From Coleofasciculus chthonoplastes F2-STO-03 (GTDB taxonomy: Bacteria > Cyanobacteriota > Cyanobacteriia > Cyanobacteriales > Coleofasciculaceae): 45,725 nucleotides of DNA. Shown here one piece after another: positions 1 to 45,725 of this stretch. Each line of letters opens with the position of its first letter. Position 1 is the first letter of the stretch. The position numbers were made by a program, and so were the translations under genes. The DNA is taken from NCBI GenBank assembly GCA_040222015.1, contig JAVJWO010000218.1, forward strand, positions 1-45,725. Direction: 5' to 3'. Below the pieces are notes generated by a model. It ran no database searches. It was not told the origin of the DNA and saw only the letters and a program-made list of their open reading frames with translations.

Positions 1-98
1 TGTTCCACACACTTTTACTCTCATTTTTTATTTAAGATAAAATATTATATATCCATAAAATGATCACGAATAATAAGCTTTTATATAGTTAAACGACA

Positions 99-173
99 GC
101 TCCCCCTGCTCCCCCTGCTCCCCCAGCTCCCCCTGCTCCCCCTGCTCCCCCTGCTCCCCCTGCTCCCCCTGCT
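99..173. repeat. Short tandem repeat, (C)CCCCTGCT 9-10-mer units
   Basis: About 8 consecutive CCCC(C)TGCT-like units just 3' of the PAS gene; the same family occurs at 17510-17609 and, reversed, at about 42795-42830. Confidence 0.9.
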
Positions 174-180
174 ATCCTTA

Positions 181-687
181 CTACCCCATCTCCTGTTCCA
201 CCATTTGAATAATCTTCAATAAACTTACCTTCGTCGTTGCCGTCGTTTCTCCCAATATTCCCGCAATTTCTTGGACAACTTTCATTTGATTATCCACCAC
301 CTCATTAACCTTTTTCACCGTTTCTCGCTTAACTTTTATTAATTCTCGCTTACGTTGTAACTCATAACTCATATTCACCAAAATCCCGGCAATTATATTT
401 TCCTCTTTAATCGGAAAAATAACTTCTCTGACATAAAGTTTGTGATTAGCGTACTCTTTTTCCTTCCCCTGAATCACCTCATCATTATCCCAGACCCGTT
501 GAAAATCACTGACATCTGTCAAAATAGTGGAGGCGGACTCACCAATAGCCGCCTCCTGATCCACATTAAACATTTTGCAAAAGGCAGGATTCACCAGCTT
601 AATCGTCATATCCTTATCCACGACAATCAAACCATTTGGGTCATACTGCCACAATAATTCCCACAAACTCTTATCGTTACTTGTCAT
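181..687 (-). CDS. PAS-domain protein with a HydS/HfsB-like C-terminal helix
   Basis: PAS signature (DPNGLIVVD...VNPAFCKMF); C-terminal [24 protein letters not shown] resembles the tail of sensory [FeFe]-hydrogenases as I recall it. Confidence 0.8.
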
Positions 688-733
688 ATTAGTTATTGTT
701 CAAGCGGCTATTGCAAGGCTAACTTACATTTAT

Positions 734-774
734 TGTTCCCTGTTCCCTGTTCCCTGTTCCCTGTTCCCTGTTCC
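734..774. repeat. STRR-like heptamer tandem repeat (TGTTCCC)x~6
   Basis: Direct reading of the sequence. Confidence 0.9.
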
Positions 775-780
775 TAGACA

Positions 781-1038
781 TCATTGAATACAGGGCAGAA
801 TCTCTTGCTTAAACTTTTGCTCAACATTATTCGCATTGATATTGACAAAGAATTTATCCTTAAACTTCATCACAATACCAGCGCTACAGGTCTCCAAACA
901 AAAAGAACCCTTTAATTCAACTTTATCCTCCAAATTGTAGGTGCTAATCAACGCCTGAATTTTGGGTAATACTTCATAAACACCCAATTGATGACAGGCT
1001 GAACCCATACATAAATAGAGATTTTCTTTCCCGTCCAT
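781..1038 (-). CDS. Thioredoxin-like [2Fe-2S] ferredoxin (NuoE/HfsA-like)
   Basis: CMGSACH ... FCLETC, i.e. Cx4C...Cx3C, in an 85-aa protein; 16 bp downstream of pflA. Confidence 0.8.
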   Translation of the reverse strand: MDGKENLYLCMGSACHQLGVYEVLPKIQALISTYNLEDKVELKGSFCLETCSAGIVMKFKDKFFVNINANNVEQKFKQEILPCIQ

Positions 1039-1054
1039 AGTCTACACCTCAATC

Positions 1055-1834
1055 TTACTGCACATGCAACCCCTGTCTTTGAAAGATATCCATAACCTGC
1101 TGCACCTGTTGGGGCGTTGGCGAGGGTGTGTCTTTAAGCTGATAGTCATACCCTAGCTGTTGCCATTTATACTCTCCCATTTTGTGAAACGGCAGAACTT
1201 CTACGTTTTCCACATTGCCCAAGGTCGAGACAAACTGGGCTAATCCCTCGATACTCTCTAGGTTATCGGATAAATTGGGAACTAGGACAAAGCGAATCCA
1301 GGTCGGCTTTTTAATCTCACTCAGATACTGGGCAAACTCCAGTGTGGGTTTGAGGGAAACGTTAGTAATCTTAAAATAAATTTTGGGATCAAAGGACTTA
1401 ATGTCCAATAAGACCAAATCGGCATGATCCAGTACAGGTTTAGCCACATCCAAGTTGACATAACCTGACGTATCTAGGGCGGTATGAATCCCTTGGTCTT
1501 GACAGCGTCGGAAAATTTCGCGGACAAATTCCGGCTGCATCAAGGGTTCACCCCCTGTTATGGTAACGCCGCCGCCAGAAAAGCGCATGTAGGAACGATA
1601 CTTTGGGATCTGGGTCATCAGTTCATCAACGGTAACCTCCTGACCTTCACGGATACAGCGACTATCCGGATTGTGACAATAGAGACAACGCAGGGGACAG
1701 CCTTGGGTAAAAATAACAAAGCGGATACCCGGACCATCCACCGTACCGCAGGTTTCTAAGGAGTGAATGCGTCCGGTTACAGAGGTTTTAGGAGTGGCGG
1801 TTGGGGAGTGAGAAATTGATGATTGCATTACCAT
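1055..1834 (-). CDS. pflA: Pyruvate formate-lyase activating enzyme (radical SAM)
   Basis: VDGPGIRF, CPLRCLYCHNPD (CxxxCxxC), GGEPLMQ; directly downstream of pflB. Confidence 0.97.
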   Translation of the reverse strand: MVMQSSISHSPTATPKTSVTGRIHSLETCGTVDGPGIRFVIFTQGCPLRCLYCHNPDSRCIREGQEVTVDELMTQIPKYRSYMRFSGGGVTITGGEPLMQPEFVREIFRRCQDQGIHTALDTSGYVNLDVAKPVLDHADLVLLDIKSFDPKIYFKITNVSLKPTLEFAQYLSEIKKPTWIRFVLVPNLSDNLESIEGLAQFVSTLGNVENVEVLPFHKMGEYKWQQLGYDYQLKDTPSPTPQQVQQVMDIFQRQGLHVQ

Positions 1835-1859
1835 AGTTCAAATGTTGAGTGTTGAGTGT

Positions 1860-2083
1860 GTAGGGGCGGGTTTGATCACTATCTTTGCACCCAGATGTAA
1901 CTAAACCCGCCCGTGTGTAGGGGCGGGTTTCACGACTATCGTTTACGAAAGCACCCAGATGTAATTAAACCCGCCCCGACTTAACTTTGTTCGAGGGAAC
2001 CTGGTGCGTGATCCTTCGCTTTGCCGTGTTAGCTGGTGGGCAATGCCCACCCTACGGTGTATCTAGGGTTTCGGCGAACCCAA
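1860..2083. repeat. Cluster of GTAG-type REP-like inverted repeats
   Basis: GTAGGGGCGGGTTT...AAACCCGCCC at 1860-1912 and 1917-1977; GGTGGGCAATGCCCACCCTAC at about 2035-2055; GGGTTTCGGCGAACCC nearby. Confidence 0.85.
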
Positions 2084-2098
2084 AATGTTTATTTGAGT

Positions 2099-4390
2099 CT
2101 AAATCCGTTCGTGGAATGTGCGATTAATCACATCCAGTTGCTGTTCCCGGGTTAACTTAATAAAGTTCACCGCATAACCCGATACCCGAATCGTTAACTG
2201 CGGGTATTTCTCTGGATGATCCATCGCATCAAGCAGAGTATCGCGATTGAAGACATTGATATTGATATGATGACCTTCGTCATGGAAATACCCATCCAGC
2301 ATTCCCACCAAATTAGTCACCTTTGCATCATCCGTCTTACCCAACGCTTGCGGCACAATGGAGAACGTATAAGAAATCCCATCTTGGGCATGTTCATAGG
2401 GTAGTTTCGCCACTGACGCTAAGGCTGCGATCGCGCCATTGCTATCACGACCATGCATCGGGTTCGCACCCGGGGCAAAGGGTGCCCCAGCTTTGCGCCC
2501 ATCGGGGGTACTTCCGGTTTTCTTCCCGTACACCACATTTGAGGTAATCGTCAGAATCGACTGGGTAGGAACAGCGCCGCGATAGGTCTTATTCTTGCGG
2601 ATTTTATCCATAAACGCTTTCACCAGGTTGGCAGTAATTTCATCCACCTGATCATCGTTATTGCCAAACTTGGGATAATCTCCTTCCACCTGATAGTCTA
2701 CGGCGAGACCCTGGTGATTGCGAATAACTTTCACCTTGGCATATTTAATCGCCGAAAACGCATCGCCAACCACCGACAAGCCAGCAATCCCACAAGCCAT
2801 TGTCCGATAAACATCCCGGTCATGTAGCGCCATTTCCAAACGCTCATAACAATATTTATCGTGCATGTAGTGGATTACATTCAAGGTATTGACGTAGAGT
2901 TTCGCCAACCACTCGATCATTTGGTCGAATTTTCCCATCACCTCGTCATAATCAAGGTACTCTGAGGTAATCGGTGCCAGTTCTGGACCGATTTGTTCGC
3001 CCGCTTTTTCATCCTTACCGCCATTAATCGCATAGAGTAAGGCTTTCGCCAGGTTAACCCGTGCGCCAAAGAACTGCATCTGTTTGCCAATCGGCATCCC
3101 GGAAACACAGCAGGCAATGCCATAATCATCACCATAGTGCGATCGCATCAGGTCATCGTTCTCATACTGAATCGAACTGGTTTCTACCGATACCTTGGCG
3201 CAGAACCGCTTAAAGTTCATCGGTAGCCGTTCTGACCATAGCACCGTTAAATTTGGTTCTGGTGCAGGACCCAAGTTATAAAGCGTATGCAAGAAACGGA
3301 AACTCGTCTTCGTCACCAACGGACGACCATCTTCTCCCATTCCGCCAATCGCTTCGGTTACCCAAACCGGATCACCGGAGAACAGTTCATTGTAAGCAGG
3401 TGCCCGCAGGAAGCGCACCATCCGCAGTTTCATCACGAAATGGTCAATTAATTCCTGCGCCTCGGATTCATTCAGCGTGCCGTTATTTAAGTCCCGTTCC
3501 ACATAAATATCCAGGAACGTAGATACTCGTCCCAAGGACATGGCGGCACCATTTTGTTCCTTCACCGCACCCAGATAGCCAAAGTACGTCCACTGTACCG
3601 CTTCTTGGGCAGTTGCCGCCGGACGGCTAATATCACAGCCATAGCTAGCTGCCATATCTTGCAATTCTTTTAGCGCCCGGATTTGCTCAGAAATTTCTTC
3701 CCGTTGCTGAATAACCGACTCGTCAATCGCATCGAATTCCAGGGAATCTTGCTGCTGTTTTTTATCAGCAATTAAACGAGTGATCCCATACAATGCCACC
3801 CGGCGATAGTCACCAATAATTCGACCTCGACCATAGGCATCTGGTAACCCGGTAATGATTCCAGAATGTCGTGCCTTCCGCATTTCCCGCGTATAAGCAT
3901 CAAACACCCCATCATTATGGGTTTTGCGATAGTTGGTGAAAATCTCTTCTGTTTGGGGATCAAGTTGATAGCCGTAAGCTTCCAAGGATTTCTTGACCAC
4001 TCGGATACCACCCAAGGGCATAATTGCCCGTTTTAACGGTTTATCGGTTTGGACGCCGACAATTTGTTCCAGGTTTTGATCAATATAACCCGGTGAATGG
4101 GCGGTGATACTGGTGGGGACTTTGGTATCAACATCTAAAATACCTTTTTCCCGCTCTTGCTGCATTAAATCGCAGACTTTTTGCCAGAGTGTTTTCGTCC
4201 GTTCAGTTGCTCCGGCAAGGAAAGAGTCGTCTTGTGTGTATGGGGTATAATTCTTTTGGATGAAATCCCGAACATTAATTTCATTCGTCCATTTACCGGG
4301 ATTAAAATTCTGCCATTGTTCGCATAAGGAACTAGCTGTCTCTTGCTGTTGCGTAGATGTGTTAGGTGCAAATGTCCCAACCATAGGCAT
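2099..4390 (-). CDS. pflB: Pyruvate formate-lyase (formate C-acetyltransferase)
   Basis: Catalytic IACCVS and glycyl-radical motif IRVSGYAV; 763 aa. Confidence 0.98.
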
Positions 4391-5068
4391 TATTTACCTC
4401 TTTTTTTGTGCAAACTTTTGAACGTTAGACGTAGACCTGACTGACCATTCTTCCTTTTGGGAAATTTTGGTCAAAAGCCTAAGGTTTTATTGTTCCGGCT
4501 AAAAAATCGTAGTGTTTTCTTTTTACCTCAGACTTTTGACTCTAGTCATGGGTCTCTAGGAGGAACAGTAAGGTTTATCCTAACTAAATCTATTCCTTGC
4601 GGTCTATTTAGCCTGGACGTTTACTGCTCTCTCTAACTGTCTATCTATATCGTAACTCCATGGATATTAAATCAGCAAATTTTGTAGAAGTCAATCTACT
4701 GCTTTACAAATATTTTTAATGTCAAGATTGGTTGATTTTTCTAGAAACTGTGGGGAGAATACTCCCCAATTTCATCAGTTTGGTGTTACAATAGGATAAT
4801 ATTTAAAAAAAGAGATGATCGCCTAGAGAGTAAGCATAAGCACCTCATCATCAGTAAGGCAGAGGGCAGAATGTTTATTGGTCGTTTCAGGTATTCAATC
4901 TGTTCTGACCTTTAGGGCGACAGCTATCAATCAGGCGCAAGGCTTTCAGCATTGTGGCACAATTTTTGACCTGAAACTGCCACATCTGCATCAGACTGAA
5001 AAGCTATAATCTGAATGACGCAACCCTTCGACTTCGCTCAGGGTATCAGGAAGAGGAACCAAGGACGT

Positions 5069-6844
5069 ATGGCATGGACACCGGGACACCCGTTAAAAAA
5101 GCGCCCCTTTGTGGTGGATTGTGTCCTGGGAGAGGGCGGATTCGGAATCACCTACAAAGTCCATCATCAGTTCCTCGACCAGGATTTTGTGATTAAAACG
5201 CCCAACGCCCGTCTGATAAATGACCCCGATTATCAGAAGTATCTGAACCGCTTTATTAAAGAAGGACAGATAGTCGCTAAGATATGTCATGACCCCCATC
5301 CCCATATTGTCCGCGTGACGGATTTGTTTGAAGAGGCGGGGATTCACTGTCTGGTGATGGATTATGTGCCTGGGGAGAGTTTATGGAAATACGTGCAGAA
5401 TCAAGGCACGTTGTCAGAAGCCCAGGCGGTGCGATATATTCGCCAGATTGGGGATGCGCTGCGTGTGGTTCATCAAGCGGGATTGGTGCATCGGGATGCG
5501 ACACCCCTGAATATTATGGTGCGGAGTCCGGAAAAAGCGGTATTAATTGATTTTGGCATTGCCAAGGGATTAATCCCCACCACGAGTACAACCACGGATA
5601 AAGCCGGGAATCGGGGATTTGCCCCCTATGAACAGATGGTGCGGGGAAGTCGTAAGATTACGGTTGATGTGTATACCTTAGCGGCATCCTTATATTATGC
5701 GGTGACAGGTCAACGTCCGATGGATTCCTTTTCTCGCAAGTTAGATGATGCCGAATTAATACCGCCGCAACAGCTTATTTCTGGGTTAAGTGATGCCACA
5801 AACCAGGCTATTTTATCGGGAATGGCGCTAGAAGCCAAAAACCGCCCCCAATCAATTGAAGCGTGGTTAGCGTTATTAACCTTTGAACCGCCAATTATCC
5901 TGTCGGTGACATCTCCATCCGTTGAGAGTTCAGCCACGGTTCAGCCTGCCAAAACAGCAAAAACCCTACCCGTGTCGGCATTTAACTTTCAAGTGGTGAC
6001 GGTAGAGGTTAAACCGGGGGTGTTGGGGAAAGAAAGAAAACTAACGCTGAATCGTCGCCCCCATCAGGCGTACCATTACATAGAAACCCTTGGCGATGTG
6101 CCTCTGGAAATGGTGGCGATTCCGGAGGGTACATTCCAGATGGGTTCGCCAGAGACTGAGGAAAGACATGAGGATAATGAAAGTCCCCAGCATTGGGTGA
6201 CGATTAAACCCTTCTTCCTAGGGAAATACCCCATCACTCAGGCTCAATGGCAAGCCGTGGCTCATTTTCCGAAGGTTGAGCGAGAACTTGACCCTGACCC
6301 CTCTGAATTTAAAGGAGAAAACCGTCCTGTCGAGTGCGTATCATGGTATGATTGTGTGGAGTTTTGTGCGCGATTGTCACAGTACACAGGTTGGAACTAC
6401 CGACTTCCTAGCGAGGCGGAATGGGAATATGCCTGTCGTGCGAGAACAACAACACCGTTTCATTTTGGCGAGACGATTACCACCGATTTAGCCAACTATC
6501 ACGGTAAATATATTTATGGTGCAGGTGCGAAGGGTAAGTGTCGCGGGGAAACCACTCCAGTCGGAAGTTTTCAAGTCGCGAATGCCTTTGGCTTGTACGA
6601 CATGCATGGAAATGTGGGGGAATGGTGTCTTGACCAATGGCATGATAGTTATGAAGGTGCGCCGTCAGATGGTCAAGCTTGGATAATTAATGATGATGAT
6701 AATCATTCTCGGCTGTTGCGCGGTGGTCCGTGGAACTTCTATCCCAGGTACTGTCGTTGTGCCTATCGCTACTGGCGTACCCCAGCCTTCGGGAACTACA
6801 ACAGCGGGTTTCGGGTTGTCTGTGGTGCGGCGTGGACTCTTTAG
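5069..6844 (+). CDS. Ser/Thr kinase fused to an FGE-sulfatase (SUMF1/CLec-fold) domain; probable DGR target protein
   Basis: GEGGFG, VIK, HRD, DFG, APYE; C-terminal F.MGS, RLPSEAEWEYACRA, NAFGLYDMHGNV, RGG.W, GFRVVC. ATG 5069 preferred because the ORF-track extension from 5015 reads through a small repeat. Confidence 0.92.
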   Translation: MAWTPGHPLKKRPFVVDCVLGEGGFGITYKVHHQFLDQDFVIKTPNARLINDPDYQKYLNRFIKEGQIVAKICHDPHPHIVRVTDLFEEAGIHCLVMDYVPGESLWKYVQNQGTLSEAQAVRYIRQIGDALRVVHQAGLVHRDATPLNIMVRSPEKAVLIDFGIAKGLIPTTSTTTDKAGNRGFAPYEQMVRGSRKITVDVYTLAASLYYAVTGQRPMDSFSRKLDDAELIPPQQLISGLSDATNQAILSGMALEAKNRPQSIEAWLALLTFEPPIILSVTSPSVESSATVQPAKTAKTLPVSAFNFQVVTVEVKPGVLGKERKLTLNRRPHQAYHYIETLGDVPLEMVAIPEGTFQMGSPETEERHEDNESPQHWVTIKPFFLGKYPITQAQWQAVAHFPKVERELDPDPSEFKGENRPVECVSWYDCVEFCARLSQYTGWNYRLPSEAEWEYACRARTTTPFHFGETITTDLANYHGKYIYGAGAKGKCRGETTPVGSFQVANAFGLYDMHGNVGEWCLDQWHDSYEGAPSDGQAWIINDDDNHSRLLRGGPWNFYPRYCRCAYRYWRTPAFGNYNSGFRVVCGAAWTL

Positions 6845-6895
6845 CACTTGACACTTTTGCCCTTTTGCCCTCTGCCCTTTTTTCTTTTCCCTCTT

Positions 6896-6910
6896 CCCGC
6901 CTGCGGCGGG
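6896..6910 (+). other. GC hairpin 3' of the putative variable region (DGR homing hairpin and/or terminator)
   Basis: CCCGCC-TGC-GGCGGG, preceded by a pyrimidine tract and followed by TCGATTTTTTT. Confidence 0.65.
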
Positions 6911-7136
6911 TCGATTTTTTTCAACAGCTAAGTTCGTAGTTGCGCTTTAGCGCCATCAACGCTGGTATCGCTTACTACTAGCATGGTACAGATAAAATCG
7001 CGATATAGATATTACCATAAAATCGGGCGCACGTCAGATGTAGGTTGGGTAGAGCGTAAGCGAAACCCAACAGGTTCTATGGGGAGTTGGGTAAGTAGTC
7101 GGACTTTCATTAAAGTTAACGGTTGAGATTAGGCAA

Positions 7137-7264
7137 TAAGCTGTTTGGCATTTAAACCTTAATATCAATAATGGCGAAAGCCGTGTAGTGCGTTAAGCGA
7201 AGCCATGCCGCAGGCTTTGCATCTTGCTCGCTACTAATACCCCATTTAAATGCATGACAGCTTA
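7137..7264. mobile_element. MITE-like element, copy 1 (ends TAAGCTGT...ACAGCTTA)
   Basis: Terminal inverted repeats; related copies at 14931-15058 (inverted) and 41452-41562. Confidence 0.8.
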
Positions 7265-7326
7265 AACTAGAAAAACTCTGCCAGAAACCGGATTAAAAAC
7301 TACTTGGCTAAATCGAGGAAACCCCC

Positions 7327-7629
7327 ATGTCTAGTAACATCCAAATCCATCCCCTAATCACCACCAATAAACCGCAAATTCTAGCCATTTCTGCAAAGTA
7401 TGGAGCGTATAACATACGACTATTTGGTTCCTATGCTAGAGGGGAAGCAACAAACAATAGTGATATTGATTTTTTGATGGATATGGAAACAGGAAAAAGC
7501 TTATTGAATCGCATTGCCCTTAAACAAGAACTCGAAGACCTACTCGGTAAAAAAGTAGACATCGCCAAGCCAGAAAACCTGCATGAATCAATACAATCCC
7601 AAATCCTTAAAGAAGCTATTACTTTATGA
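7327..7629 (+). CDS. Minimal nucleotidyltransferase (MNT) antitoxin
   Basis: LFGSYARGEA...SDIDFL motif; 100 aa; ATGA overlap with a HEPN remnant. Confidence 0.9.
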   Translation: MSSNIQIHPLITTNKPQILAISAKYGAYNIRLFGSYARGEATNNSDIDFLMDMETGKSLLNRIALKQELEDLLGKKVDIAKPENLHESIQSQILKEAITL

Positions 7630-7763
7630 AAAATCAAGTTCTTTACCTAACCAATATCCAAGACTGTATTCAAGCCATTGAGAATTACACCCATGAAGGT
7701 AAACAAGCATTTTTTACCAATAAAATGATGCAAGATGCCGTGATTCGTAATTTGGATTTTTGA
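7626..7763 (+). pseudogene. Truncated HEPN/DUF86 toxin
   Basis: My translation MKNQVLYLTNIQDCIQAIENYTHEGKQAFFTNKMMQDAVIRNLDF* matches the DUF86 N-terminus and stops before the Rx4H catalytic motif. Confidence 0.8.
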
Positions 7764-7794
7764 TAGTTTAGCGGTTGTCGGGGTTGTCGGGGCT

Positions 7795-8116
7795 GTAGGG
7801 GCGAGTCGCTGCATCAATGTTCGGTGCGAGAATTAACCTATATCGACTCGCCCCTGTCTAAATGCGGTGTTTGAGCATTACTGATACCGGGTGGGGGCAA
7901 CCCAATTAAATTAAGGGTTGGGGCGGGTTGCACCATTTTTACCTTTAATTGACGATACCTGATACAGGGCGACCCGATCAAATTAAAGGTTAGGTGGTGT
8001 TAATTGGGTACGGCGGGTCGCCCCTACAATTGTTTTTATAACCCACGCTATATTTTGGGGAAAGTTTGGCGCGTAAACCCGCCCCTACATAAAGACGCGC
8101 CATGGCACGTCTCTAC
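7795..8116. repeat. Cluster of REP-like hairpins downstream of leuS
   Basis: GTAGGGGCGAGTCG...CGACTCGCCCC, GGGCGACCCG...CGGGTCGCCCCTAC, AAACCCGCCCCTAC, GACGCGCCATGGCACGTCTCTAC. Confidence 0.75.
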
Positions 8117-8141
8117 ATGATTCTATCTCCCTACCTTGATA

Positions 8142-10709
8142 TCAACCTGTCACCACAAAATTGACCAGCTTGCCAGGTACAACAATCACCTTTTTCACCG
8201 TCTTACCTGTGATATAACGCTGGGCAACCTCTGACTCCCTGGCGTACTGTTCCAACGCTGATTTATCAGAATCAGCGGGAACCTGAATTGTGCCACGGGT
8301 TTTACCCATGATTTGAATCACCAGGGTAATCTCATCGGCGACTAATGCCTCTGGTTCAAAGGTACACCAAGGTTGTAGGTGTACTGAATCTGTATGACCA
8401 ATGCCATGCCATAACTCCTCGGCAATATGGGGGGCAAAGGGGGCTAATAATAGAATCAGGGTGTTGATTCCTTCGGCGTAAACGGGGGAGTCTTTGCACT
8501 TAGCATCACCGAGGGCGTTGCTGAGTTTCATTAACTCGGAAACGGCTGTATTAAATTGATACTCCCCAGCTAAATCATCGGTAACTTCTTTAATCGCCGT
8601 GTGAATTGCCCGTCGTAGGTCTTTTTCCGGTTTAGTTAACTCATTGGGAGTGGTGGTGGAACGATTAGTTCCTTTGGCGACAAACTCCTCCACCAAACGC
8701 CAAACCCGGTTCAGGAAACGGAACTGCCCTTCCACATCTGCATCATCCCATTCCAAGTCTTTTTCTGGAGGGGCTTTAAATAGGATAAACATCCGGGCGG
8801 TATCCGCACCATATTTGTTAATTACCGCTTCAGGTGCAACACCGTTATATTTAGATTTGGACATGGTTTTGTAGGACACCTCCAGGGTTTCCCCGGTTTC
8901 TGGGTCTTTGGGGTCATTGGGGTTGACTTCCACCGAGGGAATCCATTTCCCAGTTTTGGGGTTCATATAGGTTAACCCCTGTACCATCCCTTGAGTTAAT
9001 AGACGCTGGAACGGTTCATCAAAATTGAGTAAGCCGCGATCGCGCAAAACTTTAGTGAAGAAACGGGAGTACAATAGGTGCAAAATCGCGTGTTCGATAC
9101 CACCCACGTACTGGTCTACAGGCATCCAGTCATTAGTTTTACTAGAGTCAAACACCTGCTGGTGATTATTCGCATCAGGATAACGCAGGAAATACCACGA
9201 CGAATCAATAAACGTATCCATCGTATCCGTTTCCCGTCTCGCGGCTGTACCACAGGTGGGACAAGGCACATCTACCCATCCCTCCACCTGGGATAACGAA
9301 GCGACACGCCCCCCACTCATCGCTACATTCTCCGGTAATTCTACAGGCAAATCTTGCTCCGGAACCGGGACAATCCCACAGTCAGGACAGTAAATCACCG
9401 GAATCGGTGCGCCCCAGTAGCGTTGGCGAGAAATTAACCAATCCCGCAGGCGGTACTGTACCCGGGCTTTCCCCCATCCTTTACGTTCGGCATATTTGAC
9501 AATCTCTTCTTTGGCGGCGATGGATTCCATCCCATTGAACAAGTCAGAATTCACCACCACACCGGGTTCAGTATACGCCTGTTTCGGTTCAGCTTTCGGG
9601 TCAGCCGCATCTGCTTCTACAATCACCGTCTTGATGGGTAACGTCTGTTCCGTAGCAAATTGGAAATCTCGTGCATCATGGGCAGGAACACCCATCACCG
9701 CCCCTGTACCATATTCATATAGCACGTAATCGGCAATCCAAATCGGGATTTCTTCCCCAGTAAACGGATTAATCGCCTTACCCCCAGTGGGAATACCGCG
9801 TTTCGGCTTATCCTCAGCCGTGCGTTCCAGTTCGCTTTCCTGAGTTACCTCGTTAATAAAGGCGTCAACCTCAGCTTTTCGGTCAGGAGTCGTAACCTTT
9901 GGGGTTAAGGGATGTTCCGGCGCTAACACCACATAGGTGACGCCATAAACCGTATCTGGGCGAGTGGTAAAGACACCGATTTTTTCATCCAAGTCGATTA
10001 TGGGAAACTCTAAATAAGCGCCGATGGACTTGCCAATCCAGTTGGCTTGCATCAACTTCACCCGTTCGGGCCATCCCTCCAGCTTATCTAAGTCGTTGAG
10101 TAATTGTTCGGCATAATCAGTAATTTTCAGGAACCACTGACGTAAGAGTTTCCGTTCCACTTTCGCACCAGAACGCCAGGAACGTCCCTCGCTATCTACT
10201 TGTTCATTGGCGAGTACAGTTTGGTCAATTGGGTCCCAGTTGACAGCGGCTTCTTTCTGATAGGCTAATCCAGCGTGGAGAAACTGCAAGAAAATCCACT
10301 GCGTCCACTGGTAATAGTCCGGCGCACAGGTTGCCAATTCCCGGTTCCAATCGTAGGACAATCCCAGACGCTTTAACTCAGACTGCATCTGAGCAATATT
10401 TTGGTATGTCCACTTGGCGGGATGAACGCCGCGCTGAATCGCCGCATTTTCCGCAGGTAGCCCAAAGGCATCCCAACCCATCGGATGCAGGACGCGATAG
10501 CCTTGCATCCGGCTTTTGCGGGCAATGACATCGGTAATCGTATAGTTACGGACGTGACCCATGTGCAGGTTGCCCGATGGATAGGGAAACATCGACAGGG
10601 CATAGAATTTGGGCTTATCTGCCTTGTCCTGGGTTTGGTCTAAGTTTTGGTGTGACCAACGGGTTTGCCACTTTTCCTCTATCTCGGCGGGGTTATAACG
10701 CGACTCCAC
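8142..10709 (-). CDS. leuS: Leucine--tRNA ligase
   Basis: MFPYPSG.LHMGH (HIGH), [15 protein letters not shown] (KMSKS variant); GTG start. Confidence 0.98.
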
Positions 10710-10819
10710 AAAAGAATCTCCTACAGGGTTGAACTCATCCGTTCTAACAATTTTGGCATATCATCAAGGGTGACGGGGGATGGGGAGTTTACTTTTGACG
10801 CGAGGTAAGTGTTGAGGGT

Positions 10820-10882
10820 GTAGGGGCGGGTAATGGAACTTTGTTTTCGCTGTTGATGATAACGTTTGTGCAAAACCCGCCC
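10820..10882. repeat. REP-like inverted repeat
   Basis: GTAGGGGCGGGT...AAAACCCGCCC. Confidence 0.75.
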
Positions 10883-11023
10883 TGACTTGACCCTTCGCTG
10901 CACTCAAAGACATGGTTTTGATTTGATGACTGGCATGCGCCCAGAAAACCAGCAAGGTTTGCTTGCGAGGTAAAAAACCGTAAAATCTATTCCCCTGTTC
11001 CCTTTTCCCCGTTCCCTTAAACT

Positions 11024-11911
11024 ATGATTTTCATTAATCCGAAAACAGACTTTGCCTTTAAGAAAATATTTGGCTCTGAGCAAAGTAAAGAAATCCTGAT
11101 TAGTTTTTTAAATGCCCTCCTCTACGGCGGACGCAGTATTATTGAAGATTTAGAAATTATCAATCCCTATCTAGCACCTAAAATTCAGGGAATTAAAGAT
11201 ACCTACTTAGATGTCAAAGCCCGACTCACCGCTAATACAACGGTCATTATTGAAATGCAAGTCTTGAATCTAGAAGGGTTTGAGAAGCGGATATTGTATA
11301 ACGCCGCCAAAGCCTATTCCATTCAATTGGAACCCGGAGAAGATTATACGCTTCTGAGTCCAGTGATTGCCTTGACAATCACTGACTTTGAAATGTTCCA
11401 GGATTTGCCCCAGGTGACTTCTAACTTTGTCCTCAAAGAAAAGAATGTATTGACCGATTACCCAATTAATGACTTAGAGTTAGTCTTTGTTGAATTACCC
11501 AAGTTTACGAAAACTCTAGAAGACTTAGAAAGCCTAGCCGATAAATGGATATACTTTATCAAAAGTGCCAGACAATTAGAGACGATTCCCGAAATCATGG
11601 CACAAGTTCCCGAAATTCGCAGAGCTTTTGAAGTGGCAAATCAAGCCAATATGACTCGTGAAGAGTTAGAAGTATTAGAACAGCGAGAAATCTATATTCA
11701 CGATCAACGGAATGCGATTCGACTAGCATTAAGACAGGGAATTGAACAGGGTATCGAAGTCGGGCGAGAACAGGGCATCGAAGTTGGACGAGAACAGGGT
11801 ATTCAGGAATCTAAAATAGAAATAGCTAGGCAAATGCTAGGAGTGTTAGATGAAGAGACGATTAGTCGCATTACTGGCTTGAGTCTGGAAGAGGTGCGAC
11901 GGTTGATGTAG
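11024..11911 (+). CDS. Rpn family PD-(D/E)XK nuclease / putative transposase (PDDEXK_2)
   Basis: NPKTDFAFKKIFG, LDV, IIEMQV; C-terminal EQGIEVGR repeats. Confidence 0.9.
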   Translation: MIFINPKTDFAFKKIFGSEQSKEILISFLNALLYGGRSIIEDLEIINPYLAPKIQGIKDTYLDVKARLTANTTVIIEMQVLNLEGFEKRILYNAAKAYSIQLEPGEDYTLLSPVIALTITDFEMFQDLPQVTSNFVLKEKNVLTDYPINDLELVFVELPKFTKTLEDLESLADKWIYFIKSARQLETIPEIMAQVPEIRRAFEVANQANMTREELEVLEQREIYIHDQRNAIRLALRQGIEQGIEVGREQGIEVGREQGIQESKIEIARQMLGVLDEETISRITGLSLEEVRRLM

Positions 11912-12049
11912 AAATGGTTATTGTGAGGCAAGTTTACCTGGATTAGATGGCTTTGGGTTCTGGAATCGGAACCTCTTCAAAAGAAGTCATAAGTAGGGTC
12001 TGCTGCACAAGTCGGAAACCTATTAATTGTAGGGACGGGTTTAGGCAGG

Positions 12050-12112
12050 GTAGGGGCGGGTTTAGGGACTAACGCTAATTAAGAGCTGATAACTGAACAA
12101 CAAAACCCGCCC
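12050..12112. repeat. REP-like inverted repeat
   Basis: GTAGGGGCGGGTTT...AAAACCCGCCC. Confidence 0.75.
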
Positions 12113-12264
12113 TTATTCAACCCGATAATTGACCAACAAAATCCGCCTTTAGATGCTTCGCTTCGCTCAGCATGACAGATTCTACCAGAAAGCAATACGT
12201 TGAGACAAACCCCTCCCTAACCCTCCCCTTATCAAGAGGAGGGAATTCAAATTCATAATTCAAT

Positions 12265-13686
12265 TCAATTGCATCGCCAAATCTTAATCGTTTTATCCGC
12301 ACTCCCACTGACAATAATTTGCCCATCTAAACTAATCGCAATTGTATGTACAGCAGCCGTATGTCCTTTCAGCGTGCGAAGTTTCCGCCCTTTTCTAACC
12401 TGCCACAATTTAATCGTTTTATCGGCGCTACCACTAGCAAGAATTTGTCCATCGGGACTAAATGCTACCGCATTTACAGTATCATGATGCCCTTTTAAGG
12501 TTCGCAATATCCGTCCACTACTGAGTTGCCAGAGTTTAATCGTTCCATCGGCACTCCCACTGGCTATAATCTGCCCATCGGAACTAAATGCTATCCCATT
12601 TACGGTATCAGTATGACCTGTAAGTGTATGCAATTCCCGCGCCTTTCCCACCTGCCATAATTTAATCGTTTTATCGGTGCTACCACTGGCGATAATCTTG
12701 CCATCTGGACTAATGGCAACTCCATTGACTCCAGCAGTATGACCCTTAAATGTGCGTAGTTCTCGCCCCTTAACCAGAGACCACAGTTTAATCGTTTTAT
12801 CATCGCTACCACTGGCAATTAACTTACCATCGGGACTAATTGTCACCGATTTCACCCCAGCAAATAAACCGGAATGTCCGGTTAAGGTTCGCCGTTCCTT
12901 CCCGGTACTAATTTGCCAAAGTTTAATGGTTTTATCATTCCCCCCACTCACCAACATTTTCCCATCGGGACTAATCGCAATGGATTGAACATAGCCAAAC
13001 CTACCTGCATGTCCTTTGAGAGTTTGCTGTTCCTTTCCCGTTTGCACATCCCATAATTTAATTTTTCCATCTGTACTACCACTAACCACTGTTTCTCGAT
13101 CTGGACTAATTGCAACGGCGTAGACAAAGTAAGTATGACCTTTGAGAGTATGAACACAGCGCCAGTTCTGCTGGAGTGGCTGCAAGACTACATTTTGGAG
13201 CTTACTAATGCAGAAAAGGACATCTTGATAGTCTCGCAAATCTTGCTGTTGCCAATACAGACTAGCGGCTTGATTAAAATCCGCGATCGCATATCGGTAT
13301 TCGCCCAGTTGAGAATACGCCAGTCCGCGATATTTATAGGCTTTAACCAAGTCAACATCCAGCCAGATAGCTTTACTAAAATAGTCGATTGCTTGCTGAT
13401 ATTGACAACCCTTTGCCAGTTCCATTCCCCACTGGTAATAGGTTGTCGCATCCACATCTTGGTCAATCTCTGGCTGAGGTAAAACCGGAGTGTATGACTT
13501 CAGATTTTGGTAAGCCTCATTGATTTTTTTAAGTTCTTCTTGTCCTTTAGCTTGTCGTTGCGGATCATCAGGAAAACGATCCGGATGCCAACGTCTAGCT
13601 AATTCCCGATAGGCTTGTTTAATTTCCGCTAAAGACGCACCCGGTTGCAGTCCCAAAATTATATAATACTGATTAATCTGATCCAT
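12265..13686 (-). CDS. DnaJ-TPR-WD40 repeat protein
   Basis: J-domain with HPD (RWHPDRF), two TPR-like helical pairs, seven GH...W repeats. Confidence 0.92.
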   Translation of the reverse strand: MDQINQYYIILGLQPGASLAEIKQAYRELARRWHPDRFPDDPQRQAKGQEELKKINEAYQNLKSYTPVLPQPEIDQDVDATTYYQWGMELAKGCQYQQAIDYFSKAIWLDVDLVKAYKYRGLAYSQLGEYRYAIADFNQAASLYWQQQDLRDYQDVLFCISKLQNVVLQPLQQNWRCVHTLKGHTYFVYAVAISPDRETVVSGSTDGKIKLWDVQTGKEQQTLKGHAGRFGYVQSIAISPDGKMLVSGGNDKTIKLWQISTGKERRTLTGHSGLFAGVKSVTISPDGKLIASGSDDKTIKLWSLVKGRELRTFKGHTAGVNGVAISPDGKIIASGSTDKTIKLWQVGKARELHTLTGHTDTVNGIAFSSDGQIIASGSADGTIKLWQLSSGRILRTLKGHHDTVNAVAFSPDGQILASGSADKTIKLWQVRKGRKLRTLKGHTAAVHTIAISLDGQIIVSGSADKTIKIWRCN

Positions 13687-13689
13687 AAA

Positions 13690-13885
13690 ACTGATGCATT
13701 ATGAATTTTAACATTATGACGGTGAATAAACTCTAGCAATTGCAGCAAACTATTGAGTAAGTCTCGAATTTGCTGTTCAGTGAAAGCACCTTGAGCGATT
13801 AACATTTGAGCTAAATCGTACCCAGGAATATATTCTTGTACCAAATACTGGCGATTATCCCGATTAAAATGGGCAAACTTATTTG
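13690..13885 (-). pseudogene. Internal fragment of a Ser/Thr kinase (boundaries approximate)
   Basis: FAHFNRDNRQYLVQEYIPGYDLAQML...LLEFIHRHN matches kinase subdomains IV-VIa; no Gly loop, HRD or DFG. Confidence 0.75.
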
Positions 13886-13932
13886 TCAGGGAACAGGGAA
13901 CAGGCAATAGGCAATTAAAATTTATACCTAAT

Positions 13933-14847
13933 TCATTGGGTATTATCTTGTAACCAAGCGGTTAAATCGGTAACATCAGTAAACGTCAGGACAGCATCGG
14001 CTAATGCTTCTAATTGCCCAGAGGGTAATTGACGAAGGCGGGTTTGCAGTTCCGGCGCGATCGCTCCGATACGACGTTCTAATAAACGCAAGATTAATCC
14101 AATTTCTCCTTCTTGTCTCCCTTGTTCTAAACCCTGTTCAATGCCTTTCAAAATAGCACCTTGTTGGTCTTCTAGAAACATCTGTTGCTTCTCTAGCGTT
14201 TCTAATTCTTCCAGGGTTAAGTTCGCTTGATTCGCAATTCTAAACGCTTTTTGAATAGCCACCACTTCATCCATTTTTTCCGGTACACTGTCTAGATTGC
14301 TCGTTTGTTTCATGAAATAAATCCATTTATCGGTTAAACTCTCTAATTCATTTAATTCTTTTTGAAAATTCGGTAATTCTACAAAAACTAATTCTAGAGA
14401 ACGTTCAGGATATATAAATAAATCCTGCATATCGGCAAAAGTAAATCGGGAAATAACTTTATTTCGCTGAGGAAACATTTGAAAGTCTGTAATTGTTAAA
14501 GCAATGACAGAATTCAGTTTAGAGTATCCTTCACCCGATTTAAGTTGAGTAGCAAAGGTTTTAGCCGCATTGAAGACAACTCTTTTATCAAAAGCGACGA
14601 CATTTAAGACTTGCATTTCAATGATGACGATTTTATTTCCGGTGATTTTTGCCTTAACGTCCAGAAACGTATCTTTTAGAGCAGGAATATTCGGCGGCAA
14701 ATACGGATCAATAATTTCCAAGTCTTCTATGATTGGATTACCTTCATAGAGAAGCGCATTTAAAAAACTTATTAGGATATCTTTACTATCGGTAGATCCG
14801 AATATTTTCTTGAAAGCAAAGTATGTTTTTGGGTTGATAAAAGTCAT
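13933..14847 (-). CDS. Rpn family PD-(D/E)XK nuclease with DUF4351-like C-terminus
   Basis: NPKTYFAFKKIFG, LDV, IIEMQV; C-terminal LILRLLERRIG...QLEALADAVLTF...WL. Confidence 0.88.
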   Translation of the reverse strand: MTFINPKTYFAFKKIFGSTDSKDILISFLNALLYEGNPIIEDLEIIDPYLPPNIPALKDTFLDVKAKITGNKIVIIEMQVLNVVAFDKRVVFNAAKTFATQLKSGEGYSKLNSVIALTITDFQMFPQRNKVISRFTFADMQDLFIYPERSLELVFVELPNFQKELNELESLTDKWIYFMKQTSNLDSVPEKMDEVVAIQKAFRIANQANLTLEELETLEKQQMFLEDQQGAILKGIEQGLEQGRQEGEIGLILRLLERRIGAIAPELQTRLRQLPSGQLEALADAVLTFTDVTDLTAWLQDNTQ

Positions 14848-14930
14848 ATATCGATCCTAATTTAGTTGCTAAACTATAGTTTATCCTGGGGAACAACGAA
14901 GCAAATACTTCACCAATTATCGAGGTTGGC

Positions 14931-15058
14931 TAAGCTGTCACACATTTAAATTGGGAATGGGTAGCGAGCAAGATGCAAAGCCTGCGGCATGGCTTCGCTT
15001 AACGCATTACAAGGGTTTTGCCGTTTTTGACATTAAGGTTTAAATGCCGAACAGCTTA
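14931..15058. mobile_element. MITE-like element, copy 2 (inverted relative to 7137-7264)
   Basis: TAAGCTGT...ACAGCTTA ends; interior is the reverse complement of copy 1 with few changes. Confidence 0.8.
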
Positions 15059-15169
15059 TAGATAAGAGGGGACTATAAAATATTGTATTATGTTCTCAAG
15101 TTATTGACAGATAGAATCGCGATCGCGGCGCAAGGCTGACCGGACTGGAGTTCAGGCGCGATCGCACTC

Positions 15170-16408
15170 CTAAAGCCTACGCCATATCTTGATTGTTTTG
15201 TCACTACTCCCACTAATCAATCGCTGCCCATCGGGACTGAAAACCACGGATGTCACCGCCCCTGCATGGTCAGATAAAGTGTCAATTAACTCCCCATCCT
15301 CCAGATTCCAGAGTTTCAGGGTTTGGTCACAACTTCCACTGACTAGGGTTTTCCCATCCAGACTAAAGGTAAGACAGCGCACCTGATCAGTATGTCCCTT
15401 TAATGTATACCTTTCCTGTCCAGTTCTCATGTCCCATACTTTAATTGTACAGTCTGCACTTCCACTCGCCAGCCATTGTCCATCGGGGCTAAATATGACT
15501 GTATAAATTCCCCTTTGATGTCCGTTGAGTGTGATCGTATCGTTGCGAACAGAGGAACGCACATCCCAGAGTTTAATCATGCCATCCCGACTCCCACTCG
15601 CCAGGATTTGTCCATCGGGACTAAAGGCTACTGTATGAACTTTGTCCCCATGTCCTTTAAAAATGCGTCTTTGGGCTAAGGTATTAGCATCCCAAAGTTT
15701 AACGGTACAGTCAGCACTCCCACTCGCCAAGGTTAAACCATCGGGACTAAAGGCGACGGCGAGAAAATAGTAAAAATAGCCCTTTAGACTACGTTTCTGC
15801 TGTCCAGTGCGAGTATCCCACAGCTTAATCGTATGATCCGCACTACCACTGGCTAAGGTTTGTGCGTGAGGATTAAAGGAAATGGATAAAACTGGCTGGG
15901 AATGTCCTTTAAGGATGAGGTGTTTTTGTTCAGTTTGAATATCCCACAATTGGATTGTATTGTTAATCGTGTTAGTAGCGATAATTTGCCCGTCTGGATG
16001 AAGAGTCAGCGTAGTAATTGGCGCTAAATTTCCGGTGAGGGTGTTGACACATTGCCATCGGGGAATGGTGTCTGGTAAAAGCGGTTGAATTTCTACAGCA
16101 GGCTCAATCGTGGGAGAATTGGGTTCTGGGGTTGGGAATTGTGCGATCGCACCCTGTAATTCCGCAATCTGGGATTGGAGAGAGTCTAAGTTGGTAACTT
16201 GTTGCTGGAGGAGTGCGATCGCGGTTTCTGTCTGTTGATGAGTCTTCTGATCAAATCGCCCTCGATTAGCTAAATTTAATCCCAGAGTAATCGTAATCGG
16301 TGCGGCGGCGTAAACCGCCTGCTGAGTGGCGGCGGCGATAACCGTTCCCAATCCTGAACCAGCGAGGAAAAGGTATTCGGTAATCTTTAGCCAGTGGCGG
16401 TTACTCAT
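15170..16408 (-). CDS. WD40 repeat protein with N-terminal hydrophobic segment and coiled coil
   Basis: Seven WD repeats (GH...FSPDG...SGS.D.T.K.WD). Confidence 0.9.
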   Translation of the reverse strand: MSNRHWLKITEYLFLAGSGLGTVIAAATQQAVYAAAPITITLGLNLANRGRFDQKTHQQTETAIALLQQQVTNLDSLQSQIAELQGAIAQFPTPEPNSPTIEPAVEIQPLLPDTIPRWQCVNTLTGNLAPITTLTLHPDGQIIATNTINNTIQLWDIQTEQKHLILKGHSQPVLSISFNPHAQTLASGSADHTIKLWDTRTGQQKRSLKGYFYYFLAVAFSPDGLTLASGSADCTVKLWDANTLAQRRIFKGHGDKVHTVAFSPDGQILASGSRDGMIKLWDVRSSVRNDTITLNGHQRGIYTVIFSPDGQWLASGSADCTIKVWDMRTGQERYTLKGHTDQVRCLTFSLDGKTLVSGSCDQTLKLWNLEDGELIDTLSDHAGAVTSVVFSPDGQRLISGSSDKTIKIWRRL

Positions 16409-16562
16409 AGCGAGTGCAACGGAAAATGGGTTGCGGGATTAGCTAAAAGGGTAGCCTAATTTTCACAGCATCTGGCAAAATCAGGGAAGAACTCAAATTG
16501 AGCGATCGCGACCCATTTCCCGATACAATATCTGGGCATTGTCGCAGCAAAAGGTAGGCAAA

Positions 16563-17435
16563 ATGGTACAGGCAACGATTGGCATTATTGGCGGTAGCGG
16601 ACTTTACCAAATGGATGTCCTCAAAGATGTGCAAGAGGTGCAACTTGATACCCCCTTTGGTAAACCGTCTGATGCTTTAATTGTCGGCACTCTAGAAGGA
16701 ACGACCGTTGCCTTTCTTGCCCGTCATGGTCGTAACCATCATCTCATGCCCACTGAATTACCCTTCCGTGCCAATATCCACGCGATGAAACAGTTGGGCG
16801 TCAAGTACCTGATTTCCGCCTCAGCCGTGGGTTCTCTCCAGGAAGAAGCCAAACCTTTAGATATGGTCATACCCAATCAATTTATTGACCGCACCAAAAA
16901 TCGTGTATCTACCTTTTTCGGTGAGGGGATTGTGGCGCATATTGGCTTTGCTGAACCCGTATGTAATCAACTCGCCGAGGTTTTAGCTGATGCGGTGGCT
17001 AGCTTACAGTTAACTGATATCACCCTGCATCGCGGTGGCACCTACATCTGTATGGAAGGACCCGCCTTTTCCACTCAAGCTGAATCCCATCTCTACCGGA
17101 GTTGGGGCGCAACGGTGGTTGGAATGACTAATTTACCCGAAGCAAAACTAGCGCGAGAAGCAGAAATCGCCTACGCTACCTTAGCCCTAGTCACCGATTA
17201 TGATTGCTGGCATCCCGATCATGACAGCGTAACTGTAGAAATGGTGATTGGCAATTTACGGCGCAATGCGACGAATGCTCAACAGGTGATTCAAGAAACC
17301 GTGCGGCGTCTTGCCCAAAATCCACCCCCATCCGAGGCACACTCAGCGTTAAAGTACGCGATTTTGACCCCACTCGACAAAGCGCCAGAGGCAACGAAGC
17401 AGAAGTTAAGCCTCTTCTTGCAGAAATACTTGTAG
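16563..17435 (+). CDS. mtnP: S-methyl-5'-thioadenosine phosphorylase
   Basis: [41 protein letters not shown] 16563 preferred over the upstream TTG. Confidence 0.95.
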
Positions 17436-17609
17436 TCATTTGTCATTTGTCATTCGTCATTCGTCATTTGTTGATTGTTCATGGTTCATTGTTGATTGGT
17501 AGTCCTCTTCCCCTGCTCCCCCTGCTCCCCCTGCTCCCCCTGCTCCCCCTGCTCCCCCTGCTCCCCCTGCTCCCCCTGCTCCCCCTGCTCCCCTATCTCC
17601 CCTATCTCC
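17434..17609. repeat. STRR2-like (GTCATTT/C)x5 followed by (CCCCTGCTC)x~9
   Basis: Direct reading: heptamers from 17434, nonamers from 17510. Confidence 0.9.
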
Positions 17610-17769
17610 TCCCTCTAACTTCTGCCAGACTGAGAAAGTTTGCGTAATACAACGTAATATTAACAAACGTAAACTTATACCCATATTCACGTTTCCAATT
17701 GTGTATGATGGTTCGTATGACCCAACTGTATTACAGCGGCATCAAAAGATTTTCTCAAATCGCCGTTGT

Positions 17770-17900
17770 TACAGAAAGCCTCTGTTAGCTACAGGTTCCG
17801 ACCCTGGTTGAGAGATGGTTAACAGAGGTTGGGTTAACAGGGTGCATCTACTATTCAGACTCAGACGCTTATGTGTCCCTCGACTCTCTCATTCAACTAT
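17770..17900. ncRNA. Candidate structured non-coding RNA (strand and ends uncertain)
   Basis: 13-bp stem 17777-17789/17818-17830 enclosing the CAGG-TTCCGAC-CCTG hairpin, in a long intergenic region. Confidence 0.35.
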
Positions 17901-18333
17901 CTCATACAACATTATTTGTAATACAAAATAAAATTTTCGTAATACGTTGGCTGTAGTGAGAGCAATCTCCCAGAGGATAGTCTGAGTAAATCGCTCACGA
18001 TCCTGGGAGGTTTAATTAATTTATATGACAGGTAAAAAAAAGTTACTTACGCAAAAGCTGACGTTGCTAGCGTTTTAGGTTAGGGTTATGTATTAAGAGA
18101 GTTGTAAATTTCTGTAATCTCAACCGAGTAGTGGGAAGAAACCAAAGACAGGGTGTAGGGAATAGCGGCTGAGGACTAACGCTCGAAAGTCGCTGCTTCC
18201 ACCCGGAAGAGGAGAGAGAACATCTATGGGATATGTGAGTAATTTTTGAGGGAACGTTGCTATCTCACCGAACTCAACTCCCAGTTCATCCAAATTATTA
18301 CTCATGATGCTGCTGCTAATACAAATAGATTAA

Positions 18334-21069
18334 GTGATTGCAACTAGAAAGCAGAGTAGGGGTTCAAAGGAATTGGCAAACGATGCTCAAATTAACAGCA
18401 CCAAACGTTGGCAAAACCAAACGATGGTGTTATTCGAGTTGACTCAATCTCAGAGACTCAACGCCGGAGATTTGACCACCGTAATTTGTGACTTGACAAA
18501 AGCCGCCGCAAATGCATTAGACGTTGAGCGAGTCAGCGTATGGTTGTACAACGATGCAGCTTCCCAGCTTAATTGTGTGGAACGGTATGAGGACGGTAAA
18601 CACTATCATGGCTGGGACAGAACCCCAGGGCAAAGCCAGGGAAAAGAGATTAGTCCACCTGTATTGCCGAAGACGTGTTGTTGTCTTACCAGTCCCCTAT
18701 TGCTGGGGCGATTGGATGTACCGATCTGGCAAAACGAACAGATGATCGGTATGATTAGCTACGAACAAAGCGTATCCAGTCCGAGGGAGTGGACGCCTCA
18801 AGACAAAACCTTTGCCAGCGCGATCGCGAATTTAATTGCCCTGCGACTGGAACAATGGCATCACCAACAGGCAATGCAGGAGTTGAATCAGGGAGAAAGC
18901 CGTTACCGATTACTGGTTGAGACGTCTCCCGATCTAATTTCTCACCATCGAACCGATGGCGTCTATTTATATGCTTCACCCGCTTGTCGCACTCTCTTAG
19001 GATACGAACCCGATAAGTTGGTGGGACATTCCATTTACGAGTTAGTGCATCCTCAAGATGTCACCGCGATAAAAAAAATCTACTCCAACCCAACGGATTG
19101 CCAACACCAGCAACCGATTCGCTACCGCATCCGTCATCAAAGCGGCGATTATCGATGGCTAGAAAGCACGATCAACCCGATACGCCATCCTCAAACCAAT
19201 CAAGTAACCGAACTTGTCGTTGTCTCGCGGGAGATTAGTCAACCCCAGCCCGCCCCAGAATCACGCCACAAAGCCACACCTCACGCCTTGAAGATGAACC
19301 CCTTAGCCGTGGCAAAACAGGCAAACCCATTTAAACCCTTGGGCTTAGGATCTCGCCTTTCCCGATTAACCCATCCCCCAGCGATGCCGACAACCCCGGC
19401 TCCACCCAGCCACAGTCGGATTTCCGCACTGGCGGCGGTGGTAGAAGATCGGCTGATGAGTGGCATGATGTTATTGGGGAATCAATCCCTCAACTCAGAA
19501 TCTCGGCGTACCTTTAGCTGGGTTGCCAATGCCATTGCCGTTGCCATTGACCAATATTGGGCGCGTTCAGAACTACTCAGCCGTCGCGAATCTCTACTTT
19601 TTGGGCTTGCCAATCAAATTCGCAACTCCCTAGAACTTCATACCATTCTGGAAACAGCAGTAGAATCGATTCGCACCCTACTCAAAATCGATCGCTGTCA
19701 ATTTCTCTGGTATCGACTCAAGACGCAACCCCCCCATTGGGATGTAGTCAAAGAAGCCAGAACACCTGATTTACCAAGCTATATCGGTCAACATTCCCCT
19801 GAGGAAATTGCCCCCCTTGCCCAGCGGATTCTCAAGCGAGAAATTGTTCAGGTTGATGATGTAGAAACTTGTGATGACCCGATTCTAAAACAGTTTTTAA
19901 CCCGACAGGGATATACCTCCATCTTGTCCCTACCGATTAAAACCCGGGCGGGAGACATTGGCGCGATTAGTTGTATTCACGGGACAGAACAACGTCCCTG
20001 GGATAATAGTGAAGTGGAACTATTGCAAGCGGTTGTCGCTCAACTAACGATCGCACTCGATCAAGCCTCCCTCTACACCCAAGCCCGTGAAAGCGCTGAG
20101 ATTGCCCAAGCCCAAACCCAAGAACTTGAACAAACCCTAAACCAGCTTCAAGCCACCCAAGCCAAACTGGTGCAGAGTGAAAAAATGTCCAGTTTAGGAC
20201 AATTAGTGGCAGGTGTGGCACATGAACTGAATAATCCAGTTAATTTTATTCACAATAACTTGACTTACGCCAGTGCCTATTTTTATGACCTCTTGAATCT
20301 GGTACGCCTTTATCAAGAGCATTCTCCCAATCCGGCGGCGGCTATTGCGGAGCAAGCGGAACTCATTGATGTTGACTTTATCGCCGATGACTTACCCAAA
20401 CTGCTGCGTTCTATGCAACGGGGAACCGATCGGATTAGTTCTATTGTCCTCAGCTTACGCAACTTCTCCCGCCTGGATGAAGCCGAGATGAAACAGGCTG
20501 ACTTAAATCAAGGAATTGAGAGTACCTTACTGATGTTGCAACATCGCCTCAAACCCAAAGGGAACCAGCCGGAGATTAAAGTGCTGACGGAGTATGGCGA
20601 TTTGCCTCAAGCAGACTGTTATCCTGGACAGCTTAACCAGGTGTTTCTGAACATTCTCAACAACGCGATCGATGTTTTGGAGCAGTCTTTTAAAGATAAT
20701 CCTGATTATCCTGCACCGATTATTGCCATTCGCACGGGGGTATTGGAATGTTCCACGGATTCCTCTCACCAGCCAGACTCTCAGCTCGATATCCAGACAG
20801 AGGAGAAGAAACCATCATTACCGAACTGTCCAAGGATTGCGATTCAAATTGCCGATAATGGACCGGGAATAACGGATGAGATAAAAGCACGGTTATTTGA
20901 TCCCTTCTTTTCCACTAAAGCGGTTGGACAAGGGGTAGGTTTAGGATTGACAATTTGTTATCAAATTGTGGTCGAACATCATCATGGTATTCTCAACTGT
21001 ACATCCACACCAGGGAAAGGAACTGAATTTTGGATCGAGATTCCGATTCAGCAAGTTATAACCTCATAG
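18334..21069 (+). CDS. GAF/PAS/GAF sensor histidine kinase
   Basis: PAS (YLYASPACRTLLGY), GAF, H-box AGVAHELNNP, N-box QLNQVFLNILNNA, DNGPG, FDPFF, G.GLGL; start position uncertain. Confidence 0.93.
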   Translation: MIATRKQSRGSKELANDAQINSTKRWQNQTMVLFELTQSQRLNAGDLTTVICDLTKAAANALDVERVSVWLYNDAASQLNCVERYEDGKHYHGWDRTPGQSQGKEISPPVLPKTCCCLTSPLLLGRLDVPIWQNEQMIGMISYEQSVSSPREWTPQDKTFASAIANLIALRLEQWHHQQAMQELNQGESRYRLLVETSPDLISHHRTDGVYLYASPACRTLLGYEPDKLVGHSIYELVHPQDVTAIKKIYSNPTDCQHQQPIRYRIRHQSGDYRWLESTINPIRHPQTNQVTELVVVSREISQPQPAPESRHKATPHALKMNPLAVAKQANPFKPLGLGSRLSRLTHPPAMPTTPAPPSHSRISALAAVVEDRLMSGMMLLGNQSLNSESRRTFSWVANAIAVAIDQYWARSELLSRRESLLFGLANQIRNSLELHTILETAVESIRTLLKIDRCQFLWYRLKTQPPHWDVVKEARTPDLPSYIGQHSPEEIAPLAQRILKREIVQVDDVETCDDPILKQFLTRQGYTSILSLPIKTRAGDIGAISCIHGTEQRPWDNSEVELLQAVVAQLTIALDQASLYTQARESAEIAQAQTQELEQTLNQLQATQAKLVQSEKMSSLGQLVAGVAHELNNPVNFIHNNLTYASAYFYDLLNLVRLYQEHSPNPAAAIAEQAELIDVDFIADDLPKLLRSMQRGTDRISSIVLSLRNFSRLDEAEMKQADLNQGIESTLLMLQHRLKPKGNQPEIKVLTEYGDLPQADCYPGQLNQVFLNILNNAIDVLEQSFKDNPDYPAPIIAIRTGVLECSTDSSHQPDSQLDIQTEEKKPSLPNCPRIAIQIADNGPGITDEIKARLFDPFFSTKAVGQGVGLGLTICYQIVVEHHHGILNCTSTPGKGTEFWIEIPIQQVITS

Positions 21070-21173
21070 GATTAATGTTCCAGACTTAGCCTACTACGTC
21101 TGGACATATTTTTCTTTACTATTGTGGTACGCTTAAAAGCCAGACAATCAATTTGTGGCGTGGATGTGAGGAA

Positions 21174-21361
21174 GTGATTCCAGAATTCGATGAGAACGGC
21201 AATCTGCTGAACAAAAAAGTAAGTATAAAGGTTAAATTTTTCCCGCTAACTACCCAGCGAATGAGGCAGGAACAGCCTATTTAGATTTTTTTCAATTTGA
21301 TACCAGAACGAATACGCGCAAAGGAATTATAGCTATAGATTTATTGAGGTGGGAATCATGA
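21174..21361 (+). pseudogene. Internally deleted DUF6932-like nucleotidyltransferase-fold (toxin) gene
   Basis: GTG start reading IPEFDENGNL, then in another frame EQKSKYKG*IFP...LDFFQFD...KGIIAIDLLRWES*; ATGA overlap with the HTH gene. Confidence 0.7.
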
Positions 21362-21873
21362 TTAAAAATAAAAAGCAGTATGAATACAGCCAAGAATGTG
21401 CCAAAAAATTTGAATATTCCATCAAGATGTTAGATGAAGATAAAGCACTTAAGCAGAAAGATCCTGATGGTTGGCAGCTTTCTCGTGATGTAAAACAATC
21501 GCATCTCATGGCTTTACAAGCGGAAATTACTGAATATGAAAGACTAATTAATTGTGACAATAGCCAGCCGATTAAAATTGAAGTGGAGAGTTTAAATAAG
21601 CTGCCAGATGCTTTAATTAAAGCCAGGATAGCTGCCAAAATGAGCCAAAACGAACTGGCTGATTTGCTGGGAATTGAGCAGCAACGAGTTCAGCAGTATG
21701 AAGACACCGATTATCAATGTGCTAGTTTTGTAGAAATTTTGGAAGTTAGCGCAGCGTTGGGTGTGGAATTTGAGACGGCTGTGATGCAGGTAGATTTTGA
21801 GGAAATAGAAGCGGTTAAAAAAAATGTAGCAAAATGGCGAAACAAAAAAATGAATAGGGTAACTAAAATCTAA
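21358..21873 (+). CDS. XRE-family HTH protein (HigA-like antitoxin)
   Basis: MIKN..QY N-terminus; LIKARIAAKMSQNELADLLGI.QQRVQQYE HTH. Confidence 0.88.
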   Translation: MIKNKKQYEYSQECAKKFEYSIKMLDEDKALKQKDPDGWQLSRDVKQSHLMALQAEITEYERLINCDNSQPIKIEVESLNKLPDALIKARIAAKMSQNELADLLGIEQQRVQQYEDTDYQCASFVEILEVSAALGVEFETAVMQVDFEEIEAVKKNVAKWRNKKMNRVTKI

Positions 21874-21899
21874 ATCTATTAGATCTATTATATATAACA

Positions 21900-22769
21900 A
21901 TGACAAATTTTCCTATTTTTTCCGGACAGTTTACTTTACGTCAACGTCATCAGCTTCCCGATCAAGCAGGCATTTATTTTGTTCTCGATGAACGCGAACA
22001 ATTACTTTATATTGGTCAAGCTAAAAACCTGCGCGATCGCTGGGCGGGATCAACTCATCACCGATACAAACAATTTGCTAGGAAAGGATTAGATAAAATC
22101 ATTCTTAGATATATTCTGACTTCAGTTTCTGAACTGGATAAGTTAGAGCGAGAGTATATCGAGCAGCTTAAACCTATACTCAATGATAGCAAAGTAAAGG
22201 AATATCTCCCCAAAACAAGTCCTCGGTTTTCAGAATTGCAACGTTTACTCAAACTCACGAGTCAGCCTCTCTTTCCCTCAGTGATGTCTACGTGCAGCGA
22301 GGGAAAGACAATCCCTAGAGACGCTTGGGACTTGTTTCGAGGTTTTGTTGCAGGTGTATATGAAGAACGCCAGCCTTACATCATAGTAGTGTGCCGACAG
22401 AATATGGGAAGTATTTTGTTGAAAAGTTCATTACATCGAACTAAAAAGCGCTTTTACATAGAAACAGACCCAAGGCTTAGACCAGCTTGTTATTTTTTCG
22501 ATGCGAGACAAGCAATTTTTGCATTTGTAGAATTATTTAATGATAATTGGTCAGATCTAGTTTTCAAAGAGGTTTATCCCAATTTAGTGGATTGCCGAAT
22601 TACTGGCGTTATACTTAAGAGACTCGTCAATTCTAATTTATTAATGCCTGCATTAGAAAAAATAATCGTTAACGGGGACAATGCAGCGCAATCTTACCTT
22701 TTAAAGGTTTGTCAAAACTTACAAACTTTGCCTGCTGATTTTTATTTAAACAAGCATATAATTTGGTGA
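21900..22769 (+). CDS. GIY-YIG nuclease domain protein
   Basis: AGIYFV...LYIGQAKNLRDRW...LERE.I...P.LN at the N-terminus; C-terminal about 190 aa unrecognised. Confidence 0.85.
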   Translation: MTNFPIFSGQFTLRQRHQLPDQAGIYFVLDEREQLLYIGQAKNLRDRWAGSTHHRYKQFARKGLDKIILRYILTSVSELDKLEREYIEQLKPILNDSKVKEYLPKTSPRFSELQRLLKLTSQPLFPSVMSTCSEGKTIPRDAWDLFRGFVAGVYEERQPYIIVVCRQNMGSILLKSSLHRTKKRFYIETDPRLRPACYFFDARQAIFAFVELFNDNWSDLVFKEVYPNLVDCRITGVILKRLVNSNLLMPALEKIIVNGDNAAQSYLLKVCQNLQTLPADFYLNKHIIW

Positions 22770-22776
22770 AATTAAT

Positions 22777-22941
22777 CTCGGCGTCAATTTTTGCCTCATG
22801 CATCAGTTCTTGGGGTTTGCCAGAACCGGGCATATTTTGCACCGCGAGTTTAATTAACTGGAGTTGAGGACCTTGATAGGTGGGTGCGGTATCAACACCA
22901 GCAAAGGCATCCTGTACGGCAGCACCTAAACCCCCTTCCAT
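22777..22941 (-). pseudogene. C-terminal fragment of a transketolase
   Basis: EGGLGAAV...LAVQNMPGSGKPQELMHEAKIDA resembles the transketolase C-terminal domain; the rest of the gene is absent. Confidence 0.7.
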
Positions 22942-22944
22942 CCG

Positions 22945-23097
22945 GGAATATCGGGTGTTTTAATTGAAGCCGAAGTTGGCGTTCCTTTCACCTTTACCGC
23001 TCATTCTCTGGGGGCGTTGAAGATCGATAAACTGGAAGTCACGCCCGAAAATCTGCCAGAAATGGATGAGTATTATCACTTCGGACGCAGCCTACTC
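22945..23097 (+). pseudogene. Internal fragment of a sucrose-phosphate-synthase-like GT4 glycosyltransferase
   Basis: My translation GISGVLIEAEVGVPFTFTAHSLGALKIDKLEVTPENLPEMDEYYHF; T.HSLG..K is the SPS-type motif. Confidence 0.65.
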
Positions 23098-23436
23098 ACA
23101 TTTAGGTGGAGACAAGGCAGTGGTTCGACAGGCTCACCAACCGGGCAGAAGGAAAGGAGCAAGGTTGCAAGGAAGAAGGAAGGATATTACGGTTATTTCG
23201 GCGGACATGATATCAGATCAAGGTATTGCTTTCTTTTTGAGCTTAAGTTGACACGAATGGACAATAAAGCGTAGGGGCGAGTCGCTGGATTATCGTTAAG
23301 GATAAATCCATTAATTTTGTTGACTCGCCCTAATCTTTTGTTAACCCTGAATAAAGGATAAGGTGGTGGGTTACGGCGGAGCGAGAATTAAATGATTCGT
23401 TTCCTACATTGAACACCGCCTAACCCACCCTACAAG

Positions 23437-26124
23437 TTATGGTTTATCATTTACAGGAGTGTACCTTTGACAAAGGTGGAGTGCATCAGAATCAGTCTTA
23501 GTGTGAACACGATTCTCGCTTCCCATTAGGCTAATGCACCCTTGCTGCAACAGATGGTTCAGATTCAAATTCCACAAGTTAACTGTTCCATCCGGATTCG
23601 CTAATGCTAATTGTTCACCATCCGGGGAAAAGCTAACCCTGGCGACTGGATTTTTATGACTCGGTAAGGCTTTAAGTAATGTACCATTTTGATGCCATAG
23701 TCTGACGCGGTTATCGGTACTCGTCGTCGCTAGCATTTGGTTATCCGCACTAAAGCTAAAGCTGGTGACTGGTTTGGTATGTTGTAAGATATTCAACAAT
23801 GTGCCATTTTTACGCCAGAGTCTTACTGTACCCTCTGTACTGCTAGAGGCAATGAGTTGACTATTGGGACTAAATTGGATATCGATAATAGCATCGTTGG
23901 TTGTATTAAAGGTGTGGAGTAACGTACCATCCCGACACCGCCACAGTGCGATCGCGCCTTCTTGATCCACGGTTGCTAGTTTATCACCGTTGGCGGAAAA
24001 ACTGACATGGGAAACATGGGGACGAGTTAACGTTTGCGATAATTGATCCTCCAGATAGTGCCACAGTTGAATCTCTTGATCGTTACTAACGGCAATTTGT
24101 GGGCTATTGGGATTAAAACTGAGACTGGTTATCGTATCAGCATTGACTTTTACAGTTCGCTGTTGTTGACCATTTTGATGCCAAATCTTAATCATACCAT
24201 CAGGGCTGGCACTGGCGAGGGTTTGGCTATCAGAACTAAAGCTGAGATTAAGAATGCGATCGCCTGCTTCCTGTAAGGTATAAACTCGGTTAGATTTATC
24301 GGGATCACTCAGATGATGCCACAGCTTTACTGTACCATCCTGATAAGCAACAGCCAACATCTGACTATCCGGACTAAACCGAAACTGAGTCACACCAGAA
24401 AAATGTCCGGGTAAGGTATTCGGCTGACTGAAACTCAAAATCGCTTGATTTAATGCCATAATCACCCGCATTTTGGTATCCGCCGTCACGCCCAGGGATT
24501 GTTTCAGTTCTTTCGCTGCACGCATACTTTCGATGAGTGCATCTCGCGTTTGATTGGTGGCTAAAAGGGATTCGGATAATAAACTTAGTGTATTAATTTT
24601 AGTATTCCGTTCTTCAATCGAGGGTTTAACCCAAAATACACCCATCAATAGGGTTATAATCACCGCCGCCGCCCCAGTAACATATTGAAATCTCAACTGC
24701 TGTTCCCGATTTAATTTCGCTTGGATTAATTTTCGCTGCTGTTGTTCTTTGGTCAATTCTTCCAGTAATTCTTTTTCGCGACGCAGTTGCTTAATTTCCG
24801 CTTGATTTTGGCTTTCAATTTGCCGTAATTGTGCCAGGGTTGCTTCTTGAGACGCAGCGAGGAAATGATAGTCGCGATCGCTTAAACTTTTCCCCGTCGC
24901 CCAATCTTGAGCATCTTGTAAAGCCTGTCCGCGCAATAATCGGGATTCATCTTGACAATCTGAGGCAAACCAAGCAGTTAAGGCTTCACTGTAGGGGCGT
25001 AATTCAGCCAGGGCATTTTCTACCCAATTGGGGGTAAAAATAGACTGATAAATTCGGTTTTTGACTCGGAGTTTTCCCCCTTGACGAACCACTAATCCAC
25101 TCAGGCATAATTGGGCTTGTTCGGGACTCTCATCAGCAATCAGTTCTCCCTGGTGTAAAATGCGCTGATAAAGTCCCAATAACCTGCCAGCCAATTGCTC
25201 ATTTTTGAGAATGCGATCGCGGATGGTTCGGATATGAGCAGGTTCATCTTGAGATTCCCAGTTTTCCAGGATTTTGGATTGGACAATTTTCTCAATTAAG
25301 GGTGAATTTAAATTGTCTGTTGAATCATTAATATTCAAGTCATTTACCCCGACTATACTTGAATATTGCACCACTACCTTACAGAGTTTTTGGCTAAGAA
25401 AAGGTTGTCCACCTGTCCAGTCTAAAATCTCCTGTAAGACAGCTTCAGGATGATTCACATTTCCCGCTAATCCCTGAATCAACGGTTGACAATCTTTGAA
25501 TTTAAACCCCTGCAATTCTATCGCCCGACCAATATTAAACGGGGTGCGGGTGGGGTCACGAATTAAATCCAATGGCGTAGCGACTCCAACTAGGGAAAAC
25601 GTCAGGCGCTTATACTCACTATTTTGGGCGCGTTTATTATAGCAAGCACGAATCAAGGCAAAAAAGTCATCGGCAGCTTCCTGCAAACTGAGAATACTAT
25701 CGATTTCATCGATAAAAATAACAATAGGTTGAGATAACTCTTTCAGCAATACCGTAGAAACAAGTTCACTCAATCGCTGCACCGGAGACATCCAATCTCG
25801 CCCTTGCCACCAGTCCATAAATTCCAGGGGATTGAATAGATTAAAGCTATTTAATAACTGATAGGCGACGCCACCATACCACTGTTCCAGAGATTGACTA
25901 CCAATATCAGATAAATCAATCGCAGCACAGGCACATCCTTCAGCAGAAAGCCTTTGCATGGTGCGAACCAGTAAACTAGATTTACCCATTTGTCGAGAAT
26001 TGAGTACATAACAAAATTCTCCCGCTTTTAGTCCTTCATAGAGTTCGGTGTCCGCTTGTCGGATAATATAGGTGGGGGCATCTTCCGGAAGACTACCACC
26101 GATTTGATAGGGGTAATCGTGCAT
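23437..26124 (-). CDS. AAA_35-type (STAND-like) NTPase with TM helix and WD40 repeats
   Basis: YQIGGSL, Walker A SRQMGKSS, Walker [18 protein letters not shown]-terminal WD repeats. Confidence 0.92.
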
Positions 26125-26383
26125 GATTTATTAGGTTTTTGGCTATGGGGATAAGGCGAGACATTTAAGTTGAATGGCACGGCAATAAGCATTAGGTAAT
26201 CGCCGAAACCTTTGAGCTACCGTAGTGGCGTGGCACACCTTAATTGGTGGATTAGCATTGGTTCGTAGTGAGGGAACTTCAGCCCTCTCCAGATAGGCGA
26301 AGCGAGAACTAAAGTTCTCACTACAAACAAAGTCCTATTTTAGTAGATTTTTTCATTAATTATTGTAAATACACTTAAATGGT

Positions 26384-27796
26384 TTATTTTAAATCCAGCC
26401 AATCCAATATGGTTTGAAGTAACCAAGCACTATCTATGTTGTCTAAATTGCCACTGATTCTACAGAGACAATGGGTTGAAATGATGCCAATTTCGTAACT
26501 GGAATCTCCATGAATCAAAAAAACATTGCCAATGTCTGTGATTTTGGTTTGTTGTTGAATAGGATTAGACAACCATTTTTTACGATTGATTTCTAGTTTA
26601 TTACAAGTGCGATCAAATAAAACATAAGTTGTTTGGGTCTGGGCGCGAAACCAATTAAGGGATAGATTTATTGACACACCTAACAAAACCAAGTTAAAAG
26701 CTGTAAAACCGATCGCTTGAAATGATGGCATTAGAACCAACGTCGGCAATGACCCAATGAAGCAAAGAAAAATTAATAAATTAAACAAAACTAACTCTAC
26801 ATAAACAAACTTAATTTTCTGGATTATTTCAACAAAAGCAGGGGACAGTAGAATAATTTCTAAACGGTCTCTAGTCGTTTTAACTTTAATTAGCTTATCT
26901 GAAGGTTTCGACAGTTTCTGGAAAACCGGACGTGGGGGAGGATTAGACGGTGGAATCTGCCTATCTCTAAGTGCTTCTCTAGCTTCTTGAGCCGTGCTAA
27001 AGCGCCTCTCTAACGAAAGTTCGGTCATCTGTTCAATCCAACTGATAAACTGGGAATTGAGACTAAGGCGTGAATCGCAGCTATCCCGAAGGAAATCACG
27101 AAATTGAATTTGTCCTTCTGTTTGCGGTAAATCAGCAGGCGCTATACCTGTTAACAAGTGAATTAAGGTAGCCCCTAACGCATATAAATCTGACGCCGCC
27201 ACCGCCCGCCCCCAAAACTGTTCTAAGGGTGTATAGCCACTCGTTCCCACCACCGTAAATGTAACCCCAGTAACAGCCGCTTGAGCTTGAACTGTCCCAA
27301 AATCTACCAGATAAACCCACTTTTTTTTCATCAAAACTAGATTACTGGGTTTAATATCTCGATGCAATACAGGCGGACTTAATTCATGTAAATAGACGAT
27401 AATATTTAGGACTTCACTGGTAATCCGGCGAACCTGTTTTTCTGTAAAAATTTTATTATTATCTAATAAGGTTTGCAGAGAATTCCCTGGAATGTAATCT
27501 TGAACTAATCCAAACCACGGCAAGGTTAATCCTGAGTCTTTATCCAATGAAAAATAATCCCGATAGTGAGGAATGCGAGGATGATTCAAGGCTTGCAAAA
27601 CTTGGGCTTCGCGTTCAAACAGTTTAAGTTCTTCCCACTGCATTTCTGGGCTAAAAGCCAGCAATTTAACAACAACTTTCTTCTTTGACTGTAAATCTGT
27701 GGCTAACCAAGTTTGTCGCCCTGCTGCTGTGCGTCCTAATCTTTGATGAAGCTGGTATCGTTCTTTTAAGCATTGATTTGGACTGAACATAATCAT
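26384..27796 (-). CDS. Membrane Ser/Thr protein kinase (array member 4)
   Basis: VVK, HRDIKPSN, DFG, GTSGYTPLE; two C-terminal hydrophobic helices. Confidence 0.92.
   Translation of the reverse strand: MIMFSPNQCLKERYQLHQRLGRTAAGRQTWLATDLQSKKKVVVKLLAFSPEMQWEELKLFEREAQVLQALNHPRIPHYRDYFSLDKDSGLTLPWFGLVQDYIPGNSLQTLLDNNKIFTEKQVRRITSEVLNIIVYLHELSPPVLHRDIKPSNLVLMKKKWVYLVDFGTVQAQAAVTGVTFTVVGTSGYTPLEQFWGRAVAASDLYALGATLIHLLTGIAPADLPQTEGQIQFRDFLRDSCDSRLSLNSQFISWIEQMTELSLERRFSTAQEAREALRDRQIPPSNPPPRPVFQKLSKPSDKLIKVKTTRDRLEIILLSPAFVEIIQKIKFVYVELVLFNLLIFLCFIGSLPTLVLMPSFQAIGFTAFNLVLLGVSINLSLNWFRAQTQTTYVLFDRTCNKLEINRKKWLSNPIQQQTKITDIGNVFLIHGDSSYEIGIISTHCLCRISGNLDNIDSAWLLQTILDWLDLK
27071..27094. mobile_element. 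24-bp small dispersed repeat inserted at a HIP1-like site inside the kinase gene
   Basis: Extra FLRDSCDS relative to the paralog FRD|RLSL, whose DNA has an intact GCGATCGC at 28501-28508. Confidence 0.75.
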
Positions 27797-27834
27797 TTAT
27801 TGTTGAATACCAATTTGGCTATCATTTTTAATTT

Positions 27835-29199
27835 TTATTTGAAATACAACCAATTTAATAGTTCTTGGAGTAAGAATGTGCTTTCATGCTCTCCTAAAGC
27901 ACCACCAAGTTTACACATTGAATGAACAGTAGGAATTCTGACTTCGTAAACTGAGCCTCGATTCATTAAAAATGCCTTGTCAAGCTCTGAAATTTTGAAC
28001 TGTTGATGTCTATAGTATATAAACCAGAGTTGGCGTTTTAGGCTTAAACGATTAAGGTTACGCTCCAATACGACATGAGTTTTTTCACCCATGCTATAGA
28101 AATAAAATAGGCAAAGAAATAGTGAAATGCACAATATACTTAAAGTCGTGTCCAAATATCCAGAATATATAGAAGATAATACACTGCCGATAATAATGAT
28201 TAAAATTGCTGTATGAAAAGAGACAAGCACCAAAGCCGCTAACCAACTGTATTGGGTGATTTTTCTCAGTCCAGGAGCTGGAATAGTAATCGCCAATTTG
28301 TCTCTATCCGCTTTAAGTGTAATCAGGCTACCTGAAGGTTTAGAAAGTTTACCGCGAACGGGAAGTGATGTAGAACTTGACTGTTGAATTTGCCCATATT
28401 TCAGCGAATCTAGAGCCTGTTTAGCGGTGCTAAAGCGTTTCTCTAAAACAATTTCCGTCATCTGCTCAATCCAAGTGATAAAATCAGATTGGAGGCTGAG
28501 GCGATCGCGAAAATAAATCCGCCCTTCTTTTTGCGGTAAATCAGCCGGGGCTGTACCCGTTAACAGGTGAATTAAAGTTGCGCCCAAAGCATATAAATCA
28601 GAAGCCGCCACCGCCCGTCCCCAAAACTGTTCTAAAGGCGCATAACCACTCGTCCCCACTACAGTAAACGTAACACCTGTAACAGCCGCTTGCGCTTGAA
28701 CCGCGCCAAAATCCACCAAATAAACTTGCTTGTCTTCCCCTAAAATCAGATTACTCGGTTTAATATCTCGGTGCAATACAGGCGGACTCAGTTCATGTAA
28801 ATAAATGAGAATATCCAGAACTTGAGTCGCAATAGTACGAACTTGCTTCTCACTAAAATGTTTACCTTTATCTAATAATTCTTGCAGAGAATCTCCCGGA
28901 ATATAATCTTGCACCAGTCCAAACCATGGCAACTGGAACCCGGCTTCTTTATCTAACGAAAAATAATCCCGATAGCGGGGAATTCGGGGATGATTCAGGG
29001 CTTGTAAAACTTGTGCCTCGCGTTCAAATAGTTTAAGTTCTTCCCACTGAATTTCCGGGCTAAATGCTAATAGCTTAACCGTCACTTTTTCATTAGACTG
29101 TAAATCCGTCGCCAACCAAGTTTGTCGCCCTGCAGCCGTGCGTCCTAATTTTTGTTGCAGTTGGTAACGTTCCTTTAAGCATTGCTCTGGATTGAACAC
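27835..29199 (-). CDS. Membrane Ser/Thr protein kinase (array member 3)
   Basis: TVK, HRDIKPSN, DFG, GYAPLE; two C-terminal TM helices; GTG start. Confidence 0.92.
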   Translation of the reverse strand: MFNPEQCLKERYQLQQKLGRTAAGRQTWLATDLQSNEKVTVKLLAFSPEIQWEELKLFEREAQVLQALNHPRIPRYRDYFSLDKEAGFQLPWFGLVQDYIPGDSLQELLDKGKHFSEKQVRTIATQVLDILIYLHELSPPVLHRDIKPSNLILGEDKQVYLVDFGAVQAQAAVTGVTFTVVGTSGYAPLEQFWGRAVAASDLYALGATLIHLLTGTAPADLPQKEGRIYFRDRLSLQSDFITWIEQMTEIVLEKRFSTAKQALDSLKYGQIQQSSSTSLPVRGKLSKPSGSLITLKADRDKLAITIPAPGLRKITQYSWLAALVLVSFHTAILIIIIGSVLSSIYSGYLDTTLSILCISLFLCLFYFYSMGEKTHVVLERNLNRLSLKRQLWFIYYRHQQFKISELDKAFLMNRGSVYEVRIPTVHSMCKLGGALGEHESTFLLQELLNWLYFK

Positions 29200-29240
29200 G
29201 AGATTACCTCTGATAAATGTTGACGGTATCTGGCGCTTGT

Positions 29241-29300
29241 GTAGGGGCAGGTTTTACTGTCATCATTTCTTACCTTAACCTAGGTATGACTAAACCCGCC
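29241..29300. repeat. REP-like inverted repeat
   Basis: GTAGGGGCAGGTTTT...TAAACCCGCC. Confidence 0.7.
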
Positions 29301-29532
29301 TTGACTGACAATTATCTCATCTCCCTTATTGCCTTTTTTGATCAGGAATTACGCAGTTACACCACAGATGGGGGCAAAGGTGCGTTACGCTTCGCTAACA
29401 CACCCTACATATAGAGGCTTTGCGTAAGTCCTATTGATAATACGGCTCTATCCTGTTTCCTGGGTACAGTTTCAGGTTATCGAGACTTCCGCCGCAACAT
29501 TCCTACCCGGTGTGGTAAATTGCCGATTAACG

Positions 29533-31578
29533 TTAATTTTTGTAACGCTCAATTGTCGCCATGGCTTGATTTTTACCGCCATAGTAAGATTGGATAGTTT
29601 GAGCAATCTGAATCGCTCGTTCATCGTTCCCTGTAGCGACTAATCGACGTACAATGGCATCCAAGGCTTTGGCTTTTTGTTCGTAGTCTGTAATCGTTTT
29701 AGCCACCTGAATGGCTTGCTCATGCTCAGTAGGCGTGGTTAAATAGCGTGCGATCGCGTGTATAGTCTTACTCTGAATCGAGTCATCGGGGATACTGTGA
29801 GTCACTCTCAGAGCTTGGGTATACTCACCAGCATCAGTTAACTGGAGTGCGATCGCTTGGATAGTCTTACTCTGAATCGAGTCATGGGGGATACTGTAAG
29901 TCACGTTTAGGGCTTGGGTATACTCACCAGCATCAGTTAAGTTGAGTGCGATCGCTTGTATCTTTTCAATGATTGGTAAGGCTTGCTTAGACTTACTCGC
30001 CACCATTAACTCCGTTGTAATCATTCCCAAAGCCTTTACCTTAATCAAGTCATTTGTAATCGTTTCCGCAGTATCAATGGCTTGATTGTACTTACCCGCT
30101 TTCGCGTAATTAGCTGAAACATCTACTAACTTCCAATCTTCCCCCAGAAAAATTCCCCGATCATTTTCTCCATCAACACTTTCTGTACCCGGAGCGCATT
30201 GAAGCCTACCCTCTTCTACAATTGGTGCTGGAGGGCGATTAGTACCCTTATCTTTTGTCTCACACAAGATAGCTAATGTTGTCAATTCTCCTGTTGCTTC
30301 AACGCTACCCAAAAACACACCGCCCACATAACTATTTAAATCGGATTGGCGGGAAACGCTATAGTTAATCGAACTCAAAAGAGTTGCATAACTTGAATAG
30401 GTATAGTTTGTGGTTTCAGTGCTAATGCCTAGTCCCAGTTCACCAATATTATTAGTAAAATTACTTTCTTCTAAAAAATAAGCTTGCTGGGCGCGATTCA
30501 TTGAGCTAATATACTGCCTTGCTTCGGATTGCTTTGCTTTACTAGAACCACCAAAAGCCCAAAATAAACCAGGCATCAGGAAAATTAAGCCAATTGCAAT
30601 TAGTCCTAGCCAAGCCAAGCAGCCACAACCGTAACCACTTTTCGTATCCGATGAACGGTTTATTGATTGTCGCACAGGAATTTGAATTTGGTGATCAATA
30701 AAACAGGATTGCAGCGAAGAAAAAGCTTGACGTGCCGTACTCAACCGTCTTTCCGGTGCAGGTTGAATTAACTGCTCAATCCAGTTAGCAAAATTCGGAT
30801 TAATCCTGACTTTATCTTGAAACTTAATCCGCATTCGCTGCTGGGGTAATTGAGATGGCGGAATCCCTGTTAATAAATGAATTAAAGTCGCACCCAATGC
30901 ATATAAATCTGATGCAGGTACAGCTTTTCCCCATAACTGTTCGGGGGGTGCGTAACCACTGGTTCCCACTACTGTAAATGTAACACCTTCAGCTTTAGCT
31001 TTGTCTTGCACAGCACCAAAATCTACTAGATAAATTTGGTTATTTTCCCCCAAAATCAGATTACTCGGCTTAATATCACGATGAAGAATAGGTGGACTCA
31101 ATTCGTGTAAATCAATTAAAATATTGATCAAATCCTCAGCAAAATGACGCACCTGATTTTCGCTAAACCGTTTCCCTTGATTTAATAACTGCTTGAGAGA
31201 GTCACCGGGAATATAGTCTTGCACTAAAGCAAACCAAGGTAATTCGGTTACACTAGACTTATCACTATTTTCATTATCAATAGAAGAGTGTTCTAAACCC
31301 GCTTCCACATCATCTACTGAAAAATAATCCAGATACTTCGGAATGCGAGGATGGTTGAGATTCTTTAGAACTTGAGCCTCTCGTTGAAACAGCTTCAACT
31401 CATCCCATTGCATCTGGGGATTAAACATCAAAAATTTAACCACAACGGCTGTTGGTGGTGAGGCTTGAGTATCCATCGCTAACCAAGTTTGCCGCCCTGC
31501 ATTGTGTCCTAATTGTTTTTTTAGCTGATAGCGATCGCGTAAAACTTGTCCCGCACTTAACATAATTAATTCCTTCAA
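29533..31578 (-). CDS. Ser/Thr kinase - TM - type IV pilin-like (Pilin_GH) - TPR-like repeat fusion (array member 2)
   Basis: Kinase motifs, one TM, KAKQSEARQYISSMNRAQQAYFLE pilin-like helix, then 33-aa helical repeats. Confidence 0.88.
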   Translation of the reverse strand: MKELIMLSAGQVLRDRYQLKKQLGHNAGRQTWLAMDTQASPPTAVVVKFLMFNPQMQWDELKLFQREAQVLKNLNHPRIPKYLDYFSVDDVEAGLEHSSIDNENSDKSSVTELPWFALVQDYIPGDSLKQLLNQGKRFSENQVRHFAEDLINILIDLHELSPPILHRDIKPSNLILGENNQIYLVDFGAVQDKAKAEGVTFTVVGTSGYAPPEQLWGKAVPASDLYALGATLIHLLTGIPPSQLPQQRMRIKFQDKVRINPNFANWIEQLIQPAPERRLSTARQAFSSLQSCFIDHQIQIPVRQSINRSSDTKSGYGCGCLAWLGLIAIGLIFLMPGLFWAFGGSSKAKQSEARQYISSMNRAQQAYFLEESNFTNNIGELGLGISTETTNYTYSSYATLLSSINYSVSRQSDLNSYVGGVFLGSVEATGELTTLAILCETKDKGTNRPPAPIVEEGRLQCAPGTESVDGENDRGIFLGEDWKLVDVSANYAKAGKYNQAIDTAETITNDLIKVKALGMITTELMVASKSKQALPIIEKIQAIALNLTDAGEYTQALNVTYSIPHDSIQSKTIQAIALQLTDAGEYTQALRVTHSIPDDSIQSKTIHAIARYLTTPTEHEQAIQVAKTITDYEQKAKALDAIVRRLVATGNDERAIQIAQTIQSYYGGKNQAMATIERYKN

Positions 31579-31605
31579 CTCTTAACTAATGGGTTTCATT
31601 CGTTG

Positions 31606-33027
31606 CTAACAATCTGCCAACCAATCTTTAATTTCATAAACCAGCCAATTGACTTCAGATGGTTTTAGGTGATGGGCTAAACAGTAATTTCTCTTTTTCG
31701 TTTTGAGATAGATTGCCTGCTTTAAAGAATCTGGGCTTACTTGTTGAATTTCTGAAAGCAATAAATGAAACTTTAATTGATTGCAAACGAAAAAGCTGTT
31801 TTTATCAAGGCTTACATAATAACTCCGAAATCTAGGCAAGATAAAACCTCTAATTTCGCTAGTTATTTCTGAATATTTTTCGGGAATTTGCATAGCAAAA
31901 TACAGAGAAATGAAAAATATAGATAAACTTAAAATTGTCGATAAAAATGGAATCCCCTCTCCAGCAATTAATATAAGGCAATTGACTATTGCAGACAACC
32001 CAGACAATACTGTAGACATAAATATACAAATAAACAGTAAGCACAAACTAAAAAATAAAATCAATTTAAACGCAAAAACCAAAATACATACACAAAAAAA
32101 TACTTTTCTACCCGGAAATTTGATCACAAGCTGATGTGGAGATTTTTTAAGTTTAATCCGTGTGAAAAAAGGTGGATAAACGGATTCCAAAGGATAACAA
32201 ATCGAGCGCCCTGTTTCCAATGCATCAAGGGCTTGACTCGCACAACTCAAGCGCAAATCTAGGTCAGGTTCCGTCAAGGCTTCAATCCAACTTATCAACT
32301 GAGAATTAATACTGACTTGCTCCCGAAATTGTATCCGTAAATTTCGTTGGGGTAAATCAGCCGGAGGAACACCTGTTAATAAATGAATTAACGTCGCGCC
32401 CAAAGCATAGAGATCTGAAGCCGGAACCGCTTGTCCCCAAAACTGTTCCAATGGTGCATATCCACTCGTTCCCACCACGGTAAACGTCACCCCTTCTACC
32501 GCCGCACTATCTTGCACCGCACCAAAATCAACTAAATAAATCTGCTTATCCTCTCCTAAAATCAGATTACTTGGCTTAATATCTCGATGTAATACCGGAG
32601 AATTTAACCCATGTAAATAGATGAGAATCTCCAGCACTTGTTTAGCAATTGAACGAACCTGTGATTCGGTAAAGTGCTTTCCTTCATTCAGTAACTGCTG
32701 TAAGGATTTGCCGGGAATATAATCCTGCACTAAACCAAACCAACACAACCCCGCCCCAATTTTTTGATCCAAGGAAAAATAATCCTGATACTGAGGAATT
32801 CGAGGATGATTCAGTTGCTTTAGCACCGCCGCTTCTCGTTCAAACAACTTAAACTCATCCCACTCCATCTGGGGATTAAACGCGAGTAACTTCACCGTCA
32901 CCTGTTCACCCGACTGTAAATCTTGAGCTAACCAGGTTTGACGCCCTGCATTATTCCCTAATTGCTGTTGCAGTTGGTAACGTTCCTTTAAGCATTGCTT
33001 GGGGTTAAACAAAAGATTAGTTTTCAT
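31606..33027 (-). CDS. Membrane Ser/Thr protein kinase (array member 1)
   Basis: TVK, HRDIKPSN, DFG, GYAPLE; long hydrophobic C-terminal segment. Confidence 0.92.
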   Translation of the reverse strand: MKTNLLFNPKQCLKERYQLQQQLGNNAGRQTWLAQDLQSGEQVTVKLLAFNPQMEWDEFKLFEREAAVLKQLNHPRIPQYQDYFSLDQKIGAGLCWFGLVQDYIPGKSLQQLLNEGKHFTESQVRSIAKQVLEILIYLHGLNSPVLHRDIKPSNLILGEDKQIYLVDFGAVQDSAAVEGVTFTVVGTSGYAPLEQFWGQAVPASDLYALGATLIHLLTGVPPADLPQRNLRIQFREQVSINSQLISWIEALTEPDLDLRLSCASQALDALETGRSICYPLESVYPPFFTRIKLKKSPHQLVIKFPGRKVFFCVCILVFAFKLILFFSLCLLFICIFMSTVLSGLSAIVNCLILIAGEGIPFLSTILSLSIFFISLYFAMQIPEKYSEITSEIRGFILPRFRSYYVSLDKNSFFVCNQLKFHLLLSEIQQVSPDSLKQAIYLKTKKRNYCLAHHLKPSEVNWLVYEIKDWLADC

Positions 33028-33137
33028 AAGGATTGACCGCCTCTATTGCTGTAACTGTTCAAAGTTGTGAAACATCCAAATATACAAAAACAATCCGGAA
33101 AAAATAGATAATATTCATGATGGTTTAGGTATTATTA

Positions 33138-34187
33138 TCAACGTTTATAACCTTCAATTGCTGCCATTGCCTTCTCTTTACCGCCATAGTAAGATTGGAT
33201 AGTTTGAGCAATCTGAACCGCTCGTTTAGGGTTCCCTGTAGCAACTAATCGACGTACAATGGCATCCAAGGCTTTGGTTTTTGGTTGATAATTTGTCATC
33301 GTTTTAGCCACCTGAATCGCTTGCTCATGCTCAGTTGCTGTGGTTAAATAAGGTACGATCGCTTGGATAGTCTTACTCTTAATCGAGTCATCGGTGATAT
33401 GACGAGTTACTCTCAAGGCTTGCTCAGACTCACCAGCATCAGTTAACTTGAGTGCGATCGCTTGAATAATATTACTCTTAATCGAGTCATCGGAGATATT
33501 ACGAGTCACTCTCAAGGCTTGCTCAGACTCACCAGCCGCAACTAATTCTGTTGCAATAATCTGCAATGCTTTTGCCTTAAACCCTTCTTCGGTGATCGTT
33601 TCCACAGTATCAAGGGCTTGATTATACTTCCCAGCTTTCGCGTAATTAGCTGAAATATATACTAACTTCCCATCTTCTCCGAAAAAAACCTCTTGATCCC
33701 CTCCACTAAGACTTTCTGTACCCGGAGCGCATTGAAGCCTACCATCTTCTACAATTGGTGCTGGAGGGCGATTAGTACCCTTATCTTTTGTCTCACACAG
33801 AATCGCAAATGTTGTTAATTCTCCTGTTTCTTCAGCGTCACCCAAAAATACACCGCCCACATAACTCTTTAAATCGGATTGGCGGGAAACGCCATAATTA
33901 ATCGAACTCAAAATAGTGGCAGAAGTTGAATAGGTATAGTTTGTGGTTTCAGTGCTAATGCCTAGTCCCAGTTCACCAATATTATTCGTAAAATTACTTT
34001 TCCCTAAAAAATAAGCTTGCTGGGCGCGATTCATTGAACCAGTATATTGTTTTGCTTCGTATTGTTTTGCTTTACTAGGGTTAACCATAATTAATGGCTT
34101 AACCAATAGGAACATAAAGCCAATTCCGATGATTCCTAGCAAAGCTAACCAGCCACAACTATAGCCACTGTTTTTATCAACAAGCAT
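33138..34187 (-). CDS. Type IV pilin-like (Pilin_GH) protein with TPR-like repeats, no kinase domain
   Basis: N-terminal TM, KAKQYEAKQYTGSMNRAQQAYF; closely similar to the C-terminal half of 29533..31578. Confidence 0.85.
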   Translation of the reverse strand: MLVDKNSGYSCGWLALLGIIGIGFMFLLVKPLIMVNPSKAKQYEAKQYTGSMNRAQQAYFLGKSNFTNNIGELGLGISTETTNYTYSTSATILSSINYGVSRQSDLKSYVGGVFLGDAEETGELTTFAILCETKDKGTNRPPAPIVEDGRLQCAPGTESLSGGDQEVFFGEDGKLVYISANYAKAGKYNQALDTVETITEEGFKAKALQIIATELVAAGESEQALRVTRNISDDSIKSNIIQAIALKLTDAGESEQALRVTRHITDDSIKSKTIQAIVPYLTTATEHEQAIQVAKTMTNYQPKTKALDAIVRRLVATGNPKRAVQIAQTIQSYYGGKEKAMAAIEGYKR

Positions 34188-34272
34188 TTAACTCTCTCTC
34201 CTCCAAAGTAAACGGTACAAAACCACCTAATTTAAAGCCAAAAATTAATTATTGCCCTCTTCACCTCTCTCT

Positions 34273-34314
34273 CCCTCTGCGAACCTCTGCGCTAACCTCT
34301 GCGAACCTCTGCGT
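34273..34314. repeat. Tandem CCTCTGCG(AA/CTAA) repeat x4
   Basis: Direct reading. Confidence 0.8.
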
Positions 34315-34343
34315 TTCTCAAAAACCCTTCAACAAACGCCTAC

Positions 34344-35150
34344 CTACCCTTGAAGCTGCATCAAATAATAAGCCATGGGAATAATTCCAAAGGAACCCAC
34401 ATGCATCGACATAACTGTCATTGCCAGATGAGGATGCTTCTGCTTTAATAAACCTGCGATCGCAAACCCCTTCGTCACAAAGCCAAAAATAAAACCAATC
34501 AGCAGTAAACCGGCTGTCACACCATACAGAAAAGCTAGGTTTGCGGAACTATCCATGGCGTTAATCAGGAATAACGTAGCAAAACCCAAAGCCATGAAGA
34601 AAAGATAAACACAAAACCTAAACATCCCTTGACTGATATTCTTCAAATATCCTCGACGCTGACAGAATGAAAGACACATCGCCGCCGATAAAATCGAGCC
34701 AATGAGAGCCAAAGGAAACATTGCACTTAAAGAAACCCAACTAACCAAACTAGCCAACAGATAAAACCCATTCGCCAAACCTGCTATCAAAAAAGCTTTT
34801 CGGAAAGGAACCAACTCTCGTTTGCACAAGATAAAAGATTCAATTAAAACCGTAGCCAATAACGGTAATCCATACCCGTACATCAATGACATCGCCGGAA
34901 GCGTAATCAGACTAGAGCCAAATAACCATCCTCTATTCAATCCACCGCAAGCCATGGCGGGTAATGTCAGCATTAGCAGTAAACCGACTGTACCTCCTGT
35001 CACCTTGAGCCAAGATAGTCTCGGCGGCTGCGGCTTTACGGGGACACCCCTATAAAGAACCAGGGGAGCAGGTGTCAGAGGGAGCAGAGTCAAATCCAGG
35101 CTTGGCTTCTGTGTCATCGGTATTCTCCAGCAACTCGTGTTATGTCCCAT
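34344..35150 (-). CDS. Hypothetical multi-pass membrane protein
   Basis: About 7 hydrophobic segments; start may be the internal ATG (MTQKPS). Confidence 0.7.
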   Translation of the reverse strand: MGHNTSCWRIPMTQKPSLDLTLLPLTPAPLVLYRGVPVKPQPPRLSWLKVTGGTVGLLLMLTLPAMACGGLNRGWLFGSSLITLPAMSLMYGYGLPLLATVLIESFILCKRELVPFRKAFLIAGLANGFYLLASLVSWVSLSAMFPLALIGSILSAAMCLSFCQRRGYLKNISQGMFRFCVYLFFMALGFATLFLINAMDSSANLAFLYGVTAGLLLIGFIFGFVTKGFAIAGLLKQKHPHLAMTVMSMHVGSFGIIPMAYYLMQLQG

Positions 35151-35351
35151 CTAATCAGTCACATCTTTGAGATCCCATCGGAGTTATTCGAGAACTCATC
35201 GACTTCTCATTGACTTCGTTGTGATGGGGTTACTGGACTATATCTCTCCAGCTTCAGGGACTTATGCAATGCGTGTCCCATTTTTTTAGCGGCTTCTGCC
35301 TTTCATAACCGTTTTAACGGCGATGAATTACAAGATCGCTTTCTGGTTAAC

Positions 35352-35388
35352 TTTCACCCATTCGGGTATCATTTTCACCCATTCGGGT
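35352..35388. promoter_or_regulatory. Tandem palindromic operator-like sites
   Basis: TTTCACCCATTCGGGT twice at a 21-bp period, between divergent genes. Confidence 0.55.
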
Positions 35389-35521
35389 GTATTCTTTTGG
35401 CTGCAAATATTGTATTTTTAATGTAAATAAATTAAGCAAAATTGTATCATTATATAAATAAACAATTAGCTTAATTTTCCTGTAGCGTAAAATAGAATTA
35501 AAAAGATACATAGGTGCAACC

Positions 35522-35989
35522 ATGCAATTTAGAAACGAGAACTATTCAAAGTTGCCTCGTTTCCTCTATCCCTATTTGCCGCTTCAGAGGATAGGGGCAA
35601 AACGATTCGCAGGCTCAACGTTAGTCCAAGTCCTAACCCTAGCCATTGCTATTGGATTGACCAATCTGGGCGTAACTTTAGCTCAAGTTCCGGGAAATAG
35701 TACGATAAACTCGCCAACACCGCAGTCTTTCCCCTCTCCTAGATTGCCCAGGCGTGAGCTAGAAGTACAACCTGTGCGACCTATACAAATTCCCGCTATC
35801 TATGAACATCCCGATTTCTTTGAGGAAGGACACGAAAATTTCGAGGAACAAATTGACAAGTTAAGACTCCAGAATACGCCAGATTCTTCCGAAGACGAGG
35901 TACTCACAATTGAAGAATCAGCGTACTGGGAAAATCAAGACCATGGAGAGAGTTGGTTGACGAACAAAGCCCACCCTGACCTAAATTAA
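35522..35989 (+). CDS. Hypothetical exported protein; paralog of the N-terminal half of 36189..37112
   Basis: Signal-like LAIAIGLTNLG..LAQ; shared IYEHPDFFEEG and VLTIEE.AYW.N.DH motifs. Confidence 0.7.
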   Translation: MQFRNENYSKLPRFLYPYLPLQRIGAKRFAGSTLVQVLTLAIAIGLTNLGVTLAQVPGNSTINSPTPQSFPSPRLPRRELEVQPVRPIQIPAIYEHPDFFEEGHENFEEQIDKLRLQNTPDSSEDEVLTIEESAYWENQDHGESWLTNKAHPDLN

Positions 35990-36188
35990 CTGTTTGTAGT
36001 CAGCGCTTAAGCGCTTCTGCCACTAAAGTGGCTACTACGAACTCAGGTTAAGGCGTGCCATTCGACCTCAATTAGATGCTGAATAGAGATGTGTTAATTT
36101 GTCGCCAGACATAAGCCTATTGATAGAAGGTAAACCCTTCTATTTTTTTTAGAATGAACGTAAACCAAATATAAACGGAGGTACAATT

Positions 36189-37112
36189 ATGACGACTCCA
36201 CGCAACAAGTATTCAAAATTAAAATTACCGCGTTTACCCGATCGCACTCCTGAATCTCAAGGGTCAGTATCTAGACTAGGCGTGGATTCTACCCTTATCA
36301 AACTAGGGACTCTAGCCATCGCCGTAGTCCTAACCAATCTGGGTTTAACCCATTCGGCGTTTGCTCAAACTCAACTTCCCAGTAATCCTAACTCGCAAAC
36401 GCCACAACCCTTACCATCGGGTCAGACTCCAAATATAGACCTCCCTGACGCCGAACCGCCTCAACGATTAGCACCGCCTGGGATCTATGAACACCCCGAC
36501 TTCTTTGAGGAAGGTGAGGAAAAGCTAGAACGACGCATTGACAGGCTCAGAGAGAGACGCGATGAGGACGAATCAGAAGAGGATGTACTCACCATTGAAG
36601 AGCAAGCCTACTGGCAAAATCGAGATCATCCAGATAGTTTGCTGACGCTGCGTGATCCAGAAACGGGATGGACAAGAGTTGTTTCCACTCAGGGAGAATT
36701 TGCGGTTTCTCTACCCAAAAAGCCGACAGATGTCACAGGCGTTCCAGCCAACCAAGCGACTAATCTTGATCTAGAAGCGTATCGACTCAATCAACCTCCC
36801 CAAAGATTTGTCATCGCTTATTCTGAAGAAACCAGGTTAGCTGATCCAGAAGTCAAGCTACGCCAAATCCGCGACCAAATTTTAGCCGAAACTGATGCTC
36901 AGTTACTGCGCGATAGACCAATTTCCCTGGATGGTTATCCCGGTCGATCTTTTCAACTGAGAACCCCAAATCAATTGATGACTTACAGGTTGTATTGGGT
37001 GGACAATCGCCTATATGTTTTGAGAGCAAGTCACCAGAATCCAGGGAAGACTGATTATCAAGCGGCTCAGTTTTTCAATTCCTTTGAGCCAATTACTCAA
37101 TCGGATAATTAG
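36189..37112 (+). CDS. Hypothetical exported protein with a C-terminal PsbP/DcrB-like domain
   Basis: Signal-like ...HSAFAQ; W..V.S.QGEFAVSLP..P, ISLDGYPGR, NRLYVL, FFNSF pattern; fold assignment is inference. Confidence 0.7.
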   Translation: MTTPRNKYSKLKLPRLPDRTPESQGSVSRLGVDSTLIKLGTLAIAVVLTNLGLTHSAFAQTQLPSNPNSQTPQPLPSGQTPNIDLPDAEPPQRLAPPGIYEHPDFFEEGEEKLERRIDRLRERRDEDESEEDVLTIEEQAYWQNRDHPDSLLTLRDPETGWTRVVSTQGEFAVSLPKKPTDVTGVPANQATNLDLEAYRLNQPPQRFVIAYSEETRLADPEVKLRQIRDQILAETDAQLLRDRPISLDGYPGRSFQLRTPNQLMTYRLYWVDNRLYVLRASHQNPGKTDYQAAQFFNSFEPITQSDN

Positions 37113-37503
37113 GGTCTGCTGAATAAGTCTTGTGGTGGGGAGAGGGAACTCTGGAGGAAGAAGCGTTTTACTCCATTACAGAAGCTAGTTTCGATATGCC
37201 CTATCGTAAAGCGAGAAAACAAGAAAGAATGTGTTTTGGGCGTGCTTGTTGCTTAGACTTTTTACCTGTACAAGCACGGACTGTACAGAACCCTCTAAGC
37301 CTAGTTTTCAAGGTGCGATGCCTCTGGGGGGCAGGTTTTTATAGAGGTTTAATACCCTTTCCTCTAAGCGAACTTTAACACAAAGTCGTCCTAAAGAACG
37401 AGGCTTTATACCCAATTTATCGGTAAAAACCTTGCACTTGTTGGATGAAAAAATAGCCTGAAACCCTTATCTGCTCTATCTTCCACACTCATGCAGCAAG
37501 CCC
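37112..37503. mobile_element. Non-autonomous IS-derived element (MITE), about 390 bp
   Basis: Imperfect terminal inverted repeats GGGTCTGCTGAAT / ATGCAGCAAGCCC flanked by TA on both sides; no transposase ORF. Confidence 0.7.
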
Positions 37504-37526
37504 TACTTATCACGGATTTGCTCAGA

Positions 37527-38402
37527 TCATTTATGGTGAAAACGAATTCCCAGGAAAATATCATAGACGAAACTTAAGAAATCTTTGCCTTGTAGCAGTC
37601 CCAATGACTGATGACAGCCCTTTTGTTCTAATAAAGGCTGAGTGGCTCGATAGGCTCCTTGATATTTGTACCAGGGAATAGAGGGCCACAGATGATGAAT
37701 CAAATGGTAATTCTGACCCATAATCATAATATTCAGGATGGGGCTAGGATAAACCCTGGCATTTTTCCAGCGATCGCGTTCTTTGAAGGGACGATGGGGT
37801 AAATAGTCAAAAAACAAGCCCAACGCCAATCCCACAACCAAGGCTGGGGTAAACCAAAAGTTCATGATATAGCCCAAAAAGCCATAGTGACACGCCAGGT
37901 AAATTACCCCCGCCACAAACGCTCGGCTCAAGAACCATTCCAGCAGTTCATACTTACGCCACAAGCGACGCTTAAAGAAAAACACCTCATGGTAAAAGAA
38001 GCGTGCCGCAATTAACCACAGAGGACCCCCTGTTGATACAAAATGATCGGGATCGTTTTCTGGATCATTCACATTGGCATGATGCTGCATGTGTACCCGG
38101 GTAAACACTGGGAACGCAAACCCTAACATCAGCGCACTCCCATGACCCATCAGCGCATTCGCGATCCGATTTTTGTGGGCAACATTGTGAGAGGCATCAT
38201 GGATTACCGTACCTGCCATATGCAATGCTAGGACATTAATCCCAAAGCACAAAGGTGCAGGTAACCCCCACAGCCAGTAACCGCAGGTCGAGAAGACGAT
38301 CAGAGCCATCGCTACTATGAAAATTAGTAACGTTAGATTAAAATCTTCGGGGGCACCCAAGAATTCTCTGGGTACGGTCAGTGGCTTGATTGCCTCCGAC
38401 AT
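37527..38402 (-). CDS. crtR: Beta-carotene hydroxylase
   Basis: Histidine boxes HDASH, HMQHH, HLIHH; DPDHFVSTGGPLW typical of cyanobacterial CrtR. Confidence 0.93.
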   Translation of the reverse strand: MSEAIKPLTVPREFLGAPEDFNLTLLIFIVAMALIVFSTCGYWLWGLPAPLCFGINVLALHMAGTVIHDASHNVAHKNRIANALMGHGSALMLGFAFPVFTRVHMQHHANVNDPENDPDHFVSTGGPLWLIAARFFYHEVFFFKRRLWRKYELLEWFLSRAFVAGVIYLACHYGFLGYIMNFWFTPALVVGLALGLFFDYLPHRPFKERDRWKNARVYPSPILNIMIMGQNYHLIHHLWPSIPWYKYQGAYRATQPLLEQKGCHQSLGLLQGKDFLSFVYDIFLGIRFHHK

Positions 38403-38714
38403 CGTTGTTTGTACTCCTTATTAACTATCCTTTGGTAGTATAAGATGTCTTAACAGAATTATAAAGTTTTGTTGACATCAGGTCATTTAATCAAAATTGA
38501 CCGACTGATAAGCTTAACACGTTTTTGGGGCTTCGGGTGTACAGGTGCAGGTGAGTCGGGGGAGATGGGATTAGTAGAGACGTTCCGGTGGAACGTCTGG
38601 AAGCTGGGTAAGAATGACAAATGACGAATAACAGTGAAGTATTCGGGGAACCTCTGATCGTACTGCTATGGTCTTAATCTGATAAGTAGTTGCTTATCCA
38701 CAGCGTATCCATCC

Positions 38715-39509
38715 ATGAAACTTTCTTCCCGATTCCCTGTTCCCTCTACTCAGATGACCCGCAATCGGTTAGCCAATAGGGTGTCTTTGGGGTTAAGAAC
38801 CACAGGTTGGTCAGCGAGTTTAGCCATTGTCCTCGCTAGTACAAATGTTTTGGCATTCAACCCCGCCAACCAAAACCTCCCCGTTCAAAATCAGCCTCAG
38901 CGCGATGCTACCGTTGCTCAGAATAACACCAATGACCCTCGATTCACCTGCCAATTCTTTGAGGGGGAGTATACGGTGATGTATCATCCCGAAAGTCAAC
39001 CTGAACAGGTTTATGCTTGGGCGACTCCGAGTTTGATGGGTGGGGGTTGGACTCCAGAACGGCGCTGTAATGAAATTAGCCGTCGGTTGGAGTTTTATCG
39101 ACCCGATGGGTTATTGGAAATGCGGACAGCGACGGAAAATAACTACAACATTATTTGTGTCACGACTCAGAAAAACCCAGACTGTCAAATTGTCCTGACT
39201 GTACCGCCAGGTGAAGATCCTCAACTCATTCGCGATCGCGTGTTTGAAAATTTGACGGTTGCTGATAGTGGTCAATTGACGGATGCTGTGACCACATTTA
39301 TTGAAGATGATAACCGTTCAGATGTGCTTAATCAGGTGTTAAATGAAGGATTATCAGTCTTGGGAATTGGTCAACCGTCTAGACCGAATTCTGAGTCGCT
39401 CAATTTGCGACCTTTTCTTGATCCGGCTGATGGTGGAACAGGAACTCAATTGCGTCAGGGGACACCTGTACACTCAAGTCCTCGCTTAAACCCCGATAAT
39501 TTCCGATAA
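38715..39509 (+). CDS. COP23 domain protein
   Basis: Signal-like N-terminus; RFTCQ, GGWTPERRCNEISRRL, IIC...C.IVLT. Confidence 0.82.
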   Translation: MKLSSRFPVPSTQMTRNRLANRVSLGLRTTGWSASLAIVLASTNVLAFNPANQNLPVQNQPQRDATVAQNNTNDPRFTCQFFEGEYTVMYHPESQPEQVYAWATPSLMGGGWTPERRCNEISRRLEFYRPDGLLEMRTATENNYNIICVTTQKNPDCQIVLTVPPGEDPQLIRDRVFENLTVADSGQLTDAVTTFIEDDNRSDVLNQVLNEGLSVLGIGQPSRPNSESLNLRPFLDPADGGTGTQLRQGTPVHSSPRLNPDNFR

Positions 39510-40325
39510 ATCGGGTTCGATTGCGGGCTGAGCAACACTGAGATCTAAGAAATTTTGGTGTTTTAATATTTCAAATAGGTTTACCTCGGTTTCCAGAAAA
39601 CAAGCATGACCTGACTTTGGCAGCACTGACATCGTAGCGTTTGGCAGATAGTTGACTAAGGATTTGGCTTCTGAGACTGAAGACCACAACCGATCCGCAG
39701 CGCTGGCGAGAATGAGGACGGGTTGGGTTAACTGTTCGAGTTCTCCTGGATTAACTTTAAAATTCCTCAGCATGGAGACTCGCCAATGCATCGTTTTTGC
39801 TGGCAAAGACCGCATTGCTTCTAAGAGGGCGCGGCGATTTCTGGGAATCATCCGATTGAGGGATGATAAGACGGGTAACACTGTCAAAGTAGATAGGTGA
39901 TAAACATTATCGGGTAATACGCCTAACCATTGTGATCCCCACAGCAACCAAGAGGGTTGACTCACGGATGTGGCTGGGTTACTTAAAATGATTCGGTATA
40001 ACAGATGGGGGGCGGTGAGGGCGACCTTTAGCGCTAAAGAGCCACCAAAGGACTCGCCACACAGATAAACGCTTTGGTTGCGTCGTTGGCTGAGTTCTGT
40101 GGCAATTAAGCTAGCCACCTGATTGGCTAAGTCTTGCCAGTTACTCAAATCATGGGGAGGAATGACCAAACAACGAATATCAAACGCTGCGGCTAAGTTG
40201 GGTATCTGCGATCGCAAGAGCTGACCGGTTCCATCCATCCCCGGTAAATAGACAAACAAGGGATAATCCGGATTTGGCGATCGCGGTTTCAGAAAATCAG
40301 GATAACTTTTTAGCTCTGGCATCAT
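39486..40325 (-). CDS. Alpha/beta hydrolase (esterase/lipase-like)
   Basis: YLPGMDGTG, nucleophile motif GESFGG, D and GH of the triad; ATG 40325 preferred over the upstream TTG. Confidence 0.88.
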   Translation of the reverse strand: MMPELKSYPDFLKPRSPNPDYPLFVYLPGMDGTGQLLRSQIPNLAAAFDIRCLVIPPHDLSNWQDLANQVASLIATELSQRRNQSVYLCGESFGGSLALKVALTAPHLLYRIILSNPATSVSQPSWLLWGSQWLGVLPDNVYHLSTLTVLPVLSSLNRMIPRNRRALLEAMRSLPAKTMHWRVSMLRNFKVNPGELEQLTQPVLILASAADRLWSSVSEAKSLVNYLPNATMSVLPKSGHACFLETEVNLFEILKHQNFLDLSVAQPAIEPDLSEIIGV

Positions 40326-40836
40326 TGACTTTAGGTAGCCTTCGCTTATACTAGACAATTTCCCCCCTAGGGGCTTTCTCGGCTAACGCTGAGATCTGTA
40401 TCGATTAGTCCTGACACAACCCTTAGGGATCGTTATTTAATCTTTCTTTACAATAAGCGGTAATACCGCTGACTGGCAAATATTCTGAAGGTGGGGATGA
40501 TTGAAATGGTGGGGAATAGGGGAACAATTAGGGAGCAGGGGCAGCTTATCGCAGTAGTCTTAGCCCCAATTCAACAACAGGAGTTGACAAAATCGCTATT
40601 ATATGAATATACGGCAAATTACCAAGACTTACCTCTGCTGCTGCTAACCAATTCCTTGTCAAACAAGAGTTTGGCAGTTCGTCCAAGATACGGAAACACT
40701 ACCCTAACTGTGTAGGTCTTGTACAGTATCGGGTAATCAGTTAGACTAACAGCTTGTCTACTCGCGCTGACTAAACGAGAAGATGGTTGGGAAGGGAGCA
40801 TCTATTTCTTTCATAAAAAACTGAGGCATAAAAATC

Positions 40837-41454
40837 ATGTTGAATAATTTTAGTACCGATCCCATTTTTACACCTGAACAAGTTTTAGAAAATCGCGGTC
40901 GGGTTGCCATATTCATTGATGGCTCAAATCTATTTTATGCAGCCCTGCAATTAGGCATTGAAATTGATTACACCAAACTGTTGGTTCGTTTAACGGCTGG
41001 TTCACGATTACTGCGCTCCTTCTTTTACACTGGTGTTGATCGCACCAATGAAAAGCAGCAAGGCTTTTTGCTGTGGATGCGCCGTAATGGATACCGGGTC
41101 ATTGCTAAGGATTTAGTCCAGTTACCCGATGGCTCGAAAAAAGCGAATCTAGATGTCGAAATTGCTGTCGATATGATGGCATTAGTGGGGTCTTATGATA
41201 CTGCCATTCTCGTCAGTGGTGATGGTGATCTAGCTTATGCGGTAGATGCCGTCAGTTACCGAGGAGTGCGGGTTGAGGTGGTTAGTTTACGTTCAATGAC
41301 TAGCGATAGTCTGATTAATGTCGCGGATCGATATATTGATCTGGATCAGATTCAAGAAAGTATCCGCAAATCCCCACGACAAAACTATACCTATCGTCCT
41401 TTATCCGGTATTGGTATGATGGATGATCACGGAGATCCTTCCATGGGTCATTAA
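40837..41454 (+). CDS. NYN domain protein (LabA/DUF88 family)
   Basis: IFIDGSN, K.NLDVEIAVD, SGDGD motifs. Confidence 0.92.
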   Translation: MLNNFSTDPIFTPEQVLENRGRVAIFIDGSNLFYAALQLGIEIDYTKLLVRLTAGSRLLRSFFYTGVDRTNEKQQGFLLWMRRNGYRVIAKDLVQLPDGSKKANLDVEIAVDMMALVGSYDTAILVSGDGDLAYAVDAVSYRGVRVEVVSLRSMTSDSLINVADRYIDLDQIQESIRKSPRQNYTYRPLSGIGMMDDHGDPSMGH

Positions 41455-41562
41455 GCTGTTCGTCATTGAAACGTTATTGTCAATAATGGCAATGGCGAAA
41501 TTCTGGTAATGCGAGCCAGAAAGCTCGCTACGAATACCCGAATTTGAATTCATGACAGCTTA
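41452..41562. mobile_element. MITE-like element, copy 3 (shorter, diverged)
   Basis: TAAGCTGT...ACAGCTTA ends; shares TCAATAATGGC and GCTCGCTAC with copy 1; its first TAA is the NYN gene stop. Confidence 0.7.
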
Positions 41563-41646
41563 CTCATGAGTTATGAGTCATTAGTCCTGAGTTTTTAGCG
41601 ATAAGGACTAATGACTCATCATCAAAATTTCACTCAGCTAGCTCCA

Positions 41647-42789
41647 ATGATTTTGAGTTGGAAACGATGTTTTGCAGTGAGCCTCTGTCTATTGGCTTAT
41701 GCTCCACTCTTCGGCTGTCAGACTGATAGTCAAACGGTCAAGAAAATTCAACAAGATACAGAGTCTACCGATATTGAAGGCTCTCTTGTATTCAACAATG
41801 TCACCTTGGAGCAAGCTGATGAACAAGGTCGTCCTTTATGGCGGGTAAAAGCTAACCAAGCAACTTATACTAAAGACAAAAAAATAGCTAAAGTTGAACA
41901 GCCCATCGGTGATTTATTTCAGGATGGAAAGGTTATTTTAAAAGTATCAGCCAAGAGTGGGGAAGTTCGGGAAGATGGGAAACAAATCTTTCTGCGAGGA
42001 GATATTACGGCTACCGATACCCGCAATGGCGCGGTTTTTAAGGGTGAGGAGTTGGAGTGGTTACCTCAGGATGAGTTGTTAGTGGTACGCCGAAACTTAG
42101 AGGGACGCCATCCTGAACAAATCGATGTCACGGCTAATGAAGGACAGTATTTAACCCGAAGTGAGCAAATGGAACTTAAAGGCTCTGTTCAGGCAATCTC
42201 GAAAGATCCCAATGTGCAACTGAAAACAGAGCAGTTACTTTGGCAAATCAAAGGGCAAAAGTTAATTGGGGATCAACGGACTCATCTCGAACGGTACAAG
42301 GATAACACTGTAACCGATCGCGTAGTCGCTAACCAGACGGACTATAACCTCAAAACCAAAGTCGCGATCCTGAAAAAAGATGTTCAGCTTACGTCCATTG
42401 ATCCCCCGGTTTTAATATCCAGCAATGAGGTAATCTGGGATGTCAAGGCGGACACAGTCCGCTCAAATCAGCCTGTTCAAATTGTCCATCAGGAGGAGAA
42501 GGTGGTGATTACGGCGAATCAGGGACAGGTGGATTTAGAGAGCGAAGTCGCCAATTTAAAGGGGGGTGTCCAAGGGGTAGGAAGTCGCAATCAAGCAGAA
42601 CTCTATGCCAATCAGGTTAGGTGGGACATTCCCACTCAGAAGATGCAGGCGTCAGGAAATGTGATTTATAAGCAAATTGATCCCCCCTTTAATGTCACCG
42701 GAGCCACCGCCGTGGGTAAATTACAGGATCAGAGCATGATCGTCAGGAGTGGATCGAGCGATCGCGTCGTCACCGAAATTGTCCCCTAG
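41647..42789 (+). CDS. lptC: LPS export periplasmic protein LptC (cyanobacterial multi-jellyroll form)
   Basis: Lipobox-like LFGC; VTLEQADEQGRPLW.V.A and repeated beta-jellyroll patterns; start 41647 or 41611. Confidence 0.8.
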   Translation: MILSWKRCFAVSLCLLAYAPLFGCQTDSQTVKKIQQDTESTDIEGSLVFNNVTLEQADEQGRPLWRVKANQATYTKDKKIAKVEQPIGDLFQDGKVILKVSAKSGEVREDGKQIFLRGDITATDTRNGAVFKGEELEWLPQDELLVVRRNLEGRHPEQIDVTANEGQYLTRSEQMELKGSVQAISKDPNVQLKTEQLLWQIKGQKLIGDQRTHLERYKDNTVTDRVVANQTDYNLKTKVAILKKDVQLTSIDPPVLISSNEVIWDVKADTVRSNQPVQIVHQEEKVVITANQGQVDLESEVANLKGGVQGVGSRNQAELYANQVRWDIPTQKMQASGNVIYKQIDPPFNVTGATAVGKLQDQSMIVRSGSSDRVVTEIVP

Positions 42790-42794
42790 AGGAA

Positions 42795-43017
42795 GCAGGG
42801 GGAGCTGGGGGAGCTGGGGGAGCTGGGGGAGAAGAGACGTTCCGATGAAACATCTTTTGTAGGGGCGGGTTTTACTACTAACATTTCGTTTTCACCCTGA
42901 TGTAACTAAACCCGCCCCAACCTAACCATTCAATTATCGCAAATGACGTAGCTTGCTTCTCGCGATAGCGAGTATGACGAATGACCAATGACCAATGACC
43001 AATGACCAATGACCAAT
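42795..43017. repeat. Repeat cluster between convergent lptC and tolC
   Basis: (GGGGGAGCT)n, REP-like GTAGGGGCGGGTTT...AAACCCGCCCC at 42859-42918, STRR2-like (AATGACC)x5 at 42980-43017. Confidence 0.85.
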
Positions 43018-43018
43018 C

Positions 43019-44953
43019 CTAAGGCACATCAAAAAGAATACTATTGGGCAGATTACTAATAGCACGTTGCAGGGTGGCTAGCGCTCGGTTGTAGTCTAGT
43101 ATTGCTGTCAATAGGTTGACTCTGGAACGAGTTAATGCTGTTTGCTGATTAATTACATCGGTTTGAGTCCCTACCCCTGCTCCAAATCGTAACCGTGCTA
43201 ATCGTAAACTTTCTTGTGCCTGTTCTAGAGCAAAGGATGCAGTTTGAATATTCTCCTGGCTAGCTTTTAACTGGAAAAAAGCTTGTTCAACCTCAAGGCG
43301 AATTTGGTCACGCTCACTGGCAAAATTGGATTCCGCGATCGCCACATCGGCTTCGGCTTGTCTGGCTCTGGCTTTCGCGGCTCCCCCATCAAAGAAATCC
43401 CACTGAAGTCGCGCTCCTAGGGTTAAGCCATCAGTCGGACCATCACTATCATCCAACTGGGCGGAAATATTATATTGAGCAAACAGATTCACCTGGGGTT
43501 TATTGGCGGCTAGGGCAATGCGTTGTTGTTGTTCATCGATATTGCGTTGTGCCAGTTGCTGTTCTAACTCCGCCCGGTTTTTCAGTGCTAAAATAATGCT
43601 TTCTTCTAGGGAGAGTTCCCAGTCCCCTGCCACATTGATTGGATCAGCCGCAGAAATTCCCACCTGCTGATCCAAACTTAACAATTGTGCAATTTGGCGG
43701 CGGGCAATGCGTTGCTGACTGATGGCGTTGGTTAACGCTTGATTATTATTGGCGAGTTCCACCTGCGCCTGCAACACTTCAAATCGAGTTCCTAAGCCAG
43801 CTTGTTCGAGTAACTGGGCATCCCGTAGACTGCGAGCCGCATCATTAACCGCCGCTTGGCTAATTTCGACTTCGGCATCTGCTTGTTGTAAATTGTAGTA
43901 AGTCCTAGTCACATTTAGTCGTAAATCTGCCAGGATGCTTTCTAAACCCAGTTGTTGGAAGCGTACCTGTTGTTCGGCAGCTTGAATGGCTGCGGGACGA
44001 CGCCCCGCTGTATAAGCTGCATAATTTAATTCCAGTCTGGTATCAAAGTTTGTCGATGTGAAAGTTTGGCTGCCTTGAAACTGTAGCTGTTGTTCCGACT
44101 CAGTTCGGACAAATTCGGCAATGGCACTAATCGATGGAAACTCGGCAGCTAGGCCTTCTTGCAGCGCAAACTCCGCTCGTTCTAACTGGAATCTAGCGAT
44201 TTGTAACTGTTGATTGTTACGCCGTGCCAATTCTATTGCCTGTTCTAGGGTAATGGGCTGAGTCGTCTGCACTTGGACTTCTTCGGTTTCGGTGGGAAAC
44301 AGCAATGGATTAGCACTGGGATTGAGTAATTCTGATATCGGTAGATCAGGAGTGGTAGACGGTATTGGCACAGATTCAATCTCTGGTGTGAGAAAGTCGG
44401 GTAAAGGTGTTTCGGGTTCCTCTAGCGTGGGAAGGGGAGGAAGGAATTCAGGGGTTTGACCAATCGAATTTTCTGGCTGTTGGGTAACGAGTTGCTTAGA
44501 GTCTTGAGCCAGTTCTGTGGGATTGGGGGAATGTTCAGTCTCAGAGGTTACGGGTTCACTTGTCGAGTTCAAGGACTCACTTGTCTGAGCATGGGTTGGT
44601 TCCTCTATGGTGTTCCGGTGGAAATGACGTTGCTTCCTTTTGATCGCGCCTAAGCTCGTGCTGAAGCCATCAGGATCAATTCCTTCTGCCATCTGCCTGG
44701 TTGGTGAGCCTGTCGAACCACTGCCATCTACCTTTGGTCGGTCATCGTCCGCATCAACGAGTACGTTCTCCTCAGTCGATTGGGGAGCCACATCTGTCAA
44801 TCCTCTGTGTGTCACCTCATCACGTTGATGAGTTGGGGCTTGACGTTGAAAAGTAAGCGGCGACGGTAAATCTTGAGAGGCGCTTGGTTTTGTATAGATC
44901 AGAGCGATCGCAGTCCCCACACCTAGAGCGACAAAATCACGAAACGTTGGCAT
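43019..44953 (-). CDS. tolC: TolC family outer membrane efflux protein (HgdD-like)
   Basis: ITLEQAIELARRNN, two OEP halves (AGLGTRFEVLQAQ; AGVGTQTDV), long low-complexity N-terminus. Confidence 0.92.
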   Translation of the reverse strand: MPTFRDFVALGVGTAIALIYTKPSASQDLPSPLTFQRQAPTHQRDEVTHRGLTDVAPQSTEENVLVDADDDRPKVDGSGSTGSPTRQMAEGIDPDGFSTSLGAIKRKQRHFHRNTIEEPTHAQTSESLNSTSEPVTSETEHSPNPTELAQDSKQLVTQQPENSIGQTPEFLPPLPTLEEPETPLPDFLTPEIESVPIPSTTPDLPISELLNPSANPLLFPTETEEVQVQTTQPITLEQAIELARRNNQQLQIARFQLERAEFALQEGLAAEFPSISAIAEFVRTESEQQLQFQGSQTFTSTNFDTRLELNYAAYTAGRRPAAIQAAEQQVRFQQLGLESILADLRLNVTRTYYNLQQADAEVEISQAAVNDAARSLRDAQLLEQAGLGTRFEVLQAQVELANNNQALTNAISQQRIARRQIAQLLSLDQQVGISAADPINVAGDWELSLEESIILALKNRAELEQQLAQRNIDEQQQRIALAANKPQVNLFAQYNISAQLDDSDGPTDGLTLGARLQWDFFDGGAAKARARQAEADVAIAESNFASERDQIRLEVEQAFFQLKASQENIQTASFALEQAQESLRLARLRFGAGVGTQTDVINQQTALTRSRVNLLTAILDYNRALATLQRAISNLPNSILFDVP

Positions 44954-45209
44954 AAGTTTAAAGTTGGGTCTTTAGTCTAAAAAAATTATTTTGCTTCCAT
45001 TGGTAGAGTTACCATAGGCAGAATAATCGTTGAGCTGCGAGCTTGGCAAACCTATCAAGCTAAGAGTATCTCAATCAATCTTGACACAAGGAATCAGAAG
45101 CATCTCATGGTGGTATGCCGTTAAATCGCTTCTAAAAACCTAGACAAACCTACCCATAAGTAATTCTGTCTTGGTATAAGTCCACGGTGTAACTTTTGGT
45201 CGATAACCG

Positions 45210-45725
45210 TTAACGCTTACGCTTGGCTGATACCCGGCATTGTCGCTCGATATCAGCTTTAACCAACGGCTCCCAGTTAGAGACATTGTAGTAATCGTGT
45301 CTACGATTGACTACAGGGCATCGACCAATAAAATTATTAAATTGATATAGAGCACTCCATACGTGCTTTCTCGGATTCACTCCGAGATAGGCGGACACAG
45401 AGCGCGGCAATCTCTCACTCAAATTCATACCTCTTCTGGCAATTGCTAGGGCTGCCGCCACATCAGATGATAGTCCATACATCCGACTATATTTAACCAA
45501 TCCAATCAAACTCGTGTAAGCTGGATTGCACAAAGAAAGAGATATTCCTCGGTTGGATAAAATCGATGACAAAATCTGATAAAAACGACTGTATGCCCAG
45601 GCAGAAAGCATTCTAGCATATTTTTTCCCACGCTCTCTTAATTGAGCTTTCTTGGTGGAAAAATCCAAGCTTTCGCACAGAACGGGGCAGGCAAAATTCC
45701 TGGCTAAAACGGACAATTTCAAACA
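45210..45725 (-). mobile_element. 3' part of an IS200/IS605/IS607-type TnpB-related gene (cut by the window edge)
   Basis: LCESLDF (RuvC-II-like), LSAWAYSRF, NPAYTSLIG, AAALAIARRG. Confidence 0.82.

Follow-up and report, generated by a model that had tools for sequence, protein, structure and literature searches.

The 3' end of a Ser/Thr kinase gene in Coleofasciculus chthonoplastes F2-STO-03 raises the question of whether it was rewritten by a diversity-generating retroelement (DGR) and, if so, whether the machinery that did so is still in the cell. The gene lies in a 45,725-nucleotide stretch of DNA (contig JAVJWO010000218.1 of assembly GCA_040222015.1), which was analyzed whole and is called the window here. 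An earlier note, made from the letters alone, had read in it a DGR variable region (VR) followed by a pyrimidine tract and a hairpin, and had proposed that the kinase carries a hypervariable ligand-binding tip on which a DGR at another site in the genome acts in trans. The codons, stem and stop that it located all lie where it placed them, and the pyrimidine tract is indeed followed by a GC stem with a 3-nt loop (Table 1).

Table 1. Features of the kinase gene, its 3' region and the related DGR relic (window coordinates unless a contig is named).
Feature	Position	Strand	Remarks
Ser/Thr kinase/FGE-sulfatase (C-type-lectin fold) gene	5015-6844	+	longest ORF, 609 aa
VR	6710-6834	+	125 nt, gap-free alignment with the live-cassette TR on L072
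TGG	6731-6733
24 codons listed in the earlier note	6734-6805
Hypervariable core	6734-6804	+	positions 1 and 2 of codons with an AAC/AAT-type template
GC-rich invariant 3' end of VR (IMH-like)	6806-6834	+	29-mer common to VR and TR of live cassettes L072 and L074
GGG TTT CGG	6806-6814
Stop codon TAG	6842-6844
Pyrimidine-rich tract, ~50 nt	6845-6895	+	between stop codon and hairpin, conserved
6-bp all-GC hairpin, stem CCCGCC/GGCGGG, loop TGC	6896-6910	+	candidate hairpin for DGR target recognition and/or stem of an intrinsic terminator
Run of seven T	6915-6921	+	terminator-like tail after hairpin and TCGA
DGR relic (wrecked cassette)	C52:30439-31600		beside paralogous target

Translation probably starts at residue 19 (ATG at 5069), the point at which a metagenome orthologue begins; the two are 89.9% identical over residues 19-608. 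Pfam domains cover residues 36-238 (Pkinase) and 365-602 (FGE-sulfatase) of the 609, and the genome holds nine genes with an FGE domain. The best PDB match of the FGE part is PvdO (5hha, 1.3e-37), a non-DGR target, unlike Treponema denticola TvpA (2y3c, 5.6e-21), an FGE-type CLec DGR variable protein that is homologous over query residues 111-253, VR-encoded tip included. TvpA is a lipoprotein, whereas the window protein is a kinase fusion. Within the FGE domain, the VR occupies the 3' end of the gene, finishing 10 nt before the stop. The protein is a cytoplasmic Ser/Thr kinase, and the VR specifies the ligand-binding tip of its C-terminal FGE/C-type-lectin domain.

A genuine template repeat (TR) for this VR was found on metagenome contig L072 (L072:3735-3859), outside the F2-STO-03 genome and beside an intact avd-RT pair; the live avd-RT-TR cassette spans L072:2302-3866. 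Compared with this TR, the window VR is mismatched at 15 of 30 A sites and at 2 of 95 non-A sites (Fisher p = 1.8e-9), both of the latter being T>C, at 6728 and 6763. The VR adjoining the live cassette differs from its own TR at 18/30 A and 0/95 non-A sites, and nine other close same-genus VRs differ from the L072 TR at 12-20 of the 30 A sites and 0-8 of the 95 non-A sites. Among the 10 same-genus VRs, 26 of the 30 alignment columns with at least three different bases have A in at least two of three TRs taken from intact DGRs in other genera, versus 2 of the 94 other columns (p = 2e-20, a value that is only indicative because the VR sequences are related). The earlier note had derived the codons, by changes at adenines only, from a guessed template; of the 72 bases guessed, 70 are those of the real TR, the two differences being GCC for GCT and AAC for ACC. 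A VR signature read from raw sequence can accordingly be verified through a template in relatives when the genome itself holds no TR. The region is a genuine DGR-type VR in a kinase/CLec(FGE) gene, with mismatches at TR adenines as the note had anticipated.

The segment also varies between species. Across Coleofasciculus species, identity to six orthologues is 53-81% in the bin covering the VR core (6734-6806), versus 94-96% in the flank at 6590-6703 and 100% in five of the six at 6807-6844; gene-body identity between the window kinase and orthologues at 6 loci in 5 genomes is mostly 88-97%. VR/TR homology stops at 6834, with divergence after GCGTG. An exact scan with the 29-mer at the VR end returned seven stretches from GTDB species genomes, all of them VRs and none a TR, and two metagenome contigs, each with a VR and TR pair 1710 nt apart. 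At the non-A sites, the window VR differs from the metagenome TR at 2 of 95, versus 10.3% for the whole gene and its orthologue (binomial p = 0.002). The non-A sites are therefore nearer the TR than the gene is to its orthologue, which argues either for a last rewriting that is recent compared with the divergence of the species or for strong constraint on these sites. The T>C change at 6728, which turns the conserved RGGSW into RGGPW, is found in the window VR but in no TR and in no other of the 10 genus VRs; it would be overwritten by homing, which argues that no rewriting has occurred since it arose.

The kinase locus is a remote target without a cassette of its own, as had been proposed: none of the six orthologous window-type loci adjoins one. 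Machinery that could act from elsewhere was sought in the 219-contig assembly, whose estimated completeness is 99.99%. Whole-genome blastn with 6600-6960 (word size 7, E = 10), contig ends included, found no non-coding TR; the VR matched only the 3' ends of FGE genes on contigs C52, C158 and C25. One such stretch, C52:39552-40436, was considered as a hidden TR and ruled out; a 290-aa ORF ends in this stretch, which has non-A bases at the variable sites. DGR-type RTs carry the motif [ILV]GxxxSQ ... YxDD. The genome has four RVT_1 matches, in frames of 542, 546, 759 and 384-452 aa. By motif scan, the 542- and 759-aa frames have QGxxxSP, and the unclassified 384-452-aa RT on C151 lacks a QG/[ILV]GxxxS motif and adjoins helicase/exonuclease-like ORFs. 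These are group-II-like or other RTs, and no convincing DGR-type RT was found in the genome by Pfam, motif regex or tblastn with the DGR RT of genome G017. The tblastn search matched only residues 283-326 of that RT, at C52:31466-31594, within the relic listed in Table 1. Residues 2-48 are all that remain there of avd (C52:30445-30585), and the stretch matching L041:5029-5327, TR included, is missing. In the whole genome, the bAvd family (PF22296) matches only this relic (26.5 bits) and, weakly, one place on C47 (21 bits), both below the cut-off of 40 bits. The relic, cut by MITE-like repeats, lies in a MoxR AAA / vWA / FGE-target / VMAP-protein neighborhood, and its breakpoints are identical in two other genomes (G002 and G007), so its cassette was lost long ago. 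TR and DGR-type RT are absent from the assembly and the cassette is wrecked; the part of the earlier proposal that placed a driving DGR elsewhere in this genome is not supported, whereas its DGR-diversified VR is.

Intact cassettes of the same family exist elsewhere, with the order target, hairpin, avd, RT, TR. The G017 cassette (L041) encodes a 352-aa RT with LPIGNLTSQ...YVDD, and this RT has close orthologues in G015, G060 and G030. Metagenome contigs L072 and L074 combine a cassette with bAvd (68.8 bits) and RVT_1 (78 bits) and a kinase-FGE gene whose DNA is 89.7% identical to that of the window gene. The RT of this cassette is 67-73% identical to plasmid-borne RTs from Nostoc, Anabaena sp. 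90, Fischerella, Microcystis and Acaryochloris; beside one of these RTs, a DGR Avd is annotated. The earlier note had named absence of TR and RT from the genome and its close relatives as evidence against its reading; they are missing from F2-STO-03, and a close RT orthologue is missing from the 8 other Coleofasciculus genus representatives, but both occur in the metagenomic relatives with a live cassette. Homology of the window gene region to the cassette-bearing orthologue stops at 6921. In F2-STO-03 (G000), the neighbors of the live locus are scattered or weakly matched, with the beta-glucosidase on C136 beside unrelated genes and only a 29-31% homologue of the MFS neighbor on C197; the live-type locus is thus missing and has not just been rearranged nearby.

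In light of the missing TR and DGR-type RT and the wrecked cassette, we consider it likely that the window VR is an orphaned remote target, diversified by a DGR in the past, whose machinery was lost and which is now frozen. From the anatomy of the loci and published DGR biology, we infer how the rewriting would have worked, when the machinery was lost, what part the hairpin had in homing and that the VR is inactive today. In ancestors of the strain, an avd-RT-TR cassette elsewhere would have transcribed its TR into RNA, which the RT would have copied with random misincorporation opposite adenines, and the cDNA would have replaced the VR. Targeting would have been via the GC-rich VR end, probably together with the downstream pyrimidine tract and hairpin, and the kinase locus would have been a remote target that never had its own cassette. 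The C52 cassette, beside its paralogous MoxR-vWA-associated target, is reduced and its TR deleted, and a second, kinase-linked cassette, alive in the metagenome relatives, is absent from the F2-STO-03 genome. With the machinery gone, the VR would now be coding sequence like any other, and the hairpin probably continues to act as the terminator of the gene. For annotation, the sensor tip of the kinase would then be a formerly hypervariable, strain-specific ligand-binding surface. Among 23 sequencing runs, none has half of the sequence words and the best share is 0.28, so inactivity of the VR in this strain is deduced from the genome rather than observed. Contigs built at 85% likeness from four of these runs are short and come from relatives, with depth dips and breaks at 6732-6785, and the few that span this interval have 16-25 other letters there. 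The VR itself is still an intact open frame, which weighs against the orphan reading, as does the closeness of its non-A sites to the metagenome TR.

That the VR was never shaped by a retroelement, and instead reflects diversifying selection on ligand-contact codons or gene conversion among the FGE paralogues, is highly improbable. All nine FGE-domain genes could have served as conversion donors, and the variable sites are codon positions 1 and 2, where selection would act; however, the changes sit exactly at positions that are adenine in real TRs, third and all non-A positions are fixed across species that differ by ~3-12% elsewhere, no VR is a mosaic of paralogues, each being unique, and relic avd and RT adjoin the closest paralogue. 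It is unlikely, if less strikingly so, that the VR is a still active target rewritten in trans by a functional avd-RT-TR cassette on a plasmid or in an assembly gap. Such a cassette could sit on an unassembled replicon of this 219-contig draft: RTs of the same clade are often plasmid-borne in other cyanobacteria, the TR of live cassettes in close relatives is identical at 93 of the 95 non-A sites, the VR frame, IMH-like end and hairpin are all intact, and trans diversification of remote or incomplete loci is described in Thiohalocapsa (PMC10907252). Against this stand the near-complete assembly, the genome-wide lack of a TR-like sequence and of any DGR-type RT or avd beyond the relic, the missing RT orthologues in the genus and the private change at 6728, which was not overwritten. 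Unlikely, too, is a reading in which targets outlive their diversifier and the window VR is dormant, to be rewritten whenever a compatible cassette, possibly one missing from the draft, is in the cell. Several Coleofasciculus genes would then keep a conserved landing pad, consisting of the GC-rich VR end, the ~50-nt pyrimidine tract and the fixed-offset hairpin with its 3-nt loop, while the avd-RT-TR core would be an accessory element with plasmid-borne relatives, often lost and maybe regained. VRs beside the cassette already dead when the species separated still differ at almost all A sites. Dormancy would explain these differences, as well as the closer match of the window VR's non-A sites to a foreign TR than of the gene to its orthologue.

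The role of the hairpin is a separate matter. The same pyrimidine tract lies behind VR-bearing FGE genes in many genera, and not behind TRs. Of 38 VR rows, 18 have a GC hairpin 48-56 nt past the stop by a strict script, whereas none of the 5 TR rows has one; in the stem, two-sided (compensatory) changes occur in 5 of 6 pairs across genera, with 86.8% of cells paired versus 29-55% when the stem is slid. An Rfam search over 6500-7700 gave only a chance RNase P match (14.9 bits versus a gathering score of 100). It is possible, though we lean away from it, that the hairpin is a rho-independent terminator with no part in DGR targeting. The all-GC stem followed by a T run gives a terminator-like score, the T run is kept with the stem in other genera, the 3-nt loop is variable (TGC, GCA, GTA, ACA, GAA, CAA), and the whole 120-nt 3' region folds no better than shuffles (z = -0.99). 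The fixed offset from the stop codon, the conservation of the tract across genera only behind VR-bearing FGE genes and the covariation in the stem speak for more than termination, as does the one close paralogue lacking tract and hairpin (C52:39552-40436), which has an identical VR in two species; Guo et al. also propose that DGRs target terminator-like stem-loops (PMC3240598). These points fail to separate a terminator from a targeting role. Target recognition of the BPP-1 type, as described by Guo et al. 2011 (PMC3240598), involves an IMH and a downstream hairpin/cruciform. Like that system, the window VR has a GC-rich 3' end common to the TR and a GC-rich inverted repeat 3' of the VR but not of the TR, in which the stem structure is kept while its sequence varies. 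The stem is 6-7 bp here versus 7-10 bp there, the unconserved 3-nt loop contrasts with the 4-nt GRNA loops required for homing in phage-type elements, the hairpin starts 61 nt beyond the VR end behind the pyrimidine tract rather than 4-34 bp away, and the T run counts as a further difference. Tract and 3-nt-loop hairpin at a fixed offset are a candidate cis element marking remote targets in cyanobacterial DGRs; such elements were only conjectured in the 2020 survey discussed next (PMC7517822).

The DGR itself is a known system, to which the window VR adds a probable orphaned remote target. Vallota-Eastman et al. 2020 (PMC7517822) describe DGRs of cyanobacteria whose targets, C-terminal CLec/FGE domains, are fused to Ser/Thr kinases, including "remote variable proteins". 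The window shares with them a CLec/FGE domain joined to an STK domain and carrying the VR at its 3' end, and a target apart from the cassette; the RT of the live cassette in its metagenome relatives belongs to the clade found there. The genome taxonomy table of that survey includes C. chthonoplastes PCC 7420 and 8 Coleofasciculus proteins are in its CLec list, and its main text makes no mention of Coleofasciculus, hairpins, or orphan or degenerate loci. Under its definition, a remote target must show identity to a TR of its own genome, so the window VR, with no TR or RT to pair with, would fall outside it. A literature search combining DGR and Coleofasciculus found no paper. In multicellular bacteria, Dore et al. 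2024 (PMC10907252) report DGR loci that are degenerate or incomplete and sensor targets of the MoxR-vWA (VMAP) kind, with "degenerate" loci lacking machinery and cyanobacterial clade 5E linked to MoxR/vWA. The C52 paralogue, with its MoxR AAA / vWA / VMAP neighborhood and wrecked cassette, resembles these loci, whereas the window gene, unlike those targets, is a kinase fusion outside a MoxR-vWA operon. In the systems described there, each class keeps one complete locus able to act in trans, but the F2-STO-03 assembly keeps none. Together, the loci form a natural series for one DGR family, from live through replaced to wrecked cassettes with a remote target left behind.

The earlier note had placed a variable region (VR) at the 3' end of the Ser/Thr-kinase/FGE gene in the window, and rightly so; the codon string, stop, pyrimidine tract and hairpin that it described were all found (see table). 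By sequence, the FGE part of the kinase is homologous to PvdO (5hha) and TvpA (2y3c), the latter a Treponema variable protein of a diversity-generating retroelement (DGR). We aligned the locus to six orthologous loci from five Coleofasciculus genomes, and identity falls only in the VR core, apart from non-homologous N-terminal stretches (34-70%) in the gene bodies of G003a and G008a. Among ten VRs of the genus, 30 of the 124 columns between 6711 and 6834 hold at least three bases; 26 of these 30, versus 2 of the other 94, are adenine in at least two of the three template repeats (TRs) from genomes G017, G015 and G060 (p = 2e-20, indicative only, as the rows are related).

Features of the window and of the paralogous region on contig C52 of the same genome (G000); identities are to the six orthologues
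Feature	Location	Strand	Details
Kinase-FGE ORF	5015-6844	+	609 aa; protein kinase, residues 36-238; C-terminal FGE-sulfatase, residues 365-602
Gene body	5090-6590		mostly 88-97% identity in aligning bins
Segment before VR	6590-6703		94-96% identity
VR core	6734-6806		53-81% identity
End of gene	6807-6844		100% identity in 5 of 6
Stop codon	6842-6844	+	
Hairpin	6896-6910		CCCGCC-TGC-GGCGGG, then TCGA and seven T; pyrimidine tract precedes
vWA-MoxR (VMAP) type neighbourhood	C52:26300-40440 (= L005:308-14437)		in order: MoxR AAA (310 aa), vWA_CoxE (354 aa), FGE target (532 aa) with wrecked DGR, EAD9/VMAP-M1/VMAP-C protein (453 aa), second MoxR AAA (335 aa), FGE proteins of 1003 and 290 aa
Closest paralogue, non-kinase FGE protein	C52:28651-30291		546-aa open frame; after MoxR-AAA and vWA genes; VMAP protein and second MoxR downstream
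avd relic	C52:30439-30621		residues 2-48 by comparison with intact Avd; immediately 3' of paralogue, interrupted by MITE-like repeat
DGR RT fragment	C52:31466-31594		residues 283-326

An exact scan with the invariant 29-mer of the window (6806-6834) returned seven stretches in GTDB species genomes, all of them VRs in genomes labelled Coleofasciculus, and two metagenome contigs that each carry two copies 1710 nt apart. On one of these contigs, L072, the order is a minus-strand beta-glucosidase gene, a kinase-FGE gene (591 aa; 89.7% identical to the window gene in DNA and 89.9% in protein), the hairpin, bAvd (119 aa, 68.8 bits), RT (352 aa, RVT_1 78 bits), TR and an MFS gene. Window 6710-6834 can be aligned gap-free with the TR (L072:3735-3859), the window VR mismatching it at 15 of 30 adenine sites and 2 of 95 other sites (Fisher p = 1.8e-9); the VR of the L072 cassette itself differs from its TR at 18/30 and 0/95, and nine other close VRs of the genus differ from it at 12-20 and 0-8 of these sites. 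In three more diverged rows of VRs the bias is kept but less sharp (adenine and other sites, respectively: G008a, 21/30 and 20/76; G002b, 17/30 and 16/94; C52_40k/G003c, 13/30 and 5/95). A DGR origin of the window VR is, in our judgement, extremely likely. The hypothetical template reconstructed in the earlier note proved remarkably accurate, agreeing with the L072 TR at 70 of 72 positions as read off the alignment.

The L072 RT shares 67-73% identity with plasmid RTs of Nostoc, Anabaena sp. 90, Fischerella, Microcystis and Acaryochloris, and a DGR Avd is annotated next to the Acaryochloris RT. Within the family, G017:C225 shows the full order of FGE target, pyrimidine tract with hairpin, avd (115 aa), RT (352 aa; motifs LPIGNLTSQ...YVDD) and TR. 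Close orthologues of this RT are present in 3 of 52 family genomes (G017, 100%; G015 and G060, both 77%), the other 49 including the unpublished genome G044, and also in G030, from another family of the same order. None was found in the nine genomes of the genus, within which G000 has a relic only. VR-TR differences fall at TR adenines in G017, G015 and G060. The ca. 100 nt 3' of each of five TRs (L041:5257-5380, L044, L045, L042 and L075) are conserved across genera, with the pattern ...CCAGAACTGGTGGATGGGA...GAGTCCAGACCTGTTCC...GATGTCGGTGACG...; this stretch may be an RNA segment priming cDNA synthesis.

G000 comprises 219 contigs (7.72 Mb), of which C218 is the window, with an estimated completeness of 99.99%. 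A blastn search of all of it with window 6600-6960 (word size 7, E = 10) found no TR; the matches were 3' ends of other FGE genes (C52 and C158, three each; C25, one), and a short repeat 3' of the hairpin matched many contigs. The genome holds nine FGE-domain genes; the three in tandem at C158:16250-21673 and the one at C25:15750-17507, with VR-like ends 64-77% identical to the window VR, are candidate targets of another, also absent, DGR. Four RVT_1 matches were obtained, two on C16 and one each on C215 and C151. A motif scan assigned the group-II-like form QGxxxSP...YADD to two frames, a 542-aa one on C16 and the 759-aa one on C215, returning neither the other C16 frame (546 aa) nor C151; the C151 RT (384-452 aa) is an unrelated one. 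No frame in G000 combined, in an RT context, [ILV]GxxxSQ with YxDD, the DGR-type motif. A profile search for bAvd (PF22296) returned the C52 relic (26.5 bits, below the cut-off), C47 (21 bits) and nothing else.

The earlier note had proposed a DGR acting in trans from elsewhere in this genome; the mechanism holds for the past, but no such DGR was found in the assembly. Because TR, RT and Avd are missing from a genome estimated to be nearly complete, and because a private change at a non-adenine site persists that homing would erase, we consider the window VR probably inactive at present. The change, T>C at 6728, converts the conserved FGE motif RGGSW to RGGPW (Ser to Pro) and is absent from the nine other VRs of the genus and from every TR. 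Both observations speak against a VR that is still being rewritten, an idea favored by the draft state of the assembly, by the plasmid-borne RTs of this clade elsewhere, and by the closeness of the non-adenine sites to the foreign TR relative to the 10.3% difference between the gene orthologues (p = 0.002).

The remains of a cassette lie on C52. The paralogue there is 82.6% identical to the window gene in DNA across the FGE domain, and 92-97% identical on both sides of a mismatched patch, continuing through the 3' UTR and hairpin. Since the RT fragment abuts sequence that lies 3' of the TR in intact cassettes, the C52 TR is deleted. The breakpoints are identical in G002:C51 and G007:C44; thus, this cassette probably died before these species separated. 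In G007, an FGE gene fragment (L037:9100-9380 = C44:83100-83380) has its entire VR excised between two GGTGCG(G/C)CG repeats, with '...TATGAAGGTGCG' fused to 'GCGTGGACTCCTTAG'. RT C-terminal relics also occur in G052, from another genus of the family (C9:8807-8932 and C89:19305-19430; residues 311-352, 74% identity, a stop in each), and cassette decay thus seems common.

Homology between the window and the live locus on L072 stops at 6921, right past the T run. The window locus and five orthologues (G006a, G005a, G007a, G003b, G008a) have a common downstream flank, a dispersed repeat; the sixth, G003a, has the flanks of the live locus. Genome G003 has two kinase-FGE genes, one at a window-type locus and the other (C152) at a live-type locus, again beside the beta-glucosidase gene, where ca. 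1.7 kb of small genes replaces the cassette. Judged by these flanks, the VR of the window was targeted remotely, by a cassette in a second kinase-FGE locus that has since been lost from G000. A second cassette alive in at least some lineages removes the apparent paradox that VRs kept changing after the C52 cassette had died before speciation. The same small genes occur where cassettes were lost, at L071:900-2396 (G003:C152) and L037:5100-7400 (G007:C44): a 159-176-aa protein starting MKH(T/S)QWLRLQ, XRE-type HTH proteins and a toxin-antitoxin-like pair. Their common presence suggests replacement by a mobile segment.

The downstream set comprised 43 distinct sequences, of which 38 follow VR-like ends and five follow TRs. 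With a strict script, GC-rich stems of 5 bp or more, located 48-56 nt past the stop, were detected in 18 sequences of the VR-like group and in none of the TR group; at least three further hairpins were seen by eye, in L075 (with a T-G pair), L062 (imperfect) and L013 (perfect, the script having returned a longer hairpin elsewhere). In an alignment of 18 rows picked for a pyrimidine tract and visible hairpin, a choice that inflates the paired fraction, five of six stem pairs show two-sided changes, 86.8% of cells are paired versus 29-55% with the partner slid, and none of 500 shuffles reached the covariation score. Stems differ by genus (CCCGCC, TCGCGC, TTCCGCC, TTGGGCA, CTCGCC) and are constant within Coleofasciculus; loops vary even there (TGC in some orthologues, GCA in others, also GTA and ACA; window loop, 6902-6904). 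As TGC and GCA are exact reverse complements, the whole palindrome may invert. The window hairpin differs from the tested phage-type element, which has 7-10 bp stems and GRNA loops and lies 4-34 bp from the VR (PMC3240598); the window hairpin is of textbook terminator shape too. Neither tract nor hairpin is present at the close paralogue C52:39552-40436, whose VR does not differ between G000 and G003. This is a hint of a link between the element and VR change, and a weak one because the region is 97.9% identical overall.

PMC7517822 describes cyanobacterial DGRs with STK-CLec and remote targets, conjectures cis elements near 3' termini, and lists C. chthonoplastes PCC 7420 (genome taxonomy table) and eight Coleofasciculus CLec proteins in its supplements; the main text makes no mention of Coleofasciculus, hairpins or orphan loci. 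PMC10907252 covers diversification in trans, loci that are degenerate, and a cyanobacterial clade associated with MoxR/vWA. A literature search combining DGR and Coleofasciculus found no paper on a DGR in this genus. The window VR adds one case to an already known type of DGR target, a contribution of modest weight.

Starting immediately after the T run, the window carries dispersed short repeats (6921-6975 and 7029-7085) with 8 and 16 blastn-short matches in G000; in four metagenome runs their summed contig depth is very high, and the MITE-like repeats that interrupt the avd relic resemble them. Also 3' of the kinase gene, 7327-7629 encodes a 100-aa nucleotidyltransferase (NTP_transf_2/Polbeta) of a type that occurs as the MNT partner in toxin-antitoxin pairs.
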